A program made the position numbers and the translations under genes. This document shows, piece by piece, positions 1 to 64,000 of a DNA stretch of 64,000 nucleotides. Below the pieces are notes generated by a model. It saw nothing but the letters and a program-made list of their open reading frames with translations, made no database searches and had not been told where the DNA came from. Origin of the DNA: a virus; the IMG/VR virus record IMGVR_UViG_3300037087_000150, positions 21,870 to 85,869 of that record; one strand, written 5' to 3'. How positions within the stretch are numbered: position 1 is the first letter of the stretch; each line of letters opens with the position of its first letter.

Positions 1-79
1 TCAGACCAGTAGTTAGTTCACCAATCTTTATACCGGGAATGTTGAAAGATTCATTAAATTGTTTCCAATTCTTAATCAT
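1..79 (-). CDS. 5' end of a gene running off the window (MIKNWKQFNESFNIPG...), with CTS-like N-terminus
   Basis: ATG at 79, frame open to window edge; TAATATATA motif upstream at 101-109. Confidence 0.6.
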   Translation of the reverse strand, partial: MIKNWKQFNESFNIPGIKIGELTTGL

Positions 80-114
80 TTTAATTCACTTACTTTTCAG
101 TATATATTAAAATG

Positions 115-990
115 TCAAAACTGGTTTTTATATTCTTCTTTCGTTGGATAAATAAGAGAATCAATTTTAAAAGTGAAGTGACCATTTTCATTTACATTTT
201 CATTTTTAAACACAAACCAAGTTTTATCAGTATCATTCCAAAACGAAAACATATCTACCTTTTGATATCCCTTACTTGGAACATTTGGAAAACTTAAAAA
301 ATTGACATCTTTTATAATGGTAGTAAAACTTTTCGATTGTACGGAAAGATTGTCGGCCAAGAAGTCCTGACCATCTTTTATATCCTCGAATTGACCCATT
401 TTACTTTTTTCGAAATGTTTATATCCTAAAATTTTTTCGAAATGATTAATAGATTCATATTCGGCCATTTCACCCAGAAAATAAGTCCATGCCAAAGAAC
501 CCATTATTTCTGAAAATATTTCTGGATCATCACCATATGGAGTTAAAATATTCTTCGATTCTATTATTAAATATTTTTCTAATAATCCCCAAGATAATCT
601 ATTGTTTTTCATGGTATTATTATCTATTCCAATGGAAAAATTCAAATCAACATTATGCTTTTCCATTATATAGTCAACAATTATAGATGTAGTTGAATAA
701 TGAGTATCTATTTTATTCAATAAAGACCAAGGAGTATCCATCATATTGTATTCATCTCTGTAAAATTTTTCTTGTCTTTCACCTAAAACCATTTTAATAT
801 TTTCTAAGGAATATCCAGTATTTATTATCCCATATCTATCCCCATTTAATTTATTCCATTTACCAAGAGGTAAATAAATACCTCTACATAATTTTTCTAA
901 AATTGAATCAATGTATAATTGTCCAAAATTGGTATTTCTAATTTTAATTTGATAAAAATTATTTTTCCAAAAATCAGGATCGTATTTCAT
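115..990 (-). CDS. Hypothetical protein (291 aa)
   Basis: Long ORF at end of a co-oriented operon; no motif recognised. Confidence 0.6.
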   Translation of the reverse strand: MKYDPDFWKNNFYQIKIRNTNFGQLYIDSILEKLCRGIYLPLGKWNKLNGDRYGIINTGYSLENIKMVLGERQEKFYRDEYNMMDTPWSLLNKIDTHYSTTSIIVDYIMEKHNVDLNFSIGIDNNTMKNNRLSWGLLEKYLIIESKNILTPYGDDPEIFSEIMGSLAWTYFLGEMAEYESINHFEKILGYKHFEKSKMGQFEDIKDGQDFLADNLSVQSKSFTTIIKDVNFLSFPNVPSKGYQKVDMFSFWNDTDKTWFVFKNENVNENGHFTFKIDSLIYPTKEEYKNQF

Positions 991-999
991 TAAATATTA

Positions 1000-1407
1000 T
1001 TACTTTATTTTTGTATGCGTCCTTCCATCCATCCAGTATGATGCCGAACCATAATAAACTGTTATCTCAGTATTAGGTTCAATATCCTTAATTGTTTCAA
1101 AAATAAATATATCATTTTCTTCATCAGTATACCACCAAGCATTGAAATTTTCGGAATGATTATAAATACAAGCCATTCCAAAAGGAATAACTTGTTTTCT
1201 CCAAGGACCTTTTCCAGATGGAAAATTGAAACGATAATCAATAAAAAGTGATGATGATTCGTTTGGTGACATAGGAATTTCAATATATGGAACTTCTTCC
1301 AATATCTCCCCCTTATTTATATGTTCTCGTGCAAAAACTCCCCAGCGATGAATCGGTGAACGACGCATTTCAATTTTGGGATTAATATATAAAACATCTT
1401 TTATCAT
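1000..1407 (-). CDS. SET-domain protein-lysine methyltransferase
   Basis: SPIHRWGVFA, IYNHS and IKDIEPNTEITVYYG match SET motifs. Confidence 0.88.
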   Translation of the reverse strand: MIKDVLYINPKIEMRRSPIHRWGVFAREHINKGEILEEVPYIEIPMSPNESSSLFIDYRFNFPSGKGPWRKQVIPFGMACIYNHSENFNAWWYTDEENDIFIFETIKDIEPNTEITVYYGSASYWMDGRTHTKIK

Positions 1408-2348
1408 ATGAATAACGGGTGATTTGTTTCTAATAAATCTTTGTATGTTTTATTTATACCTTCCTCTAATTTTATTTTCGGAAACCAACCCATTGACATT
1501 AACTTATTGGAATCCAGAAATTTTCTTGGTGTTCCATTTGGATATTTTATGTTAAAAATAATACGACCATCATAACCCACAATATCCTTAATTATCCAAG
1601 CTAAATCTTCAATCGTAATTTCTTGACCGCTACCAACATTTATTACATCACCACTATCATAATTCTCCATTAAGAATAATGCAGCATCAGCCAAATCCGA
1701 TACATGAAGAAATTCTCGTAATGGTGTACCATCTCCCCAAAGTTCAACACAATCCAATCCTTGATTTTTTGCATCATGAAACTTTTTAATCATTCCCGGT
1801 AAAACATGGGAAGTTTTCGGATCGTAATTATCATTTACACTACCATATAAATTAGTTGGCATTAATGAAATATAATTCGTTCCGTATTGAGAATTATATT
1901 TCTGACACATAATAATACCAGCAATCTTAGCAATGGCATATCCTTCATTGGTTTTTTCCAATGGGGATGTCAATAAATATTCTTCATTTATAGGTTGTGG
2001 ACAATCCCTTGGATAAATACAACTTGATCCCAGAAATAATAGTTTCTTTACCTTATTCAAATAAGAGGAATGTATAATGTTTGTTTCTATCGTCAGATTA
2101 GAATAAATGAATTCAGCTGGATAAGTTAAATTGGCATAAATACCACCTACTTTAGCGGCTGAAATAAAAACATAATCGGGTTTATATTTTTCAAAAAAAT
2201 CTTCAACTTCATTTTGACGGGTGAGATCTAAATCTGAATGAGTCATGGTTATTATATTGTTATAACCATCTTCCCTTAATTTTTTAACCAACTCAGACCC
2301 AACTAATCCTCTATGACCTGCTACATAGATTTTACTGTCTTTATTCAT
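1404..2348 (-). CDS. fcl: GDP-L-fucose synthase
   Basis: AGHRGLVGS, AAKVGGI, LGSSCIYP, YAIAK, WGDGTPLREFLHVSDLA. Confidence 0.96.
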   Translation of the reverse strand: MNKDSKIYVAGHRGLVGSELVKKLREDGYNNIITMTHSDLDLTRQNEVEDFFEKYKPDYVFISAAKVGGIYANLTYPAEFIYSNLTIETNIIHSSYLNKVKKLLFLGSSCIYPRDCPQPINEEYLLTSPLEKTNEGYAIAKIAGIIMCQKYNSQYGTNYISLMPTNLYGSVNDNYDPKTSHVLPGMIKKFHDAKNQGLDCVELWGDGTPLREFLHVSDLADAALFLMENYDSGDVINVGSGQEITIEDLAWIIKDIVGYDGRIIFNIKYPNGTPRKFLDSNKLMSMGWFPKIKLEEGINKTYKDLLETNHPLFI

Positions 2349-2359
2349 TCCATAGTCTC

Positions 2360-2476
2360 TTATTTTTTAAACAAAGATTGTAAAACCTCGATGTTTTTCT
2401 TTATGAGTTTTTTAATTGCTCTTTTGTTTTCTGGATTTTTTCTCCATCTTTTCGGTTGTTTTCTTGCTTTTCCCAT
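2360..2476 (-). CDS. Small basic protein (38 aa, MGKARKQPKRWRKNPENK...)
   Basis: Fills the gap between co-oriented genes; below ORF-track cutoff. Confidence 0.5.
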   Translation of the reverse strand: MGKARKQPKRWRKNPENKRAIKKLIKKNIEVLQSLFKK

Positions 2477-2477
2477 T

Positions 2478-2798
2478 TTATTTTATTTTGTTTTTTAATT
2501 CATCTTGTAATCCTTTACAATCCATTGCTAAATCTATAAATTCATTCCAGTTAAAATCAGGGCCAACACTTCCCAATTTATTATGAAGTTCGATCAACAT
2601 ATTTTTAGTTTGTTCCAGTATATAATTTTCATCCATTTCTATACTGTTTTTATGCCAAAGTTTAAAATCATCACCATTTTTGAAACTATCAAGGATGGTC
2701 ATATTTTCTAACTTACATCTATCTGGTAATCTATGTAAATCCAAAAACCAATTTACAAAATCAATTACCTTTTCATTTGTCCAGTGATACGGTTTCAT
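2478..2798 (-). CDS. Hypothetical protein
   Basis: Tightly packed ORF in operon. Confidence 0.55.
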   Translation of the reverse strand: MKPYHWTNEKVIDFVNWFLDLHRLPDRCKLENMTILDSFKNGDDFKLWHKNSIEMDENYILEQTKNMLIELHNKLGSVGPDFNWNEFIDLAMDCKGLQDELKNKIK

Positions 2799-2800
2799 AT

Positions 2801-3061
2801 TTATAAATTTTTATAATTATATGGGTCATAAATATTAATTGTATTTTTCATATTAAAAACCGAAACATGCATCAGTATTAAATCTGGTTTAGTTATAATA
2901 TTTTCTATTCCACATTTAAATTGACTAACCAATGTTTCTGTTTTATTAATCTTATCTAATAATATTTCATAACAGTATAAACCATTCAATACACTTTTAT
3001 CAATATAATGAAGAGACTCATTCTTTCTTTTGCTTCCTGATAACAATAAATAATTTTCCAT
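2801..3061 (-). CDS. Hypothetical protein
   Basis: Tightly packed ORF in operon. Confidence 0.5.
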   Translation of the reverse strand: MENYLLLSGSKRKNESLHYIDKSVLNGLYCYEILLDKINKTETLVSQFKCGIENIITKPDLILMHVSVFNMKNTINIYDPYNYKNL

Positions 3062-3471
3062 TATTCTTCCTCCTCGTATAATTTAATTTGTTTCAAATCC
3101 TTATCTAAATCCTTTTTAAAGAATTGAATTAAAAATTTCATTTCTTCATTATTCAAATTATATCTTTGTGCTATTTTATCGTAATCTTTATCTTTTTTGA
3201 CTTTCGTGGTATCTTTCTTACTTTTTGTACTCCAATACCATCCGGGAATCCCTTTTTGATCTTTAAATACAATAAACCATTGATCAATAGCCATTGATTT
3301 ATCAATGAATTTATTATTGAGTAATTGAGCTATTTTTGGATATTTCTTAGCGAATTTTCTATTTATGATGAAAAACGAATTTATCTTGTCATCATCGGTT
3401 AGTTCACTGTATTTGTGTTTGTTCACGAAAATACAATCAACTACCTCCATCCATTTATTCCAATCTGCCAT
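3061..3471 (-). CDS. Probable sliding-clamp loader small subunit (T4 gp62-like)
   Basis: FFIINRKFA, QWF and W-x-x-K pattern and size recall gp62; start moved to ATG 3471 behind AAACATT-N14-CTATAA. Confidence 0.5.
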   Translation of the reverse strand: MADWNKWMEVVDCIFVNKHKYSELTDDDKINSFFIINRKFAKKYPKIAQLLNNKFIDKSMAIDQWFIVFKDQKGIPGWYWSTKSKKDTTKVKKDKDYDKIAQRYNLNNEEMKFLIQFFKKDLDKDLKQIKLYEEEE

Positions 3472-3501
3472 ATTTATTATAGTCAAAAAATGATGAAATG
3501 T

Positions 3502-3870
3502 TTAACTTACAATAAATTCTACATTATATCCTTTGATGACAAATTCCAAAACTAAAATGTCTTGGACTGACCCCTCATAAACATTAATTGTCAATGTATA
3601 TCCCATAGTATCCAGTTCGGGAATATAAGTAGTTATCTGATTTACAATCAAAGTACGGAGATCTTTTACGGAAACACTGGTTTGCCAAAGGTAAAATTCC
3701 AAATCAGCTCCAAAATCTGGCTGTCCATATACTTCTCCCGTTCTCGTAAATAACAACATTTCTAATTTTTGAACGATGACATTTATAACATCGTTCTCAA
3801 CCATCTTATTCACTACATATTTTACACTGTCTGTGCCCTTGATATAAAAATCTTTGAAATCTGGATTCAT
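3502..3870 (-). CDS. Baseplate wedge protein, gp25/GPW family
   Basis: LFTRTGEVYGQPDFGADLEFYLW is the gp25-family T-x-x-GE...P-x-FG motif. Confidence 0.8.
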   Translation of the reverse strand: MNPDFKDFYIKGTDSVKYVVNKMVENDVINVIVQKLEMLLFTRTGEVYGQPDFGADLEFYLWQTSVSVKDLRTLIVNQITTYIPELDTMGYTLTINVYEGSVQDILVLEFVIKGYNVEFIVS

Positions 3871-3917
3871 CTTTGACTGACCTTTTCTTTATATATATTA
3901 AAAAATATCCGACCCAG

Positions 3918-4184
3918 ATGTTAAGTGTATCAGTTGTTGACTATATTGGAAAAATAAAAGATGGACTAGCTATTTTAATGTCCTTAAATGTTGATGATAA
4001 AATATATGAGCTAATTTTCTGGTTTAACAGAACATTAAATTATACATTAACAGTTGATGAAAAATTGTTGACAGATTTGGGATTGGATAGTATTTATGAT
4101 TATCCACATACCGATAAATTAATTGATCTGATTTTCAAATCTCTCCCTCCAGTAAAAGATTTATTTAAAGAATTCAATATTTGA
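3918..4184 (+). CDS. Hypothetical protein
   Basis: ORF; ATG 3918 downstream of TATATATA box. Confidence 0.5.
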   Translation: MLSVSVVDYIGKIKDGLAILMSLNVDDKIYELIFWFNRTLNYTLTVDEKLLTDLGLDSIYDYPHTDKLIDLIFKSLPPVKDLFKEFNI

Positions 4185-4190
4185 AAACAT

Positions 4191-4221
4191 TTTTTTATTT
4201 CAGACAAATGTTGTATATTTG
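4191..4221 (+). promoter_or_regulatory. Bacteroidota-type (early) promoter TTTTTTATT-N14-TATATTTG
   Basis: TAnnTTTG -7 consensus; same bipartite motif at six other intergenic sites. Confidence 0.65.
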
Positions 4222-4239
4222 TTTCTCAAATCTGAAACC

Positions 4240-5181
4240 ATGAGTGAAGAAATACAGAAAAGGTACAAAATAAATGAATCCTTGAAAAAGGTTGTTAATG
4301 ATGTCCTTAATACAGATCCATTAGCAGTGGCTGAAGAAATAACTGGTGAAAGTTATAAGGAAAGTAAAGCCACCGCATCGCTTGGACTCCTTTTTCATAT
4401 GGAAAATGCCAAGCAAAGAAAAGATCTCATGGAAGCAATGGGGGATGTCTGTTTTTCCGAATCTGTTGACAGTTACCTTAATAAAATTATGAAATTTGGT
4501 TTTAAAATTGTTCTTGAAACTCCTTTCATTACTCATGATGATCATAATAATGGTAATCATGAAAAACAGTATATTCTTTTTCATTATGATTATTCAATTC
4601 TTCTTGTATTTGATACATACGGAGGAAAAAGTGTAAATGGAGGAAATTTTTATTTCAATTGGTCCCCCAATGATTTTTGTAATTATTCCAGTTTACATCA
4701 TATGTCGGGTGGATTCGCTTCTCATGCATCTCACGGTGAATCTCGTAGAACCTATACTCATATTTGGAATCGTTGGACAAACGAAAACGATATCATCGTT
4801 TCTGATTTTTCACCTCACAAAATACCACAATATCTTTTGGATGGTGAGCCCGAATGGAATGATTTTTCTGATGATGGTTATAAAACATGGAAAATTCTTG
4901 ATCGTGAATGGAACGAAAAGGTTATGTCGTACATTAAAGAGCATAATCTTGGTTCAGTCTATGTTGGTCATAAAGATTGTAGGGAAGCTGTTCTTTTCAG
5001 TATTACCGACATGGTTGAAAATGGAATTTTTCTAAAAAAATGGGTTGATAGAGGATTTATTTGGTTGTGTCATCATGGGGAGACCACCGGCCAATATGAT
5101 TCTAAAAGTATTTTCAAAGAAAGATTCGCTCAATTACCAAAGGATGTTCAAGACGCGATGACCCCAACTATTTTTGTATAA
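4240..5181 (+). CDS. Hypothetical protein
   Basis: Long ORF behind host-type promoter. Confidence 0.65.
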   Translation: MSEEIQKRYKINESLKKVVNDVLNTDPLAVAEEITGESYKESKATASLGLLFHMENAKQRKDLMEAMGDVCFSESVDSYLNKIMKFGFKIVLETPFITHDDHNNGNHEKQYILFHYDYSILLVFDTYGGKSVNGGNFYFNWSPNDFCNYSSLHHMSGGFASHASHGESRRTYTHIWNRWTNENDIIVSDFSPHKIPQYLLDGEPEWNDFSDDGYKTWKILDREWNEKVMSYIKEHNLGSVYVGHKDCREAVLFSITDMVENGIFLKKWVDRGFIWLCHHGETTGQYDSKSIFKERFAQLPKDVQDAMTPTIFV

Positions 5182-5196
5182 TTAAAACAATCCTAA

Positions 5197-5499
5197 TTAT
5201 TCTGGTGGAAGATTCTCTTTGTAATCACCCAGAGTTTCTTTTTCTTCCTTATCTTTGAGATAGTTTAAATGATTTTTGAGGTATTCCCTTACATCTATGT
5301 GATATTGTTTCCTGCCTCTTTCCAAAGTAAATATAGGTTTTCTTGTTCCTCTTATAAGAAATAGGGTTTTTCCAAATGGAACAATTATTGGTCCATAACC
5401 TGTCCATTCCGTAAATACAAGAGTTCCATCTTCTTTACGGTAATACTTTACATCCTCAATTCTTAAATTGAAATTTTTGGCTTTATCAATTTTCATCAA
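5197..5499 (-). CDS. Hypothetical protein
   Basis: ORF preceded by TAATATATA. Confidence 0.55.
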   Translation of the reverse strand: MMKIDKAKNFNLRIEDVKYYRKEDGTLVFTEWTGYGPIIVPFGKTLFLIRGTRKPIFTLERGRKQYHIDVREYLKNHLNYLKDKEEKETLGDYKENLPPE

Positions 5500-5508
5500 G
5501 AGTATATA

Positions 5509-6561
5509 TTAAACCGCATACTCAAGAATTTTTCCTGTAAAACTTTTTAATTCAATGCTATCTTCATCTTCACCGAGAATCGTTTCTGGATAAACTGGTA
5601 TTTTTCCATATTTTGTATCAACGATAAATGTTGGAATTGCATATCCACTCGTGAATCCTCTTAATCCAGATATAATTTCAATACCTTTCTTAATAGTTGA
5701 ACGGAAATGAGAAGAACCAAGAATTTTATCACACGCGTAAATATAATATGGACTGACACGAATTTTTAATAATTCGTGCATCAATTTCTTCATGGTTTCA
5801 ACATCATCATTGATCCCCTTTAATAAAACAGTTTGGCTTCTCAATGGAATACCAGCATCGGCTAATTTATTACAAGCGTCAGCACATTCTTTGGTTATTT
5901 CCAACGGATGGATGAAATGGATCGAAATATAAAGAGGGTGATACTTTTTCAACATATCACATAGTTCATCGGTAATCCTTTGTGGCATCACTACGGGAAC
6001 TTTTGTACCAATACGAATCATCTCAACATGATTTATATTCCTGACTTTTTTAAGAATATATTCTAAGCTTTCGGTTGACATTGTTAATGGATCACCACCA
6101 GATATCAAAACATCTCTTATCTCTGTATGATTTCTGATATATTCAATACTATTATCTATTTGTTGTTTTGAATAATTGGTATGTCCACCCACTACTCTTG
6201 ATCGGGTACAATAACGACAATAAGTTGAACAAAAATTTGTTACGGTAAATAACACTCTGTCTGGATATTTGTGAACTAAACAAGTTCCCTTAACACTATG
6301 TGCTTCTTCTTCCAATGGATCTTTGGATTCATCTGGAGAATAAAATCTTTCATTTATTGTGGGAATAACTGTTTTTCTTAATATGCCTGTGGCATCGTTC
6401 TTAATCAAATTAAGAAAATAAGGAGTGATCCTTAGGGGTAGGTTTGAAATATTATCAATCTTTTCTTCTTCTAACAGATCTAATTCTATTTTTAAATCTT
6501 GTAACTTCTTCACGGAGTTGGATAGTTGCCATTTCCAAGACTCCCAATCGTCTGTTTTCAT
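5509..6561 (-). CDS. kamA: Lysine 2,3-aminomutase-family radical SAM enzyme
   Basis: W-x-WQL start, HKYPDRVL, CSTYCRYCTR (CxxxCxxC), LISGGDPL, QTVLLKGIND, LRGFTSGYAIP, terminal GKIP. Confidence 0.93.
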   Translation of the reverse strand: MKTDDWESWKWQLSNSVKKLQDLKIELDLLEEEKIDNISNLPLRITPYFLNLIKNDATGILRKTVIPTINERFYSPDESKDPLEEEAHSVKGTCLVHKYPDRVLFTVTNFCSTYCRYCTRSRVVGGHTNYSKQQIDNSIEYIRNHTEIRDVLISGGDPLTMSTESLEYILKKVRNINHVEMIRIGTKVPVVMPQRITDELCDMLKKYHPLYISIHFIHPLEITKECADACNKLADAGIPLRSQTVLLKGINDDVETMKKLMHELLKIRVSPYYIYACDKILGSSHFRSTIKKGIEIISGLRGFTSGYAIPTFIVDTKYGKIPVYPETILGEDEDSIELKSFTGKILEYAV

Positions 6562-6809
6562 AATTACCTAATAATTAATTTATTATAAGGGTTTTTTCCT
6601 TTCATTATTTTTATTTTTTAAAACGATTTTAAAACGTTTTTTATATATATTACATTGAAAAATCAATTTTTTGACAGCTATTTATGTAAAAAACTGACTT
6701 CCACTTATTTACTTTATATCATACCATTAAAAATAATTGAAAATAATTAATTGATTTCAACAATTTCTTCATGATTGTGGAGAAATATAGTATGACTTAT
6801 ATTTTTTGT

Positions 6810-7262
6810 TTAAACTTTTTTATCGGTAAATTCTTTATATGTCATCACATTCTCTGTTACCTTTGAATCCAACTGAGCTCCGATCTTGGACATTTCAAGA
6901 GAATATAGTATATTTTGAACAAAACTTTTAAAAGGAATTCCCTTATGTTGTTCGTATTCTATCTCTAAATCCTTTAAATCTTTAACCAAGTGATTGATGT
7001 TTTTTCCTTTACTGAAAAATTTCGTCAACATTGGTTTATATTTCGTTGGATGTATATCTCCCTCTTGTTGTGCTATTATGTCTTTATATTTAGTTTCTAA
7101 TAAATTAAAGATTCTCTCTTTTATTTTTCTTTCACATTGGGATTTTTCTGTTCTTTGTAAACCATTATCCACAATTTCCTCTTTTTCCTCTGGATATTTT
7201 CCTTCGGGTGCTTTTCTTAGTTTGGGAACAAATTTCTCCCTGATTTTATTACGATAGTCCAT
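6810..7262 (-). CDS. Hypothetical protein ending in VMTYKEF motif
   Basis: ORF after CAATATATA box. Confidence 0.6.
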   Translation of the reverse strand: MDYRNKIREKFVPKLRKAPEGKYPEEKEEIVDNGLQRTEKSQCERKIKERIFNLLETKYKDIIAQQEGDIHPTKYKPMLTKFFSKGKNINHLVKDLKDLEIEYEQHKGIPFKSFVQNILYSLEMSKIGAQLDSKVTENVMTYKEFTDKKV

Positions 7263-7347
7263 TCAAAAATCTTTTATTTCTATATATTGATTTTATGAAT
7301 AACAAAAGTCTACTAATATATAACATTTTATCAAAATAAAAAATTAA

Positions 7348-7374
7348 AAACTATATAAACATTCGAATATATAA
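7348..7374 (+). promoter_or_regulatory. Putative phage middle promoter AAACTAT-N14-ATATAA
   Basis: Member of an 11-copy motif with an invariant 14-nt spacer. Confidence 0.55.
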
Positions 7375-7398
7375 TGATTTACAAAAGAATCCTATTAA

Positions 7399-10300
7399 TT
7401 GATGAAGGAAAAAGCTAAAACCATTGAGCAACGATATGTACATTTAGAGCAAAGGGATCAAATTTTATTAAGACCCGATACACAAATTGGAACAGTTTTA
7501 ACAGAAGATAGAAACCTATTCGTTGTTGATGATGTTAATAATATAGAAAATATAAAGATAGTAAATCGATCAGTTAAGTACAATCCGGGATTTTTCAAAA
7601 TAATTGATGAAGTGCTAACAAACGCTTCAGATCATTCCATCAGAACGGGTCAAGTTAAGAATATAAGGGTGATCGTGGAGAATGACCACATAGAAATAGA
7701 GAATGATGGTCCGGGTATTCCTGTCGTAATTCATAAAGAACAGAAATTATATGTTCCAGAAATGACATTCGGTTTACTCCAAACAAGTGAAAATTATGAT
7801 GACACCGTAAAAAGAACTTGGGGTGGAAGAAATGGAATTGGTGCTAAATTAACAAATATCTTTTCGAAAAGATTCATAGTCGAAACAGCGGATGGTAAAA
7901 ATAAATTTTATCAGGAATTCACTGATAATATGTCCAAGAAAACAAAGCCAAAAATAAGATCTCTTAAAAAGAATTACACTAAAATAACATTCTATCCTGA
8001 TTTCGAAAGATTTGGAATACAAGAAATCGATGATGAAATAAAATCAGTTATAGTAAGAAGATGTGTTGATATAGCTGTTTATTCTGGTGTGAAAGTGTTT
8101 TATAATGGTATTCAAATACCGATCAAGAATTTTAAAGATTACATGAAGATGTTCGTAGATGATACCGCTGAACTATTCACTGAGAAACTCGATGAAAATT
8201 GGGAAATCGGGGTATCCAAATCAGTTGATGGTGGTTTTAATCAAATATCAATGGTTAACGGATTATCCACAAACAGGGGTGGTACTCATGTAAATTATAT
8301 CAGTAATCAACTTACAAAATCAGCACAGGAATTATTAGCTAAGAAATATAAGAACCTGAACATAAAACCAAATGATATAAAAAACAACATCTTTCTCTTT
8401 GTTAATACAAAAGTAATAAATCCGAGTTTTGATGAACAATGGAAAGAAACATTAAACACAAAAGTAAACGGTGATGGTCCGGTATTATCTGAAAAAATTA
8501 TAAAACAATTTACCAATTCGGAAATTGTAGAAGAAGTTATCAGGTTTTTACATATCAAGGAACAAGTTGATACTAAAAAAGAAATTGGTAGACATAAAAT
8601 CAAAATTAGTAAATTAGAGGACGCTAAGAAAGCCGGTACATATGAAAGTGATAAGTGTTATCTGATGTTGTGTGAGGGTGATTCCGCTTCCAACCAAGTT
8701 ATATCTGGATTATCTGAGGTAGACAGTTCTTACTTTGGTATTTTTCCGCTTCGTGGAAAACCATTAAATGTAAGAGAAGTCAATTTAGCGAAAGTTCGTG
8801 AAAATGAAGAAATGAAAAATATTATCAATATCCTTGGTCTGGAATTCGGTAAAAAATATACTGACACATCCAAACTAAGATACGGTAAAGTTGTTTTCTT
8901 CTCTGACCAAGATGTTGACGGTGCTCACATCAAAGGATTATTGATTAATATGATTGATACTTTCTGGCCTGAATTATTAAAATTGGATTTTATTTACGAG
9001 TTCATGACACCAATCATGAAAGTCTATGATGATAAGAAATTCGTTAAATATTTTTATAGGTTAGGTGATTGGGAAAAATATCGAAAAGAAAATGATGTAG
9101 ATAAATACAATAAGAAGTATTTTAAGGGGCTGGGAACGATTGAAGATGAAGAAATGAAGGAATTCTTCAGGAATATGAAAAAACACCTTATACGATTCTA
9201 TTATGACCTCAAATCGAATACAGATGACCTTATCGATTTAGTATTCGAGAAAAAAAGGGCAGATGACAGAAAAGAGTGGATGAAAGCGTATAGTGCTACT
9301 GATTTCATAGATAAATTTACTACTAAACAAACTTATGACAAATTCATCAACAGTGAATTGATGGAATGGAGTATGGCTGATAATAACCGTATGATTCCAA
9401 ATTTAATTGATGGATTTAAACCCGTACAGAGAAAAGTACTTTATTGCTTTCATAAAAAAGGAATAAGGGGTGAAATTAAGGTAACAGCTTTAACTGGAGC
9501 CATCATGGAAAGTTTGGCTTACCATAATGGTGATGTTTCTGGTAATAAGGCAATCATCGGAATGGCTCAAAACTTTGTCGGAACAAACAACTTGAATTTA
9601 ATAATCGGTAAGGGAAACTTTGGTTCGAGATTAAAAGGGGGTGAAAACGCGGCCAGTCCAAGATACATCTTCACGAAGTTGAACGATTTAACCCCTTATA
9701 TTTTCTTAAAAGAAGATTTGGATGTTTTGGATTATCAAACTGATGATGGATCACCAATTGAACCTGTTTATTTTGTACCTATCGTTCCAATGGTTTTAAT
9801 CAATGGGGCAAGTGGTATTGGTTCTGGATATTCAACCAACATTCCAAGTTTTAATCCATCAGAAATCATCACCTATTTATCAAATAAAATAAAAGGTAAG
9901 AAGAATAACATTGAACTAAAACCTTATTATAAGGATTTCAAAGGGGAAATTGTTTTAGATACTGAGAACAGTAGATATGTTTCCAAAGGTATCATGACTA
10001 AAATTTCAGATCACATTTACGACATAACCGAACTTCCTTTATGGACTTGGAACGATTCATATTACGAATATTTGGATAAATTATCAGAAGATGAAAAAGA
10101 CAAGAATGGAAAACTGATAAGAAAAGCATATATTCGTGATTGGATAAAAAATGGTAATGATAAAGATGTCAAAATTAAAATATATCTTCAAAGAGATGTT
10201 CCACCAGAATTCATAGCTAATATCTGGAAAAATCTAAAAATGGAAACTTATATTTCATATAGTAATATGTATCTTTTTGATGAACACAGACAATTAAAAA

Positions 10301-10701
10301 AGTTTGATACTCAATATGATATAATTGACTATTTTTATAATGTTCGTTTGGATTTTTATAAAATAAGAAAAGAACATCAAATAGAGGAACTGAAATTTGA
10401 AACTGAAGTCCTGAGGAACAAGATGTTGTTCATAAAAAATGTCATCGAAGATAATATAAAGGTTAGTAAAAGATCAAAAGATGAAGTAGAAGCCGATATA
10501 ATCAAATTAAATTTAATGAGGGTTAATGGTACATTTGCTTATCTTTTGAATATGTCTATTGTTAGTTTAACCAAAGAAAAACTCATTGAACTCAAAGAAG
10601 AATTCGATAGAAGTAAAGAAAAGATTAAAGTATTACAATCCACATCTATCGAGGATATCTGGTTAGAAGAACTCAATGAATTGAAAAAGAGATTGAAATA
10701 A
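7399..10701 (+). CDS. Type IIA DNA topoisomerase, single polypeptide (GyrB+GyrA-like domains fused)
   Basis: EVLTNASD, GGRNGIGAKLTN (GHKL), EGDSA, PLRGK, DQDVDGAHIKGL (TOPRIM), DGFKPVQRK, ASPRYIFT catalytic Tyr. Confidence 0.96.
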   Translation: MMKEKAKTIEQRYVHLEQRDQILLRPDTQIGTVLTEDRNLFVVDDVNNIENIKIVNRSVKYNPGFFKIIDEVLTNASDHSIRTGQVKNIRVIVENDHIEIENDGPGIPVVIHKEQKLYVPEMTFGLLQTSENYDDTVKRTWGGRNGIGAKLTNIFSKRFIVETADGKNKFYQEFTDNMSKKTKPKIRSLKKNYTKITFYPDFERFGIQEIDDEIKSVIVRRCVDIAVYSGVKVFYNGIQIPIKNFKDYMKMFVDDTAELFTEKLDENWEIGVSKSVDGGFNQISMVNGLSTNRGGTHVNYISNQLTKSAQELLAKKYKNLNIKPNDIKNNIFLFVNTKVINPSFDEQWKETLNTKVNGDGPVLSEKIIKQFTNSEIVEEVIRFLHIKEQVDTKKEIGRHKIKISKLEDAKKAGTYESDKCYLMLCEGDSASNQVISGLSEVDSSYFGIFPLRGKPLNVREVNLAKVRENEEMKNIINILGLEFGKKYTDTSKLRYGKVVFFSDQDVDGAHIKGLLINMIDTFWPELLKLDFIYEFMTPIMKVYDDKKFVKYFYRLGDWEKYRKENDVDKYNKKYFKGLGTIEDEEMKEFFRNMKKHLIRFYYDLKSNTDDLIDLVFEKKRADDRKEWMKAYSATDFIDKFTTKQTYDKFINSELMEWSMADNNRMIPNLIDGFKPVQRKVLYCFHKKGIRGEIKVTALTGAIMESLAYHNGDVSGNKAIIGMAQNFVGTNNLNLIIGKGNFGSRLKGGENAASPRYIFTKLNDLTPYIFLKEDLDVLDYQTDDGSPIEPVYFVPIVPMVLINGASGIGSGYSTNIPSFNPSEIITYLSNKIKGKKNNIELKPYYKDFKGEIVLDTENSRYVSKGIMTKISDHIYDITELPLWTWNDSYYEYLDKLSEDEKDKNGKLIRKAYIRDWIKNGNDKDVKIKIYLQRDVPPEFIANIWKNLKMETYISYSNMYLFDEHRQLKKFDTQYDIIDYFYNVRLDFYKIRKEHQIEELKFETEVLRNKMLFIKNVIEDNIKVSKRSKDEVEADIIKLNLMRVNGTFAYLLNMSIVSLTKEKLIELKEEFDRSKEKIKVLQSTSIEDIWLEELNELKKRLK

Positions 10702-10702
10702 A

Positions 10703-10945
10703 ATGTGGTCAGAAACGGGAATTGGAACTGGAACATTCTGGAAGGATCATTTTTATTGTCCTATTTGTGATAAGAATGGAAATATCGAAGTAATGGAAAT
10801 TGAATTTATAAAAGAAAATTACAATGAAAAACACAATAAATGCCATAATTGTAATTCCCTATTAAAAGATACCCAACTTTTAACATATGAAGAACATATA
10901 AATAACGAAAGAAATAAAAAATTAAATGAAATATTATGGGACTGA
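10703..10945 (+). CDS. Small Zn-ribbon protein with C-terminal INxxRxxKLxxIL tag
   Basis: CPIC...CHNC; ends INNERNKKLNEILWD. Confidence 0.7.
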   Translation: MWSETGIGTGTFWKDHFYCPICDKNGNIEVMEIEFIKENYNEKHNKCHNCNSLLKDTQLLTYEEHINNERNKKLNEILWD

Positions 10946-11172
10946 CAGATTTTACAATCCCCACTGAAATGATAGGAACAACATCAACATATTTAAAATG
11001 GTTCGAAGATAGTCACTGTCCTAAATGTGGGTCGAATGACGGAATGTATTTCGATGAAAATAATAATGAATGTAAACAATGCCATTGGAAAGGAGAAGTG
11101 TCAGACTTATTAGACGATGAAGAATATATAAATAAAACAAGATCAGAAAAATTAAAGGAAATTTTAAAATGA
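10936..11172 (+). CDS. Small Zn-ribbon protein with C-terminal tag
   Basis: CPKC...CKQCHWKG; ends INKTRSEKLKEILK. Confidence 0.7.
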   Translation: MGLTDFTIPTEMIGTTSTYLKWFEDSHCPKCGSNDGMYFDENNNECKQCHWKGEVSDLLDDEEYINKTRSEKLKEILK

Positions 11173-11396
11173 CAGAAAAATGGACAAGTGATTTGATCAC
11201 CTTTCTCAATGATAGTTCATCATTAAAATATTGTCCGAAATGTGGATATGGAGCGGAAAAAATAAGAGGTTATCACTTAACCATAGGTAATAAATGTGAA
11301 AGGTGTGATTGGAGCGGAAAATTTTCAGATTTATTAAATTACGAACAAATGATAAATAAAACAAGATCAGAAAAATTAAAAGAAATATTATTATGA
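11169..11396 (+). CDS. Small Zn-ribbon protein with C-terminal tag
   Basis: CPKC...CERCDWSG; ends INKTRSEKLKEILL. Confidence 0.7.
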   Translation: MTEKWTSDLITFLNDSSSLKYCPKCGYGAEKIRGYHLTIGNKCERCDWSGKFSDLLNYEQMINKTRSEKLKEILL

Positions 11397-11890
11397 TAAT
11401 AAACAAGGAATCAAGAAAAAAATTAATAGATGAATATTATCATAAGGAAGAAGAAATATTTTTGAGGACATTGGATCTTACAGATAATGAAATAAAAAAA
11501 ATAACTCAAACACCAATAAATTATGACACTAATGAATATAAAGATTTTTCTATTGGACATCTTAAAGAAGATTTGAAAGATTTTGTTACTGATGAATATT
11601 ATAAAACTGGTGGAATTGACTTTGATTCCGATATGGCTTTAGAATTGTTATATGATAAAGAATATATGTTATATGAAAAGATTAATAATCACATAACAGA
11701 AGAAAATCATAAAATTTTTGTTGATGATATAAAAATAATTTTTGGTGTTTTTTCTGATTCTGATTATCCTCTTTCAATATGCTATTTTGAAAAAGATAAT
11801 ACTATTTGTTCTATGAAAAGTAGATACAATTACATGGAACATTTTATTAATTTTAATAGAAGTAAAAAATTAAAAGATATACTATCATGA
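11393..11890 (+). CDS. Hypothetical protein with C-terminal tag
   Basis: ends INFNRSKKLKDILS. Confidence 0.65.
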   Translation: MIINKESRKKLIDEYYHKEEEIFLRTLDLTDNEIKKITQTPINYDTNEYKDFSIGHLKEDLKDFVTDEYYKTGGIDFDSDMALELLYDKEYMLYEKINNHITEENHKIFVDDIKIIFGVFSDSDYPLSICYFEKDNTICSMKSRYNYMEHFINFNRSKKLKDILS

Positions 11891-12165
11891 AACCATTTAA
11901 CTTAGAAGAACATTTAGATTGGCTAAAATTTATCGATGGAAAACAAGAATATGACACTTCTTCAGTGGGTCAATATCAAGGATTGGTTTGTCCTGAATGT
12001 GGAAGCGAAAAAATATATCATCATAATAGGGGTGGAGGTGATGAAAAATCATGGTTTGAATGTGAAAAATGCCATTATATGAATAATGGAGATGTGAAAA
12101 ATATCCCGACTTATGAAGAATATATAAATAAAACGAGATCCGAAAAATTAGGAGATATATTATGA
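11887..12165 (+). CDS. Small Zn-ribbon protein with C-terminal tag
   Basis: CPEC...CEKC; ends INKTRSEKLGDIL. Confidence 0.7.
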   Translation: MKPFNLEEHLDWLKFIDGKQEYDTSSVGQYQGLVCPECGSEKIYHHNRGGGDEKSWFECEKCHYMNNGDVKNIPTYEEYINKTRSEKLGDIL

Positions 12166-12617
12166 CAAAAACTGGAAATCATTGTCCATCAGGTGTACCG
12201 GGAGTATCGGGTGCTGCTGGTTTTCCGGCCAATAGTGATTATTGGATTAAAGAAATCAATGGTGATTATTGGGTTAATGATTTAATTAAAGAAATTAACG
12301 AAAATGGAAAGTCGAGTAATAAATATACACAATCCAAACATATAATAAATGGAGAAGAATATATTTTTTATTCTGGGGGATCAGCAAAAATAACCACTTT
12401 GAATGGTGTTATCGAATCAATAGATGATAATCCGGCTGTGGAATATGGTGAATTTGTAAAATATTGGTTCAAGAATAATAAACTTCATAGAGAACATCAT
12501 CCAGCTATAATTACAAGTGGTGGAGTAAAAATGTATTTTTTGAATGATATTGAATTTACAGAAGAAGAATTCATTAATGATGACAGAAATAAAAAGTTAA
12601 AAGATATATTATGTTAA
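12162..12617 (+). CDS. Protein with PA(V/I)E...W..NNKLHR repeat and C-terminal tag
   Basis: DNPAVEY..YWFKNNKLHREHHPAII beta-hairpin repeat; ends INDDRNKKLKDILC. Confidence 0.65.
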   Translation: MTKTGNHCPSGVPGVSGAAGFPANSDYWIKEINGDYWVNDLIKEINENGKSSNKYTQSKHIINGEEYIFYSGGSAKITTLNGVIESIDDNPAVEYGEFVKYWFKNNKLHREHHPAIITSGGVKMYFLNDIEFTEEEFINDDRNKKLKDILC

Positions 12618-13156
12618 CAGCTAAAGAAAAAAGTTATGTCATCTGTAAAGATGAGCTAATAACATTTTACCCCCCTTTAAATTGTCCTGAATGTAATTCT
12701 GACCAAGTTCATCCTTTCTACGCCACGAGTTTCTCTTATTGTAATTCTTGTAATTGGGAAGGACATAATGAAGATCTTATATGTAATCATATCTATTCCG
12801 AAATAGAATTGAAGATGATGGAATGGAAAAAAAAGTTTTACCCCGAATATCATAAAAGAATTTTAGAAAATATTGATAAAAATTATCATCACGGTAATCA
12901 TTTCTCACCAGCAACAAGTCAATGGTTTAAATTTGGTGATAAATATAAAAATAATAATCAATGTTTTTATTGTCCTAACTGTGGATCAAATCATGGTCGT
13001 ATGATGATTTATATGAATATATATGAATGGGCTGAATGTTTAGGTTGTGGTTGGAAAGGTAATAATGAAGATTTATTCGAATCGAATGAAGAATATATCA
13101 ATAGTAATAGAAGTAAAAAATTAAAAGAAATATTATATGATAAAAACACCGTTTAA
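12611..13156 (+). CDS. Double Zn-ribbon protein with C-terminal tag
   Basis: Two CPxC...CxxCxWxGxxEDL units; ends INSNRSKKLKEIL. Confidence 0.7.
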   Translation: MLTAKEKSYVICKDELITFYPPLNCPECNSDQVHPFYATSFSYCNSCNWEGHNEDLICNHIYSEIELKMMEWKKKFYPEYHKRILENIDKNYHHGNHFSPATSQWFKFGDKYKNNNQCFYCPNCGSNHGRMMIYMNIYEWAECLGCGWKGNNEDLFESNEEYINSNRSKKLKEILYDKNTV

Positions 13157-13900
13157 TTATACAGGATCTAAACTGAATCTAAGAATTCTTTGATATTTAT
13201 CAACGATATTAGTTACTAAACCATTATTCATGTCAATGATGTGATTAAAGAGCTAATAGACATTCACAGACAACTTATTAATAATCCAGATGAAATAATA
13301 GAAGAAGTTAAAAAATTGGCCAATTGTAAAGATGACCAAGAAAAATATAATCAGTTGAGAAATTCATATAATGAAAATGGAAAAACGGCAGCCAAATTAT
13401 GGGCACTCATGCTGAGTTGCACAAATAATATGATGAGATTCAATAAAAGCTTGGATTTTAATCAAACATGGGGTAAAAGAGGATGGAATCCAGCCACCGA
13501 AAATAAGGTAAAAGAATTCGTAAATCATGTTTCAAAACATAAGAACAAAATATATTTATCAGCTGTGAATTTTTACGATGTTCCAATAGATCCAAAAGGA
13601 ATGTACTATGTGGACCCTCCTTACACAAATACAGAAGCTGGGTATAACGCTTATTGGTCTAAAAACTTAGAAACCAGACTTTATAATTACTTGAGAGAAG
13701 TTGATAAAAGAGGTGGTTCATTCGCGTTATCTGGTATCATCGGAGAACATAAAGACGGTGAAAGAGCCTTCATTATTGATAAATTAATTGAAGATGGTTA
13801 TAATCATTCAGTACTTGATTTTGGATATGAAAAAGTGGCCAGAAAGAAAGAAAGTAAAAACTCTAAGGAAGTTTTGATATATAATTACTATAAGGTTTAA
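13137..13900 (+). pseudogene. dam: Disrupted Dam-family DNA adenine methyltransferase
   Basis: MIKTPFNYTGSK at 13137 stops at 13193; remainder (HVNDVIKELI...YVDPPY) is in another frame; SAM-binding motif I (FxGxG) absent. Confidence 0.75.
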
Positions 13901-13912
13901 AACTATACCGGC

Positions 13913-14161
13913 ATGAGAAAATTTTTAATATTAGTTTCTTTTCTATTTTTATTTTTACTTACAACATCTTGTGATTCTGTTTCTCAAAGAGTGGAATTTG
14001 ACTATGATCATTATGAAGTTGTCACTTGGAATACATTTAAACACGATCATTATGATTATGATTCGAGAGTTTCAACGGACTGTATTAAATGTATAGATTC
14101 TATAAAAAAATCGGAATACGAAATAGCAAAAAAGAGAATCAAAGAATTCAACAAATTATGA
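13913..14161 (+). CDS. Putative lipoprotein
   Basis: MRK + hydrophobic stretch + LTTSC lipobox. Confidence 0.65.
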   Translation: MRKFLILVSFLFLFLLTTSCDSVSQRVEFDYDHYEVVTWNTFKHDHYDYDSRVSTDCIKCIDSIKKSEYEIAKKRIKEFNKL

Positions 14162-14279
14162 AAATAGTAGAAAAACTTAAAGAGGCAAAATTCTATCTGA
14201 ACAAGCCTTATGATTTAAATTCACACGATAAAGGTATTATACTCTTAAATAATATCATTAAATCATTGGAAAAAAAATA

Positions 14280-14495
14280 ATGGAAAAAATGAAAACACGA
14301 ATTAAAGCAATATTCAAAGGGTTAGATGGTTCTTTGGGATATATGAAAAATTTCGATTATGACTTATACATTGGTATTGTCGATAATGGTGAAATACAAA
14401 TTGAAGCATTATATCATACAGAAACAAAAATATGTAATTATTCAAACATAATAACCTTTTTAGAAAATTGGGATTTAATAAGAAATAATGATTAA
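14280..14495 (+). CDS. Hypothetical protein
   Basis: Coupled ORF in operon. Confidence 0.5.
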   Translation: MEKMKTRIKAIFKGLDGSLGYMKNFDYDLYIGIVDNGEIQIEALYHTETKICNYSNIITFLENWDLIRNND

Positions 14496-14964
14496 TATTC
14501 TTCATATGAAAATAGTAAAAGAGGAAGAAAAATTATCACCAGATGAATTAATTCATTCATTTAAGGTAGATGTTAATGTAGAAGCAGTCTCAGAAATAGA
14601 TGAAACAGTGGCTTCAAGAATTATTAACTGTTTAGACGAAGATGAAAAAAAACTGATTCATTATTTCAACAAACCAATTAGTGGAAAAGTCTATTTATCA
14701 TATCCTCTCAATGTAATTGTGGAAGTTGATATAGATGAATGTAAAACCATTGGTTCACTTTTATCTAAAATAGCTAAATCATATAAGAATATATACGATA
14801 CTGAGGATGAAACCCAGACAAATTATCAACCAGCAGGATCTCTCTTAAATAGAGGTGAAACAGATGGAACATTTGGAATTTGGGGTCATGTTATAAGTGA
14901 TTTATACTTCGAAAGAGTGAGTGTCTACAAAAACGGATTGATCGAACTTGGAATCGGTTCATGA
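14488..14964 (+). CDS. Hypothetical protein
   Basis: Coupled ORF; FGIWGHVISDLYFE segment. Confidence 0.6.
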   Translation: MINILHMKIVKEEEKLSPDELIHSFKVDVNVEAVSEIDETVASRIINCLDEDEKKLIHYFNKPISGKVYLSYPLNVIVEVDIDECKTIGSLLSKIAKSYKNIYDTEDETQTNYQPAGSLLNRGETDGTFGIWGHVISDLYFERVSVYKNGLIELGIGS

Positions 14965-15404
14965 TGAATAAAATAAAGAACATAGCTTTAGTCGCTCACG
15001 ATAATTGTAAAAAAGATTTAATTGAATGGATTGAGTTTAATAAAGAAATTCTTTCTAAACATAAATTTGTTTGTACAGGGGAAACTGGTAAATTAGTTCA
15101 AAATGTATTTGATAAAGATATAAATCTTATTTTGTTAAAAAGCGGACATTTGGGTGGGGATCAACAATTGGGATCTATGATTTCAAATAATGAAATTGAT
15201 ATTCTTATATTCTTTTGGGATTCAATGCAACCACATTCTCATGATGTAGACATTAAAGCTCTTTTGAGAATATCAGTCTTATATAATATACCAACTGCTT
15301 GTAATCGTTCAACTGCCGATTTTATTATTTCTTCATATTTATTCGAACAGGAATATGAACCAAAATTAACTGATTATTCAGATTATATCAATAGAAACAT
15401 ATGA
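14961..15404 (+). CDS. mgsA: Methylglyoxal synthase
   Basis: IALVAHD, GGDQQLG, IFFWD, PHSHDVDIKALLR, PTACNRSTADF. Confidence 0.93.
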   Translation: MMNKIKNIALVAHDNCKKDLIEWIEFNKEILSKHKFVCTGETGKLVQNVFDKDINLILLKSGHLGGDQQLGSMISNNEIDILIFFWDSMQPHSHDVDIKALLRISVLYNIPTACNRSTADFIISSYLFEQEYEPKLTDYSDYINRNI

Positions 15405-15880
15405 GAGCACCAGAAAGAATTAAAATTTATTTGGATTTATTGAAAGAAAGATCTAAAACATCAACACCAATGATAGTAAAAGAATTAATAACTTCTGATA
15501 CCTTGAATGTAGATGAATTATATAATGAATTGGAAAGGGTATGGTTGGAAAATCCTGATTGGAGATTTACTCAACTTTGTGTGAATACTGGACTTATACC
15601 CAACTTACCGGGAATGTGGTATTATACTGAGGATAGAGAATTTATGGAAGGTTTGGGGTTTCCAATGAGAGAGATATTATTATGGGGAACTCGTGGGAAA
15701 AAAGGAAATGAACCATTAAGATATATCCAATTAAAAGATATGACCAATGAACACATCCAATCTATTCTTGATACTCAGACACAGTTAAACAAAGAAACCA
15801 AACAATTTTTCTCGAATGAATTAGAACTTCGTAAAGAGAAACCAGAATTAAACATCTTTGAAAATGTTACAGAAATTTGA
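15401..15880 (+). CDS. Hypothetical phage protein
   Basis: MRAPERI...W..NPDWRFTQL and WGTRGKKG..PLRYI.LKDM..EHI segments. Confidence 0.6.
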   Translation: MRAPERIKIYLDLLKERSKTSTPMIVKELITSDTLNVDELYNELERVWLENPDWRFTQLCVNTGLIPNLPGMWYYTEDREFMEGLGFPMREILLWGTRGKKGNEPLRYIQLKDMTNEHIQSILDTQTQLNKETKQFFSNELELRKEKPELNIFENVTEI

Positions 15881-16082
15881 AGAATATCAATCATTAAAAG
15901 GCTGGATCAAATATCAAAGACTTGAACAAATGTATGCGGTTCGTTTAATGTTTGTAAGTAATTTACCAGATGATGATCCTAACAAGGAAGAATTAATTCA
16001 ATCTTCTTTAAATTTAGTCCACAACGCTCATAGAAGTCGTATGGAACAAAGAGAATTGTATGTAAATTCAGTAAGAAAATGA
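15864..16082 (+). CDS. Hypothetical protein
   Basis: Short ORF ending operon. Confidence 0.45.
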   Translation: MLQKFEEYQSLKGWIKYQRLEQMYAVRLMFVSNLPDDDPNKEELIQSSLNLVHNAHRSRMEQRELYVNSVRK

Positions 16083-17516
16083 TTAAGATTGATTTTCTGA
16101 TTTGAATACCGCTACTCTTTCATTTCCAACATAAACAGACATCAACCATCTCATATGGTATACCTGAATATTCCATCCACCAGCGAAAATGGTATTTGTG
16201 TCGATACGATAAATAACATCATTTGAATCGTAACCAGTGATATGAAATTCAAGACCAGTTCTACGCTTAGAAACATCACCAAATTTAAATTCGTTAATGG
16301 TTGGATATCTGGTTTTTAATTTATAGAATAAAAGATTAAGTTTACCATGTTCTCTATCTTGATAAGCGTCCTGTTGTTCTTTAATATATTTGTTGGTTTC
16401 CCATTCATCCCATCCGAGTAATTTACCTTCAAGAGTTCTTTTATAAAATTCCTCGATATCGTATCCAATTACATTTCCTTTTCTGTCATAATCTTTGACC
16501 GCCCATTTTTCTTCGAATTCTTTTTCAGATAAGGTTTCTTTTTCTTTTCTTATGAAATCTTGTTTTCTTAAAATTTTCTCTTTAATTTCTTCTTTATGTT
16601 CGTCAATTGATGGTTGAATGGCTACTTTTACTTCTTCGATAATTTTTGAATAAACTGAATCTTCAGCGAAATCAATATTCTTTTCACCTGCTTTAGCCAC
16701 ATATTGTTTAACTCTCTTAATTAAATTCAAATATTCACCTTGACTTTCAAGTTCTTTAATTTGTTCTGGATTCAAAAAATTCCAATGATCAACGACATAT
16801 TTAAACATCGAAACATCACTATAAGAAATATGATACATATTCTTGGTCATTCGTGGGCCGATATTAAAAGCACTAACGCCTCTCGCTCTGAAACCATCAA
16901 ATGCGGTTTTTATTCTTTTGAGAATAAGAGTTTTTTCTTCTTCGGTTTTTTCAATAGGTTTAGGTGTTGGGGGTTTGAAATTAATTTTTTTATTGAATCC
17001 AGCCGGGATCTTCAAACCAACTGATGATAATATTTCTTCGAATTTTGGATATTCTATCTTACCATCTTTCAACATTTCCACATAAATTCCGTCATCAAGA
17101 GCTCTCCTGACAGACCTTTTATTTGAATTTGTTTCATCACTTTCGATCTTTTCAAGATCTGACTGGCCGAATATTTTTGAAAGAGTATTGAGATAATCAT
17201 GATAAGTATCCATTACTTCCTTTGGTGCTTGTTTACCATTCGGCCAATTTCCTTCGGCATGCTTTTTAGCCCATTTAATCCATGATCCCGGATATGATTT
17301 TTCATCCTTTTCCTTTTCCTTTTCCATGTATTCATCATAAGTAGTATGATAAACCCCATAATATGAAGAAGGTTTCAGATAATCAGTATTCTTTTTAAGA
17401 AACTTATAAAAGGCTTTCAAAATGGGAGAAACTTTTTCCTTATACTCTGATAAGGTCATGAGATAAGAGGGGGTTGTTTCTGACATGGCTTCGAAAAGTT
17501 TAAAGGTGATTATCAT
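16083..17516 (-). CDS. Hypothetical protein with CTS-like N-terminus (MIITFKLFE), possible virion internal protein
   Basis: Long ORF; start moved to ATG 17516 behind TAATATATA at 17540-17548. Confidence 0.65.
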   Translation of the reverse strand: MIITFKLFEAMSETTPSYLMTLSEYKEKVSPILKAFYKFLKKNTDYLKPSSYYGVYHTTYDEYMEKEKEKDEKSYPGSWIKWAKKHAEGNWPNGKQAPKEVMDTYHDYLNTLSKIFGQSDLEKIESDETNSNKRSVRRALDDGIYVEMLKDGKIEYPKFEEILSSVGLKIPAGFNKKINFKPPTPKPIEKTEEEKTLILKRIKTAFDGFRARGVSAFNIGPRMTKNMYHISYSDVSMFKYVVDHWNFLNPEQIKELESQGEYLNLIKRVKQYVAKAGEKNIDFAEDSVYSKIIEEVKVAIQPSIDEHKEEIKEKILRKQDFIRKEKETLSEKEFEEKWAVKDYDRKGNVIGYDIEEFYKRTLEGKLLGWDEWETNKYIKEQQDAYQDREHGKLNLLFYKLKTRYPTINEFKFGDVSKRRTGLEFHITGYDSNDVIYRIDTNTIFAGGWNIQVYHMRWLMSVYVGNERVAVFKSENQS

Positions 17517-17611
17517 ATTCTTGTCGGAATCTTTTTTCATATATATTAAAAATGAAAACTGAACTACAAATTTACCACATTTATTTGAATTAAAAAATAA
17601 TATATACACTT

Positions 17612-18130
17612 ATGATTACAAAATTTGATAATTTTTTAAAGGAAATAATCGGTAGTGGAGAATTTGCATCGTTTCATAACAAAGCCGGTGAAAATTTCTG
17701 GGGAAATATTGGTGGTGGTGTATTACCAATATGTACTAAAACAGGTAGAATTTTATTACCATTTCGTTCAAGATATGTAAACGAACCGAATACTTGGGGA
17801 GTTTGGGGTGGAAAAATTGATGAAGAACATGGGGAAGCTCAATCAGACATCGAAGAAGTTGTCAAAAGAGAATTTATGGAAGAAGGTGGATTTGACGGCA
17901 ATATTCAATTAATCCCTGCTTATGTTTTTAGAAAAGAAAATGTTTTCACATATTATAACTTCATTGGACTATTAGACCACGAACATCAACCAACATTAGA
18001 TTGGGAAACAGAATCATTCAAATGGGTCACATTTAATGAAATGATGGGTATATCACCAAAACATTTTGGCCTATCTGGATTATTAAAAGACCAGAAATCC
18101 TTACAGACTATTAAAAAATACGCGAGATGA
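17612..18130 (+). CDS. NUDIX hydrolase with CTS-like N-terminus
   Basis: WGVWGGKID...VVKREFMEEGG Nudix box; MITKFDNFLKE. Confidence 0.85.
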   Translation: MITKFDNFLKEIIGSGEFASFHNKAGENFWGNIGGGVLPICTKTGRILLPFRSRYVNEPNTWGVWGGKIDEEHGEAQSDIEEVVKREFMEEGGFDGNIQLIPAYVFRKENVFTYYNFIGLLDHEHQPTLDWETESFKWVTFNEMMGISPKHFGLSGLLKDQKSLQTIKKYAR

Positions 18131-18693
18131 TTACCTATTTCAAAATATTTGAAGGAAAGCAGGTTGGTATTTTATATCATTGGACAACATTTGCTTCAAT
18201 ATATTCTATATTACAAGAAAATTATTTAAAAGCCACATCTTCTATTCGAGATGATGCCACATCTTTTAATAGTGATGATTTTTATGGAGTTTCTTTCACA
18301 CGAGATAAAATTTTTCATGGTTGGAAAAATAGACATTATCCAATGGAAGTTTGTATGGTTGTTGATGGTGATAAATTATCTAACAATTATAAATTGCTTC
18401 CATATGACGATTTTTTTGATGGTAAACTAAAACCAAAAAAGAATGTAGCTGATGAAATGGAAACCAGAACCAATAAAAGTATTGAAAAAATATCTAAATA
18501 TATTATTAGAATAGAATTATATCATAATGATAAAGCATCAGAAAAAGAACAATTAGATTATATAAAATGGTTTGCACCTTATAAGAATGTTTATAAAGGA
18601 TTTAATGTTGATAACTATACAACAATAGATGAATTTAAAAAAGAATTATACGAATATATTCGTTCTAAGAACATCATTTGTATTCTGAAATAA
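18127..18693 (+). CDS. ADP-ribosyltransferase-like protein with CTS-like N-terminus
   Basis: LYHWT...VSFTR...EMETR; paralogous to 42325-42915. Confidence 0.5.
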   Translation: MITYFKIFEGKQVGILYHWTTFASIYSILQENYLKATSSIRDDATSFNSDDFYGVSFTRDKIFHGWKNRHYPMEVCMVVDGDKLSNNYKLLPYDDFFDGKLKPKKNVADEMETRTNKSIEKISKYIIRIELYHNDKASEKEQLDYIKWFAPYKNVYKGFNVDNYTTIDEFKKELYEYIRSKNIICILK

Positions 18694-18742
18694 ATCAAAC
18701 CTCATCATTTTTTATAAATATAATAAAGAAAGCATTGTATTT

Positions 18743-19753
18743 ATGGAAGAGCATGTATTTTATTTCAAAGAATCAAGAGAACCTTGGAAACCAAATGTAA
18801 AATTAGAATCAATTATTACTGAATCCAGTGATAAGAAAAAAGGTAATACTGCTTCATTCGATTATAATAATGGAACAGCGACTTCGGATAAAAATAAAGT
18901 AATACTTGGTGGGGATTATCAAAAAAATCCTTATATTTCTCACGAAGATTATCTACAATATCTTGAATTCACTTATCTGGTAGAACAAGGATATATAATA
19001 AAACCAGATTTTATTTGGTTTACGATTATGTGTGAAATTGCACAATTCGTCAATTCCGACCCCGAAAAATTCAGAAAATATTATACAACAAGAAAAAAAG
19101 AAGAAGGAAAGATTTCGATTAATGTTCCGGGAGGGGTATCAAAAATATCAGGTTGTGTTGAATTACCACTCGATTTAGCCACAAAAGCTGTTTTAGAACT
19201 CATACCTACAAACATAACTGAAGATATGATAGTTCCAAAATTTTCTACATTAACAGAAAGAAGTGAATGGGCTTTCAAATGTTCTTTTTTAGAAACAGTT
19301 TCTCCATTCTATCAATATGGTCTGTACGGTTGTGGTTTCAGTAAAATAAAAATATTAGGAACAATAGATGATTATAAATTAATGATAACAACATTAAATA
19401 AAATCCAAGAAATAATTCCTGATTTCGATTCTTATTTTAAAAATTGTATTGAACAAATAGAAGAAATCATAAAAGAGTGGGATAATAAATATTTCTGGAA
19501 AGATATTTGTTGGACAGAAGATGGGTATGGAACTAAAAATGTTGATGGTTGGTTTACCAAATTTTATAGAAATTATGATGGTAGAACAAAATCTGTATCT
19601 TCTTTTCCAAAACATATAACGAAAGTTGATTATACTGATTTACACGATGATTCAAAATTTACAATGTATATCGGATTATTAACATCGACCTATGAAGATG
19701 GTTGTTATGTTCCTGATTTTATAAAAGTTATTACACAATTAAAAAGTGAGTAA
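18743..19753 (+). CDS. DUF4419-like protein
   Basis: IKPDFIWFTI..IAQFVN.DPEKFR, FSTLT, CGFSKIKILGTIDDY, DGWF. Confidence 0.65.
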   Translation: MEEHVFYFKESREPWKPNVKLESIITESSDKKKGNTASFDYNNGTATSDKNKVILGGDYQKNPYISHEDYLQYLEFTYLVEQGYIIKPDFIWFTIMCEIAQFVNSDPEKFRKYYTTRKKEEGKISINVPGGVSKISGCVELPLDLATKAVLELIPTNITEDMIVPKFSTLTERSEWAFKCSFLETVSPFYQYGLYGCGFSKIKILGTIDDYKLMITTLNKIQEIIPDFDSYFKNCIEQIEEIIKEWDNKYFWKDICWTEDGYGTKNVDGWFTKFYRNYDGRTKSVSSFPKHITKVDYTDLHDDSKFTMYIGLLTSTYEDGCYVPDFIKVITQLKSE

Positions 19754-20087
19754 TAGGGTAAATAAAACTGATTTTGTACCTGATGAACCCTTTAAAAATA
19801 GAGGTTATAATCATGGTCAATATGGTTTTAAATCTTTTTGTCCGAAATGTCATTGGAATTCGACTTGGGAAAAACCACATGATTGTGATGGTAAAATTGT
19901 TGATGTTCCTGATTCAATTAGATTTCCAAAGAAAAAGGCATCGAAAAGAACATGGAAAGTTTTTACTGAATTCTTAGTCAGAAAAAGAAAACTCACTGAA
20001 GAGGAATCAATAAATTTAGAAAGACAAAAAAAACTAAACCAAATATTATATGGGGGTAAAAAATACAGAAAGGATACTTTAAAATAA
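19746..20087 (+). CDS. Zn-finger protein with near-C-terminal tag
   Basis: CPKC..HDC; INLERQKKLNQIL. Confidence 0.6.
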   Translation: MSNRVNKTDFVPDEPFKNRGYNHGQYGFKSFCPKCHWNSTWEKPHDCDGKIVDVPDSIRFPKKKASKRTWKVFTEFLVRKRKLTEEESINLERQKKLNQILYGGKKYRKDTLK

Positions 20088-20371
20088 TGGACTCCAAAGA
20101 AACATTAAAAAAGATTAGAGATCGTGAAATGAAAATTTCAGGATATAAAGAAATTCCATATAAAGATGCTGAATTAGAAAAATTGGATTTCAGGAATTTG
20201 GTTAACGATGAACATAAACAACTTATTAGAGATGAATTATTAAAAGAGGGATTATTTCTTGATTATATTACAAGTGATAAAATATTAACAGATACCGAGG
20301 GTCTGAAAAGAGCCACCGATGAAGAGATTATAAATACAAAAAGAAAAATAATATTAAAAGATACATTATGA
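20087..20371 (+). CDS. Hypothetical protein with degenerate C-terminal tag
   Basis: ends INTKRKIILKDTL. Confidence 0.6.
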   Translation: MDSKETLKKIRDREMKISGYKEIPYKDAELEKLDFRNLVNDEHKQLIRDELLKEGLFLDYITSDKILTDTEGLKRATDEEIINTKRKIILKDTL

Positions 20372-20649
20372 ATTACACGAAACCAAATGATAACAACTAC
20401 GAAGATAATCCTAAGGATTGGTTATTCGGGGCTTTACTATTTACTCGTACACTTGGACTTATTATTCCAGTAGGAGAGGGAATAGTTGTAGACTTGAAAG
20501 GGGATATGATTGATTTATATCCAAACGCCAAAAGAGTTATTGTTCACGCAACTGGAACACAAATAGTTGTTGAAGATGCTGATGATCGAACCGATTTGAA
20601 AGAGGGTGATAAAGTAAAAATGGTAGACGAAGATACTATTATAAATTAA
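20368..20649 (+). CDS. Hypothetical protein
   Basis: Coupled ORF. Confidence 0.55.
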   Translation: MNYTKPNDNNYEDNPKDWLFGALLFTRTLGLIIPVGEGIVVDLKGDMIDLYPNAKRVIVHATGTQIVVEDADDRTDLKEGDKVKMVDEDTIIN

Positions 20650-20650
20650 T

Positions 20651-20926
20651 ATGGACATCTGGACTGAGATAAGGAATGATGATTTCTTAGGAACATTTGA
20701 AGAAGAAGGTCGAATTCTAATGGGTTATTGTAAGTCTCTTGGCCATGAATGTATCAGTATTCCTTTTTATGGTAATTTTAGAAGTCATGATCCTCACATT
20801 TATGTCGCTGATTTTTTATTGACAAATCAAAAAAAGATTAGAATGATTATACCATATGAATACTTAAATAATTGGTCAATAAATCAAAATAGGAAAGAAA
20901 AATTAGATATTATATTGAATGATTAG
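20651..20926 (+). CDS. Hypothetical protein with C-terminal tag
   Basis: ends INQNRKEKLDIILND. Confidence 0.6.
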   Translation: MDIWTEIRNDDFLGTFEEEGRILMGYCKSLGHECISIPFYGNFRSHDPHIYVADFLLTNQKKIRMIIPYEYLNNWSINQNRKEKLDIILND

Positions 20927-20927
20927 A

Positions 20928-21845
20928 TTATGAATTGAGGGTTCTGTTCATATCCTGTACTTCGACATAAATAGTTTCCACTTCGGGAATCGCTTTCTTA
21001 ATATCCACTTTTATTTGATCAATCACATCTTCGATCTGATAACCAGTTGAATCATTATCAACATCAATGGATATAAGAACAAGGTATTTATCATTACCGA
21101 TAACCATAGTCTGAACCCTATTAATATGTTCAACTATACTATATTCGTTTATAATGTTCTTAATTTCATTTCTTTTATTTCGTGGGATACTTTCACCGAC
21201 AATCAATTTTCTTATTTCATTGGCCAGTTTATAAGAAATGGAAATAAGTAATAACCCAACAAAGATTGATCCAAAGGCATCGAAAATCGGATATTTTATA
21301 GAAAGTAGAGTTGTCAGTAATACGATTGTCAACCCCGTTAGTGCCCCGAAATCTTCCAATAAAACAACCATTAAATTTGTATCTGTTGAATCCTCAATGG
21401 CTCTAACAAATGAACTTTTCGATTTTTTTCGGAATTCTTTGTAAGCGACTGTAAAAGATTTGGCCTCGATTATCATTGATAATCCCAATACGATGAAAAT
21501 CCAATAAATGTTATGTATAGGTTCAGGATTCAAAATTTTATGTACTCCCTCATAAATAGAAAATGAAGCCCCACCAAAAAACAAAAGAAAGGCCACCATC
21601 AAAGACCAAAAAAATGATTCTTTCTTAAATCCAAAGCTGTGCCATTCATTCGGTTTCTTTTTTGATCTCGTATTCCCAATCAATAGAAATATCTGATTTA
21701 AACAGTCTGCCGTAGAGTGAATTGATTCAGCCATCATAGCCGAACTACTTGTAATAAAGGCCACCGTGAACTTAATAATGGAAATAAGTGTGTTACCACC
21801 TAAGGCGAAAAAAACTGCCCTCATTGAACCATCTGACTTTGACAT
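20928..21845 (-). CDS. Cation diffusion facilitator (CDF) family transporter
   Basis: SSAMMAESIHSTAD, HSFGFKKE, VLLEDFGAL, multiple TM helices plus C-terminal domain. Confidence 0.9.
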   Translation of the reverse strand: MSKSDGSMRAVFFALGGNTLISIIKFTVAFITSSSAMMAESIHSTADCLNQIFLLIGNTRSKKKPNEWHSFGFKKESFFWSLMVAFLLFFGGASFSIYEGVHKILNPEPIHNIYWIFIVLGLSMIIEAKSFTVAYKEFRKKSKSSFVRAIEDSTDTNLMVVLLEDFGALTGLTIVLLTTLLSIKYPIFDAFGSIFVGLLLISISYKLANEIRKLIVGESIPRNKRNEIKNIINEYSIVEHINRVQTMVIGNDKYLVLISIDVDNDSTGYQIEDVIDQIKVDIKKAIPEVETIYVEVQDMNRTLNS

Positions 21846-21870
21846 AATTGGTTTTATTGATTTGACGATA

Positions 21871-21901
21871 CAAAGGTACAGAATTCTTTGATAATAAAAA
21901 A
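21871..21901 (-). promoter_or_regulatory. Bacteroidota-type promoter TTTTTTATT-N14-TACCTTTG
   Basis: Bipartite motif upstream of CDF gene. Confidence 0.6.
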
Positions 21902-21924
21902 ATTATATACCCAAAATATGTCTA

Positions 21925-21951
21925 AAACTTTGATTGAAAATAATCATATAA
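21925..21951 (+). promoter_or_regulatory. Putative middle promoter AAACTTT-N14-ATATAA
   Basis: Exact consensus, heads the gp46/GroEL operon. Confidence 0.6.
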
Positions 21952-21972
21952 AGACAATAAAACCCTAATAAT

Positions 21973-22674
21973 ATGAATGATTTATCCATTAAAGTAAAAA
22001 GTAAAATAGACGAGTATTTGGAATTCGATTCGGATATTTTATTTGAAAAATGTGATTTTCTTGAAATATTTGGGGGATCAATAAGAGATTCTATAGCTGG
22101 AATGAAGATACACGATGTTGATATTTTAGCGTTATCAAAAAGTGCCAAAATCTGTGCGGAAATATTGGAGAGTAAAGGTTATCATTTCATCGAATTATTG
22201 AATGGTAAAGAATTACAAGAGATGTACAAAGATATTCATTGTATATTTGAACCTTGGACTTTTTTAAAACAAACATCACCAGATGATGATTTAAAAATGG
22301 TTCAAATCATTAGGCCATCGATTGATGTTAAAAACGACAAGGATAAGATCAAATTGACAAATCCTGATAATAGTTTTAATTTTCTTAATGAATCTGGATT
22401 TTTTCGATTGATGAAAGAAGTTGATTTATCTTGTTGTGGTGTGAGTTATAATGGAAAAATAATTAAAGAAAACTGTCAAGATGCAATAAAACATTGTCAG
22501 TGGGGATATTATTTAATAAATAAAGAAGCTCGTATGTATAATGAGAGTAGAATTTTAATGCGAACATCCAAATTGGATGGAAGAGGATGGACGAATATAG
22601 AAAATTTATCGAATGAACAAAAAATAAATTTCGATAGAAATCAAAAATTAGAATATATACTGAATGATAATTAA
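21973..22674 (+). CDS. Nucleotidyltransferase (CCA/poly(A) polymerase head-like) with C-terminal tag
   Basis: FGGSIRD...HDVDI; VDLSCCG; ends INFDRNQKLEYIL. Confidence 0.6.
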   Translation: MNDLSIKVKSKIDEYLEFDSDILFEKCDFLEIFGGSIRDSIAGMKIHDVDILALSKSAKICAEILESKGYHFIELLNGKELQEMYKDIHCIFEPWTFLKQTSPDDDLKMVQIIRPSIDVKNDKDKIKLTNPDNSFNFLNESGFFRLMKEVDLSCCGVSYNGKIIKENCQDAIKHCQWGYYLINKEARMYNESRILMRTSKLDGRGWTNIENLSNEQKINFDRNQKLEYILNDN

Positions 22675-24379
22675 TAATATAGGATTAAAAAACTTCAAGA
22701 GTTACGGTAATAACATGCAACGAGTCCCCTTTAAAAACGGGGGCGATCTTATACTTCTTTCCGGTGACAACGAAGCCGGTAAAAGTTCTCTGATTGAATC
22801 TATTGATTTTACTTTATATGGTGTTGTAAGAGGTAAAAATACTAAAAAAATAGCCCTTGTTAAACTACCAAACAGATTAAACAAAAATCTGGAAACAGAA
22901 ATAAACTTCATAAATGATGATGGTGATAATATTCTTATCCGTAGAAAACTTGAACCCACCTCAATAGAAGTATATAAAAATAGTAACAACTTTTTTAAAG
23001 AATTCAAAGCTATGACCATTGAACAAAGAGAAAAGTTCATTGGATTGGAGTATAATACATATAAATCACTTATATCTCTTAACCTTAGTGATTTTGCCAA
23101 TTTTGTTAATCTGGACACCGATACCAAAAGAAAATTACTTAACAAATTATTCAACATCACTGAAATTGACGAATATTTCTCTATCGGTAAAGAAATAGTC
23201 AAGAACTCATACAAAGAAAAAGAAAGATTAGAATCCATACTACTAAGTAATACCAATACTATTGATACTTACAATGAGAACATATCTAATATCAAATCTC
23301 AAACAACTGAAGTAAACAAGGAAGAAATCAAAAACGAGATTTTATCATATAAAGATACATATACTATATTAAAGCAAGCGATAAATGACTTGAATACTAC
23401 TTCATTCCAATTATCAAAGGATTTCAGAAATAAGAAAGAAATATTAGAGGGGAAAAGGAATAAAATAATGCAAGAAAATTTCATCCTAAAAGAGTTCGGT
23501 AAAAAGATTGAGATCTTTAAAAGTGGAATATGTCCTGTCTGTGATAGTAAACTCGACACAGAGGATAAAAAACACAAACTGGTTGAGCTGGAGAAGGAGG
23601 AATCCGACCAATTACTTTATATTGATACATTAAAACAAGAATACACCATTTCTGTAAATGAAATAAAGGAATTGTCTGGAGAAAGAACCACAACAAATAA
23701 TGAATTAAACAAGAAAAGTTTTGAATTCAATCAGATAGATTCTAAGCTAAGAGAACTGAAAAATTTATATCAATCCAATGATATTGATAGCGTTTCTATA
23801 ATCGAAATAAAAAGAAACATTTCCAAATTAGAGCATGATAATTTAGAATTGAATAGGAAACTACTTGATGTCAAAAAGAAAATAGACCTTTACGAAAAAA
23901 CAGTTGATTATTTATCAGAGAAAGGCATAAGAAAAAACATCATCAAAACTATTATTGATCCGATCAATAAGAATCTGGAAATCTTCCTGAAGAAAATAGA
24001 ATCAAATTATAATGTCAAATTGAATGATGAATTTGATGCTGTGATAAAAGACAGATTTATGGACATTGATTCAGAAACATTATCTATCGGTGGTGCTCGT
24101 AAAATAAACATAGCTATAGCGTTATCTTACATAAAAACAATATTAGATCTAAATAAAAGAATAAATATATTGTTCTTAGATGAAGTTTTTTCTTCTATCA
24201 GTCCATCAAATATAAACATAATGTTAAGAGTTTTAAAGGATTTTGCCAAAGAAAACAATATAAATATATTGATTGTACACCAGATTAACTTCGATGAGAA
24301 TAAATTCGATAGAATCATTCATATTGAAAAGAAATACTTTTCAATGATTACCGATAGCTATAAAAAGAAAGAAGAATAA
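22664..24379 (+). CDS. SbcC/Rad50-like recombination ATPase (T4 gp46-like)
   Basis: KNFKSYG, Walker A GDNEAGKSS, zinc hook CPVC, coiled coils, LSIGG signature, LFLDE. Confidence 0.9.
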   Translation: MIINNIGLKNFKSYGNNMQRVPFKNGGDLILLSGDNEAGKSSLIESIDFTLYGVVRGKNTKKIALVKLPNRLNKNLETEINFINDDGDNILIRRKLEPTSIEVYKNSNNFFKEFKAMTIEQREKFIGLEYNTYKSLISLNLSDFANFVNLDTDTKRKLLNKLFNITEIDEYFSIGKEIVKNSYKEKERLESILLSNTNTIDTYNENISNIKSQTTEVNKEEIKNEILSYKDTYTILKQAINDLNTTSFQLSKDFRNKKEILEGKRNKIMQENFILKEFGKKIEIFKSGICPVCDSKLDTEDKKHKLVELEKEESDQLLYIDTLKQEYTISVNEIKELSGERTTTNNELNKKSFEFNQIDSKLRELKNLYQSNDIDSVSIIEIKRNISKLEHDNLELNRKLLDVKKKIDLYEKTVDYLSEKGIRKNIIKTIIDPINKNLEIFLKKIESNYNVKLNDEFDAVIKDRFMDIDSETLSIGGARKINIAIALSYIKTILDLNKRINILFLDEVFSSISPSNINIMLRVLKDFAKENNINILIVHQINFDENKFDRIIHIEKKYFSMITDSYKKKEE

Positions 24380-24630
24380 TGGGTATCAACGAATACGAAG
24401 AAATGAAATATTATACTCATTTTGATTATATTCCAATTCACAAATCGGATCTGATAAAGTTGAATCCATTTATTCTTGAAGAAAAAGTTTGGGATTATCA
24501 ATTAGACAACTTTGTGTGTAAAAGATTATATAAAAATGATGAAATAATATCTATGTTAACAGCTGATATAAGTGAGATGGATGGATGTGATTACTATACA
24601 AAATATAAAAACATAAAAATATTAAATTGA
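24379..24630 (+). CDS. Hypothetical protein
   Basis: Coupled ORF. Confidence 0.45.
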   Translation: MGINEYEEMKYYTHFDYIPIHKSDLIKLNPFILEEKVWDYQLDNFVCKRLYKNDEIISMLTADISEMDGCDYYTKYKNIKILN

Positions 24631-24653
24631 AATAAGGAAAACTGAGATATAAA

Positions 24654-25013
24654 ATGTTATTAGAATATAAAAAAAATATTGGAGAGTCATCCGTATATGA
24701 TGTTTTTTTCTTCAATAAAGATAGATGGAATGATATATGGGGTAAAATTATCAATAAAGACTTGATATTTAATATGGAAAATATGGTTAATAACATCATA
24801 TCATCATTAAAAGAAATTCAATTCGAAGATGAAGAATTAATAAAATCATTGGAAAAACATAGTAATCATCTCGTTTTTATGAAATCCGATGATATTGTAA
24901 ATAAGGATGAAAGTGATGAAGTATTTGAAAGTGTTAGAAATTTATTGGATTCTATTCCAGATGAAGTAATTATCAACATGAGAAGAAAAAATAATTTAGA
25001 TAAAATATTATGA
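24654..25013 (+). CDS. Hypothetical protein with C-terminal tag
   Basis: ends INMRRKNNLDKIL. Confidence 0.6.
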   Translation: MLLEYKKNIGESSVYDVFFFNKDRWNDIWGKIINKDLIFNMENMVNNIISSLKEIQFEDEELIKSLEKHSNHLVFMKSDDIVNKDESDEVFESVRNLLDSIPDEVIINMRRKNNLDKIL

Positions 25014-25204
25014 ACAGAAATAAAGAATTAACCGAATTAGTTAATCGTTTAAACAGAATTTTCCCAGAACTTAAACTATGGGATGGTTCATATTATATGG
25101 AAGAACCAGAAGTTTATGTACCACCCTATAAATTAGATTGGTATGATATTATTGAAATTCTGGATAAAAATGGTTTAGAAATAAAAAATAAAAAGGAAAT
25201 ATGA
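25010..25204 (+). CDS. Hypothetical protein
   Basis: Coupled ORF. Confidence 0.5.
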   Translation: MNRNKELTELVNRLNRIFPELKLWDGSYYMEEPEVYVPPYKLDWYDIIEILDKNGLEIKNKKEI

Positions 25205-26832
25205 AGAAGAATATAGAATTTGGATCTGAAGCCCGAATGAAATTAATGAAAGGGATAAATAAAATAGCTGATAGTGTTGGTATTACCTTAGGACCAAAAG
25301 GAAGAAATGTCATCATAGAAAAGAGTGGTGGTCTCAGGATAGTAATTACAAAGGACGGTGTTACAGTCGCAAGAGAAATTGAACTGGAAGATCCTCTGGA
25401 AAATATAGGTTGTCAAATTATAAAAGAGGCAGCCACCAAAACATCTGATGATGCTGGTGATGGTACAACTACCGCAACAATATTAGCTCGTTCTATTGTC
25501 GAAAAAGGTTTAAAAAGTACAACAACAGGTATAAATCCAATAGATTTGAAAAAAGGAATTGATAAAGCGGTAAAGAGAGTTGTTGAAAGATTAAATGAAA
25601 TTTCAGTAGAAATTGGTCTTGATTATGAAAAGATAAAACAAGTCGCTACTATAAGTGCCAATAATGATAAGGATATAGGTTTTATGATTACTGATGCTAT
25701 GAAAAATGTTGGATTAACTGGTGTTATTACAATTGAAGAGGCTCGTGGAATGGAAACTACAATAAAAACTGTAAAGGGAATGAAACTCGATAGAGGTTAT
25801 ATTTCACCTTATTTCATCACGGATACAGAAAAAATGGAAACAGTTTTTGAGAACACTTATATTCTTATATACGAGGAAAAAATACAATCGATACATAATT
25901 TATTACCTATCCTCGAATTGGTTGTTCCGACAGGTAAACCACTTTTGATCATTGCTGATACCCTCGAAAACGAAGCACTCGGACCATTAGTTTATAATAA
26001 AGTAAAAGGAAATTTAAAAGTTTGTGCAATAAAAGCTCCCGGCTTCGGAGATAGAAGAAAGGATTTATTGGAAGATATCGCAGTTTTAACCGGTGGAAAT
26101 TTAATATCCGATGGAATGGGTAGAAAATTAGAAACCATGAAACTTGAAGATTTAGGTATGGCTGAAAAAATTATAATCAACAATAACTCAACTATAATAA
26201 TGGGTGGAAATGGTAATCCTGAAATGGTATTTGGAAGAATCAGTCAAATAAGAAATCAAATAGAAAACAATAAAAACGATTATGATAAAGAAAAAAATGA
26301 AGCTCGATTGGCCAATTTAACGGGTGGAATTTGTGTCATAAGTGTTGGGGCTTCCAGTGAAATAGAAATGAAAGAAAAGAAAGATCGTTTTGATGATGCT
26401 CTACATGCAACCAAAGCTGCCATTGGAGAAGGTATAGTTCCCGGTGGTGGAGTTGCTTATATAAGATGTATAAATTCACTGGATGATTTGGAAATCTCAA
26501 ATGAAGATGAAAAGATTGGAGTTGATATAATTCGTAAAGTTTTGGAAGAACCACTAAGAAAAATAGTTGAAAATTCGGGAAAAGAATCCTCAGTTGTTTT
26601 ACAAAATGTAAAATCAGGAACTTCTGATATTGATTATGGTTACGATGCTAATACTGAAAAATTCGGTAATCTATATGAACTTGGAATCATTGACCCAACG
26701 AAAGTGGCAAGGGTGGCTTTAGAGAATGCGGCCTCTGTTGCTGGTTTATTCTTAACTACGGAATGTGTAGTATCAGAAATAAAAGAAAAAAATGAATTTG
26801 GACTACATCAAGGTCCACCACCATTAATGTAA
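25201..26832 (+). CDS. groEL: Chaperonin GroEL
   Basis: TLGPKGRNV, ITKDGVTVA, AGDGTTTAT, KAPGFGDRRK, GIVPGGG, IIDPTKV. Confidence 0.97.
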   Translation: MKKNIEFGSEARMKLMKGINKIADSVGITLGPKGRNVIIEKSGGLRIVITKDGVTVAREIELEDPLENIGCQIIKEAATKTSDDAGDGTTTATILARSIVEKGLKSTTTGINPIDLKKGIDKAVKRVVERLNEISVEIGLDYEKIKQVATISANNDKDIGFMITDAMKNVGLTGVITIEEARGMETTIKTVKGMKLDRGYISPYFITDTEKMETVFENTYILIYEEKIQSIHNLLPILELVVPTGKPLLIIADTLENEALGPLVYNKVKGNLKVCAIKAPGFGDRRKDLLEDIAVLTGGNLISDGMGRKLETMKLEDLGMAEKIIINNNSTIIMGGNGNPEMVFGRISQIRNQIENNKNDYDKEKNEARLANLTGGICVISVGASSEIEMKEKKDRFDDALHATKAAIGEGIVPGGGVAYIRCINSLDDLEISNEDEKIGVDIIRKVLEEPLRKIVENSGKESSVVLQNVKSGTSDIDYGYDANTEKFGNLYELGIIDPTKVARVALENAASVAGLFLTTECVVSEIKEKNEFGLHQGPPPLM

Positions 26833-26848
26833 AAAAATTAAAAAAAAA

Positions 26849-27151
26849 ATGAAAGATATAAATTGTCCTTATTGTAATGCAGAACAAGATATAAACCACG
26901 ATGATGGCTACGGTTATGAAGAAGGATCGACCCATCAACAAGAATGTGGTAGTTGTGGAAAAACATTTGTTTATACCACTTCAATATCGTTTTATTATGA
27001 AGTTTATAAAGCAGATTGCTTAAATGGATCTGAACATGATTATGAACCAACACATACACATCCAAAACGATTCACAATGATGAGATGTACAATATGTGAT
27101 GATGAAAGAAAACCGACCAAAGAAGAATTTGAATTGATCGGAGAAGATTAA
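26849..27151 (+). CDS. Cys-rich Zn-binding protein
   Basis: CPYC, CGSC, CTIC. Confidence 0.6.
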   Translation: MKDINCPYCNAEQDINHDDGYGYEEGSTHQQECGSCGKTFVYTTSISFYYEVYKADCLNGSEHDYEPTHTHPKRFTMMRCTICDDERKPTKEEFELIGED

Positions 27152-27154
27152 CTT

Positions 27155-27865
27155 ATGGAAAAAACGAACAAAAAAATATTAGTTTCTTTTTCGGGTGGGT
27201 TGGATTCTACTTATCTGGTTTATGATAATTTAAGAAAAGGTAACACTGTTACTGGCTTATATACTACCATAAAAAACAATATAAATAAAATAAGAGTAGA
27301 AACCCATCAAACAAAAAAATTAGGAAAATTATTCAAAGAAGATTTTCCCGGTCAATTTACCTTAGATATGGGAATTGGATTCGATATTCCATCATCAAAT
27401 GATTTGATTTTTAAACAAACTTTAATTTGGTTGGTATCTTTACTATATCATCATTCATCATCATATGACGAAGTTCAAATCGGTGCTGTAATGAATGACG
27501 ATATGATCTCTTTTATAGATGATATTAAAAATATCTGGGAATCTTTCTCTTTTTTAAATCCAAAGCATCCAATTTTAACATTTCCATTGATGAAAAATGG
27601 AAAAGCTCAATTATCTGATTCCTTACCAAAAAAATATAAGGATCTGGTTGTGTTTTGTGAAAATCCAACTATAATAAAAGATTATGGATTACCCGAAGAA
27701 GATAATTTTGAATTTACAAATTGTGGAGAATGCCATTCTTGCAAAAGGTATGAATTCGATAAAGACATATGGAATATAGAATATGGTCAAATTAAAAATT
27801 CGAATGATCCACCATCAGACGATACTCCAGCATCAAACGGTATTCTAATCGGAAAACCAATATAA
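27155..27865 (+). CDS. queC: QueC-like PP-loop ATPase (7-cyano-7-deazaguanine synthase family)
   Basis: SFSGGLDST PP-loop; FC...CGECHSC Zn site; divergent. Confidence 0.65.
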   Translation: MEKTNKKILVSFSGGLDSTYLVYDNLRKGNTVTGLYTTIKNNINKIRVETHQTKKLGKLFKEDFPGQFTLDMGIGFDIPSSNDLIFKQTLIWLVSLLYHHSSSYDEVQIGAVMNDDMISFIDDIKNIWESFSFLNPKHPILTFPLMKNGKAQLSDSLPKKYKDLVVFCENPTIIKDYGLPEEDNFEFTNCGECHSCKRYEFDKDIWNIEYGQIKNSNDPPSDDTPASNGILIGKPI

Positions 27866-27866
27866 T

Positions 27867-27897
27867 TTTTTTATTTCAGCTTTTTGTTGTAATTTTG
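27867..27897 (+). promoter_or_regulatory. Bacteroidota-type promoter TTTTTTATT-N14-TAATTTTG
   Basis: Bipartite motif. Confidence 0.65.
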
Positions 27898-27919
27898 TAG
27901 AGTTAAATTAAAAGCTAAT

Positions 27920-28735
27920 ATGAAAAAGACCAAATTTGATGATATTGAACGCACTTTCAGTGTTGTAAGTGAAGATTTCAAGGAAATGATTGAAATGAAA
28001 TTCAAAGTTTCATTAGTCGAATCCAATGGTACTGTTCAATTCGAAACATCAATCCCCGATTATATTTTCGATGAAGCCAAGAAGATTTGGCCGGAAGATT
28101 ATGATTTCGAATTCATTAAAACGAAAAGAGAAGAAAACAAAGTCGGTAATCTTGATTGGCAACTCAAAAAAGTCAAATCGAAAGTTTTAAGACATCAGGC
28201 CCTTGTTGGTATCGAATCAGAACTTTGGGATTTATCAAAAAAAATTCAGGGTTATCATACATTCGATGAAAAAATCGGTGATAAAGTCATCATGATTTAT
28301 TTCAGGGGTTCATCATCCACTCAGAGAGAAAGACATTTTGGTGGAGACATGGGATTGGAAAACAACATCAACTTCCAGTATTTCACAGCTTATCATCACT
28401 TGGGTCAGGAAAAGAAATGGTTGAGTGATGATATTATAACCGTTGAAAAATTCACAGCCTATTACAAATGTGGAATGAGTGAACAGGGTGAAAATCACAA
28501 ATACAAGGAAAGTCAGTTAGTACCACTTCACCACACCTATGAGGATTTAAGAAATTTAAAAGGGGCTTATATTATGATTCCTTGGAGTGAAGAAAGAGAA
28601 CAATATTTGAAAGCAATTCAGAACAATTTCACTAACCTGACAGAAAAATTGAATGAATTTCTCAAAGATCTGACGGAAGAAAAACTCGATAATCTTATTG
28701 AAAATCATCCAGTTCAAAAATTACTTTCAAATTAA
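27920..28735 (+). CDS. Hypothetical protein
   Basis: Long ORF behind promoter. Confidence 0.65.
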   Translation: MKKTKFDDIERTFSVVSEDFKEMIEMKFKVSLVESNGTVQFETSIPDYIFDEAKKIWPEDYDFEFIKTKREENKVGNLDWQLKKVKSKVLRHQALVGIESELWDLSKKIQGYHTFDEKIGDKVIMIYFRGSSSTQRERHFGGDMGLENNINFQYFTAYHHLGQEKKWLSDDIITVEKFTAYYKCGMSEQGENHKYKESQLVPLHHTYEDLRNLKGAYIMIPWSEEREQYLKAIQNNFTNLTEKLNEFLKDLTEEKLDNLIENHPVQKLLSN

Positions 28736-28736
28736 T

Positions 28737-28767
28737 TTTTTTATTCCAATTCAATTTATTACTTTTG
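28737..28767 (+). promoter_or_regulatory. Bacteroidota-type promoter TTTTTTATT-N14-TACTTTTG
   Basis: Bipartite motif. Confidence 0.65.
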
Positions 28768-28794
28768 TTCAATTCGCTTTAATAATTTTAAATT

Positions 28795-29073
28795 ATGGAA
28801 TTCGTCATTTGTCTTTTCAGAAAAACATATAGTAGTGGTGAACACAGGGAATATGTCCTTGTTGAAAAAACCGATGATGAAAACTATATTCATGAAGCCA
28901 TGGAATATTGGGGGGAATCAAGTGATGGTGGACATGGCTACGGTTATACAGTCCATTGTGATGATATTATTGAAAAACCTACTCAACAGGTTATTGACCA
29001 TCTTATCAAAGAAGTCAATGAAGATATAAAGCATTTACAAAGTTCAATTGAATTTCAAAAAATATGCTTTTGA
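28795..29073 (+). CDS. Hypothetical protein, possibly frameshifted (extends to 29194 in +1 frame)
   Basis: ORF; A6 run at 29057-29062. Confidence 0.55.
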   Translation: MEFVICLFRKTYSSGEHREYVLVEKTDDENYIHEAMEYWGESSDGGHGYGYTVHCDDIIEKPTQQVIDHLIKEVNEDIKHLQSSIEFQKICF

Positions 29074-29363
29074 GGGAGGGGATTTAGTCAATAAGAAAAC
29101 CGTAGAATATCTTCTTGGTAGAAAATATCTAAAGAGAGGTATGATACAATTTGATAAAAACGAATATAAATACGAATTTTTAATTTATTTATAAATAAGA
29201 AATGTTTGTTGGTCGATTAGTGTAATTAGATACGATCCAAAAAATTAGCACGCCGGTAGCGGAAGTTTACCCATAACATTTGGATGTAAGGGCCAAATAC
29301 ACGGAAGAGTGGTGGAGAATCGGGAGTCCACAGACCAATGAACTAAATATTATAAGGAAAAAT

Positions 29364-29801
29364 ATGGGTGTAATTTCAATCAATTACAAAGGAGGGGCCT
29401 TTATTGAAGATGATAAAGACGGAAATCAAATAAGAGAAAAGATTATTTATGAATCCGTTGAAATATCATATAACAATTTAAAGGATAAGAAAATTTTCAA
29501 CTCTGGAAATTTTGTTCAGGATTGGTATGACTGTAATAGATTTATCATCATGGAACTTTGTGATAAGGAATATAGATTTTCAAATTCCAGTTCAGTTGAT
29601 CATTTTATTATGGATGGTGCACCTTATGAAAGTGCGTATTTGAAAAAAGTAAAATCGAATTTATTAAATGAGGGTGGACCAGATAATAATTGGTATTTGG
29701 ATTATGAATATGACCATTCAAATCAAGGGATAGAATTTTTTGTACCACAGGGAACAAAACCAACTTGGGAAGAATTGAAAGCTAAATGTAAAAAAGATTA
29801 A
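29364..29801 (+). CDS. Hypothetical protein
   Basis: ATG 29364 preferred over TTG 29280. Confidence 0.6.
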   Translation: MGVISINYKGGAFIEDDKDGNQIREKIIYESVEISYNNLKDKKIFNSGNFVQDWYDCNRFIIMELCDKEYRFSNSSSVDHFIMDGAPYESAYLKKVKSNLLNEGGPDNNWYLDYEYDHSNQGIEFFVPQGTKPTWEELKAKCKKD

Positions 29802-29869
29802 CAACTTTTAATATTAATACAACTATAATAGAACCCTTCAATTAAATCAATCAATATAATTAAATTAAT

Positions 29870-30667
29870 ATGAAACGAGAAATGACATACAATGTATTTA
29901 TCGATGACAAACTTCGTCCTCTCGATATTTTTTACAAAACAAGTAATCCTTTATATAAGGAACAATTTGTGGTTATCAAATCATACAGTCAATTCACTGA
30001 ACATATCGAAGAACAATTCAAGAAAGAGGGAACTTATCCCGGCTTTATTAGCTTCGATTATTTATTGGCTGATGTCATTATGCAGGTAACAGAGGATTTC
30101 ACTGTTTTTAATAATGAAGAATCCTACACTCCAACTGGTTTTGAATGTGCACAATGGATCGTTGATTTTTGTAAGACAAATAATCTTCCTCTTCCAAAAT
30201 ATAACATTCATGACATGAATCCTACGGGAAGAAGATTAATTTCCAAGGCATTCAACAAATCATCTGTTACAATGACCGCTTCAGATCCTTTCATTGAAAA
30301 AACAACAGTTGTAGTGAAAGATTCGATAACAGAGAATCCGATTCATGAAGTTCCGAAAACGGTAAAACCCGAAAAAACTGAGAAAAAAGCTAATTCAGAA
30401 ACCAAAAAAGCTAATTCCGTAATCAATAAAACTAAGGATAAGGAACTCATAACTGGTATCCTAATTGAAAGTTTAAAGGGTAAATCACTCTCTAAAAAAG
30501 AAATTGATGTTATCCTTATTCCCGAATTTTCAGACAGTTATACACTGAAGCAGAAGAAAACTAAGATTGAAAATATTATGTGGGAACTTAAGCTAAAGGG
30601 TATTATTGTGAATACGGGTACAATTCGTGTTCCATCGTGGAAATTAGTGAAAAAAGAAAAAAAATAA
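29870..30667 (+). CDS. Cyclic-phosphate-processing receiver-like domain fused to a C-terminal winged helix
   Basis: VFIDD..RP, ISFD, TGFECAQWIVDFC, IHDMNPTG; C-terminal LKLKGIIVNTGT...W. Confidence 0.6.
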   Translation: MKREMTYNVFIDDKLRPLDIFYKTSNPLYKEQFVVIKSYSQFTEHIEEQFKKEGTYPGFISFDYLLADVIMQVTEDFTVFNNEESYTPTGFECAQWIVDFCKTNNLPLPKYNIHDMNPTGRRLISKAFNKSSVTMTASDPFIEKTTVVVKDSITENPIHEVPKTVKPEKTEKKANSETKKANSVINKTKDKELITGILIESLKGKSLSKKEIDVILIPEFSDSYTLKQKKTKIENIMWELKLKGIIVNTGTIRVPSWKLVKKEKK

Positions 30668-30747
30668 GCTAAAAATTTTTTTATTAGAAATAAATTTCAT
30701 TATCTTTACAGAAATCATTAATCAAATCAATATTAAATCAAAAAGGT

Positions 30748-30840
30748 ATGTTCGACAGTCTTAAAAAGAAAATGATGTCTCCTGAGTGGCAAGCACAAGA
30801 AATCAAAGAGGAAATTAAGAAAATTATCGAAGAGAATTAA
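30748..30840 (+). CDS. 30-aa peptide MFDSLKKKMMSPEWQAQEIKEEIKKIIEEN
   Basis: Sits between a host-type promoter (30677-30708) and a strong terminator. Confidence 0.5.
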   Translation: MFDSLKKKMMSPEWQAQEIKEEIKKIIEEN

Positions 30841-30871
30841 TATCATGTTTGCTTAATGATTGGTTAATTCC

Positions 30872-30910
30872 GAATTCTCCGCCTCGTGAGGGGCGGGGAA
30901 TTCCCTTTTT
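30872..30910 (+). terminator. Intrinsic terminator
   Basis: GAATTCTCCGCCTC-GTGA-GGGGCGGGGAATTC then T tract, between convergent genes. Confidence 0.8.
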
Positions 30911-30912
30911 GA

Positions 30913-31872
30913 TTATTGAGTAAACAAAGTTTTCTTTATTTCTGAAATATAAGATATTAAATGAATGACAGGATCTACTGTCGTTTCATAATTTTCATTA
31001 TAACTTTTTGAAATTCCAATAAGGTTGAAACCCTTATTTGTAATTATATCTGGATGATTAGTTTTTAGATATTTGTAGAATGGTCTACCAAGAATAAACA
31101 TTAAATCCTTTGGCCTATTTGTGTAATTATCTACAACAAAATCGTAAATATTATCAAAAGTAGACTTACTACCTAAAATAAATTCATAGATATCCGTATA
31201 GGTTTCCTGAATTTGAATATCCTCATTCCCCGTCAAAAATATAGCATGAACACCCTGAACAGCCGCTCTCAAATCAGGGAAATAAGTATTTATCAAATTT
31301 GTTATTGTTTCTGGTTTCAAATTTAATCCAGCGTGTTTACTAACAGCGGTTAAATACTTGGTATATCCACTATGTAAAAATTCTCTTTCTTCATCATTTA
31401 TCGGATCAAATTTCAATAATGGTTCGAAACGAGATAAAAGAGCCGGAACTTTAATGGATTGGATTTCATTCATTGTAATAATGAATCTAACCCTCTGGTC
31501 ATAATCTTCAATAAATGCCTTGAAAGCCTCTTGAAAATCCTTAGTCGAATTCTCAAATTCTTCCATATAAACATATTTCATGCTATCATCTGATTTGATA
31601 AATGGAGATTTCATAGAAGTACAAAAATCTTCCAATTCATCCCTTAATGTATCTATCTTTCCATTTAACGATGCATTTATTCTAATAAAATCTCTATCTT
31701 TCAATAAAATTCTGGTAATTGTACTTTTTCCAGTTCCTTGATGTCCGTGAAGTAAATAATTCCTTTTGAATCCCTCTCCAAGTTCGGCTTTGATTCTCGG
31801 AAGAAGAACCATTTGATTCAATGATTTTGGACGATATCTTTCCCAGAATAATCCATCTATATAATTAGGCAT
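30913..31872 (-). CDS. Sliding-clamp loader large subunit (T4 gp44/RFC-like AAA+)
   Basis: WERYRPK, GHQGTGKST, INAS, LLSRF, FPDLR. Confidence 0.9.
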   Translation of the reverse strand: MPNYIDGLFWERYRPKSLNQMVLLPRIKAELGEGFKRNYLLHGHQGTGKSTITRILLKDRDFIRINASLNGKIDTLRDELEDFCTSMKSPFIKSDDSMKYVYMEEFENSTKDFQEAFKAFIEDYDQRVRFIITMNEIQSIKVPALLSRFEPLLKFDPINDEEREFLHSGYTKYLTAVSKHAGLNLKPETITNLINTYFPDLRAAVQGVHAIFLTGNEDIQIQETYTDIYEFILGSKSTFDNIYDFVVDNYTNRPKDLMFILGRPFYKYLKTNHPDIITNKGFNLIGISKSYNENYETTVDPVIHLISYISEIKKTLFTQ

Positions 31873-31928
31873 AATATAAAAAATTTATTTACCTATTTTA
31901 TGAATAAATTGACGAAAGGTTTAATATT

Positions 31929-33086
31929 TTATATTATTCCCATAGATTTAGGATCTACAAAAATTGTGGTATTATTAATTACCCAATCTCCATTCTCATC
32001 CTTAATTCTATTGACACCATAGAAACCAGTTTGAATACCAGATGCTTTTCTATTGTTATACCCGGCTAAATAATCACTTTTCAAAACGGTTTTTTTAGTT
32101 GGATCATTAGATCTCAATTCGAAATGTAAGTGATTACCATATGAAAATCCAGTATCACCAATAGTCCCTAACAATTGACCTTTATCAACCTTATCACCCG
32201 CTTTAACAAATACATCCTGTAAGTGTCCATATATTGCCACATATTGTTTACCGTCATTCGGAGAATAAAAAACTAACCAAACTGAATTACCATATCCACT
32301 CGGAGAACGATAAATACTCTGACCATATTTATTTATACCACTTCCTTTTGGAGATTCTATTTGATTAACATATGGACTATACGCATGTTGAATTATACCG
32401 GCATACACAGCATATACTTTTGTCCCATTTTTTGCCCCAATATCTGTTCCCCCATGAAATTCCCATTTACCGCCATTTGTTAAAATTCTAAATCCAAATG
32501 GGGATGTTATAGTTCCTACATGATTAGTTGGATGTGCAAAGACATCAGATACAGAAAGAATCTCTGATGGGTTTATTTGAGTTGTTGTTACTGTTCCTGA
32601 TGTGGTCGTTGTGGTGGTTGTTACAGCATTTGGATCTGAATTATCAACATAAGTGATTCCATTTTCGTTTATTATAGTTCCCAAAGTCATATCTTCACTC
32701 TCCAAAAATGTAACTCCTGAATCAGCATTTGTAAATCCACTCAATAAATCATCAGCATTCTGACCTACCTCTTCAAAATAATCTGGGTTGTTTTGTTGAA
32801 TATATTGAATTTTATTAACCTCGTCCTTATTTACTTTATCCACTAATCCAACATCAACATATTTTCCATCTTTGTCATTATCTTCTCCATTTGGTGAACC
32901 AGTTTGTTCACCTTTAGATAAAGTTGAACTTTTGGAATCACTCATTTGTTGAGTTTCCTTTTGAACCGTTGTTTTTACTGTTTGTTTGGCTTCACTTCCA
33001 GTATAATCACTATCACTATATTTTACTTTATTGATGGTCAAATCTGTATCATCTACATTAGGATCACTATATCTTTTTCCAGCCAT
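31929..33086 (-). CDS. M23-family peptidase (tail-associated peptidoglycan hydrolase)
   Basis: ITSPFGFR, HGGTD, YGHL, HLHFE. Confidence 0.88.
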   Translation of the reverse strand: MAGKRYSDPNVDDTDLTINKVKYSDSDYTGSEAKQTVKTTVQKETQQMSDSKSSTLSKGEQTGSPNGEDNDKDGKYVDVGLVDKVNKDEVNKIQYIQQNNPDYFEEVGQNADDLLSGFTNADSGVTFLESEDMTLGTIINENGITYVDNSDPNAVTTTTTTTSGTVTTTQINPSEILSVSDVFAHPTNHVGTITSPFGFRILTNGGKWEFHGGTDIGAKNGTKVYAVYAGIIQHAYSPYVNQIESPKGSGINKYGQSIYRSPSGYGNSVWLVFYSPNDGKQYVAIYGHLQDVFVKAGDKVDKGQLLGTIGDTGFSYGNHLHFELRSNDPTKKTVLKSDYLAGYNNRKASGIQTGFYGVNRIKDENGDWVINNTTIFVDPKSMGII

Positions 33087-33091
33087 TTATT

Positions 33092-33769
33092 TTAAGTCAA
33101 TTTTTTTACTTTATCATTATCCACAATGAAAACATTTTTAGATAAAAATGTATCTTTGACAGTCTTATATTCTGCCAATATTTCATCCAATTTCAATTTT
33201 ATAACAGGATTTCCCTCAGCAAGTAGTGAACTTGGTTTAATGAGTTCATTCACAAATTTATCGAACCAATCAAAAAAATGTCCTGTTAATAAAGCTTGTT
33301 GATCAGCATCAACAGTCCCCAGAGTTATATTTCCTTTACTGTCTTTTAATTCCAGATTTATATTTGTATCGTTAATTGTCATTTTATTGAACAAATAATC
33401 CAATGTTAAATCTGTATCATCTACATATATTTGGCATCGTTCATCAAATGTCAATGCAGTAAAATTAGCGTATTCATCATCTCCCAAATCCGCCAATTTT
33501 TTCTGTAAATTTGTATTGAAATAATTACAAGCAACATAATAGGGTTGATAAATATCTCCCCAACCAAATATAACAGACACGATTTTACCAACAGCTGGTA
33601 CATTAAACGATTTTCCATCTACTGAATATCCCGGAGAAGCATATGGAATATCAGCTAAAGGTATATCATCAAACATACCCTGAACCCTGACTTTAATTCT
33701 ACCTTTCCTGTTAGGATCTTTATTATCTTCAACGATTCCAAAGAAAATTTTATCACTTAAATGTTTCAT
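33092..33769 (-). CDS. Baseplate hub/spike protein with gp5-like N-terminal OB fold
   Basis: GIVEDNKDPNRKGRIKVRV...P.VG..V.V.F..GD...P.Y. Confidence 0.8.
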   Translation of the reverse strand: MKHLSDKIFFGIVEDNKDPNRKGRIKVRVQGMFDDIPLADIPYASPGYSVDGKSFNVPAVGKIVSVIFGWGDIYQPYYVACNYFNTNLQKKLADLGDDEYANFTALTFDERCQIYVDDTDLTLDYLFNKMTINDTNINLELKDSKGNITLGTVDADQQALLTGHFFDWFDKFVNELIKPSSLLAEGNPVIKLKLDEILAEYKTVKDTFLSKNVFIVDNDKVKKLT

Positions 33770-36411
33770 TCTTCAATTAAATTGTTTTCATAGGATTCAC
33801 CCAAATCTTGTTTTGATTTTTCCGTAGTTTTAATATCTATTGTATCTCCCTCTAATCCTTGTTTTGGTGGTATAACATTATTATATAATGAATTTAGATC
33901 GGTCTGATTATGTCCAATCGAATTATTATCATATACATTATCCAAAGAAACATTTCTCTTTTGATCGGTATTTGTAAAATCAGATCCCAAATCTGTATTT
34001 GGTCTTATTCCATTATTAGCAAAATCATTTCCTAAATCCTGAACAGATGGTTTTTCTGTTCCACTGAATAATGTACCCATATCCTGAGTTGATTTTTGAT
34101 TTTCATTATTCGTAAACAATGAATTTAATTCAACTGGAGGTTTTTCTACTTTACCGAAAAGTTGATTCAATTCAGGTACAGGTTTTCCAGCAACATTACT
34201 GAAATCAGTACCTAAATCGTTGGTATTCTTCACTGATAAATTAGAATATAAATCACCCAAAGGTACATATGTTCTTTGAACCGAATTATCATAAAGTGAA
34301 TTTAAATTAACTGTCCTCAATTCAGATAAATTAGTGTAAAGAAATCCAAGTGATGGACTCGTTCTATTTCCCTTACCGAATAATGTAATGTTGGTTAAAG
34401 GAATTCTACTTCCAATATTAGCGTAATCGTTTCCTAAGTTACCATGTGTCGGTATTCCATCATTTGTATAGTCGAATCCTAAATCCCCATGAATTGGTGA
34501 ACCATTGTTTGTATAGTCGAATCCCAGATCACCGTGAATTGGTGAACCATCATTTGTATAGTCAAATCCTAAATCCCCATGAATTGGTGAACCATCGTTA
34601 GTATAATCAAATCCTAAATTACCACCAAAAGTAAATCCGATATTTGTATAATCGAATCCCAAACTACCAGTGTGTGGTGGTCTTAAAAATAGTGAAATAA
34701 ATCCAAGATCTCCATGAGTTGGTGTTCCGTCATTATGATAATCGAAATCCAAATGTGGTTGTCTTGGGGCGGTTGTTATTTGTTGATAATCATTACCAAG
34801 ATTTAATCCAGCTATTCCAGAAGGAAGAACTCGATTAAAATTATCTTTCATATCCAAGGTGAATTTTGCTATAAGATTTTTCCTTGCCAATAATGGATCA
34901 ACATTAGGTAAATCACCATTTACTAATTCATCAACTGGACTATTACCTGTTTCACCAATACTACCCCTTCTACCATAAAATTCATTTTCATTATTTGTAT
35001 TATCGTATACTGCACCTAAAAGATCTGGTGGAAGTTTTGGAAATGGTGGTTGAAATTTAGGTATATAATTTTGTAACATATTATTCAACGATGTCGCGGC
35101 ACCAAAGGCACCAGTGAGAATATCCTGCATTGAAATTTCCTCTTCCAAAGTTCTTCCTAATTTATCTCTGAATAAATTTGTTAAAGATAAATTGGAATCA
35201 ACCTCTTTATTATTAACTACATTATTTCTTTCACCTTTGATCAATGGTGTTCTGAATTCTTTCTGTATTGATTTGTAAATAATATCAAACTTAACAGTAG
35301 ATGGATTATCTTGTTTAGCTACACCGAAACCACCATTGATAACTTCATCTCCGAAATTTTTAGAATTGAAAAAATCAAAGTTACAGTCATATAAAGTATA
35401 AATCTCAGAAGCCTTATCATACATATAATCAGGTGATTCGAAATGATTTAATAATTTCATAGTTCTCATATCAGAAAAACGAATCATCATTTTAAATCTC
35501 ATTAAATTATCTGGTAAATTATATCTTTGTTGAGCGTAATTATATGCGAAATTGTTATATGAATCAATCATGTAATTCACCAACATAGCGACATCTTCGG
35601 AAAGTGTTATCGTCAATTTATCTTCAGTATATTTTGGAATCTTAGCAGTTAATTTGTCCAAACCAAGTATAGAATTTATATACCAAACCTTATTTCTTTT
35701 AATTTCAGCACTATTCATAACAGGAGATATAGGCATAAATGGAACATTTGTAACCTGATATTTTTGAGGTCCAATTCCATTAAATATTTTAAAAAATAAT
35801 TGAGTAAATTTCTTATAATGAATCCAAGCTTTATTTAAATAATCATTCGTAGCGTATACTTCAAAGAATCTATCAATTTCACCATTAAACAAAGGAGATA
35901 CTGTCCTATCAAATATTATATCAAAAGACATATATAATGGATCTTCATAGAAAGAATCCGCGTCATCTGTTCTATCCATTAAATATTTGAAATTCTCCAA
36001 ATCATATTCAACCAATGGTTGTGTATGAATATCTTGTCCTAATCCTAACACATCATTAGCTTCTGGTGGTAAAAAATCAGCCAATACATTTGATGGTGAA
36101 AATGGATCGATTGGTGGGAGTGGTGGAACTGGTACTCTTTCATATCCTGAGATATAATGATTCCCACGCATTATATTCATATTTTGATTAATCACATCTT
36201 TATCAACATTAAATAATCCATTTATACTGTTTTGTAAATCGGTAATACTACCGGCTAAATTTATAGCCGAATTGGCCAAATTTACTGAAGCTGAACCAAA
36301 ATTCGATGGGTTTTTCATTTGATTAATTGATCCACCAATTCCCATAGCACTCGTTGATATATTACTTGCACTTGTCGGAATATTATTAAAATTGTTAGTT
36401 AAACTTGGCAT
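33766..36411 (-). CDS. Large structural protein with C-terminal 15-aa repeats
   Basis: 881 aa within tail module; HGDLGFDYTNDGSPI repeats. Confidence 0.65.
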   Translation of the reverse strand: MPSLTNNFNNIPTSASNISTSAMGIGGSINQMKNPSNFGSASVNLANSAINLAGSITDLQNSINGLFNVDKDVINQNMNIMRGNHYISGYERVPVPPLPPIDPFSPSNVLADFLPPEANDVLGLGQDIHTQPLVEYDLENFKYLMDRTDDADSFYEDPLYMSFDIIFDRTVSPLFNGEIDRFFEVYATNDYLNKAWIHYKKFTQLFFKIFNGIGPQKYQVTNVPFMPISPVMNSAEIKRNKVWYINSILGLDKLTAKIPKYTEDKLTITLSEDVAMLVNYMIDSYNNFAYNYAQQRYNLPDNLMRFKMMIRFSDMRTMKLLNHFESPDYMYDKASEIYTLYDCNFDFFNSKNFGDEVINGGFGVAKQDNPSTVKFDIIYKSIQKEFRTPLIKGERNNVVNNKEVDSNLSLTNLFRDKLGRTLEEEISMQDILTGAFGAATSLNNMLQNYIPKFQPPFPKLPPDLLGAVYDNTNNENEFYGRRGSIGETGNSPVDELVNGDLPNVDPLLARKNLIAKFTLDMKDNFNRVLPSGIAGLNLGNDYQQITTAPRQPHLDFDYHNDGTPTHGDLGFISLFLRPPHTGSLGFDYTNIGFTFGGNLGFDYTNDGSPIHGDLGFDYTNDGSPIHGDLGFDYTNNGSPIHGDLGFDYTNDGIPTHGNLGNDYANIGSRIPLTNITLFGKGNRTSPSLGFLYTNLSELRTVNLNSLYDNSVQRTYVPLGDLYSNLSVKNTNDLGTDFSNVAGKPVPELNQLFGKVEKPPVELNSLFTNNENQKSTQDMGTLFSGTEKPSVQDLGNDFANNGIRPNTDLGSDFTNTDQKRNVSLDNVYDNNSIGHNQTDLNSLYNNVIPPKQGLEGDTIDIKTTEKSKQDLGESYENNLIEE
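34457..34620 (-). repeat. 45-bp coding tandem repeat, about 3.6 near-identical copies
   Basis: Units start at 34457, 34502, 34547, 34592 on + strand; degenerate copies flank. Confidence 0.85.
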
Positions 36412-36415
36412 TATT

Positions 36416-37828
36416 TTATGTTGTTAATTTTTTTGGTTTATAAAGAGTTGTTAATTCCCTTCTAACCAGTGTTACTTCTTGTACAAAAATTGATTGACCA
36501 CCTTTTTGCATATTTCTTTTATCCATAACCCAATTTATTCCAGTTATCAACCATTTTCCAGATAAACGATTATTTATCTTATTTTCATTAGCGTAAACTT
36601 GTTCAACACTTTGATCATCTTTTCCTTTCTTTGTTTCCATATCCGTTAAATCATATAAAACAAGTTCCACAGGTTGGAAACGGAACAAGGAAAAATTAGG
36701 ATTTGGCATAACGACATTCATCTTGATTTTTTGTAAAGACAAAATGTTGTTTTCATTTTGTTTTTGTGCATATAAAATATTTTTATGAACATTATCTGTA
36801 TCAATTTTACCAAGAAAATATTTCTTTTTTTGTTGAACATTACCAGCGTTTGTATTTACATCATCATTTCTTTGTTTCAAGACAATAGCTGATTGATCAC
36901 TCCCAGCGGTTGATATTGTATCGAGTAATAATTGAATAAAATCTTTTCCTAAATCATCGAAATAATAAATATAAGGCTCATACCCTATATCCATGTTTAT
37001 ATCGGTGCTATCGTTATCAAGATTCCATCTATCAATATATAAATTACTTGATCTTTTATCTGGGTGATTCGACAAAATCAATGGAATGGTTTGTTCTGTT
37101 CCATTCAAGTCATTGGAATTTAATATCGTTTGTTGATTGGTAATATCTTCATTCAAAGCTGTTTCGATATCAATATAATTTAAATTATAGTAATAATCAA
37201 TGAACGACCACAAAAAACTATCATCACTTTTATAACTTTCCGAAACGACATCAGGTAAAAAATCTTTAATATAATCCTCACCCGGATTTATCCATGTCAT
37301 ACTATCATTTGTATCATCTATATTTGTTACAAAACCAAGTAATGTTTCTTTTGCCACTTGTTGTAATACTTGAAAACTGGTCATACTTGGAAAACTCATA
37401 TTCTTTATAATAATAGGAATATCCAAAATACATTTCATGTTATAAATTTTATCATCTCTCATTCCAGTTTTGACTAAATTGAAATTCTTAATATAAAAAT
37501 CACAACGAATAGGCATCAAATTTTCAGAATTTGCCTTTATCATTAAACTCACAATTGATTTATCAAGAGGAAACATATAATCATTTAGTTTATTAGTCGG
37601 ATCTCTAAAAGTACATTCTAATTCTGGAATATACTTATCACCGTATAATTTAAAATAAATAATATCTTTGGCTTCAACGAGTAATTTATCCAGATATGAA
37701 AACACCAAATAAGGAAACTTACCAATATCACTTGCCCATTGAATAGCATCTTCTGGCTTAACTTCTGGTTTATATGATATCGTTAAATCTTCTAAAACCT
37801 TATCTGATGATGTTATTCTTTTTATCAT
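36416..37828 (-). CDS. Probable baseplate hub/tail protein (gp27/GpD-like)
   Basis: Module position; LSGKWLITGI...Q.V.LVRRE C-terminus. Confidence 0.55.
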   Translation of the reverse strand: MIKRITSSDKVLEDLTISYKPEVKPEDAIQWASDIGKFPYLVFSYLDKLLVEAKDIIYFKLYGDKYIPELECTFRDPTNKLNDYMFPLDKSIVSLMIKANSENLMPIRCDFYIKNFNLVKTGMRDDKIYNMKCILDIPIIIKNMSFPSMTSFQVLQQVAKETLLGFVTNIDDTNDSMTWINPGEDYIKDFLPDVVSESYKSDDSFLWSFIDYYYNLNYIDIETALNEDITNQQTILNSNDLNGTEQTIPLILSNHPDKRSSNLYIDRWNLDNDSTDINMDIGYEPYIYYFDDLGKDFIQLLLDTISTAGSDQSAIVLKQRNDDVNTNAGNVQQKKKYFLGKIDTDNVHKNILYAQKQNENNILSLQKIKMNVVMPNPNFSLFRFQPVELVLYDLTDMETKKGKDDQSVEQVYANENKINNRLSGKWLITGINWVMDKRNMQKGGQSIFVQEVTLVRRELTTLYKPKKLTT

Positions 37829-38304
37829 TTTAAAGTGTTAATTATTTTTATTGTATTATTGTTTGTATCTACACTAATTTGTTTCAATGTTGTTGGTTTA
37901 ACAGTTGGTGATAAATTTTCACCTGTTTCTCTGTTATAAGTTATTTTTCTTTCTGCATTAGGATCTACCAAACTATCAATAATTTGTTGATCAGTTTGAG
38001 TAGACGGTTCTTTTCTTAGTTTATCTATGTCTGTCGGGTCTGGATACCACAGTAATGTTCCCTCAGTCAAGGAAAAACTATCAATCACATTATTCAATGT
38101 CATTATTTCATCTATAAAATTACTATTACCATACATTGCACGAAGAACCAAATCTGGTCTCATTTCATCCACATTTGTTACAAAATGTGGATACAAAACC
38201 AAAGTATCATTTGTTACTACAAGAGGTGTAATAATATTGGTGATTGGATTTCCATCATCATCTATTTGAATAGTTCCATTTTCTAATGTATATATGTTAC
38301 TCAT
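37825..38304 (-). CDS. Baseplate wedge protein, gp53/LysM-like
   Basis: EMRPDLV...MYG...I..LNN..D.FSL.EG..L..P. Confidence 0.7.
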   Translation of the reverse strand: MSNIYTLENGTIQIDDDGNPITNIITPLVVTNDTLVLYPHFVTNVDEMRPDLVLRAMYGNSNFIDEIMTLNNVIDSFSLTEGTLLWYPDPTDIDKLRKEPSTQTDQQIIDSLVDPNAERKITYNRETGENLSPTVKPTTLKQISVDTNNNTIKIINTLK

Positions 38305-38319
38305 TTTTATTTTTATTTT

Positions 38320-40194
38320 TTAAAGTCCAAGATTAACAGAACTTTGATTATTACCTCGTCCAACTACAACTGTCGATGGTGGAGTTCTTTGTGCGATTAC
38401 ATTTGTTGTTCCTACTGTATCAGAAATTAAAACACCATCTTCATAATGATAACCAGAGGGTGCTATCCCACTTGTTGTACTATTATTACTAATTCCACTC
38501 GTAGTACTAATTCCACTAGCGTTGGTTGTAACCTGAGTAGGTTTAGAATATATTCTACCGTATTGATTATTAAACATTCTATTTATTTCTTGTGCTCCAA
38601 ATGGTCTTGCCAATTTTATATCAAGAGTAACATCAACTCTCTTTGGCATATCCTGAAATCCCAATTCAGTACTAAATTTCAAATCAACATTATTCACCAC
38701 AATGTTAGCCATATTTAAAATAGGGGAGAATGGATTACCTACTGTTAAATGCCATGGAGTTGTGGATAAACCACTCATTAAACCTATACTACCAATTAAT
38801 GGCCAACGATAACGATAAACTGAACCAGCCAAAATTGTATTCACGACCCCCGAAAAAATAGAACTAACCTTGGAAAAATCCAAATTAACACCAGCAAAAA
38901 TACCATTCGGGGAAGCTTTGGACGATTTTCCTTGAAGATTATCGAGTCTATTTTGCCAATAATTAATATTATTTGTATAAAGTTCTGGATGACTACTTTG
39001 TGATTGCTGATTCTTTAAGTCTGATAATTTCTTTTGGGCGTTATCTATTTGTGCTTGTTTATTGGATGCCGTCTGATTATTTGTTGTTATTTGATCATTT
39101 ACACCACTCCATGAAGTTGTGATATTACCAGCACTCTTTGTACCAGTATCCGTATTGGATAATCCAGTGAAGAATTCTTTTACTGTCGAAACAAAAACAT
39201 CTACTAATTGTTTACCAAGATTTACCCATGCTTGTGCACTATCTTTACTACCGCCCATTAAAACATCCTTAAAGAAAGTTTGAAAAGCTTCACTATTTCC
39301 ATTAAGAATAAATTTCATATCTGATGTTCCACAACGAGCTAAGTTAGCAATTATATCCTGAAAAGCCAACCCCGGATCAACTCCATCAATATATTTTTGT
39401 TCATAAGAAGTTTCAAATGTTATTTTCAAATCAGATAATAAAGATTGACCATCAGTATCTCTCATCATAGCTTGTCTTAAAACATTAGGATCTCCTGTTG
39501 GAACATGAAGAAAATCATATGTTGTTAATCCCATTTTATTTAACATACCAAATAAAAACCCTTGTGACCAACCAGCGACAGGTAAGAACATTTCAGTTCT
39601 GATACCAAATTGTTCTTTCATTATCTTCTGAATAACTTTATCCAAAGTTTCTGTCTGTTCGACCCATTTCTCACCGAAATTGAAAGAAAACAATTCTTTA
39701 TTGGAATCATCCACTTTAAACCATCCAACAACTGTTGAAATCGGTCTTTCTTTGAATAATGATAAATTATTCGGGACTATAACACCATCTCTATATCTTC
39801 TTAATATTATTAATCTATTGATCGGATAGACACCCAAATCTCTCAGATAAACAAAATCAGCGGCCTTTAAGGTCATAGATGGTGGACCATGTTTATTATC
39901 ACCTCCCGATCCAGTTCCACCACCCGAACCATTAAAATAGTCAAGTAATGAAATATAAGGATCTTGATTTATTCTATCAGTAGCATAAATGGTATCACCA
40001 ATATAACCAATTACATTATTTCTGTAATGAGATCCACTGTCTTTATATACTCTGTCATATTTGGTAGTATCGAAAGATCCGAATATATCTCCCGTATTTC
40101 CTTGATTGTTATTAACAACAGGCATTACATTTTGTGGGGGTGTTCCCGGAATTGGTACTGCTCCAAACAAAAAACTCATTTCATTATGAACCAT
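38320..40194 (-). CDS. Probable baseplate/tail-tube initiator protein
   Basis: Heads tail module after late box; WHLTVGNP..PI...N...LGFQDMP..V.V...IK.ARP. Confidence 0.55.
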   Translation of the reverse strand: MVHNEMSFLFGAVPIPGTPPQNVMPVVNNNQGNTGDIFGSFDTTKYDRVYKDSGSHYRNNVIGYIGDTIYATDRINQDPYISLLDYFNGSGGGTGSGGDNKHGPPSMTLKAADFVYLRDLGVYPINRLIILRRYRDGVIVPNNLSLFKERPISTVVGWFKVDDSNKELFSFNFGEKWVEQTETLDKVIQKIMKEQFGIRTEMFLPVAGWSQGFLFGMLNKMGLTTYDFLHVPTGDPNVLRQAMMRDTDGQSLLSDLKITFETSYEQKYIDGVDPGLAFQDIIANLARCGTSDMKFILNGNSEAFQTFFKDVLMGGSKDSAQAWVNLGKQLVDVFVSTVKEFFTGLSNTDTGTKSAGNITTSWSGVNDQITTNNQTASNKQAQIDNAQKKLSDLKNQQSQSSHPELYTNNINYWQNRLDNLQGKSSKASPNGIFAGVNLDFSKVSSIFSGVVNTILAGSVYRYRWPLIGSIGLMSGLSTTPWHLTVGNPFSPILNMANIVVNNVDLKFSTELGFQDMPKRVDVTLDIKLARPFGAQEINRMFNNQYGRIYSKPTQVTTNASGISTTSGISNNSTTSGIAPSGYHYEDGVLISDTVGTTNVIAQRTPPSTVVVGRGNNQSSVNLGL

Positions 40195-40249
40195 GTAAAG
40201 TGCTTTCTTTTGTTTTATATATTAAAAAAGGCTCTACCCTCTTTTCATT

Positions 40250-40279
40250 TTTTTTATTCGAATATTTGTTATACATTTG
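40250..40279 (+). promoter_or_regulatory. Bacteroidota-type promoter TTTTTTATT-N13-TACATTTG
   Basis: Bipartite motif upstream of C5 MTase. Confidence 0.55.
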
Positions 40280-40302
40280 TACTCAACTTTAAAAGACTTT
40301 TG

Positions 40303-41205
40303 ATGATAATATTCAATGACTATTTTACTGTCTTATCATTATTTGACGGAATATCTTGTGGACAAATTGCCATTAATAAGGTATGTAACGGGAAAAAGTA
40401 TATCTATTTCGCTAGCGAAATCGAAAAATCTTCAATTTTTGTTACTAAATATAATTATCCAAATACTATTCATGTCGGTGATGTTAGGGGAATAACCAAA
40501 AAAAGTGTCAAAAATTCCAAGATTGATTTACTTATTGGTGGTTCACCATGTACTGATCTATCAATAGCAGGAAAGAAAAAAGGATTGTTGACTGATTGTT
40601 TAGACCAATATTTGAAACTCAAAAAAGAAGAATTTGAATTTGAAGGCCAATCCTATTTGTTTTGGGAGTATGTCAGAATTTTAAGAGAATTAAAACCAAA
40701 ATATTTCTTTTTGGAAAATGTTTTAATGAGTAAAAAATGGGAAGATGTTATCTCCAGAGAAGTTGGTGTTAAACCAATCAGAATTAATTCATCGTTAGTA
40801 TCAGCACAAAACAGAGACCGTTTATACTGGACAAATATACCGAATATTTCTATTCCTCAGGACAAAAAAATTTCATTATCAAGCATCATTCCGGGGGCTA
40901 AGGGTTGTGGATATCGTGGTGTTATGAATCCGATAACAAAAAGATATGTTCCCAATTTCACGATTAGAAAAGACGATAAATCTAATTGTGTTGTGACATC
41001 TGGTAACACTAATAAAGTATATGTCAACGGAGTGGATAGGGATTTAACAATAAAAGAAATGGAAATATTACAAACTGTTCCCATTGATTATACCTATGTT
41101 AGTGGTATTCCAAAAACTCAAAGAAAAAGGATGTTGGGCAACGGATGGACTGTCGATGTTATATCACACTTTTTCGAAAAAATACCCGAACTTTCAATAC
41201 CTTAA
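40303..41205 (+). CDS. DNA (cytosine-5) methyltransferase
   Basis: LSLFDG, GGSPC, LENV, QNRDRLYW, LGNGW; start moved to ATG 40303. Confidence 0.93.
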   Translation: MIIFNDYFTVLSLFDGISCGQIAINKVCNGKKYIYFASEIEKSSIFVTKYNYPNTIHVGDVRGITKKSVKNSKIDLLIGGSPCTDLSIAGKKKGLLTDCLDQYLKLKKEEFEFEGQSYLFWEYVRILRELKPKYFFLENVLMSKKWEDVISREVGVKPIRINSSLVSAQNRDRLYWTNIPNISIPQDKKISLSSIIPGAKGCGYRGVMNPITKRYVPNFTIRKDDKSNCVVTSGNTNKVYVNGVDRDLTIKEMEILQTVPIDYTYVSGIPKTQRKRMLGNGWTVDVISHFFEKIPELSIP

Positions 41206-41227
41206 TTTCACTTAAAAATTATTTATT

Positions 41228-41413
41228 ATGAAGCGTCCGAAAGAATTAATCGCAACTGGTAAAACAGTAGAAAAGGCCATGAAACAGGCCCGTCATTGGT
41301 TTTCAATGAACCCAAACAGAAAAGTAATAAGTCTGAAAATGTCAGATAAGACTTTTTTGGTTCACAGAGGAGAAAAAAGGCTGTTATCTTCGATAATACA
41401 AAATGAAAAATAA
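41228..41413 (+). CDS. Hypothetical protein
   Basis: Short ORF in operon. Confidence 0.45.
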   Translation: MKRPKELIATGKTVEKAMKQARHWFSMNPNRKVISLKMSDKTFLVHRGEKRLLSSIIQNEK

Positions 41414-41419
41414 ATTGTG

Positions 41420-41854
41420 ATGGACTCACACGAATTTTTGGATGAATTGGAAAATAAGTTCCAAGACACTAATGATTTAATTGCTGTATTTTGTGGTGGT
41501 AAATTACAAAATGTTCCAATGATTGGAACTGTTTATAGATTTGATGAACCAAAAACTCCAGTATATCTTATGAAATGTCCACCAATGGGTATTTTATTGA
41601 GAAGTGATGAACAGGGAGTAAGATGTATGGAATTTCATTGTAATTATAATTGGTTGATGTTTGCCATCAAATATTGTACCCATAAACAGATAACTTCGGA
41701 ATTGAAAGATAAATATAAAGAAATGTGTGAATCTCTCACCGTATTTTTTGATATTCCCGAATCTGGTGGATCAACTAAAAACATGGAAATACAATGGACT
41801 TATAGTAAACTTATCGAATTTGTGAAAATTTATAATGATACTATAAACAATTAA
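41420..41854 (+). CDS. Hypothetical protein
   Basis: ORF in operon. Confidence 0.55.
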   Translation: MDSHEFLDELENKFQDTNDLIAVFCGGKLQNVPMIGTVYRFDEPKTPVYLMKCPPMGILLRSDEQGVRCMEFHCNYNWLMFAIKYCTHKQITSELKDKYKEMCESLTVFFDIPESGGSTKNMEIQWTYSKLIEFVKIYNDTINN

Positions 41855-42249
41855 TAATCTGATAATATTTGAGAATTATCGAATATCGGTATACTGGTTA
41901 ATACCTCATTCTGAAATCTAATATCATCCTTGAATTCTTCGAAGAACCAAAGTACATTAAATGTTGTACCCTCCTTCAATATTTTCTTTATTTTTAGAAC
42001 TTCCTTTATATCAAATTTTTTATTAGTAAAATTAGGAATATAATAAATATCCTTTTCCTTGTTCAGTGCCTGAGTGATTCGTGTATAAATCATCAGGTTA
42101 AAATATTCCGTGTATTTATCCCCATCTTCAATATCATTTTCTTCCATCGCGAGTTTTATATCAATTATCACCTTTTTGGAGATTCTATTTACCTTGATAT
42201 ATTTGTCTATCTTTTTTCTGCTTTTAGAGAGTACTAAGTAGAAGTTCAT
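41851..42249 (-). CDS. Hypothetical protein
   Basis: ORF after TAATATATA box. Confidence 0.6.
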   Translation of the reverse strand: MNFYLVLSKSRKKIDKYIKVNRISKKVIIDIKLAMEENDIEDGDKYTEYFNLMIYTRITQALNKEKDIYYIPNFTNKKFDIKEVLKIKKILKEGTTFNVLWFFEEFKDDIRFQNEVLTSIPIFDNSQILSDY

Positions 42250-42324
42250 ATTCTTGGATTGATTTTGAGTTATATATATTATAAAATGAATCCAAACGAA
42301 ATTTTTTGGAAATTTTAATATATA

Positions 42325-42915
42325 ATGAATATGAAATACTTATTATTATTCGAAAAATATTTAGAAAGTAACTATCCACCCTTGTATCATTACACAAAAT
42401 ATAGTTTGGAAAAAATATTAGATTGTGATACTTTAATAATTAAAACTCCATATATAGGAAAATCTTGTATTTGTCTTACCAGAAGTTCCAGTTATACTTA
42501 CGATGATAATTGGTTTCCACGATTAAAATTAAACCAAAACAAACTCAGATTAGATGGTTATGTTCCAAAATCAATTGATGAATTTAGTAAAGATGATAAT
42601 CCACATAAAAGAAAATTTGGAAAAAGTTTATGGAATAACACAGAATGGGAATTCGAAGAAAGAATATTTAAAGATATACACAAATTAGGGAAATACATTA
42701 TATCAATACAAATACCAAATTCATCCGATTATGAAGTTAATATTCGTGACTATAATGGACGAAAATATAGATCAAGAGATTTTATATATTTAGATTACAT
42801 AAAAAAATACCTTGAAAAATATTCTCATATTAAATTGGAATATTATGATGTTAAAAAAAGATGGAAAATAACGAATGTCCCGAAAATTCTCAGTTATTCA
42901 GAATATGAAAATTAA
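42325..42915 (+). CDS. ADP-ribosyltransferase-like protein with CTS-like N-terminus
   Basis: LYHYT...ICLTR...EFEER; MKYLLLFEKYLE. Confidence 0.5.
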   Translation: MNMKYLLLFEKYLESNYPPLYHYTKYSLEKILDCDTLIIKTPYIGKSCICLTRSSSYTYDDNWFPRLKLNQNKLRLDGYVPKSIDEFSKDDNPHKRKFGKSLWNNTEWEFEERIFKDIHKLGKYIISIQIPNSSDYEVNIRDYNGRKYRSRDFIYLDYIKKYLEKYSHIKLEYYDVKKRWKITNVPKILSYSEYEN

Positions 42916-42983
42916 TTAAAACTTTTTATGAATTAAATAATAAAAACTTCGCAAACGAATTGCTAAAAAATAATCATTATATA

Positions 42984-44234
42984 ATGGCAAAACAACCGAC
43001 AAAACCTTCTAAGCCTTCAAATGAATTTGGGTTTTCAAAAATTTCAAGTGTTATAGACAATTTATCAAAAAAGTCAATGATTATCGTTGACAACATGAAT
43101 GAAGAAAGATCATACATTAGTACTGATGTATATACCTTAAACGCTTTATTATCCAAAAGTATTCTTCACGGTGGAATTCCTAAAAACAGAATTACAATTC
43201 TAGCTGGAGAATATTCCACAGGAAAAAGCTATATTTGTTATAATATAATGAGAAATGCCCAGAAAGAGGGTTATAAAATATTATTTTTAGATACTGAATA
43301 TTCAATTGATAGAGTTGATTTCGAATCATTCGGAGTTGATGTTTCTGATTCGGATAAATTCCAATTAATTCGTTGTTCACGAATTGAAAATGTAAAAATA
43401 GCCTTAGTTCAAATTATAGATGCTTTAATAGATTTGAAGGAACAAGGTGTAGATGTTAGTAAAACATTAATTATTATTGATAGTTTGGGTCAATTACATT
43501 CTGGTAAAGAAAAAGAAGATGCACTGAAAGGTGAAACAAAAACAGATATGACAAGAGCCAAAATTATCAAATCAATGCTTCGTCTTATTACTAATGATTT
43601 GGGGTATTTGAATATTCCATTGGTGGCAACAAACCATGTATACCTCACACAAGATTTATTTCCTCAAACAAAACAAAGTGGTGGTGAAGCTACTAATTAC
43701 ACACCTTCTATTGTTGTTTATTTATCAGCTTCCAAGGTTGAAGATAAAGATAAAGATGAATTATCCCTTGGATCATCAGGTATTCTTGTAACTGCAAGAG
43801 CCCGTAAAAATCGTATAGCCAAACCAAAGAAAATCAAATTTAGTATTGATCCCGATTCTGGTTGTAATCGTTACGAGGGATTAGACTTTTTTTGTACACC
43901 TGAAAATTTCGAAAAAGTTGGTATCGCTCAAGTAAAACAAGTCGTAGATAAGAAAACTGGTGAAGTAACATATGAATCAGCTGGAACAAAAGCCCGTTGG
44001 TATGTTAAACATCTTGATAAATATCTTTATGAAAAGAATCTTTATAATGGAAGTGTTTTTACCAAAGATGTATTAGAAGCATTAGAACCAATAATTTATG
44101 AATATTTCAGATATTCTTCATATGAAGAAAAACAGAAAATTGAAGAAGAAATGAACAAATTATACTCTCAATTTGAAGAAGATCCAGAACTCGAAATCGA
44201 CAGTGATGGTATGGATGATACTTTATTGAAATAA
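42984..44234 (+). CDS. uvsX: RecA/UvsX-like recombinase
   Basis: GGIPKNRITILAGEYSTGKS, LDTE, IIDSLG, DMTRAK, TNHVY, SGG. Confidence 0.92.
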   Translation: MAKQPTKPSKPSNEFGFSKISSVIDNLSKKSMIIVDNMNEERSYISTDVYTLNALLSKSILHGGIPKNRITILAGEYSTGKSYICYNIMRNAQKEGYKILFLDTEYSIDRVDFESFGVDVSDSDKFQLIRCSRIENVKIALVQIIDALIDLKEQGVDVSKTLIIIDSLGQLHSGKEKEDALKGETKTDMTRAKIIKSMLRLITNDLGYLNIPLVATNHVYLTQDLFPQTKQSGGEATNYTPSIVVYLSASKVEDKDKDELSLGSSGILVTARARKNRIAKPKKIKFSIDPDSGCNRYEGLDFFCTPENFEKVGIAQVKQVVDKKTGEVTYESAGTKARWYVKHLDKYLYEKNLYNGSVFTKDVLEALEPIIYEYFRYSSYEEKQKIEEEMNKLYSQFEEDPELEIDSDGMDDTLLK

Positions 44235-44251
44235 AAAAATAATTAAAAAAT

Positions 44252-44515
44252 ATGTTAAGAATTAGAATTATTAATCCAGAACAATTTAAAACACCAGAAA
44301 AAGAAAAAGATATTCCTCAAGCTACATGGTATTCCAGAATGAAATCGTATGATTGGGATGTAAACATGGGAATGGATGAGGATATTAAAAATTGTACCGT
44401 TGGTCATCAACTCGATTCTATTGAATTGGACAGCATTTATTTAAGTACACGAAAAAATGTTCAAGATTTTATTGACTTTTTGACGAACGCGAAAGAATCT
44501 TTTCCAGAAAAATAA
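44252..44515 (+). CDS. Hypothetical protein
   Basis: ORF in operon. Confidence 0.5.
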   Translation: MLRIRIINPEQFKTPEKEKDIPQATWYSRMKSYDWDVNMGMDEDIKNCTVGHQLDSIELDSIYLSTRKNVQDFIDFLTNAKESFPEK

Positions 44516-44527
44516 TAATTCAAAAAT

Positions 44528-44824
44528 ATGAGAAAACTAATTATTAGAGTGTTTTATATTATGGTTGGTGGTTTATCCAGACAACAAGCTGAAGAGCAAA
44601 TGTATGAATTGATGCAAGAGTATCATCCAAATTTACCCGATGATTTAAACGAAGATTATCATATTGAAGATATTTGGCTCCCAATAACACAAGGTCAAAG
44701 TAAAGTGGAAGTTATTTATCCATCTAAATTAGAAATTGAAGATTTAGATTTAGAAAATGTAAATAAATTGATAGAGAAATTAAATGAAATAAAAACCAGA
44801 TTAGCTAATAATTCTAATTCTTAA
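44528..44824 (+). CDS. Mini protein resembling the T4 gp20 portal clip domain
   Basis: RVFYIMVGGLSRQQAEEQMYELM...IEDIWLP resembles gp20 [23 protein letters not shown]...TEDYWL (recalled). Confidence 0.6.
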   Translation: MRKLIIRVFYIMVGGLSRQQAEEQMYELMQEYHPNLPDDLNEDYHIEDIWLPITQGQSKVEVIYPSKLEIEDLDLENVNKLIEKLNEIKTRLANNSNS

Positions 44825-44886
44825 TAATTTTAACAATTATTAAACTTAACAATTTATCTTTTATATATAAAGATAAAAATAATACT

Positions 44887-45792
44887 ATGAAAACAGCTAA
44901 AACTTATTCAATTGAAGAAGGAATCTATCAAACATTCGATAAATTAATAACAAAATTAAATATAAATAGAAGTTCCTTTTTTGAGGAAAAAATATTAGAA
45001 TTCATAAAAGAGAATTCATCGAAAGTAGAATTGAAAGAGAATAAAATTTTAACGATTAAAAATCTTTCAAATCATTTTTATACAATAAAATCTACTGTAA
45101 CAGAAAAAGTTGAGGTATTATATGTAGAAATGGATAAAAATTTTTCTCGTTCAAAAGAAACACCAACTGGAAATTTGACAAGTGAAGAAAAACAGTTAAT
45201 CGTGTCTTTATTGAAAGATATTAATACAATTGGATCAAAATCAAAAAAAGAAGTAGAAAATATATTAGAAAAAATTTCCGATAAAACTACCCTTATACCG
45301 GCTGATGTTTTTACAAGAACTGGATTAATTGGAACAATTAGTACAAAAATAGATCCAAGTAAATCAGTATCAGAAATTATAAAAGAAATGTTAGATGAAG
45401 CTTTTGTATCTAAGGTTAAAGAACTTGGAGAAAGAAATCAAAAGAAGATGGGAATCTGTGATGCAATTAATTATAAAGATATAGATGGTGGAAATATAAT
45501 TTCAAGTTTGACGGGTGGAGTGGATTTTTGTATCGGTAATTCAAAAACCCTAAATAAAGTTGATTGGTTAGATCGTTATCTTTTAATTAATGAGAATTTA
45601 GAAAATGATATTATCATTTTTGGTAAAAAAACAGAAGTAGACAAACCGGGAGTCGTTGCTATAATTCAAGTAGATGAAAATGATAATATAATTTATAATG
45701 TGGAAAATAATGAATTGAATTTAAAAGCAAATATGTTCGATATAGGATTTTTTCCAGAAAAATGTTATTTTACAGCAAAATTAATAAACTGA
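44887..45792 (+). CDS. Protein with RHH-like N-terminus and gp23 capsid-like C-terminal half
   Basis: KTYSIEE...INRSSFFEEKI; GVDFCIGN...NDIIIFGKK....PGV...GFFPEKCYFT. Confidence 0.45.
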   Translation: MKTAKTYSIEEGIYQTFDKLITKLNINRSSFFEEKILEFIKENSSKVELKENKILTIKNLSNHFYTIKSTVTEKVEVLYVEMDKNFSRSKETPTGNLTSEEKQLIVSLLKDINTIGSKSKKEVENILEKISDKTTLIPADVFTRTGLIGTISTKIDPSKSVSEIIKEMLDEAFVSKVKELGERNQKKMGICDAINYKDIDGGNIISSLTGGVDFCIGNSKTLNKVDWLDRYLLINENLENDIIIFGKKTEVDKPGVVAIIQVDENDNIIYNVENNELNLKANMFDIGFFPEKCYFTAKLIN

Positions 45793-45795
45793 AAT

Positions 45796-45987
45796 ATGGA
45801 ACAATATGAAATTAAGAAACAATCGGATGAAATAAGAGAAAAATTACGATTGTTTGATAAGAAGAAAAAGCGTGAGAGAGAAGATATTATAGACGAATGG
45901 GAAGAATTACAAAGAAAATGTAAACACCCAAATCTTCAAGGAAAACACGAAGGATATTGTCCAGATTGTGGTTACACATTCGGATAA
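45796..45987 (+). CDS. Small coiled-coil/Zn-finger protein
   Basis: CKH...CPDCG. Confidence 0.55.
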   Translation: MEQYEIKKQSDEIREKLRLFDKKKKREREDIIDEWEELQRKCKHPNLQGKHEGYCPDCGYTFG

Positions 45988-46001
45988 AATATATTATAGT
46001 T

Positions 46002-46265
46002 ATGGATTATTTATCAATGATTTACCTCCGTTCACTTATAAAATGTGAACAATTAAAATCTATGGATGTCATAGGTCATTATGACATTGAAATCAAAAAA
46101 CAGGATGAAAGATTATGTCTTGATGATGGTGTTACTGAATTCGATGTTGTAATGGATATTAAACTTCAACCGAAAAAAACTATACAATATATAGAGATGC
46201 CCATCACGATAACAAAAAGTGGAACAATTTTAGGTGATGATAAGGCTCTCCCAGAGAGTAAATAA
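46002..46265 (+). CDS. Mini protein resembling tail sheath (gp18) C-terminal domain
   Basis: EFDVVMDIKLQPKKTIQYIEMPITITKSG resembles gp18 EFVATFYIQPARSINYITLNFVATATG (recalled). Confidence 0.55.
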   Translation: MDYLSMIYLRSLIKCEQLKSMDVIGHYDIEIKKQDERLCLDDGVTEFDVVMDIKLQPKKTIQYIEMPITITKSGTILGDDKALPESK

Positions 46266-46279
46266 AACAATACTAAAAC

Positions 46280-47386
46280 ATGGTAAACGAAAAATTAAAA
46301 TTCGATTTTGATGACTTGCTCATTCAACCAATATCTCAAAGCCTTATTTCTTCAAGAAAAGAAGTAACTGTTTTTGATGGAACTCATATGTTACCTCTAT
46401 TTACAGCCCCAATGGATACTGTGGTTGATATGAAAAATATAGAAATATTTAGTGAAAATAAAATATATTCCATTGTTCCGAGAACTTATGATAGACCACC
46501 AGAAAATAATCAATGGAAAGCTATTGGATTAAAAGAGTTCGAACATTTTTATATCAATAATGATATTTGTGATTTATTCTCAGTTGACCCCGAAAAGGCG
46601 AAACTAACCATGAATCATAAAATATTAATTGATATTGCTAACGGACATATGGAAAAACTGGTACATCTTATTAAAAAAGCCAAAGAAAAATACGGGAACA
46701 AATTAACTCTTATGGTTGGTAATGTGGCTAATCCTTCCACCTATTTTGAATTATCAAAGGCCGGTGCCGATTACATTAGAGTAGGAATTGGAAACGGTGG
46801 TGGATGTTTAACGAGTCAACAGGTTGGAGTTGGGTATCCTTTAGCTTCTTTGATTTATGAGATCTATCAGGAAAGAAATATCAGATCTGATATGAAACCT
46901 AATGATTGTGCAAAAATAGTGGCTGATGGTGGTATGAAAAATTATTCAGATATTATTAAGGCCTTGGCTTTGGGTGCAAATTATGTGATGATTGGGAGTA
47001 TTTTTAATAGGGCTTTAGAAAGTGCTGGAGAGACCTACGGTGCTAATATTCACCACGAAACATGGTTAGAACCCGGTGAAAAAGTTGATCAATACTCAGA
47101 GGGAGTGAAAAACGCCTTTAAAAATGGGGCTAAATTTTATAAGAAATTCAGAGGGATGTCAACCAAGGGAGTTCAGAAACTTCTGGGTAACGATAATTTA
47201 AAAACATCTGAGGGTGTAACCAGAATGAATCCAGTAGAATATACCATAGAGGGATGGACGGAGAATTTTAAACATTATTTAGCCTCTGCGATGTCTTATA
47301 CGGGGACTTCTACCTTAAATGAGTTCATTGGTAAGGTTGACCTCAATCTGATAACACAGAGTAGCTTTAATCGATTTAACAAATAA
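46280..47386 (+). CDS. IMP dehydrogenase / GMP reductase family protein
   Basis: FDDLLIQP, APMDTV, DIANGH, RVGIGNGGGCLT, ADGG, FRGMST, SAMSYTG. Confidence 0.9.
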   Translation: MVNEKLKFDFDDLLIQPISQSLISSRKEVTVFDGTHMLPLFTAPMDTVVDMKNIEIFSENKIYSIVPRTYDRPPENNQWKAIGLKEFEHFYINNDICDLFSVDPEKAKLTMNHKILIDIANGHMEKLVHLIKKAKEKYGNKLTLMVGNVANPSTYFELSKAGADYIRVGIGNGGGCLTSQQVGVGYPLASLIYEIYQERNIRSDMKPNDCAKIVADGGMKNYSDIIKALALGANYVMIGSIFNRALESAGETYGANIHHETWLEPGEKVDQYSEGVKNAFKNGAKFYKKFRGMSTKGVQKLLGNDNLKTSEGVTRMNPVEYTIEGWTENFKHYLASAMSYTGTSTLNEFIGKVDLNLITQSSFNRFNK

Positions 47387-47391
47387 GTAAT

Positions 47392-47628
47392 ATGGAAAGT
47401 AAAAAACAAAAAGAAATTGAAAATAGTTTAAGTTCTGAATTAAATAATATGATTACGGAACTTGAACTTGGACATTTATCAAAGGAATCAATAATTGGGT
47501 ATTTCACGGAATTTCTATTAGATGCCAAAGTAGATTCTGAAATTATTGTAAATGTTTTAGAACGAGATCAATTTGGTGATTTAGGAAAAGAACAAGCAAG
47601 ATACATAAAAGTAGAAGAAGGATGGTAA
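47392..47628 (+). CDS. Hypothetical protein
   Basis: ORF in operon. Confidence 0.5.
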   Translation: MESKKQKEIENSLSSELNNMITELELGHLSKESIIGYFTEFLLDAKVDSEIIVNVLERDQFGDLGKEQARYIKVEEGW

Positions 47629-47629
47629 T

Positions 47630-48379
47630 ATGAGTGAGAAATACATACCGAAATATTTGTCAGAAGATATCGACCATAATGTGAAAGATACTCCGACTGT
47701 TAAAAAATTTCAAACCAACGGAAAAATGGCCTCTTATTTACAGGATATTTATGAATATGTTCATAATTTAGATAAAACAACATTATTAACATCATCAACA
47801 AAACCATATAAAATGGGAGCACTAAAAGGAATTGACATTTATGTTGACCCTTATATGAGATGGAATGATGATCGAATAATATTCTTTGACGAAAACGATA
47901 ATATAGTAAATGAAGTTGTATTTGAAATGAATTTGTACGAAGAAAAAAGTACAAACGAAGAAAGGTCAAACAGATTAAAAATGTTATTGGATGATGATGT
48001 TGAAGAAACAAACAAATTCATGGAAGAAGGGAAAAGATTGGAAGAACTAAAACGAAAAGCGAATTTAGATAAAATATTCAGAGAATTTGTTTTCAATCTT
48101 CTCGAAACACATCCAGAAATTAAAAAAATAAAAGTATGTCCAGAAGGATGTTCTAAATTAGATTTATATGAACTTCGTAAAGATAGAAATAATTCCGAGA
48201 TAACTACAATCTCTTTTAAGATTGGATGGTTTAAAGGTGAAGTAGTAGCGGAATATGATAAAAAAATATTCAATGATAAATTGATTCTTTATTGTGATAA
48301 TACAAAAATTACAGATGAAATTTTATTCTTGGATGAAAATGATAATGAGATTTATAAAACAAATATGAGGTTGATATGA
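47630..48379 (+). CDS. Protein with major-capsid-like segments and internal RxxxLxxLL tags
   Basis: FQTNGKMASYLQD...MGALKGIDIYVDPYMRWNDDRII; second degenerate copy; TNEERSNRLKMLL. Confidence 0.5.
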   Translation: MSEKYIPKYLSEDIDHNVKDTPTVKKFQTNGKMASYLQDIYEYVHNLDKTTLLTSSTKPYKMGALKGIDIYVDPYMRWNDDRIIFFDENDNIVNEVVFEMNLYEEKSTNEERSNRLKMLLDDDVEETNKFMEEGKRLEELKRKANLDKIFREFVFNLLETHPEIKKIKVCPEGCSKLDLYELRKDRNNSEITTISFKIGWFKGEVVAEYDKKIFNDKLILYCDNTKITDEILFLDENDNEIYKTNMRLI

Positions 48380-48731
48380 AAAAAGAAAAAGACACAAAGG
48401 AATTTAAAGACTTTATGAAAACAATAAAGGAAGATGGATTACAATGTAGAATAAATAAGAACATTAAAAAATATGAAAAATATCATGGAGTTGATAAAAT
48501 ATGGTTTCAATTTCATTAATATTTATAAAACAAATATGAGTTCAATATGATAAAAAAGAATAATGAAAACACTCTTAATTGGGAGATCGTTGAAAAAATA
48601 TTACAATTACAGGGGAATTTGGATTCTGATTTCCAAATAGAAATGGGATTACAAGAAAATGTTGGTATGAGTATGTGGCTAACCAACGTAAAGATATTGG
48701 GTGAAAAACCTAAAAAAGAATAACAATATGA

Positions 48732-50081
48732 ATGAACGAAAAAGAAACGATGAATGTTCAAATGGAGAAATTCTTCTTCACTTGGGTATATGAACATCCA
48801 ACACAATTTTTCAAGGTCGAACCAGAATATTTTAAAAATGATGAAATTCGTTTTATCTATAAAATAGTCAGAGATGAATATGTAGTATCAAAAAAAGTTT
48901 CATCACCACAACAAATTGTGGCAATGATTAAACTACATGATCCTGAAGAAAAAATCAACAATAATGTCATTAAAGTCATTCTCAAAAACAGTAATGAATC
49001 ACACGATCAAGAATGGTTAGAAAGACATTTTAAAGCTTGGAAGTTATCAAATATTCTGAAAACCAAAACATATCAGACAATTGATGAAATCCGAAATTTA
49101 AAAGAAATTGACTACAAAAATGTATCTGATGTAGCCTCCAAAATAAAACAAATTTTCGGAAACATATCTCTCATGGAAGAGGATGAAGAAAATTTGGGTG
49201 TAGATTTTGATGATCCAGAAAGTCATAAACAGGAAACGAGTACCAATAAAATTCCGAGTGGATGGGGGAATGTTGATACCATTTTACAAGGAGGTTGGGA
49301 CAAATCCACTTTCAATGTTCTTATGGGAGAAACCAATATTGGGAAATCAATGTGGTTGGATAATGTGGCTAAGAACGCGGCGGATAATGGATTTAATGTG
49401 GCTTTCATCACAGTGGAAATGCACTGGAGAAAAGTTATGAAACGTCTTGGTGCAATGCGTCTTAAAATTGATATTGACCAATACAACGAATTGAGTAAGG
49501 ATTCCACCTTTATCAAAACAAAAATAAATCAATTAAAAAATACTTCAAATTTAGGATTATTTAATTCTGGAAATCCGGGAAAAATATTTGTCATGAAATA
49601 TGACACTGGAGCTTGTACCATATCTGATATAGATAATTATCTAACCAGATTAGAGGAAGTAAAGAAAATAAAAATTGATATGTGTGTTGTTGACTACATA
49701 AATCTTATGTCAGTTGACAAACTAAATAGAGAAATTGGAAATAACTTATATCTTAAAGGAAAACATTTAGCTGAAGGACTTCGTTATTTAGCTGATAAAT
49801 TTGATATGGCCGTTGTTACAGCCACTCAAACAGATAAAGCTGTTTGGGGAGCAAATGATGTTAAACTACAAGATATTCCCGAAAGTAAAGCCGTAGCTGA
49901 AACAGCGGATAGTGTTTGGGCAATCATTAGAAATAATGATATGAGAAGGGATAATAAATATCGTCTTAAAATCTTAAAACTTCGTGATGGTGAACACAAA
50001 GGACAATTGATTAAATTCGATTTCAATCCTCGATACTTGACCATAGAAAACGATGTTCTTGAGGGAATTGGTAAAATATAA
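48732..50081 (+). CDS. Replicative DnaB-like helicase (T4 gp41-like)
   Basis: GETNIGKS, FITVEM, VVDYINLM, VTATQT, ESKAVAETAD, KLRDG. Confidence 0.93.
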   Translation: MNEKETMNVQMEKFFFTWVYEHPTQFFKVEPEYFKNDEIRFIYKIVRDEYVVSKKVSSPQQIVAMIKLHDPEEKINNNVIKVILKNSNESHDQEWLERHFKAWKLSNILKTKTYQTIDEIRNLKEIDYKNVSDVASKIKQIFGNISLMEEDEENLGVDFDDPESHKQETSTNKIPSGWGNVDTILQGGWDKSTFNVLMGETNIGKSMWLDNVAKNAADNGFNVAFITVEMHWRKVMKRLGAMRLKIDIDQYNELSKDSTFIKTKINQLKNTSNLGLFNSGNPGKIFVMKYDTGACTISDIDNYLTRLEEVKKIKIDMCVVDYINLMSVDKLNREIGNNLYLKGKHLAEGLRYLADKFDMAVVTATQTDKAVWGANDVKLQDIPESKAVAETADSVWAIIRNNDMRRDNKYRLKILKLRDGEHKGQLIKFDFNPRYLTIENDVLEGIGKI

Positions 50082-50086
50082 CAACG

Positions 50087-50110
50087 AAAGGGGATTAAAT
50101 TCCCCTTTTT
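50087..50110 (+). terminator. Intrinsic terminator
   Basis: AAAGGGGA-TTAAAT-TCCCCTTTTT. Confidence 0.75.
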
Positions 50111-50170
50111 ATTTTTTTATTTCAGCTATTTATTGTATTATTGTGTAATCTAATCGAAAAATACAATAAA

Positions 50171-50848
50171 ATGGACCACAAAAGTAAAAATATTTTATTG
50201 GAAGGATTAACTGTTTTTATCAGTGTAGTTATCTTCCTATCCTATTGGATTCTCATATCAATTATTTCAGATTCGAATTCAAATTTTAATTCACCCAATT
50301 TTTTTGTTTCAAACTCATTTCAAGCCGGATCGGCTTTTTCTGTCTTATGGGTATTTGTCGGTTTTGGAGTGTATAAATTTGTTAATTTTTGGTACAGAAA
50401 TTATCCACCAAATGAAGAAGATTTCAGTCATCATTCAATTAAAGTTTTAAATTTCAAAAATTTTCTGAAAAATATTGGAATAGAAATTGGATGTGCATAT
50501 TTCATGATACTTTATATTTATTGTATCGTTAGTTTCCAAAGAATTTCCAGTTATTGGGATGGATTCACATTGGGTATTTATTTTATGATATCTTGGATTT
50601 TATGGGTTCATATTATTAAAAAATATCGAAAAGATTATACCAAACATTGGGAACAATATAATAAAGAGATTGAGAATTCCAAAAGAAAATACAGAAATTT
50701 TCAAGATGTTATAATTAACAGTGATGACCAAGTATTGGTTCGAGAAGTTTTACAGAAATATGTCTCTTTCGATTCAAAAATAATGGTTACAGCTGAATTT
50801 AACCGTCAAATGGAAGAAAGAGCAAAGATAAGAAAAAGTAGTCAATAA
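50171..50848 (+). CDS. Membrane protein (about 4 TM)
   Basis: Four hydrophobic segments; host-type promoter at 50113-50143. Confidence 0.65.
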   Translation: MDHKSKNILLEGLTVFISVVIFLSYWILISIISDSNSNFNSPNFFVSNSFQAGSAFSVLWVFVGFGVYKFVNFWYRNYPPNEEDFSHHSIKVLNFKNFLKNIGIEIGCAYFMILYIYCIVSFQRISSYWDGFTLGIYFMISWILWVHIIKKYRKDYTKHWEQYNKEIENSKRKYRNFQDVIINSDDQVLVREVLQKYVSFDSKIMVTAEFNRQMEERAKIRKSSQ

Positions 50849-50866
50849 TCAATATCAGATTTATCC

Positions 50867-51106
50867 ATGAAACAGATAATAATACTTTTGTTGTTATTTC
50901 TTCTATTTTCATCGTGTAAAAATCACACATATAAAATAGAAGGAAATATGAAAGTTAAGATCAGTTCCATCAATCATACCTTATTAAGACCAACGATTGT
51001 CTATACTGACACTTTTACCATTGTAAAGGATTCTGTATATTATTATAATTCGGATGGTTCTTTGGTATCCATTCTTTCCCCATATAAGATATCCAAATTA
51101 AAGTAA
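50867..51106 (+). CDS. Putative lipoprotein
   Basis: MKQIIILLLLFLLFSSC lipobox. Confidence 0.65.
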   Translation: MKQIIILLLLFLLFSSCKNHTYKIEGNMKVKISSINHTLLRPTIVYTDTFTIVKDSVYYYNSDGSLVSILSPYKISKLK

Positions 51107-51116
51107 AATTCATTCT

Positions 51117-51551
51117 ATGACCGAATCACAAGTAATTGATAAAATCGAAAAATTAGCTAGAGAATCGAGATTGAATTTTCCTGAACTATCATCAGCATTA
51201 TTCTGTCTTGAAGGAGTTTCACACTCTAACGGTGAGGAATTAAATAGAATCTTATACGACTATTCCGAAAAGTGTATGAAGGAAATGGGTAATAATGAGG
51301 ATAATCGTAAAAGAGATTTAATCCTCTGGTATATTCAAAAAATAGAATCAATACAAAATGATATTTCAAAACAAATCATAAATGATGAAACAACAAATAG
51401 TAAAATTTGTCTTATCGGTTCATCTTTATGTTATATTCAAGCCATAATGGTAATGGGGTATGGATTTGTTCAACAACTCCACGAAATTTGCTACAATTTT
51501 TCACAAAGAAAATCGGGAAAATTGAATCCCTTATTTTACAATCCAAATTAA
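51117..51551 (+). CDS. Hypothetical protein
   Basis: ORF in operon. Confidence 0.55.
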   Translation: MTESQVIDKIEKLARESRLNFPELSSALFCLEGVSHSNGEELNRILYDYSEKCMKEMGNNEDNRKRDLILWYIQKIESIQNDISKQIINDETTNSKICLIGSSLCYIQAIMVMGYGFVQQLHEICYNFSQRKSGKLNPLFYNPN

Positions 51552-51555
51552 AGTA

Positions 51556-52197
51556 ATGGAAAAGAAGAATGTAAGTTTTTTGGATTTATTGACAATCGTA
51601 TTATCTATTTATGTCATTTTTGTTTTTGCCATAGAGGCCTTTATAAAAATACCAGTACAAATTTCCAATTTGTTGACATACATAGATGATTTCATTTGTT
51701 TCATTTTTATATTTGATTTTTTCTATCGATTTTATTGGGCTGAAAGTAAATCGAAATTTTTAAAATGGGGATGGATAGATCTCGTATCAAGTATTCCAGC
51801 CTTTCCGTTCATGAGGATTGGTAGAATTTTCAGACTATTCAGATTACTTAGAATTTTTCGTTCCGTCAAAATTTTAATAAGTCATGTTTTTAAAAACAGA
51901 ATCAAAGGGGCTTTCAAATCAGCATTTACAATAGCCATACTTATTGTAATTTGTTGTTCGATTAGTATATTAATTGTTGAGAATGATCCACAAAGTAATA
52001 TTAAAACAGCTGTTGACGCTATTTATTGGTCTTTGTCAAGTTTAATAACTGGTTATAGTGGAAAATTTCCTATTACTACCGAAGGAAAAGCGATTGGTCT
52101 TATACTGATGTTTACTGGAATAGGTTTAATTGGTACATTTACAGCCTATGTTGCTTCATGGTTTATCGAAGAAGATTTAAAACGAGAGAAGAAATAA
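51556..52197 (+). CDS. Voltage-gated K+ channel-like 6-TM protein with degenerate filter
   Basis: WIDLVSSIP, S4 RIGRIFRLFRLLRIFR, DAIYW, P.TTEGK; filter reads ITGYSG. Confidence 0.85.
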   Translation: MEKKNVSFLDLLTIVLSIYVIFVFAIEAFIKIPVQISNLLTYIDDFICFIFIFDFFYRFYWAESKSKFLKWGWIDLVSSIPAFPFMRIGRIFRLFRLLRIFRSVKILISHVFKNRIKGAFKSAFTIAILIVICCSISILIVENDPQSNIKTAVDAIYWSLSSLITGYSGKFPITTEGKAIGLILMFTGIGLIGTFTAYVASWFIEEDLKREKK

Positions 52198-52216
52198 CGA
52201 ATTGTTATTATAATAT

Positions 52217-52251
52217 AAAAAAGGGTGTAGAGAAATCTTCACCTTTTTTTT
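52217..52251 (+). terminator. Intrinsic terminator fused to downstream TATATATA box
   Basis: AAAAAGGGTG-TAGAGAAATCTT-CACCTTTTTTTT. Confidence 0.7.
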
Positions 52252-52263
52252 ATATATAAGTCA

Positions 52264-52809
52264 ATGATAACTACTTTTAAAATATTTGAGGGGGTTGGAA
52301 GAATTCCAAGAAAAAAATTAGATGGAATTTTTTATCATGGATTTACAATAGCTGATGATTCTGGACTATTTGATGAATTATCAACAAATCAATCAGATTG
52401 GGAGGCTGTATGGGTGGCTGAAGAAGAATGGGTGGCTGAGGAATTTTCTGATTGGAAATCCTATTCAGATGACGAAATGAAGGTAGTTTATCAGATACAG
52501 GTTAAGTCAACTGGAATAGCCGAGGTTAGTTATGAAACATCTCAAAATATTTTAGACGAATGGGCTATTTCAGATTTCCGAGAAAGTATAGATGTATTAA
52601 AAAGAATGGGATATAGAGGATGGATTACCCCCGGATCAATCGATAGACATCAATATGAGGATATAGCACTGTTCTATCCAAATGAACAAACAAAAATTCA
52701 GGCGGTTAAATTGTATATTGATGATGATTGGACAAATTTTATGAATTTTGATGAAGCTCAAGAAATAATTGAAAAACATTTCGATAAACAATTATCTCAG
52801 GTACAATAA
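52264..52809 (+). CDS. ADP-ribosyltransferase-like protein with CTS-like N-terminus
   Basis: MITTFKIFE; FYHG...VWVAEEEWVAEEFS...VYQIQV. Confidence 0.5.
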   Translation: MITTFKIFEGVGRIPRKKLDGIFYHGFTIADDSGLFDELSTNQSDWEAVWVAEEEWVAEEFSDWKSYSDDEMKVVYQIQVKSTGIAEVSYETSQNILDEWAISDFRESIDVLKRMGYRGWITPGSIDRHQYEDIALFYPNEQTKIQAVKLYIDDDWTNFMNFDEAQEIIEKHFDKQLSQVQ

Positions 52810-52815
52810 AACGAA

Positions 52816-53340
52816 TTATTTTTTAATATAAGCAACCATAATATCATTATGTACATGACCATCCTCATAATCTATTTCATAATCTGGATTAATGGATTTT
52901 ACAAATGATAAGATATCTTCTTTATCAAAATCATAATGTGGTTTTTCCCAACATCTCAAGTCATCAATAATCAATGTATGAGTTTTGATGGGATGTCTTT
53001 TTATTATTTCTAATTCTTGCATTAATGGACTTTCATGTTTACCCCATGCGGTATCATATCCCGAATTGTGTCCATCTAACCAAAAAGTAATCGGTTCGTT
53101 TATCGGTGATATGAGTTTTTCTAATACATCTTCTGTATCTCCCATTTGTATATTAACATTTTTATTATCTTTGAATCTTAATATACAACGATAAAAATAA
53201 TTCGGAGCTAATTCGACTGAAATTATATTTGTGAAACCGGCATCTAAGGCCCTTTGAATTCCATCACCTACATGAGATCCTGATTCAAAAAAATACTCAG
53301 TATTTTTATATTTTTCAAAAAGATTATTTACTATTGGCAT
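52816..53340 (-). CDS. SAM-dependent methyltransferase-like protein
   Basis: FFESGSHVGDG, ISVEL, GDT, FWLDGH, IIDDLR. Confidence 0.65.
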   Translation of the reverse strand: MPIVNNLFEKYKNTEYFFESGSHVGDGIQRALDAGFTNIISVELAPNYFYRCILRFKDNKNVNIQMGDTEDVLEKLISPINEPITFWLDGHNSGYDTAWGKHESPLMQELEIIKRHPIKTHTLIIDDLRCWEKPHYDFDKEDILSFVKSINPDYEIDYEDGHVHNDIMVAYIKK

Positions 53341-53359
53341 AATATTATTTGATTATTTT

Positions 53360-55915
53360 TTATACACATTTACTCCAGTTGCAATCTAAACAAGCGAGAC
53401 ATCCCTCTTTATGAATTATATTTCTCCCTCCACAAGATGGACATTCTTCATCAGCTTTTTCACCACCTATATATCTTTTTAAGATACGAATAACACCCTT
53501 TTTCCAAGTTCCCAATGTATCACCATCCAGTTTTAAACTATCAATGATTTTAATTACTGAGGGAAGATGCATTTGGTGTCTTAAAAGGCCACTAACCAAT
53601 TTACCAACATTCCAGAATTCACGATTAAATGCTCGATTAACACCTTGCATTGTAACTTCGAATCCATCTCTGTCATTGTATATGAAATCATATCTCGAAA
53701 TTGGATTACCTTCTTTATCTTTTATTTTTACCTTTTTAATTTGACCTTTTTCAACATAATTAGGTACAAGGAAATATTCGATTGAACCAGTAAATATTTC
53801 ATATGGTAATTCTGGATTTTCTTTATCCAATCCAACGAAACCAATCCATTTTTCACCTTTACTCACAAAACGAATAACATCACATTCCAATATTTCTGGT
53901 CTTTTTGGTACATTTTTCAACAGACCACCATCTTTCTTTTCTCCGTCTTTATCTTTCTCTTTCAATACAGTCGCCATTGTTCCGGCACGATATGTAGTTC
54001 CACCTTTAATCGTTCCACTCTTATAAAGTTCCATGTAAACATTTTTGAAATCTTCATAAGGATATTCATTCGATATATTAATTGTTTTTGACATAGAGGA
54101 ATCAATAAATTTAGACATGACTTTCATCGTTTCAATATGTTCTTCTATTTTCAGATTATTAATATTAACAGAGTAATTAGCTTTATCATCCCATTCACCC
54201 AGATCTTCAAGATACTTAACACCGTAATCTATAACATGACTTTCCTTGACCAATCCACGACCTTTATCAATTTTATATACAAAATCATTAAAAGTGGTTT
54301 TTAACATATTTTCATCCCCCTCCTTTACCCATACCCATTGTTGATCTAAGTGGTCTTTATTCGATGAAAAACTAAATGACAATCCAACCCAATCAATATT
54401 CTGTGGTAATGAGAGTCCTTCAGGTGGGAACGGTTGAATAACTGTTCTAATATATTCAAATAAAAATACGGGTTCTAATCCACCACTAACGACATTAGCC
54501 AATACACTGGAATTTCCAGTTGGTTGAATGGATAATAAATGTGAATTTCTGATTCCATGTTTTTTAATTAAATTTTTTGTTTCATCAGAAAGATTTTCGA
54601 CAAAATTACTTTTAAGATATTTTTCTTGTTCATATAAAGGAAAACTTCCTTTTTCTTTTGCCAAAAGGGCTGATGATTGATAGGCTATATTAGCTATAAA
54701 TTCCATTAAATCATATGTCGATTTAAGAGTTTCTTGACTTCCATATCTCTTTTTCATCATCAAAAGAGCTGAACCATAACCCATAATACCCAGACCTATT
54801 CTTCTTTTCTTTTTTAAATTATCTTTTTGTTCTTGTAATGGAACATAAGTTAAATCATTCACATTGTCCATAAAACGAATAGCTATTGGAATTATTTGTT
54901 TTAGCTTATCATAATCCCAATCATCTCTTTTTTTATTTACAAATTGTGTTAAATTTAAACTACCCAATAAACAAACACCACCAACAGGTAGAATTTGTTC
55001 TCCACAAGGATTTGTCGCTGATATATATTCTAAGTAATATAAATTATTGAAATGATTAATAGTATCAATAAATAGTACTCCCGGCTCATTACGATTGTAT
55101 GTTGATGTTAAAATAAGATTCCAAAGTTCATTTGCATTTTTGTATGTTTTATATACCTTAATCGGATGATTATCTTCAATCCATTTGCTGATATTACCAT
55201 CCCATTCATCCTCGTAAATACCTTTTACCTTATCGAAATCTGGAAAAATAAGTTCCCATTTCTTATTGTTTTTTACTGCTTCCATAAAAGAGTCAGTAAT
55301 CAACACACTCATATTAAATTTATCTAATCTTCCACTGGTTTGTTTAGCTGTAATAAATTCCTCAACATCAGGATGCCAACAACTAAGTGTTACCATTTGA
55401 GCCCCTTTACGAATTTTTTGTTTTGAATTTTTTACTTCTGATTTCTTACCACTACCATGTGTGATGACAAAAGATTGAGTATTCCACATATCCAACATTC
55501 TTACAGCTCCCGGTGTTTCGTTTGCTATTCCCTCAATAAAACCACCTTTCGGTCTCAATACATCAGCACAAAAACCATAACCTCCCTCTGATTTTAAAAT
55601 CAATGCCTGTCTGGATAAAGCTTCTGATATTCCTCTCATTGAATCCTTATCTTTACCAACAAAACCATCAACAAAACAATTGATATAAGTTGTACCTTTC
55701 AAACCGATACCAGCGTTAGATAAAATCCTACCACCCGGTACGAATTTAAAATCTTTTAAAATATCAACGAATTTGTTTGTCCAGTGTTCCTTATCCACTT
55801 CAACCGAGGCGATATCATGTGCCACTCTGAGTTGAGTTTGTTCTAAATTTTCATCCCCATATTTGTAGGTTGTCTCAAAAACTTCTTTACTTAAATCATT
55901 ATTAAATTGACTCAT
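53360..55915 (-). CDS. nrdJ: Class II (B12-dependent) ribonucleotide reductase
   Basis: PGGRIL, NCFV, TNPCGEQ, CLLGSLNL, IQPTG, C-terminal CPSC...CLDC; no beta subunit adjacent. Confidence 0.88.
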   Translation of the reverse strand: MSQFNNDLSKEVFETTYKYGDENLEQTQLRVAHDIASVEVDKEHWTNKFVDILKDFKFVPGGRILSNAGIGLKGTTYINCFVDGFVGKDKDSMRGISEALSRQALILKSEGGYGFCADVLRPKGGFIEGIANETPGAVRMLDMWNTQSFVITHGSGKKSEVKNSKQKIRKGAQMVTLSCWHPDVEEFITAKQTSGRLDKFNMSVLITDSFMEAVKNNKKWELIFPDFDKVKGIYEDEWDGNISKWIEDNHPIKVYKTYKNANELWNLILTSTYNRNEPGVLFIDTINHFNNLYYLEYISATNPCGEQILPVGGVCLLGSLNLTQFVNKKRDDWDYDKLKQIIPIAIRFMDNVNDLTYVPLQEQKDNLKKKRRIGLGIMGYGSALLMMKKRYGSQETLKSTYDLMEFIANIAYQSSALLAKEKGSFPLYEQEKYLKSNFVENLSDETKNLIKKHGIRNSHLLSIQPTGNSSVLANVVSGGLEPVFLFEYIRTVIQPFPPEGLSLPQNIDWVGLSFSFSSNKDHLDQQWVWVKEGDENMLKTTFNDFVYKIDKGRGLVKESHVIDYGVKYLEDLGEWDDKANYSVNINNLKIEEHIETMKVMSKFIDSSMSKTINISNEYPYEDFKNVYMELYKSGTIKGGTTYRAGTMATVLKEKDKDGEKKDGGLLKNVPKRPEILECDVIRFVSKGEKWIGFVGLDKENPELPYEIFTGSIEYFLVPNYVEKGQIKKVKIKDKEGNPISRYDFIYNDRDGFEVTMQGVNRAFNREFWNVGKLVSGLLRHQMHLPSVIKIIDSLKLDGDTLGTWKKGVIRILKRYIGGEKADEECPSCGGRNIIHKEGCLACLDCNWSKCV

Positions 55916-56013
55916 ACATTTCTTCTATTTCTTTTTTAATCACTAAAGTACATGAAACACCCATGCTCCTGAACTTTGAGTTATATAATTGATTTCGAAA
56001 AATGTCTAAAAAA

Positions 56014-56724
56014 TTACATAAAATTAATTGAAGTAATATCATTTAGGTATCCTTTATCACGAAGTTCATCAATAATCCCCATGGCATAATTTTTATCGAG
56101 TAATTTATACATATTAAAAATGTTGTCAGTAAAATAATAAGCTAATTCTACAAATATTTCGGATTTGGTATATGTTTTTCCTACATCATCCAGTAACATT
56201 TTATAATATTCATTGAATACCAGTTTATTCGGTTTTCTACGATTCGATTTGAAATCTATATCTGTCTTTTCTTTTAAAAGAGTATAAACATCTCGTGCCA
56301 AATTTCTACGAATAACAAATTCTTCTGATTTTCTACTTTCTTCTTCAAACAAAGTACCACTTTCTATCGGAGATTCATTACCGAAACTATAATCAACTTC
56401 ACCTACCTGTCCATAAAAATCATTTTCATCAGTAGAATTTTCTGCAATTTTTCCATTGAAAATAGTATCTCTTTTTAAACTGTGTTTTCCCTCTAATTTG
56501 TGATTGTTTGTTCCAAATTTAAAATAAATATCCAAATCACTTTCTGATTCATCTTCATTAATATTGGTAACTGAGAGTTCTTCATCATTTTCAATTAAAT
56601 CATTTTCAATTTCGATAATGTCATTTTCTGAAATTTCTACACTATCCTCAGGTTGTACTTCTTGTATTTCGGGTTGTGCTTCATCTTGTGCTTCATTTTG
56701 TTCGTCATCAAAATCTTCTATCAT
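56014..56724 (-). CDS. Hypothetical protein with acidic N-terminus
   Basis: ORF after AAACTTT-N14-ATATAA (56803-56777). Confidence 0.65.
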   Translation of the reverse strand: MIEDFDDEQNEAQDEAQPEIQEVQPEDSVEISENDIIEIENDLIENDEELSVTNINEDESESDLDIYFKFGTNNHKLEGKHSLKRDTIFNGKIAENSTDENDFYGQVGEVDYSFGNESPIESGTLFEEESRKSEEFVIRRNLARDVYTLLKEKTDIDFKSNRRKPNKLVFNEYYKMLLDDVGKTYTKSEIFVELAYYFTDNIFNMYKLLDKNYAMGIIDELRDKGYLNDITSINFM

Positions 56725-56909
56725 TCATGGTGGGATTATTTTTTAGACAAAAACTTAATTTTGACATATAATTTTATTATATGTCACTTTTTACGTAAAG
56801 TTTAAAATTTTTCGAAGTATGGGTATATATTAAAAATATTCGATGAAAATTTTCCATATTAAAAATTATATATATAAGTAAACACTTGAAAAACAAATAA
56901 ATAAAGAAT

Positions 56910-59234
56910 ATGGGTAAATTTTCAACCGCATTAAATAATAAAAAGATTGATAACAGTAATATAATAACCACTGAAAAAATAAAAGAGATTCAAGAAAAAG
57001 AAAGATTAGCTTTACCTTTAAAACTAACGGAAAGACTATGGTTTAAGAACAATCCGGGAGTTAGAAGATCAGGAATAAAATTCGCTATGACACATGACGA
57101 ATTAAATGAATATCTAAAATGTAAATTATCGGTATACTACTTCGCTGAACACTTTTGTAAAATAAAATTGGAAGATGGAACTATTGGTAACATGAAACTT
57201 CGTGAATACCAAAAAGAAATTATCAAACTTTATACTGAAAATCGTTATTCGATATTAATGGCCTCTCGACAAAGTGGGAAAACAGTGTCCGCTGCTATTG
57301 TTATGTTATGGACAGTTTTATTCAACAAAGATAAAGGTATCATGGTCGTAGCCAACGTATCCAATACTGTTAAGGAAATTATCAGAAAAATAAAAGACAT
57401 ATACAGATTATTACCATTCTATTTAAAAATTGGAGTTAGTAACTGGAATGAAAGGTCATTATCATTTGAAAATGGAAGTAGAATTCAAACTCAAAACAGA
57501 AGTAAAGAACCAGCCATCGGTTTTACCGTTGACTTTTTATATCTTGATGAATTTGCTAAGATCCCAGATAATATCATTCGTTCTTATTACGCTAATGTCG
57601 TACCTACTGTATCATCCATGTCGAATTCAAAAATTGTAATTACAAGTACACCTGATGGACATAATTTATTTTATGAATTATTAAGAGATGCTGAATTACC
57701 AGAAGGTGATATTCATAAGAATCCATATAAAACATTAAAAGTTTATTGGTATCAACTTAGAGGAAGAATGGATACCAAACTTAAATTCATTCCAGATAAA
57801 CTTTTACAATATGGTATAACGAAAGAATATATTCTCAATTATTTAGAGAATCAATTAGGATATAAATTATATGAGAAAATTGTCAGTGGAGAAAAATTCT
57901 CTTACATTAAATTCTTTGAAGATGTAGAAGAAAAAATTCCAGCTTCTTTAGCTTCAATGGAAGATATTAAACAAATAAGAATTAAGACCAATATACCCGA
58001 AACCGACAGTGAGGAAGAATACAATTCTATTCCAGATATTCCATTCATAGAATTAGTCAATGTTACAAACTGGCAAGAAGAAGAAACCAACTTAATCGGT
58101 GGTGAAAGTAAATTTAATCAGGAATATGGATTACAATTTATAACCGATGAAAATTTATTATTTGACAGTTTACAATACAAAAATATTCTTAGTAACGAAT
58201 TAAGATTCGAATCATTGGAATTACCACAAATCGAGGCTAAATTAAAAATGCCATATCAAAAATGGTTAACTTGGGTAAAAGACAGACCAGATATATTTGA
58301 TATCAGAAATGCAAAAGATTATAATATATTCATTGGGATTGATATGGGTGAGGGATTGGGACAAAACTATACAGTAATAAGTATGTATAGACTTATGATG
58401 AAAGATAAGGAACTTATAGAAAAGAAAAAAATATCATATGATTCCAAATATGATTTATTCAAATTAGAACAAATTGGTATTTTTCAAAATAATATTTATA
58501 ATCCTGATGAAATAGCTCATATCTTGTATGTTTTAGCTTTTGATATTTTTGATCCAGAAAAAGTTAGAATCGTACTTGAAATGAATAAGAATTTAGGTTC
58601 AAGATTAACCGATAATATGAAGCATGTTTTCAATGACATAAACAATTATGGTGATAGTATATTTTCTCGTTTTAAACATACTGAAACAGATGAACAATTA
58701 AAAGTCGGTTTCGTTGTCAAATCTGGGGAGAAGGGGAAGAAATTAATGTTATCTGACTTCCAATCGGCTATCAAAAAAGATAATTTAATTATCCACCATT
58801 CAGGAACGATCACCGAATTAAGTTCATTCTCCAAAAAAGAATTAGCTAATGGTGAGGTAACATACAAGTCTCAGAGTGGAACGGATGACTGTGTTATGGC
58901 TATTATTAACTTAGCCGCTATATTTCGTCATACGGATTATAAGAACGCTATTGATAGTTATATTGATTTTAAAGCCACTTTGGAAGAAAAAATAATAATC
59001 AACGAGTTCTTAGAAATAACAAAAACAGAATCGTTTACTAACTTTAAATCATTCAAAGCAGCAAGACAACAATTTATAAGAAAAAACGATTTACTATCTA
59101 AGGTTAAACCTAAGAATCCTTGGCAAACAAACGCTGATACTAATGAAGATATATTTAAGAAAAATCCTTGGAAAAATCCTGATCCTTGGAAACAGACAAA
59201 TTTAAATCCATTTTGGCCAAAAAATGATAAATAG
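56910..59234 (+). CDS. terL: Terminase large subunit (T4 gp17-like)
   Basis: LREYQ, ASRQSGKT, LYLDEFA, ITSTPDG, FNQEY, GIDMGEG, DDCVMA. Confidence 0.95.
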   Translation: MGKFSTALNNKKIDNSNIITTEKIKEIQEKERLALPLKLTERLWFKNNPGVRRSGIKFAMTHDELNEYLKCKLSVYYFAEHFCKIKLEDGTIGNMKLREYQKEIIKLYTENRYSILMASRQSGKTVSAAIVMLWTVLFNKDKGIMVVANVSNTVKEIIRKIKDIYRLLPFYLKIGVSNWNERSLSFENGSRIQTQNRSKEPAIGFTVDFLYLDEFAKIPDNIIRSYYANVVPTVSSMSNSKIVITSTPDGHNLFYELLRDAELPEGDIHKNPYKTLKVYWYQLRGRMDTKLKFIPDKLLQYGITKEYILNYLENQLGYKLYEKIVSGEKFSYIKFFEDVEEKIPASLASMEDIKQIRIKTNIPETDSEEEYNSIPDIPFIELVNVTNWQEEETNLIGGESKFNQEYGLQFITDENLLFDSLQYKNILSNELRFESLELPQIEAKLKMPYQKWLTWVKDRPDIFDIRNAKDYNIFIGIDMGEGLGQNYTVISMYRLMMKDKELIEKKKISYDSKYDLFKLEQIGIFQNNIYNPDEIAHILYVLAFDIFDPEKVRIVLEMNKNLGSRLTDNMKHVFNDINNYGDSIFSRFKHTETDEQLKVGFVVKSGEKGKKLMLSDFQSAIKKDNLIIHHSGTITELSSFSKKELANGEVTYKSQSGTDDCVMAIINLAAIFRHTDYKNAIDSYIDFKATLEEKIIINEFLEITKTESFTNFKSFKAARQQFIRKNDLLSKVKPKNPWQTNADTNEDIFKKNPWKNPDPWKQTNLNPFWPKNDK

Positions 59235-59236
59235 AT

Positions 59237-59542
59237 ATGAAAAATATTAAAAATTTTTATCAATACATAAATGAAAATATGGAAATAGACACAAAATATA
59301 AAATTGGTTTAGATGGGTTTATAGAACAAGAATTTCCTTGGGAATGTCCTGATTGCAGTTATGAAATGAACGCGAAGGATATTATTGGTTTTGGTTCTTA
59401 TCCTATTGGTGGTTATAGAAATAGTTTGAAACCAAATTGTGATATTGGGGTTGGATTTGAATGTCCGAAATGTTTTACTAAATCAGTATTTCACGGTAAC
59501 GAATCTGTTTATAAACTTTTTTTAGATGTAAATAAATATTAA
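59237..59542 (+). CDS. Zn-ribbon protein with CTS-like N-terminus
   Basis: MKNIKNFYQYINE; CPDC, CPKC. Confidence 0.6.
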   Translation: MKNIKNFYQYINENMEIDTKYKIGLDGFIEQEFPWECPDCSYEMNAKDIIGFGSYPIGGYRNSLKPNCDIGVGFECPKCFTKSVFHGNESVYKLFLDVNKY

Positions 59543-59567
59543 ACTTTTTCAATAAAAAATGATATAA
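59541..59567 (+). promoter_or_regulatory. Putative middle promoter AAACTTT-N14-ATATAA upstream of ncRNA 1
   Basis: Exact consensus; TAATATATA box also at 59614-59622. Confidence 0.55.
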
Positions 59568-59650
59568 ATTAATCAAATTGATATGGAAATGGAAAAAATT
59601 GACCTTTTTTCCGTAATATATAATTGAAATGTTCTTAAAAATATTGTAAT

Positions 59651-59761
59651 AATCATAGTAGCAATTCGATGGGGTTACTTCGGTTCTGATTGGTTCAACT
59701 CCAATAGAAAGCTGGTGAAAACCTCGCTTTTTAAACACCCCCGAAAAATATCTCTACGATT
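59651..59761 (+). ncRNA. Y RNA-like ncRNA 1 with tRNA T-arm mimic
   Basis: Ends pair (AATC.TAG/CTA.GATT; TTCG..GGGGT/ACCCC.CGAA); GTTACTTCG; ATTGG-TTCAACT-CCAAT; GGT-GAAA-ACC; next to TROVE gene. Confidence 0.7.
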
Positions 59762-59767
59762 TTTTTA

Positions 59768-59794
59768 AAACTTTTATAATATTTTGAGATATAA
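59768..59794 (+). promoter_or_regulatory. Putative middle promoter AAACTTT-N14-ATATAA upstream of ncRNA 2 and 3
   Basis: Exact consensus with no protein gene before the terminator. Confidence 0.55.
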
Positions 59795-59838
59795 TAATGG
59801 ATTATAGTAATAGAAAGTTCTTTAATTTATTGAAATAA

Positions 59839-59930
59839 AAAAGGTAGCGATAAAAGAGTTACTTCGATAATAAGAGAGGGATTCATCCCCCGCATATCAA
59901 CAACAAGACTCTTTTAGGTTTACTCCTTTT
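59839..59930 (+). ncRNA. Y RNA-like ncRNA 2 (minimal)
   Basis: AAAAGG/CCTTTT, TAGCGA, TAAAAGAGT/ACTCTTTTA, TACTTCG, GGGA-TTCA-TCCC. Confidence 0.7.
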
Positions 59931-59942
59931 AATGATATTTAC

Positions 59943-60203
59943 TGATGATAGTGAGATGTAGTGTTACTTCGCATGTACTATGTACATACATATGTAAGAG
60001 CGTCCTATCACTTCACTCTGGAGGGTGAACAAAGGTGATAGGTGGTGTTTTGGATCTCCAAGCCGAAAAAATCCAAGGTATTCATACCATAAATGAAGGT
60101 TTACAGTTTCCTAAGAACTGAGGTTACAAGCATTCCACAAGTTTTGGGTTGATTTAGAGAAAATACCTTAATTTTCTCGTCACACTTATCGTTTTCTTCA
60201 TCA
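59943..60203 (+). ncRNA. Y RNA-like ncRNA 3 (long, multi-helix insert)
   Basis: TGATGA/TCATCA, TAGTGA, GATG.AGTGT/ACACT.TATC, TACTTCG, about 210-nt structured insert. Confidence 0.7.
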
Positions 60204-60275
60204 AATAAATAATACTGATTTCACTCGTGGAGTGAAATCTCGGTTGACCACATTACCGTAAATGTGGTTTAAATT

Positions 60276-60316
60276 AAAAGGGGCTACCGATTGAAAGATT
60301 GATAACCCCTTTTTTT
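60276..60316 (+). terminator. Intrinsic terminator between ncRNA cluster and TROVE gene
   Basis: AAAAGGGG...GAAA...CCCCTTTTTTT. Confidence 0.7.
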
Positions 60317-60357
60317 ATTTTAAATAATTACAAAAAACAAAAAAGAAAGGATTTATT

Positions 60358-61968
60358 ATGGCAAAATTCAACAAACAAAAGACCGTTAATTCTCAAAAGA
60401 CAATTAACTTGGCTGGTGGTATAGCTTACAACGAATCGAGTAAACTCGAACTTATTTCTCTTTTGTTAACTTCATTCGCTCAGAGTAAGTTTTATGAAAA
60501 AGAAGAAAAGACCAATGATAGACTTATTGGTTTAATAGAGAAAAACCAACCTGATTTTGTAGCAAAATCTGCTATTTATGCTCGTAATGAATTCGGTATG
60601 AGATCCATTTCCCATATTACAGCAGCCGAATTAGCTAAGTTTGTTTCAAGTCAATCTTGGGCTAAGAGTTTTTACAATAAGATTATCCGTAGACCAGATG
60701 ATATGACTGAAATTTTGGCTTACTACATGAGTAAGAAAGGTAATAAAATTACCAACTCAATGAAGAAAGGTTTCGGAGAAGCTTTTTCAAAATTCGACGC
60801 TTATCAACTTGGTAAATACAGAGGTGAGGGTAAGGATTTCAAATTAGTTGACTTAGCTAATCTTGTTCACCCATCTCCAGTACAGGGTGATAAATATATG
60901 GTTGATGTAAACCGTAAGGAATACATGGACATCATGAAGAAAAAAATAGAAGTTTCTACCCAGAAGAAAAATAAAGATATTTCTGGATTGAAAGAAAAAC
61001 TATCTTGGGCAGAAAAACAAGAAGGTGAAACTATAAAAATTCACGCTCTTGAAGCACTTGTAATTGATTTACTTCGCAGTAAAGGTACTTGGGAATCTGA
61101 ATTGTCCAAAGCCGGTCAAATGGCCAAAAACGATGAGGAAAAAGAGTCCTTTAAGAAAGAAGTTTGGACAAATCTTCTAAATGAACGTAAAATCGGTTAC
61201 TTTGCTTTACTTCGTAATCTCAGAAATATTGTCGAACAAGCTCCTGATATGGTTGACAAGGCTTGTGAATTGTTAACTGATAAAAAGTTAATCAAAAATT
61301 CATTAGTACTTCCATTCAGATTCCTTGTAGCCTACAAAGAATTACAGGAATTGAGTTATTCTAACTCAGATTTCAGAAAGATTTTAGTAGCTATTAATCA
61401 AGCAGCTGAAATATCACTGGATAATGTTCCTAAGTTCGCTGGTAGAACATTAGTTGTTCTTGACACCTCTGGATCTATGACAACTTGTTACATAGCAAAG
61501 AGTAAGGTCACCTGTGCTGAAGCTGGTGCTCAGTTCGCTGGTGCCATCGCTAAGAGAAACAGTTGTGATTTAATGAGATTCGATGACAGAGCGGAATATA
61601 AGTTTTACAACCCTTCTGATAGTCTTATGACTATTTCAGGTATCTACAAATTCGCAAGTGCTGGAACAGATTTCAGAACAATTTTCAGAACAGCGAATAA
61701 AGCTTATGACAGAATCATAATCTTATCGGATATGCAGGGTTGGGTTGGTGGTGGTGCACCGACAGCTGACTTTAAATCATACTGTGAGAAATTCAATTGT
61801 CAACCACATATTTATTCATTTAATTTGAATGATTATGGTACATTGATGTTCCCAGAAAATAAAGTCTACGCTTTAGCTGGATTCTCTGATAAAGTATTTG
61901 AAATAATGGCTTTATTGGAAACAGATAGACAAGCTTTAATTCACAAAATCGAAGCAGTCGAATTATAA
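60358..61968 (+). CDS. rsr: Ro60/TROVE-domain RNA-binding protein with vWA domain
   Basis: NLAGGIAY, AIYARNEFGMRS, RRPDD, FDAYQLGKY, TWESELS, ALLRNLRNI, PFRF, MIDAS DTSGS, IILSD, GFSDKVF. Confidence 0.95.
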   Translation: MAKFNKQKTVNSQKTINLAGGIAYNESSKLELISLLLTSFAQSKFYEKEEKTNDRLIGLIEKNQPDFVAKSAIYARNEFGMRSISHITAAELAKFVSSQSWAKSFYNKIIRRPDDMTEILAYYMSKKGNKITNSMKKGFGEAFSKFDAYQLGKYRGEGKDFKLVDLANLVHPSPVQGDKYMVDVNRKEYMDIMKKKIEVSTQKKNKDISGLKEKLSWAEKQEGETIKIHALEALVIDLLRSKGTWESELSKAGQMAKNDEEKESFKKEVWTNLLNERKIGYFALLRNLRNIVEQAPDMVDKACELLTDKKLIKNSLVLPFRFLVAYKELQELSYSNSDFRKILVAINQAAEISLDNVPKFAGRTLVVLDTSGSMTTCYIAKSKVTCAEAGAQFAGAIAKRNSCDLMRFDDRAEYKFYNPSDSLMTISGIYKFASAGTDFRTIFRTANKAYDRIIILSDMQGWVGGGAPTADFKSYCEKFNCQPHIYSFNLNDYGTLMFPENKVYALAGFSDKVFEIMALLETDRQALIHKIEAVEL

Positions 61969-61989
61969 CGGGAGTACACCATACGAAGT

Positions 61990-62057
61990 GTCCCTGAAGA
62001 AATTCAAACATTCGGTGGAATGTGTACTCACCCGATAGTCCCTGAAGAAATTCAAAC
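61990..62057 (+). repeat. 20-nt direct repeat GTCCCTGAAGAAATTCAAAC (61990-62009, 62038-62057) capping two hairpins
   Basis: Exact duplication with different outer stems. Confidence 0.85.
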
Positions 62058-62070
62058 TATCGGGTTTTTT
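62030..62070 (+). terminator. Intrinsic terminator of TROVE gene
   Basis: ACCCGATAGT...ACTATCGGGT then T tract. Confidence 0.8.
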
Positions 62071-62071
62071 A

Positions 62072-62620
62072 TTATCCTGAATATAATGTAATCATATAAG
62101 GTGGAATATCTCCTTTCACTCTAATTCCATGACCATAAATTATTGATTCTCCAATAGTATTCCCCATATCAAATCCACCATATAATCTTTTATTTCTTAG
62201 TTGGTCTGTATCTGGTTCGATTTCACAGGTTGGAATTAAACATTCGTAAATTACTGCATTATCTATCCCCCATCCCATATTACCAAATGTTTTTGCCATT
62301 GATGGATATATTGAAAAATATGTGTATCCGAATGTAGATTGAGTTGTGTGTGAAGTTCCAGATTTAGTTGTTTTTAATCCATCTTTCAGAATAGGTAATT
62401 TTGGGCTTGTTCCATGATATACTTTGAGTAAACAACTTGGTTGAAATCTCGATTTACCACTTTTTCTCAAAAACTTAGTAATGTAATCAGCATTCTTCTT
62501 TGTTTCTTCTAAATGATCCCTGAAATCAACAAGAGGATCAATTATACAGTTGGGTTTTATGTTGATATAATGAACATACTTTTCATTAAAGAATTCATCC
62601 AGAGTAATGAGATATTTCAT
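62072..62620 (-). CDS. ADP-ribosyltransferase-like protein with CTS-like N-terminus
   Basis: MKYLITLDEFFNE; VYHGTS...ILKDGL...YFS....A..FG...VIYEC. Confidence 0.55.
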   Translation of the reverse strand: MKYLITLDEFFNEKYVHYINIKPNCIIDPLVDFRDHLEETKKNADYITKFLRKSGKSRFQPSCLLKVYHGTSPKLPILKDGLKTTKSGTSHTTQSTFGYTYFSIYPSMAKTFGNMGWGIDNAVIYECLIPTCEIEPDTDQLRNKRLYGGFDMGNTIGESIIYGHGIRVKGDIPPYMITLYSG

Positions 62621-62625
62621 AATAG

Positions 62626-62667
62626 GTATATATAAAAAAAGAGATTGAAATTAATCAATTCCTTTTT
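62626..62667 (-). repeat. 42-bp terminator+late-promoter unit, copy 1
   Basis: Matches 63505-63546 with 2 mismatches. Confidence 0.8.
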
Positions 62668-62668
62668 G

Positions 62669-63502
62669 TTATTTTGTCATTCGATCAAAAAATTCATCAC
62701 TATCTTTTGTTCGAATTGTATTATTTTTATTATAAAATTCTTTAGTATCAGAATCATACCAAAATGGAATCAATTTACTCACTTGATTTCCTATAAATAT
62801 TACTTGATGTTCATTATCACCGTTATGATAAAGTTTAACTCCATTGGATTTAAATAGAATTCCCTTATCTCCGTAATGACTGTATCCACTTTTAAAATTT
62901 TCATATATATTCTCTAAATCAAATGAAAAACAAAATCCATCCTCAACCCATTCATCGGCACCAGCAGATATTGCGAGGTTATATAAATTAGATATTCCAT
63001 GAAAACATTGTGATTCTAATATACTTTCCTGAGATTCTTTTTCACTCGTAAAATGAACTAACCAATCATCTATTACATCACCCTCATAAGAGAATGTCAC
63101 ATATAGAGGTAATACCACTAAATTTAAATTATATGGATTATTATTAAAAACATCATCAATAATTTTAATAAGAAATTCTTTATATGCTTTTTCTGCCTCT
63201 GGATAGTAGCTTAATTCATAATGAGTTGTTGGATATGTAATATTTTCAATTGCTTCTTCCTCAGAATCATATTCATCTAACTCTACGAAATACTCATAAT
63301 TATTTATCCCCCAATCAGAAAGTATTTCTGGATAATTATCATCAAAAAATTTCGGTAACTCGTTTTCTTTTTCTTCTATTGTTTTATCAAAATAATCAAC
63401 CAATTGCATCATTTTACCCCTTGCTGAGTTTAATCTTTCAAAAAGTAAATATTGGGATAAATTTTTTATATACTTCATCATACTTGTATTTGTTTGTATC
63501 AT
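62669..63502 (-). CDS. Hypothetical protein with CTS-like N-terminus and possible ART-like C-terminus
   Basis: MMKYIKNLSQYLLFE; WLVHFT...FCFSF...EHQVIF. Confidence 0.6.
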   Translation of the reverse strand: MIQTNTSMMKYIKNLSQYLLFERLNSARGKMMQLVDYFDKTIEEKENELPKFFDDNYPEILSDWGINNYEYFVELDEYDSEEEAIENITYPTTHYELSYYPEAEKAYKEFLIKIIDDVFNNNPYNLNLVVLPLYVTFSYEGDVIDDWLVHFTSEKESQESILESQCFHGISNLYNLAISAGADEWVEDGFCFSFDLENIYENFKSGYSHYGDKGILFKSNGVKLYHNGDNEHQVIFIGNQVSKLIPFWYDSDTKEFYNKNNTIRTKDSDEFFDRMTK

Positions 63503-63504
63503 TT

Positions 63505-63546
63505 GTATATATAAAAAAAGGGATTGAAATTAATCAATCCCTTTTT
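63505..63546 (-). repeat. 42-bp terminator+late-promoter unit, copy 2
   Basis: AAAAAGGGATTGA-TTAATT-TCAATCCCTTTTTTT-ATATATAC on minus strand. Confidence 0.8.
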
Positions 63547-63564
63547 TCGTGTCAATTAAGACTG

Positions 63565-64000
63565 TTACTTGTCTGAATTAAAATTAAAGAATTCATCCAT
63601 GTCCGTATCAACATTACTTGTTGATGGAGGTGGAGTTGCTTGTTGAGGACGTTGACTCTGACCCTGTGGTTGAGAAGCTATAGATGGGTTCGTGTTACGA
63701 ACTTGACTTGTAGCTTGTTCGGCGAATTCAATATCACCATCTCTCAAGACAGAAATAATCTTATCAACTTTATCTCTTTCTTCATCAGTCCAATCTTTCT
63801 TTGCCATATGATCTTCGATATTTACTTTTTCATCACGACCTAATAAAGTTTCTCTGATTTTGTTCTGCCATTTTGAATCACTAATTTTACCATTCTGGTC
63901 TAATTGAACAGGAATAAATACTTGTTTCTTTTCATTGTAGATTTTAAGTGGTGATGTTTCTAAGAATGCACTGTTATCATAATTTGGAAAAGTACCTTGT
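63565..64000 (-). CDS. 3' part of single-stranded DNA-binding protein (T4 gp32-like), begins beyond window
   Basis: Frame open to 64000: QGTFPNYDNSAF...; disordered linker and acidic DMDEFFNF tail. Confidence 0.7.
   Translation of the reverse strand, partial: QGTFPNYDNSAFLETSPLKIYNEKKQVFIPVQLDQNGKISDSKWQNKIRETLLGRDEKVNIEDHMAKKDWTDEERDKVDKIISVLRDGDIEFAEQATSQVRNTNPSIASQPQGQSQRPQQATPPPSTSNVDTDMDEFFNFNSDK

Follow-up and report, generated by a model that had tools for sequence, protein, structure and literature searches.

Gene content of the locus

The window (the whole 64,000-nucleotide stretch analysed) is part of an 85.9-kb fragment from a giant peat-soil phage, a roughly 0.7-Mb megaphage related to LR756501, with a G+C content of about 30%, a composition at which random frames close quickly. 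The locus is a plus-strand gene array with intergenic gaps of -4 to 62 nt, starting with a UvsX/RecA-like recombinase gene (42984..44234; phrog_97 UvsX-like, E 6.8e-51; Pfam RecA, E 8.2e-14) and ending with a DnaB-like replicative helicase gene (48732..50081; PF03796, E 2.4e-23; phrog_19, E 1.3e-59). Between these lie, in order, an 87-aa ORF of no assigned function (44252..44515), ORF A (44528..44824), ORF B (44887..45792), a 63-aa ORF with a CxxC..CxxC zinc-ribbon-like end (45796..45987; weak Pfam zinc-ribbon, E 0.04-0.6) that is not a virion look-alike, ORF D (46002..46265), an IMPDH/GMP-reductase-family gene (46280..47386; PF00478, E 2.8e-40; phrog_9582, E 1.2e-55), a 78-aa ORF with no significant Pfam or PHROG family (47392..47628) and ORF G (47630..48379). 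The 87-aa ORF, which had no match in a Pfam scan, is conserved beside ORF A, a 64% identical homologue lying immediately 5' of an ORF A homologue at another metagenome locus (L121).

A first-pass annotation of the window had read ORFs A, B, D and G as a cluster of intact miniature portal, capsid and tail-sheath genes set among replication genes, and three of the four look-alikes (A, B and G) are real. All four are intact table-11 ORFs; reading TAG as glutamine changes none of them, and the sole effect of code 4 is to fuse ORF B with the next small ORF. When a relative's portal, major capsid protein (MCP) and sheath were searched by tblastn against the whole 85.9-kb contig, the only matches at E <0.01 were A, B and G, all inside 3.4 kb, so that the clustering also stands. 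No full-length virion gene is present on the 85.9-kb contig, and since the phage's own portal, MCP and terminase lie outside it, every comparison below was made with relatives.

The first strong terminator-like hairpin after uvsX follows dnaB (50086..50109, plus strand; a 9-bp stem with 4 GC pairs, then a T run), and the plus strand from 42984 to 50081 has no terminator-like site except a weak 5-pair one at 47114-47130, inside the IMPDH-like gene. The placement of A, B and G in a replication and recombination array without a strong terminator thus fits expression before the late genes, and the three ORFs, a variable island in this array, probably share its transcription, ahead of the late virion genes or uncoupled from them, to judge solely from gene spacing and the lack of terminators. 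The middle-type promoter motifs proposed earlier found no support, a sigma-70 scan giving 64 sites against 62.3 expected.

ORF D (87 aa) had been taken for the C-terminus of a gp18-type sheath. We rejected this assignment because the pairwise similarity to sheath reached only E 0.044 across 27 residues, hhalign against sheath gave a probability of 0.2% and none of its 5 matches among 1.84 billion proteins was a sheath. Its best PHROG match was phrog_10581 (E 0.38), its only homologues were two weak and small ones (P0018 and P0020), and it had no counterpart in LR756501; we regard it as a small protein of no assigned function.

A stand-alone portal clip

ORF A encodes 98 aa that make up a stand-alone portal clip domain and one stem helix (a 'mini-clip'), as first proposed from its likeness to T4 gp20. 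It matches Pfam Portal_T4 (PF07230) above the cut-off (E 5.3e-6; 25.9 bits, cut-off 22.9; profile positions 206-271 of 433) and the portal family phrog_213 (E 2.9e-5), and BLASTP aligns its residues 5-88 with residues 277-372 of the 608-aa LR756501 portal (E 8e-15; 34/96 identical). Compared with T4 gp20 (PDB 3JA7, 9LU6), to whose clip and following stem helix it is homologous, ORF A has 98 aa instead of about 520-610, is without the wing, crown, tunnel loop and first stem helix, has a clip loop about 10 residues shorter than in portals and is a separate gene among replication genes. Its AF2 model (pLDDT 78) is a compact alpha/beta unit for which a comparison with structures returned no significant portal match (T4 gp20, 9lu6, at rank 21 with Z 2.8 and rmsd 7.3).

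The sequence database holds five homologues of ORF A (64-71% identity, 80-105 aa), leaving out an exact copy and one truncated call, and the family extends to 14 small ORFs (99-120 aa) among 80 metagenome loci, one of which is cut at its 5' end (L162) and another a duplicate (L135, of L134). Of the 12 members whose 5' end is intact, 11 begin at the first strand of the clip or just ahead of it and carry the strand motif M-x-K-x-L-I-I there; in the twelfth, L124, the ATG sits 10-12 residues later, at the GGLSRQQAE motif. Among the five closest members, NG86 dN/dS was 0.11-0.44 in all 10 pairs, and of 45 pairs in total 44 stayed below 1; these values are rough because dS is near saturation (0.6-2.4).

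Residues G15, R18, Q19, Q20 and A21 are invariant in the six-member family alignment, and in the metagenome set of 14 some members differ at G15, R18 or A21. The best-conserved core of the family, the GGLSRQQAE motif, aligns to the clip tip of T4 gp20, N291-K296, residues that have been named as contacts to the packaging ATPase gp17 in a T4 portal whose clip is described as the docking site for both gp17 and the neck protein gp13 (PMC4493910). On our reading of this alignment, the best-conserved motif of ORF A would thus fall on the terminase-contact residues of T4; the shortened loop could mean that partner binding differs.

The gene order uvsX-A-dnaB is retained at locus L122, where the island contains ORF A alone, and in LR756501 the uvsX orthologue adjoins dnaB directly, the island being missing; B and G are therefore dispensable. 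At five more distant loci of the family, Pfam matches were obtained for 7 of the 10 flanking ORFs scanned (Rad50/SMC, Cpn60, ClpB-type AAA+, DNA polymerase B, DUF7487, Dam methylase and ThyA), none of the seven belonging to a virion family.

A pre-late position of ORF A would also suit a clip piece that retains a host-directed activity of the portal, for instance on stringent-response enzymes, and supplies it before portals are made. In T7, alarmone synthesis is suppressed by the portal protein Gp8, which binds RelA and SpoT; portals of other coliphages are described as having related features (PMC13483052). The section headings of that report indicate electrostatic surfaces on the assembled ring of the portal, its accessible part connects neither the clip nor T4-type portals with this activity, and the MCP pieces would be left unaccounted for; we consider this explanation highly unlikely.

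Capsid-derived segments in ORFs B and G

ORF B (301 aa) joins a ribbon-helix-helix (RHH)-like N-terminus, an uncharacterised middle and an MCP-derived C-terminus. The RHH-like segment (44890..45018; Pfam RHH_1, E 0.021, below cut-off) matches a 134-aa ORF of LR756501 by tblastn (E 2.2e-7; L007, 1378-1782, minus strand) and is missing from both ORF B homologues as called. The C-terminal segment (aa 227-301; 45565..45789), which corresponds to the final ~70 residues of the MCP, aligns over residues 227-299 with residues 528-600 of a relative's MCP (BLASTP, E 3e-5) and with the MCP profile in hhalign (82.6%, E 9.7e-6), and it was recovered at E 0.004 when the MCP was searched by tblastn against the whole contig. 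The MCP-like end is the best-conserved part of ORF B across its two homologues (P0015, 53%, and P0016, 42% identity; query coverage 81%).

ORF G (249 aa) comprises an MCP-derived module, a tag-like peptide, a long helical hairpin and a second, diverged copy of the module. Module 1 (aa 29-98; 47714..47923) matches the MCP by BLASTP (residues 29-90 against MCP 486-547; E 1e-12; 27/62 identical, 44%), and hhalign of the ORF G family profile against the MCP C-terminal profile gave 98.6% (E 7.3e-16). Module 2 (about aa 154-249; 48089..48376) was recognized as a diverged repeat when the C-terminal half was aligned with the protein's own N-terminal module (hhalign, 95%, E 3.6e-8, 79 columns); compared directly with the MCP, it has no hhalign match left (0.1%). 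Five homologues of ORF G were found (56-65% identity, 57-100% query coverage). Its AF2 model (pLDDT 71) had no Foldseek match at E<=0.001, and its weak matches are enriched in HK97-fold capsid proteins (P1 9ukm; T4 7vrt/1yue/5vf3). The capsid resemblance claimed for both ORFs is thus confirmed against the MCP of the phage's own clade and not by Pfam.

The internal peptide of ORF G, NEERSNRLKMLL (47954..47989, plus strand), is a copy of a tag that seven ORFs at 10703-13156 carry at the C-terminus. A regular expression for this tag, widened by two conservative substitutions so as to include ORF G, matched 8 of 367 contig ORFs, seven of them at 0-6 residues from the C-terminus and the eighth at the internal ORF G site, and gave 0 matches in 200 shuffles.

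Judged by sequence, the pieces copied appear to be the portal clip with its following stem helix in ORF A and the C-terminal strands of a gp23-type MCP, present once in ORF B and twice in ORF G. Like T4 gp24 and other full-length MCP paralogues, B and G are copies of a gp23-type capsid gene within the same genome and evolve independently, and gp23/gp24 structures appear among the weak fold matches of ORF G. As a virion protein, gp24 has the entire HK97 fold; what B and G retain is a stretch of only about 60-75 residues from the C-terminus, which G carries in two copies together with a helical hairpin and a peptide tag, and which in B is linked to an RHH-like domain.

A, B and G could instead be genuine minor components of assembly or of the virion, specialised paralogues and not inhibitors, that help to build a very large capsid and portal vertex, for example as chaperones capping unassembled MCP or portal subunits or as accessory proteins at special lattice positions. 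Structural roles are established for head-protein paralogues; gp24, which arose from gp23, is one, and its structure 1yue is among the ORF G matches. The tag that ORF G has in common with seven other proteins would suit such a role, as would the DPYGEE(N)W tag of LR756501, which occurs 109 times in that genome and is found on at least four MCP/sheath pieces and one portal piece; such tags could target proteins into the prohead. Giant phages are rich in duplication, splitting and truncation of head-gene paralogues, and abundant gene splitting, duplication and recombination is stressed for them (PMC5694885). The same source describes a prohead-protease paralogue of SPN3US that is diverged, truncated and presumably inactive, a head-morphogenesis paralogue kept in a giant phage; it differs in its parent protein and is described as a possible remnant, and the accessible part of that account gives neither a family-wide selection analysis nor an interface logic. 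Against a structural role, all neighbourhoods examined consist of replication, nucleotide metabolism or chaperone genes and never of virion modules, the pieces are too small for an HK97 or portal fold, and dispensability of B and G fits it poorly; we think it improbable.

Virion-protein pieces in related phages

The complete genome of LR756501 encodes the intact 608-aa portal and full-length MCP and sheath genes, together with at least 14 pieces from these three virion proteins: four portal-derived small ORFs (an ORF A-family gene of 99 aa with E 1.9e-35, two other ORFs made of portal pieces and one of a crown piece), nine MCP-derived and one sheath-derived. A portal gene likewise accompanies a 139-aa clip ORF on the IMG/VR contig G002. 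Because full-length genes coexist with the pieces in a complete relative, the pieces are not the parts of split structural genes.

The abundance of such fragments could also reflect illegitimate recombination or gene conversion that scatters conserved late-gene pieces into hyperplastic regions, where they would stay within open frames by chance and without function. In LR756501, one ORF carries portal pieces in permuted order (L213, 1309-1830) and some fragments sit behind a same-frame stop codon; clip pieces arose more than once, and the island itself is variable between relatives. Neutral by-products or decaying fragments would hardly give what is seen for A, B and G: each is kept open throughout its length in relatives at 42-71% amino-acid identity and about 30% G+C, the starts of the clip family (intact 5' end) coincide with the domain boundary, its rough dN/dS values are mostly 0.1-0.4, and the virion-derived end is the best-conserved part of B. 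For these three ORFs the neutral explanation is largely refuted, and we hold it to be very improbable.

A 63-nt patch of ORF A (44564..44626, plus strand) recurs almost unchanged in a portal gene of full length from the same peat metagenome and is a candidate gene-conversion tract. A contig from run X12 fits ORF A only in this patch (61/63 identical; differences 44594 G>C and 44596 G>A), beyond which its loose ends on either side read in translation as a full portal; the contig has a depth of 3.9 of 8.1. At 81 other portal loci, only 36-54 of the 63 nt agree with the patch. The near-identity fits a copy kept matched to its parent portal; the patch could instead derive from a co-resident strain, or could be neutral gene conversion.

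Possible function

A parent-like look would be expected of immune decoys, mini-proteins that display portal and capsid epitopes read by host pattern-recognition defences and, being made early, occupy or mislead the sensors without the oligomerisation that triggers them. This was the main reading of the first-pass annotation, which had proposed saturation of Avs-, CapRel- or Lit-type sensors or, failing that, poisoning of the assembly of competing phages. The likely pre-late position, the conserved exposed clip tip and the near-identical portal patch all fit, and the pieces of LR756501 resemble an epitope panel. The premise is documented on the host side, where the binding target of SpbK is the clip domain of YonE, the portal of SPbeta (PMC11984713), and Avs families bind portal, MCP and other core virion folds (PMC13581612). 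Unlike A, B and G, both are host sensors, and Nip, the counter-defence of the SpbK system, is described as acting on SpbK and not as a portal mimic (PMC11984713). A fragment that binds a sensor could equally trigger it, and an Avs figure legend mentions activation measured with truncated targets (PMC13581612). No phage-encoded fragment decoy was found in the literature searched. In T4, Lit is triggered by the N-terminal Gol region of gp23, whereas the MCP pieces kept here are C-terminal, a point against a decoy for Lit. On balance we regard decoys as unlikely.

Our best reading, put forward tentatively, is that selection maintains A, B and G as small genes built from parts of the phage's own virion proteins that form surfaces or interfaces, and that they act by interface mimicry, the most likely mechanism, in which each mini-protein would bind whatever partner its parent segment naturally contacts. 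For ORF A the large terminase is predicted to be this partner, or else the neck, both of which dock on the clip tip. It counts against this mechanism that the MCP pieces do not obviously fold as autonomous units and that the predicted model of ORF A is without a significant portal match. Small TerL-binding packaging blockers have a precedent in PLE Gpi, which engages the large terminase of ICP1 and stops packaging (bioRxiv 10.1101/2024.04.22.590561). The same is proposed for ORF A, whose binding is predicted, so that the likeness is one of proposed mechanism only; Gpi is encoded by a satellite and not by a phage, and no portal homology is reported for it in the accessible part of that study. 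Through such partner binding, A, B and G may restrain, time or block the assembly of heads and the packaging of DNA, whether in the phage itself or in co-infecting relatives and satellites.

A variable accessory island within a replication array

The window spans bases 21870-85869 of an IMG/VR contig of 85,869 bases (G+C ~30%; CheckV completeness 14%). This source contig is a piece of a megaphage of ~0.7 Mb, since exact copies of both ORF A (44528-44824, + strand) and ORF G (47630-48379, + strand) occur on a single 736,551-base contig in the protein collection. Its closest database relatives are the uncultured 735-kb phages LR756501/LR756503 (69% nucleotide identity across uvsX and dnaB); next come other phages of 460-640 kb and the Lak Prevotella phages. 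Twelve ORFs run on the + strand from uvsX (42984-44234) to dnaB (48732-50081) with gaps of -4 to 62 nt, and the first strong + strand terminator-like hairpin (50086-50109) lies just 3' of dnaB. A scan for sigma-70 promoters gave sites at chance level. The gene content between uvsX and dnaB varies among relatives: in LR756501 dnaB directly follows uvsX with no island between them, in metagenome locus L122 an ORF A homologue is the sole intervening ORF, in locus L121 an 87-aa ORF adjoins the ORF A homologue, and homologues of A and B, or of B and G, are carried together on contigs of 6,698 and 51,707 bp respectively. The segment 44252-48723 is therefore an accessory island of variable content set in a conserved replication/recombination array, with ORF A as the member most stably retained. 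At least 59% of the sampled words of this island were present in 12 peat metagenome runs, seven of which are non-source runs from seven 2020 studies (possibly one campaign); contigs from three of these seven covered the island without differences of their own.

The island also holds an IMPDH/GMP-reductase-family gene (46280-47386). Exact contigs from metatranscriptome run X15 fell only on 46975-47125, in this gene, and on 48405-48582, over tiny ORFs before dnaB (depth 18.4), with DNA carry-over possible; the lack of an exact X15 contig on A, B or G in this single run has no bearing on their expression. Reading TAG as glutamine altered no island ORF, and the sole effect of code 4 was to fuse ORF B (44887-45792, + strand) to the 63-aa ORF that follows; nothing calls for either code. 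The island reads cleanly in the standard code, unlike the TAG-recoded Lak-A1 portal frame (L019, MK250015 221324-222619), whose six in-frame TAG codons are expected from known recoding. In L122, a 37-kb relative, the dnaB match (6303-9969) is split into residues 5-214 and 206-445 some 2.3 kb apart, which may represent an intein, intron or homing-endonuclease insertion.

ORF A is a stand-alone portal clip

The resemblance of ORF A to the clip of the T4 portal gp20, proposed in the first-pass annotation, was upheld. The 98-aa product scored 25.9 bits against Pfam Portal_T4 (PF07230; cut-off 22.9, E 5.3e-6), also matched a PHROG portal family, and aligned over residues 5-88 with residues 277-372 of the 608-aa LR756501 portal (BLASTP E 8e-15, 35% identity), one loop being ~10 residues shorter in ORF A. 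It covers positions 206-271 of the 433 in PF07230, short of a full portal with wing, stem, clip and crown (~500-600 aa), and is a portal domain fragment rather than a complete portal. The T4 gp20 study (PMC4493910) describes the clip (residues 279-358) as connecting two stem helices and as the place where the packaging ATPase gp17 and the neck protein gp13 attach, with gp17 contacting N291, M292, R295 and K296 at the clip tip. When the LR756501 portal is aligned with gp20, these four residues map to G-L-x-x-Q-Q of GGL(S/T)RQQAE, the core that is best conserved in the ORF A family, where G15, R18, Q19, Q20 and A21 are invariant in a six-member alignment. The AF2 model of ORF A (pLDDT 78) runs strand-helix-strand-strand and closes with a long helix at the C-terminus; Foldseek returned nothing at E<=0.001 and placed T4 gp20 (9lu6_l) at rank 21 (Z 2.8, rmsd 7.3, 83 aligned). 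Complex prediction with four ORF A copies gave no answer (score 0.01), which speaks neither for nor against, and PDB sequence searches with the A, G and B family profiles found nothing relevant.

The phage's own portal, sought with a 30-nt stretch, had 0 matches in viral and metagenome contigs, and it was not among the 81 portal loci examined; a related-locus search with ORF A alone gave one locus, L187, a portal. A split portal gene is ruled out because LR756501 and the IMG/VR contig G002 carry an intact portal in addition to the small ORFs.

Five homologues of ORF A were present in the sequence database (80-105 aa, 64-71% identity). A profile scan of JGI metagenomes gave 80 loci, 66 with the match in a portal-sized frame (at about residue 275-290; some frames clipped by contig ends) and 14 with the match in a small frame. 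Ten of these 14 mini-ORFs are complete (99-120 aa) and four are clipped by contig ends, the set including L160 and the near-identical pair L195/L198 (both cases cut at the 3' end), the 5'-cut L162 and the near-duplicates L134/L135. Mini-ORFs with an intact 5' end (n=12) start at or shortly before the first clip strand, 11 of them with M-x-K-x-L-I-I; the ATG of L124 lies at the GGLSRQQAE motif. Nei-Gojobori dN/dS, computed for the ORF A family with stop-containing codons skipped (the L120 frame ran beyond its stop), was 0.11-0.44 for the 10 pairs that the five closest members form, and 44 of 45 family pairs had a value below 1, although the ratios are rough because dS was 0.6-2.4. At five more distant loci of such small stand-alone clip genes ('mini-clips'), seven of the 10 flanking ORFs scanned had a Pfam match (Rad50/SMC-type ATPase, Cpn60, ClpB-type AAA+ with a LAGLIDADG insert, DNA polymerase B, DUF7487, Dam methylase and thymidylate synthase), with no virion protein among these seven. 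ORF A belongs to a gene family and is not debris. The ClpB-type AAA+ protein that adjoins the mini-clip gene in L124 (1088 aa; 6885-10151, - strand) contains a LAGLIDADG domain, a probable intein.

ORFs G and B carry end-modules of the major capsid protein

The gp23-like segments reported earlier in B and G were recovered by BLASTP and hhalign against the major capsid protein (MCP) of LR756501, though not by Pfam, in which neither ORF matched Gp23 (PF07068) at E<=1. This parent protein is a gp23-type MCP (PF07068, E 1.9e-25; T4 gp23 structures, E 5e-5), and the matches of both ORFs are confined to about residues 486-600 of its 608; the matched stretches, 56-77 residues long, do not amount to a complete HK97 fold. 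Residues 29-90 of ORF G aligned with MCP residues 486-547 (BLASTP E 1e-12, 44% identity), the G family profile matched the MCP profile (hhalign 98.6%, E 7.3e-16), and the C-terminal half of ORF G is a diverged repeat of the MCP-derived module (hhalign 95%, E 3.6e-8). Its AF2 model contains one strand/helix order twice, linked by a long helical hairpin, and the Foldseek matches of this model were weak and partial, with P1 and T4 capsid proteins on top (E 0.06-1, 79-121 columns) and none reaching E 0.001. A related-locus search with the G family found only a full-length MCP.

The last ~75 residues of ORF B matched MCP residues 528-600 (BLASTP E 3e-5; hhalign 82.6%, E 9.7e-6), and this MCP-like end is the best conserved part among ORF B homologues. 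The N-terminus scored 15.2 bits against Pfam RHH (PF01402; cut-off 20.5, E 0.021); this RHH-like part has a relative in LR756501, a separate 134-aa ORF, and is missing in both ORF B homologues as called. Homologues numbered five for ORF G (56-65% identity) and two for ORF B (42-53%). A paralogous relationship between B and G was rejected, only a short DENDN turn being common to them (hhalign 0.6-2.4%), and the two ORFs copy mostly different MCP stretches.

ORF D shows no link to the tail sheath

The assignment of ORF D (46002-46265, + strand) to the C-terminus of the gp18 sheath did not survive: no sequence or profile test linked the two. Comparisons with sheath proteins, including the contractile sheath family PF17482, were all non-significant (phrog_10581, E 0.38; pairwise E 0.044; hhalign 0.2%), there was no match in LR756501, and none of the five ORF D matches among 1.84 billion proteins was a sheath. 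As a positive control, a 146-aa ORF of LR756501 matched PF17482 at E 9.1e-8, and so represents the sheath C-terminal domain. The ORF D family is tiny, consisting of proteins of 65-87 aa (P0018, P0020) with DGV.E.D...PKK..Y in common.

Pieces of virion proteins in LR756501 and other huge phages

Besides its intact portal, LR756501 has a 99-aa ORF A-family gene elsewhere in the genome (E 1.9e-35), a 95-aa ORF corresponding to the portal C-terminal region (PF07230, E 9e-6) and a 173-aa ORF (L213, 1309-1830) of permuted portal segments with an internal DPYGEENW. The last has a 139-aa orthologue in G002 (L206, 1411-1830), the order in both being an N-terminal piece, the clip piece and then the piece that precedes the clip in the portal. 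Both permuted ORFs lie 3' of a 321-aa gene that is FEN/RNase H-like by eye. LR756501 further contains seven or eight small ORFs with nine partial MCP matches between them, the segments spanning residues 19 to 591; one 196-aa frame carries two of these matches and some frames are broken by a stop codon. Several of the LR756501 pieces cluster at 540-566 kb. The other three LR-series huge phages have fewer, with one or two partial MCP matches each, and the three MCP matches of Lak-A1 apparently represent parts of its only MCP gene. Two of five large IMG/VR contigs have an extra clip-like ORF in addition to the portal.

Peptide tags

Immediately after its first module, ORF G carries NEERSNRLKMLL (47954-47989), a copy of the pattern IN..R(S/N).KL(K/N).IL that ends seven consecutive small ORFs at 10703-13156, several with zinc-ribbon motifs. 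This pattern occurs in eight of the 367 contig ORFs, as against 0 in 200 shuffles, and its sole internal occurrence is that in ORF G. The 735-kb genome of LR756501 holds 109 occurrences of another coding motif, DPYGEE(N/D)W (43 forward, 66 reverse), with 0 in a reversed-pattern control and 0 in four other records (this contig and three huge phages). In most cases it lies at the C-terminal end of small proteins or close to it (e.g. L010 504-2879, L033, L030 and L213), and the LR756501 carriers of DPYGEE(N)W include one portal piece and at least four pieces of MCP or sheath. These tags suggest that the small proteins could be assembly or virion parts, an explanation that we regard as unlikely.

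A conversion-like patch in ORF A

One contig from peat run X12 fits ORF A solely at 44564-44626, where 61 of 63 positions are identical and the two differences change E23 to Q; the translated flanks resemble a full-length portal, and the depth of the X12 contig (3.9 of 8.1) is the same as that of the ORF A contig. Against the 81 other portal loci, the 63-nt patch has 36-54 identical positions. M25, E27 and Q30 are common to ORF A and the X12 portal and occur together in no other portal or family member examined, with single shared residues recurring elsewhere (E in LR756501, M in L166/L068, Q in L123). This suggests a possible recent gene conversion between the portal gene and ORF A.

The fit of contigs from runs X8 and X10 to ORF G is limited to 33 nt (47840-47872, at the YVDPYMRWNDD motif), with both flanks different, and that of an X8 contig to ORF B is limited to 35 nt (45659-45693). 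Further capsid-like genes of the same community have short near-exact patches in common with the mini-genes.

What the pieces may do

The analysis shows interface-bearing pieces of virion proteins exapted as separate genes and placed among putative pre-late genes. Chance and split genes are excluded, as is neutral decay for A, B and G, and a neutral scatter of pieces, to which the stop-broken frames in LR756501 might otherwise be referred, is very unlikely. We tentatively favour, well short of certainty, a reading in which the small proteins would mimic virion interfaces and so act on assembly and packaging, because the clip piece retains exactly the terminase/neck-docking tip, because the pieces stay close to their parent proteins and because a small terminase-binding packaging blocker has a precedent in the satellite protein PLE Gpi. 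The likeness of ORF A to PLE Gpi (bioRxiv 10.1101/2024.04.22.590561) concerns the proposed mechanism only. The cognate large terminase lies outside this contig.

The first-pass annotation had instead proposed mainly immune decoys against sensors of virion proteins. Real sensors of the clip and MCP folds do exist, according to PMC11984713 (SpbK) and PMC13581612 (Avs), but a fragment might equally trigger such a sensor, and we think this role improbable. No anti-defence decoy family of virion-protein sensors was defined in the literature searched, and in a survey of 224 jumbo-phage genomes the word 'decoy' is absent and the passages on 'paralog' do not concern virion genes. Moonlighting directed at the host, for which PMC13483052 on T7 Gp8 offers a comparison, has very little probability.

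A broader reading that joins these observations is rather doubtful: megaphages would deploy, before their virion genes, a self-mimicry repertoire of small genes for virion-protein pieces, namely portal clip, crown, scrambled portal, nine or more MCP segments and the C-domain of the sheath. Many of these would be joined to a peptide tag used throughout the genome (DPYGEE(N)W in LR756501, IN..R..KL..IL in this phage), and gene conversion would keep at least one matched to its parent gene. The repertoire would pre-occupy host pattern-recognition immunity or titrate free subunits. If real, which we consider improbable, such a system would be previously undescribed, serving either immune pre-occupation or an assembly checkpoint that senses subunits.

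Duplicated virion genes are already known, but no conserved stand-alone genes for a single interface piece were found in the literature searched, whose full texts describe neither clip nor MCP-end genes of a stand-alone kind; the nearest published case is the truncated protease paralogue of SPN3US (PMC5694885). The free portal clip that retains the terminase-docking tip and the tandem MCP end-modules are the present examples. Annotation pipelines may wrongly label such pieces as portal or capsid genes. If they were decoys, they would be the first phage counter-measure against sensors of conserved virion folds; under either this or interface mimicry, virion-protein pieces may account for many of the small ORFs that are labelled 'hypothetical' in huge phages. 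If the pieces bind the partners of the interfaces that they carry, they would offer minimal reagents of natural origin for work on the portal-terminase-neck junction and on capsomer contacts, and would add a new level of control, or of competition between viruses, to the biology of the largest phages known.

What the first reader, a model, noticed from the sequence alone, without database searches (positions are those of the whole stretch)
59651..61968. Ro60 gene with three modular Y RNA-like ncRNAs: shared scaffold, different cargo domains
Seen: the roughly 800-nt gene-free region before the TROVE gene holds three elements (59651-59761, 59839-59930, 59943-60203). Each reads stem1-TAG(C/T)(A/G)A-stem2 ending GT-TACTTCG-[insert]-stem2'-short loop ending CT-stem1'. 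Stem sequences differ completely between copies yet still pair (e.g. TAAAAGAGT/ACTCTTTTA, AGTGT/ACACT, GGGGT/ACCCC), which is covariation, while loop motifs are kept. Inserts are about 50, 40 and 210 nt; only the first has a canonical T-arm (5 bp + TTCAACT). Phage promoter motifs precede elements 1 and 2 and a terminator follows. Known: bacterial Ro60 (Rsr) binds adjacent Y RNAs, YrlA RNAs mimic tRNA, and Y RNA tethers Rsr to PNPase in Deinococcus. Inference: this phage builds several Ro RNPs with interchangeable effector RNA domains, e.g. decoys for host tRNA/RNA-cleaving defences or tethers for host enzymes.
Basis: partly seen in the sequence, partly recalled or inferred. Interest (0 to 1): 0.88.

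Follow-up and report, generated by a model that had tools for sequence, protein, structure and literature searches.

The report
Three Y RNAs beside phage Ro60
A large phage carries a Ro60 (TROVE) gene preceded by three small RNA genes that share one Ro60-type docking stem but carry different inner domains; this is a sound catch of a known kind of RNA-protein system, from a branch that standard RNA annotation misses.

Summary
Window 59652-59760, 59839-59930 and 59943-60203 (+) are three RNA elements on one scaffold. The scaffold is: stem 1, a bulged U, two pairs (RG with CY), an internal loop (YRA opposite AWUUUU), stem 2, then UUACUUCG and a variable insert.

A covariance model built from 39 short homologues finds 321 matches at E<0.001 beside TROVE genes in 212 viral, metagenomic and genome loci. 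All 321 lie on the TROVE strand, and all but two lie upstream of the gene. All 17 scaffold pairs show compensatory changes: 91% of cells are paired against 62% in shuffles.

Relatives carry full tRNA-like YrlA RNAs on the same scaffold, with sub-threshold RF02553 matches. UAGCGA corresponds to the published GNCGAA Ro60 motif, and UUAC to the published YUAY.

So these are Y RNAs of the YrlA/YrlB lineage. Element 1 is a YrlA without a D-arm, element 2 a minimal hairpin, and element 3 a 261-nt multi-hairpin form.

Several Y RNAs per Ro60 locus, phage-encoded Ro60 with upstream Y RNAs, and Y RNA modularity are all in print. Earlier reports of this scan also found tandem Y RNAs on other DNA. Decoy or tether functions and Ro60 binding remain untested.

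Verdict: new member of a known kind, of moderate interest.

The parts
59631..59636 (+). GTTCTT box 15 nt upstream of element 1. It may be a promoter or leader motif; its function is not shown.
   Evidence: Sequence. The same box lies 14-28 nt upstream of 28 of 108 array-initial model matches and of 0 of 42 internal ones. Background is 0.02 per 45 nt.
59652..59760 (+). Y RNA element 1, a YrlA-like RNA without a D-arm. Layout: stem 1 (59652-58 with 59754-60); bulged U 59659; AG with CU (59660-61 with 59752-53); CAA opposite AAAUAU; stem 2; UUACUUCG (59675-82); insert; T-run 59760-66.
   Evidence: Conserved in 6 of 6 close relatives, with compensatory changes in both stems.
59689..59705 (+). T-arm of element 1: 5-bp stem and 7-nt loop UUCAACU, with a G53-C61-type closing pair.
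   Evidence: pairs 39-55 to 43-51 are kept in 6 of 6 relatives, one of them with changes on both sides.
59706..59732 (+). Hairpin that abuts the T-arm with no linker, like the YrlA acceptor-like 'AS' stem. Its apex is GGU-GAAA-ACC.
   Evidence: The apical stem changes with compensation among relatives: GGU/ACC, GC/GC, CGC/GCG.
59817..59822 (+). GTTCTT box 16 nt upstream of element 2. It is conserved in all 6 close relatives.
   Evidence: (columns 297-303).
59839..59930 (+). Y RNA element 2: the minimal scaffold with a 41-nt insert that holds a small G/C hairpin.
   Evidence: Model R1 scores 50.9 bits, E=4e-10. It was part of the seed, so this match is by construction. Its orthologues in L001, L005, L085, L006 and L007 score 43.7-58.3 bits; those of L001, L005 and L085 were also seed rows, while those of L006 (54.1 bits) and L007 (43.7 bits) were not.
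59943..60203 (+). Y RNA element 3: the same scaffold enclosing a 210-nt domain of at least five hairpins. ACUUCG can pair with a distal YGRGGU, closing the domain.
   Evidence: Five orthologues; 88.7% of cells paired against 78.7% in shuffles; 24 of 55 pairs with changes on both sides; 0 of 500 shuffles as high.
60217..60268 (+). Two further hairpins (60217-60239 and about 60247-60268) between element 3 and the terminator. They vary among relatives.
60280..60316 (+). Intrinsic-terminator-like hairpin plus a T7 run, 41 nt before the TROVE start codon.
   Evidence: z = -5.14; 0 of 200 shuffles fold as well. A hairpin and T-run stand at the same place in all 6 relatives.
60358..61968 (+). Ro60/Rsr-type gene, 536 aa: TROVE ring plus a vWA domain with the MIDAS residues D369-x-S371-x-S373, T437 and D458.
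   Evidence: The nearest solved structure is the Thermus phage phiLo Ro60 (9KOP/9L5Y, E=1.6e-19).

Best explanation
The 815-base gap between the terminase operon and the Ro60 (TROVE) gene of this large phage encodes three Y RNAs. These are the small RNAs that dock on Ro60 rings.

**Shown**
- All three share a covariation-supported scaffold, conserved across the family. It runs: terminal stem, bulged U, R-G/C-Y pairs, an internal loop of YRA opposite AWUUUU, a second stem of 7-10 bp, and an invariant UACUUC.
- This scaffold recurs in arrays on the TROVE strand, almost always upstream of TROVE genes, in phages and in mostly Bacteroidota genomes.
- In relatives the same scaffold carries complete tRNA-like YrlA domains.

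**Inferred**
- The bulged-helix and internal-loop region is the Ro60 binding site. UAGCGA is the local form of the published GNCGAA/GGUCCGA motif.
- The invariant UUACUUCG corresponds to the published YUAY junction plus the first strand of the variable-arm stem.
- The phage Ro60 binds and stabilises all three RNAs.
- The inner modules give the three particles different partners. Element 1 offers a T-arm stacked on an acceptor-like hairpin, aimed at proteins that read the tRNA elbow or at PNPase. Element 2 is a minimal gate or competitor. Element 3 offers a large multi-hairpin surface for an unknown partner.
- The likely output is re-direction or damping of host RNA decay and RNA quality control during infection, as in the Deinococcus Ro60-Y RNA-PNPase machine and the phiLo phage complex.
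- Element 1 probably ends at its own stem plus T-run. Elements 2 and 3 lie 12 nt apart and are probably co-transcribed, ending at 60280-60316.
For: **The repeat is not chance.** GTTACTTCG occurs three times forward in 85.9 kb, 0 times in reverse and 0 times in the control. The orthologous locus L001 has the same three elements, and 0 of 200 shuffles reach its count.

**The scaffold goes with TROVE genes.** Model R1 finds matches at E<0.001 as follows:
- 177 in 100 sources
- 76 in 42 sources
- 68 in 70 GTDB loci

Every one of these 321 is on the + strand, which is the TROVE strand. All are upstream except L072:4245 and L187:1694. Of 88 sources among the best 150 matches, 42 hold two to five copies.

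**Covariation.** 91.3% of cells are paired against 61.9% in shuffles and 42-56% in slid controls. There are 712 cells with changes on both sides against 241. All 17 of 17 pairs are compensated.

**A script-based control.** When the 5' halves were swapped, the scaffold closed in 3 of 639 trials against 70 of 213 real cases for short inserts. For 150-450-nt inserts the figures were 34 of 639 against 40 of 213.

**Link to YrlA.**
- L009:1882-2011, L011 and L013 carry V, T, AS and D arms inside the same scaffold.
- RF02553 scores 44.8 and 33.2 bits in L009.
- Chen et al. 2014 define GNCGAAN0-1G and YUAY. Their Bacteroidetes example contains GCUACUUCG.

**The protein is a Ro60.**

**The locus is phage-borne.** The large terminase gene lies directly upstream here and in L001, L005, L006 and L007. 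A 634,780-bp phage record also has an R1 element (57.4 bits) upstream of its TROVE match.
Against: - No experiment or read data here show that the RNAs are made as discrete species or bind the protein.
- None of the three elements matches Rfam YrlA or Y_RNA, even at E<=10.
- Elements 1 and 3 are not found whole by R1. Only the 5' half of element 3 is found, at 20.3 bits.
- Single-sequence folding of element 1 is no better than shuffles: z = -1.03, with 27 of 200 shuffles folding as well.
- No D-arm exists in any of the three, so full tRNA mimicry is absent.
- The exact GNCGAA motif is not met. The elements have GCAA, GCGA and GUGA.
- The A3 alignment was fitted to the model, which inflates pairing counts.
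- No RtcB or RNA ligase gene was found in the 85.9 kb held. The usual RNA-repair neighbourhood is therefore not seen, though the record is estimated at only 14% complete.
Confidence: 0.85

Rival explanations
1. The structured region is mainly a cis-acting leader of the TROVE mRNA. Ro60 would bind its own upstream Y-like stems and control read-through of the terminator at 60280-60316. The RNAs would then be autoregulatory elements and not free particles.
For: All elements lie upstream on the TROVE strand. A terminator stands 41 nt before the start codon, and no convincing promoter was found between it and the gene. In M. smegmatis the Y RNAs upstream of rsr are processed from one precursor (PMC4201824, passage).
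Against: - Element 1 ends in its own stem plus T7 run, and a conserved box re-appears before element 2. This suggests separate units.
- In other species Y RNAs lie downstream of rsr and act in trans (PMC4201824).
- Two family members lie downstream of TROVE (L072, L187).
- This rival is not exclusive of the main reading.
Confidence: 0.08
2. The RNAs act without Ro60, as tRNA-like decoys or substrates. They might act on anticodon nucleases, tRNA-modifying enzymes or RNase P, and merely sit beside the TROVE gene.
For: Element 1 has a canonical T-arm. Relatives carry full tRNA-like domains and real tRNA genes in the same arrays. Earlier reports of this scan describe YrlA-like RNAs in phages without Ro60 (unchecked notes).
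Against: - The part conserved in all copies is the bulged-helix scaffold and UACUUC, not the tRNA-like part. Of the best 150 model matches, 78 are only 60-69 nt long and have no tRNA features.
- Elements 2 and 3 have no T-arm or D-arm.
- The strict linkage to TROVE genes argues for a shared partner.
Confidence: 0.05
3. Chance repeats, terminators or decayed tRNA genes with no function.
For: The region is AT-rich (23-39% G+C), where hairpins are common. Element 1 folds no better than shuffles.
Against: - Motif counts exceed the controls.
- There are 321 model matches, with complete strand bias and near-complete position bias.
- Compensatory changes occur in every scaffold pair and in the inner hairpins of elements 1 and 3.
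Confidence: 0.02

Closest known systems
YrlA and YrlB of Salmonella Typhimurium and Mycobacterium smegmatis (Rfam RF02553; Chen et al. 2014, PMC4201824; structure preprint 10.1101/312249)
   Same: - Encoded next to the Ro60/rsr gene on the same strand.
- Two or more RNAs per locus.
- The 5' and 3' ends pair into a stem that holds a purine-rich CGA(A)-type motif.
- A YUAY junction (here UUAC).
- A T-arm followed directly by a closed acceptor-like hairpin (element 1).
- A second, simpler hairpin RNA (element 2, like YrlB).
   Different: - No D-arm in any of the three.
- The motif is UAGYRA with a bulged U instead of GNCGAAN0-1G.
- There is an invariant UACUUC.
- RF02553 does not detect them at E<=10.
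- A third member of 261 nt has a multi-hairpin domain.
- The locus is on a phage beside the terminase gene, not in an rsr-rtcBA repair operon.
Thermus phage phiLo Ro60 with Yrl1 and Yrl2 (PMC12135203; PDB 9KOP, 9L5Y)
   Same: - A phage-encoded Ro60 with several Y RNA-like genes directly upstream.
- It is the nearest solved relative of this protein (E=1.6e-19).
- The paper shows binding and recruitment of host PNPase. That is the working model adopted here.
   Different: - The phage, host phylum and RNA sequences differ.
- phiLo has two RNAs, found by a CGAA motif. Here there are three, with a family-wide covariation-supported scaffold and one long member.
- Nothing is tested biochemically here.
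Deinococcus radiodurans Yrn1/Yrn2 and the Rsr-Y RNA-PNPase (RYPER) machine
   Same: - A modular Y RNA: Ro-binding stem plus effector module.
- Yrn1 has a T-arm-like loop but no full D-arm, like element 1.
- There are several Y RNAs upstream of rsr.
   Different: The Ro-binding helix of Yrn1 resembles the animal GGUCCGA helix. No sequence similarity to the elements here was detected.
YrlA predicted in Bacteroidetes (Fibrisoma limi and others; Chen et al. 2014, supplementary figure S1 and table S1)
   Same: It is from the phylum that supplies most relatives of this TROVE clade. The drawn RNA contains GCUACUUCG, the motif that is invariant in this family.
   Different: Only the tRNA-like member was reported there. 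The minimal and long members, the arrays and the phage copies were not described in the text and supplements I could search.

Membership tests
Ro60 / Rsr (TROVE) protein | TROVE (HEAT-repeat ring) domain followed by a vWA domain | tested here: met
   PF05731 E=1.6e-21 and PF25045 E=1.1e-7, both over their cut-offs. phrog_850 E=1.5e-44.
Ro60 / Rsr (TROVE) protein | MIDAS residues DxSxS...T...D in the vWA domain | tested here: met
   D369, S371, S373, T437 and D458 are invariant in 21 aligned homologues. Naming these residues as the MIDAS motif rests on my own knowledge.
Ro60 / Rsr (TROVE) protein | Sequence homology to solved Ro60 structures | tested here: met
   - 9KOP/9L5Y: E=1.6e-19
- 9NEN (named RNA-binding protein RO60 in the entry): E=1.1e-6
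- 1YVP (60-kDa SS-A/Ro ribonucleoprotein): E=1.8e-5
- 2NVO (Rsr): E=5.8e-5

All.
Y RNA (Ro60-associated ncRNA, general) | Encoded close to the Ro60 gene on the same strand | tested here: met
   The elements lie 155-706 nt upstream of the start codon on the + strand. The same holds for 319 of 321 family matches.
Y RNA (Ro60-associated ncRNA, general) | The 5' and 3' ends pair into a long stem interrupted by a conserved bulge or internal loop (the Ro60 site) | tested here: met
   helix 1 is 97.6% paired, with a bulged U (123 of 143) and conserved loop letters. For the window's elements.
Y RNA (Ro60-associated ncRNA, general) | Bound and stabilised by Ro60 | not testable with these tools
   Needs RIP, EMSA or a deletion strain.
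Y RNA (Ro60-associated ncRNA, general) | Accumulates as a discrete small RNA | tested here: inconclusive
   The only RNA-library contig that fits lies inside the TROVE ORF (60410-60560). Nothing lies on the RNA region. Contigs cannot show absence.
YrlA (Rfam RF02553) | Score at or above the Rfam gathering threshold (69 bits) | tested here: not met
   - 0 matches at gathering in the window.
- No YrlA match at E<=10 in 59500-60400.
- In the whole record the only match is 18.1 bits, at two tRNA genes.
- Relatives reach 44.8 bits.
YrlA (Rfam RF02553) | GNCGAAN0-1G motif near the 5' end | tested here: not met
   The elements have UAGCAAU, UAGCGAU and UAGUGAG. The family consensus is U-R-G-Y-R-A. 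It is similar in place and purine content but does not fit the published pattern.
YrlA (Rfam RF02553) | Conserved YUAY at the start of the variable loop | tested here: met
   UUAC is present in all three elements. U26, A27 and C28 are invariant or nearly so in 143 sequences.
YrlA (Rfam RF02553) | T-arm with a tRNA-like loop | tested here: met
   Element 1 only: ATTGG-UUCAACU-CCAAU. Elements 2 and 3 have none.
YrlA (Rfam RF02553) | D-arm (AGCUCAGU.GGUAGAGC-like) after the acceptor-like hairpin | tested here: not met
   Absent from all three elements and from element 1 of all 6 close relatives. Present in more distant relatives.

The most novel reading that the evidence does not exclude
The bulged-U/RG-CY/internal-loop stem plus the invariant UACUUC may be a distinct Ro60 recognition code. 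It would define a large Y RNA family, invisible to Rfam, in Bacteroidota and their phages. Most members of this family are bare hairpins of 60-70 nt and not tRNA mimics.

Within it, this huge-phage clade would have dropped the D-arm and evolved a 261-nt Y RNA (element 3). The covariation-supported multi-hairpin domain of element 3, with repeated single-stranded RGGUU linkers, would tether or sponge a host factor not so far linked to Ro60.
Probability: 0.3. Interest if true: 0.6.

Novelty: new member of a known kind. Interest (0 to 1): 0.4.

Why it matters
**Annotation.** Current pipelines would leave this 815-base gap, and hundreds like it, empty. Rfam's YrlA model misses the whole branch at its threshold. 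The model built here recovers 321 copies with complete strand specificity, which is ready material for a new Rfam family or an extended seed.

**Biology.**
- Huge phages of probably Bacteroidota hosts carry a complete Ro60 particle kit next to their terminase gene.
- The tRNA-like part of Y RNAs turns out to be dispensable in most members of this branch.
- The invariant UACUUC and the bulged helix are concrete, mutable targets for asking how bacterial and phage Ro60 recognise their RNAs.

The general idea of modular Y RNAs, several per locus and also in phages, is already established.

Tried and rejected
**RNA libraries.**
- One peat metatranscriptome run holds a single 151-nt contig identical to 60410-60560, inside the TROVE ORF.
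- Two other runs only touch 62031-62068.
- Nothing lies on 59652-60203.
- Contigs cannot show absence, strand or ends, so this says nothing about whether the RNAs are expressed.

**Rfam.**
- At E<=10 on 59500-60400 there were five weak matches. The best was BTnc231 at 23.5 bits against a threshold of 80.4, over the trailing hairpins and terminator. I treat all five as chance.
- A gathering-level scan of 20 relatives gave only tRNA hits.

**ARAGORN.** No tRNA in the window.

**Phage GenBank collection, DNA search.** Only one distant hit.

**My first two scripted searches for the closing stems.** They picked many spurious partners. A stricter version and a swapped-5'-half control replaced them.

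**An H-type pseudoknot in element 3 (138-140 with 147-149 of alignment A5).** No pair had changes on both sides (helix 6). Dropped.

**Long inserts of more distant loci (L047, L026, L078 and others).** They show no evident similarity to the insert of element 3. I did not establish homology.

**A hidden ORF.**
- Code 11 gives only an 86-aa minus-strand frame with no Pfam match.
- TAG=Q gives nothing longer.

**RtcB and RNA-ligase genes.** Not found in the 85.9 kb held. The record is a fragment, so this is no evidence of absence.

**Sigma-70-type promoter scan.** Fewer sites than in shuffles. It is not informative for a probable Bacteroidota phage.
Full report
**What is there**

The window is part of an 85,869-base viral record. 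It has large-phage genes: a fused type II topoisomerase, GroEL, a RecA-like protein, a DnaB-like helicase, ribonucleotide reductase, a baseplate protein and a large terminase.

The ORF 60358-61968 (+) is a Ro60/Rsr protein. It matches TROVE (E=1.6e-21) and the Ro60 vWA domain (E=1.1e-7), and the MIDAS-type residues are invariant in 21 homologues. Its nearest solved relative is the Ro60 of Thermus phage phiLo (E=1.6e-19).

Between the small ORF that ends at 59542 and this gene lie 815 bases. They hold no credible reading frame under code 11 or with TAG read as Q.

**The observation**

GTTACTTCG occurs three times in the whole record. All three are on the + strand within 300 bases, with zero on the other strand and zero for the control pattern.

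Reading the sequence gives three elements:
- 59652-59760
- 59839-59930
- 59943-60203

Each has a terminal stem, TAG(C/T)(A/G)A, a second stem ending in GT, TACTTCG, an insert of 54, 41 or 210 nt, the return strand of stem 2, a short loop ending in CT, and the return strand of stem 1.

Element 1 holds a textbook T-arm, ATTGG-TTCAACT-CCAAT (59689-59705). A hairpin with a T7 run follows at 60280-60316.

Single-sequence folding is only weakly informative: z = -1.0, -2.0 and -2.4 for the three elements. The case therefore rests on comparison with other sequences.

**Relatives**

The protein has about a dozen relatives at 64-82% identity and thousands at about 50%. I fetched the DNA around 80 viral, 80 metagenomic and 70 genome-derived homologues. 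The named genomes are mostly Bacteroidota (Saprospiraceae, Chitinophagales, Flavobacteriia, Cyclobacteriaceae), with a few Anaerolineae and others.

The close relatives L001, L005, L006, L007 and L085 have the same locus. Four of them (L001, L005, L006, L007) have the terminase gene directly upstream, as here. L085 begins too close to the RNAs for its upstream gene to be seen.
- Element 1 is present in 6 of 6.
- Element 2 is present in 6 of 6.
- Element 3 is present in 5 of 6 (deleted in L006).

A 634,780-base phage record also has a scaffold element upstream of its TROVE match.

**The scaffold**

In 142 distinct upstream regions there are 213 TACTTCG sites. Nearly all are preceded at a fixed distance by a TRGYRA-type motif.

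An alignment of 39 short elements let RNAalifold find stem 1 together with two further pairs. The R-G of the motif pairs with the C-Y that ends the 3' loop, and AG/CU alternates with GG/CC.

The true architecture is therefore:
- stem 1
- a bulged U
- two pairs
- an asymmetric internal loop (YRA opposite AWUUUU)
- stem 2
- UUACUUCG

I built a covariance model from this alignment (R1). At E<0.001 it finds:
- 177 matches in 100 sources
- 76 matches in 42 sources
- 68 matches in 70 genome loci

All 321 are on the strand of the TROVE gene, and all but two lie upstream of it. Among the best 150 matches, 42 of 88 sources hold two to five copies.

On the model-derived alignment:
- 91.3% of cells are paired, against 61.9% in shuffles and 42-56% when partners are slid.
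- 712 cells carry changes on both sides, against 241.
- All 17 pairs show compensation.
- 0 of 500 shuffles reach the observed score.

The alignment is fitted to the model, so these numbers lean towards the structure. The size of the effect and the model-free RNAalifold result agree, however.

A separate scripted control swapped the 5' halves among elements. The scaffold then closed in 3 of 639 trials, against 70 of 213 real cases for short inserts. For inserts of 150-450 nt the figures were 34 of 639 against 40 of 213. Long-insert members are therefore real as a class, though individual calls are less sure.

UACUUC is invariant or nearly so in 143 distinct sequences.

**What it is**

Chen et al. 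2014 (PMC4201824; passages, section 6 and supplements read) define bacterial YrlA RNAs by several features:
- a GNCGAAN0-1G motif in the 5' strand of the terminal stem, proposed as the Ro60 site
- a conserved YUAY that begins the variable loop
- then a T-arm, a closed acceptor-like hairpin and a D-arm

They report such RNAs next to Ro60 in 254 bacteria and 22 phages, Bacteroidetes included. Their drawing of the Fibrisoma limi RNA contains GCUACUUCG.

In my loci the same scaffold carries complete YrlA domains. An example is L009:1882-2011, with AUAGG-UUCGAAU-CCUAU, an acceptor-like hairpin and GCUC-AGUUGGUA-GAGC. Rfam's YrlA model scores these at 44.8 and 33.2 bits over its full length, below its 69-bit threshold.

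UAGCGA is therefore the local form of GNCGAA, and UUAC is the YUAY. The following UUCG is the first strand of the variable-arm stem:
- In short members it pairs with a YGAA just before a conserved AAAACAC (my reading of the sequences printed, not counted).
- In element 1, ACUUCGGU can close on a UUCG loop.
- In element 3, ACUUCG pairs with a distal YGRGGU (no covariation is possible because the motif never varies).

The three elements are thus Y RNAs of the YrlA/YrlB lineage.

*Element 1* keeps the variable loop, the T-arm and an abutting hairpin. The apical stem of that hairpin changes with compensation (GGU/ACC, GC/GC, CGC/GCG). It has no D-arm, and neither does any of the six close relatives. 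None of the three elements reaches Rfam YrlA even at E<=10.

*Element 2* is the minimal form that makes up most of the family. Of the best 150 matches, 78 are 60-69 nt long.

*Element 3* encloses a 210-nt domain of at least five hairpins. Across five orthologues, 24 of 55 pairs carry changes on both sides against 13.3 expected, 88.7% of cells are paired against 78.7%, and 0 of 500 shuffles reach the score. Conserved GGU(U) stretches follow three of the hairpins. I found no family for this domain and no clear likeness to the long inserts of more distant loci.

**How it probably works**

Shown: the RNA structures, their conservation, and their linkage to TROVE genes.

Inferred from the Xenopus, Deinococcus, Salmonella and phiLo systems (10.1101/312249, passages; PMC12135203, abstract and passages):
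- The phage Ro60 ring docks on the bulged helix and internal loop, and stabilises the RNAs.
- The inner modules bring different partners to the ring or block its cavity.
- PNPase is the best precedent for a partner. In phiLo the Ro60-Yrl complex binds host PNPase and lowers its activity.
- Element 1 offers a tRNA-elbow-like half. Element 3 offers a large new surface.

The invariant UACUUC is found even in members with no tRNA features. It is therefore either a second protein contact or a structural junction, and mutagenesis would tell which.

On transcription, element 1 ends in its own stem plus a T-run. A GTTCTT box lies 15-16 nt before elements 1 and 2 but not before element 3. Across the family the box precedes 28 of 108 array-initial copies and 0 of 42 internal ones. 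Two transcription units are likely, but whether the box is a promoter is open.

**What is not supported**

The decoy-against-defence idea is untested. The claim of novelty does not hold, because modular Y RNAs, several per locus, in phages, upstream of Ro60, are all in print. Earlier reports of this scan also describe tandem Y RNA arrays beside Ro60 on other DNA (unchecked notes).

New here:
- the phage clade itself
- a Y RNA branch that Rfam misses at its threshold
- the refined docking motif
- loss of the D-arm in this clade
- the long third member

Literature searches behind this judgement.

**Verdict**

This is a new member of a known kind, with interest 0.4.

Noticed in passing
own record G000:C1 about 17495-17566 and 17610-17682 (+), upstream of the window (locus L237:1485-1556 and 1600-1672): Two tandem tRNA genes with anticodon CUA (amber suppressors). 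ARAGORN labels them tRNA-Pyl; Rfam tRNA scores 53.2 and 47.5 bits. They hint that this large phage may read TAG as a sense codon in some genes.
   Followed up: partly
window 61987-62010 and 62035-62058 (+): Right after the TROVE stop codon lie two hairpins with an identical 18-nt apical part but different stems, the second followed by a T-run. They are not present in relatives. Metatranscriptome contigs with unlike flanks match 62031-62068.
   Followed up: partly
window 59591-59612 (+): An A/U-rich inverted repeat (GGAAAAAA, a 6-nt loop, TTTTTTCC) followed by AATATATAA. Stem and tail are largely kept in all 6 close relatives while the loop varies (columns 52-90). It could be the terminator of the upstream ORF or part of the promoter region of element 1.
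   Followed up: no
window 29870-30664 (+): A 265-aa protein with a cREC_REC domain (PF20274, cyclic-phosphate processing receiver domain, E=7.6e-10). From recollection, this domain has been linked to RNA-repair systems. It is a possible functional companion of the Ro60 locus, 30 kb away.
   Followed up: no
loci L009, L023, L130, L146 and others, upstream of TROVE: Genuine tRNA genes are interleaved with the Y RNA arrays in several relatives, for example three in L130 and one in L009 between two YrlA-type elements. This fits the published idea that YrlA arose from tRNA transcripts.
   Followed up: no
loci L025, L026, L047, L061, L078, L079 and relatives, second element of the array: A recurrent class of scaffold elements (GCAAACA-TAGCGA-TAGNTTGAG-ATACTTCG ... 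TGTTTGC) has inserts of 180-220 nt and no Rfam match in the three of them scanned (L025, L026, L047). It is a second, unrelated long Y RNA type.
   Followed up: partly
window 27155-27862 (+): A QueC-like queuosine-biosynthesis protein (phrog_1550, E=8.2e-22), and a radical-SAM protein at 5509-6558. They suggest base-modification genes in this phage.
   Followed up: no
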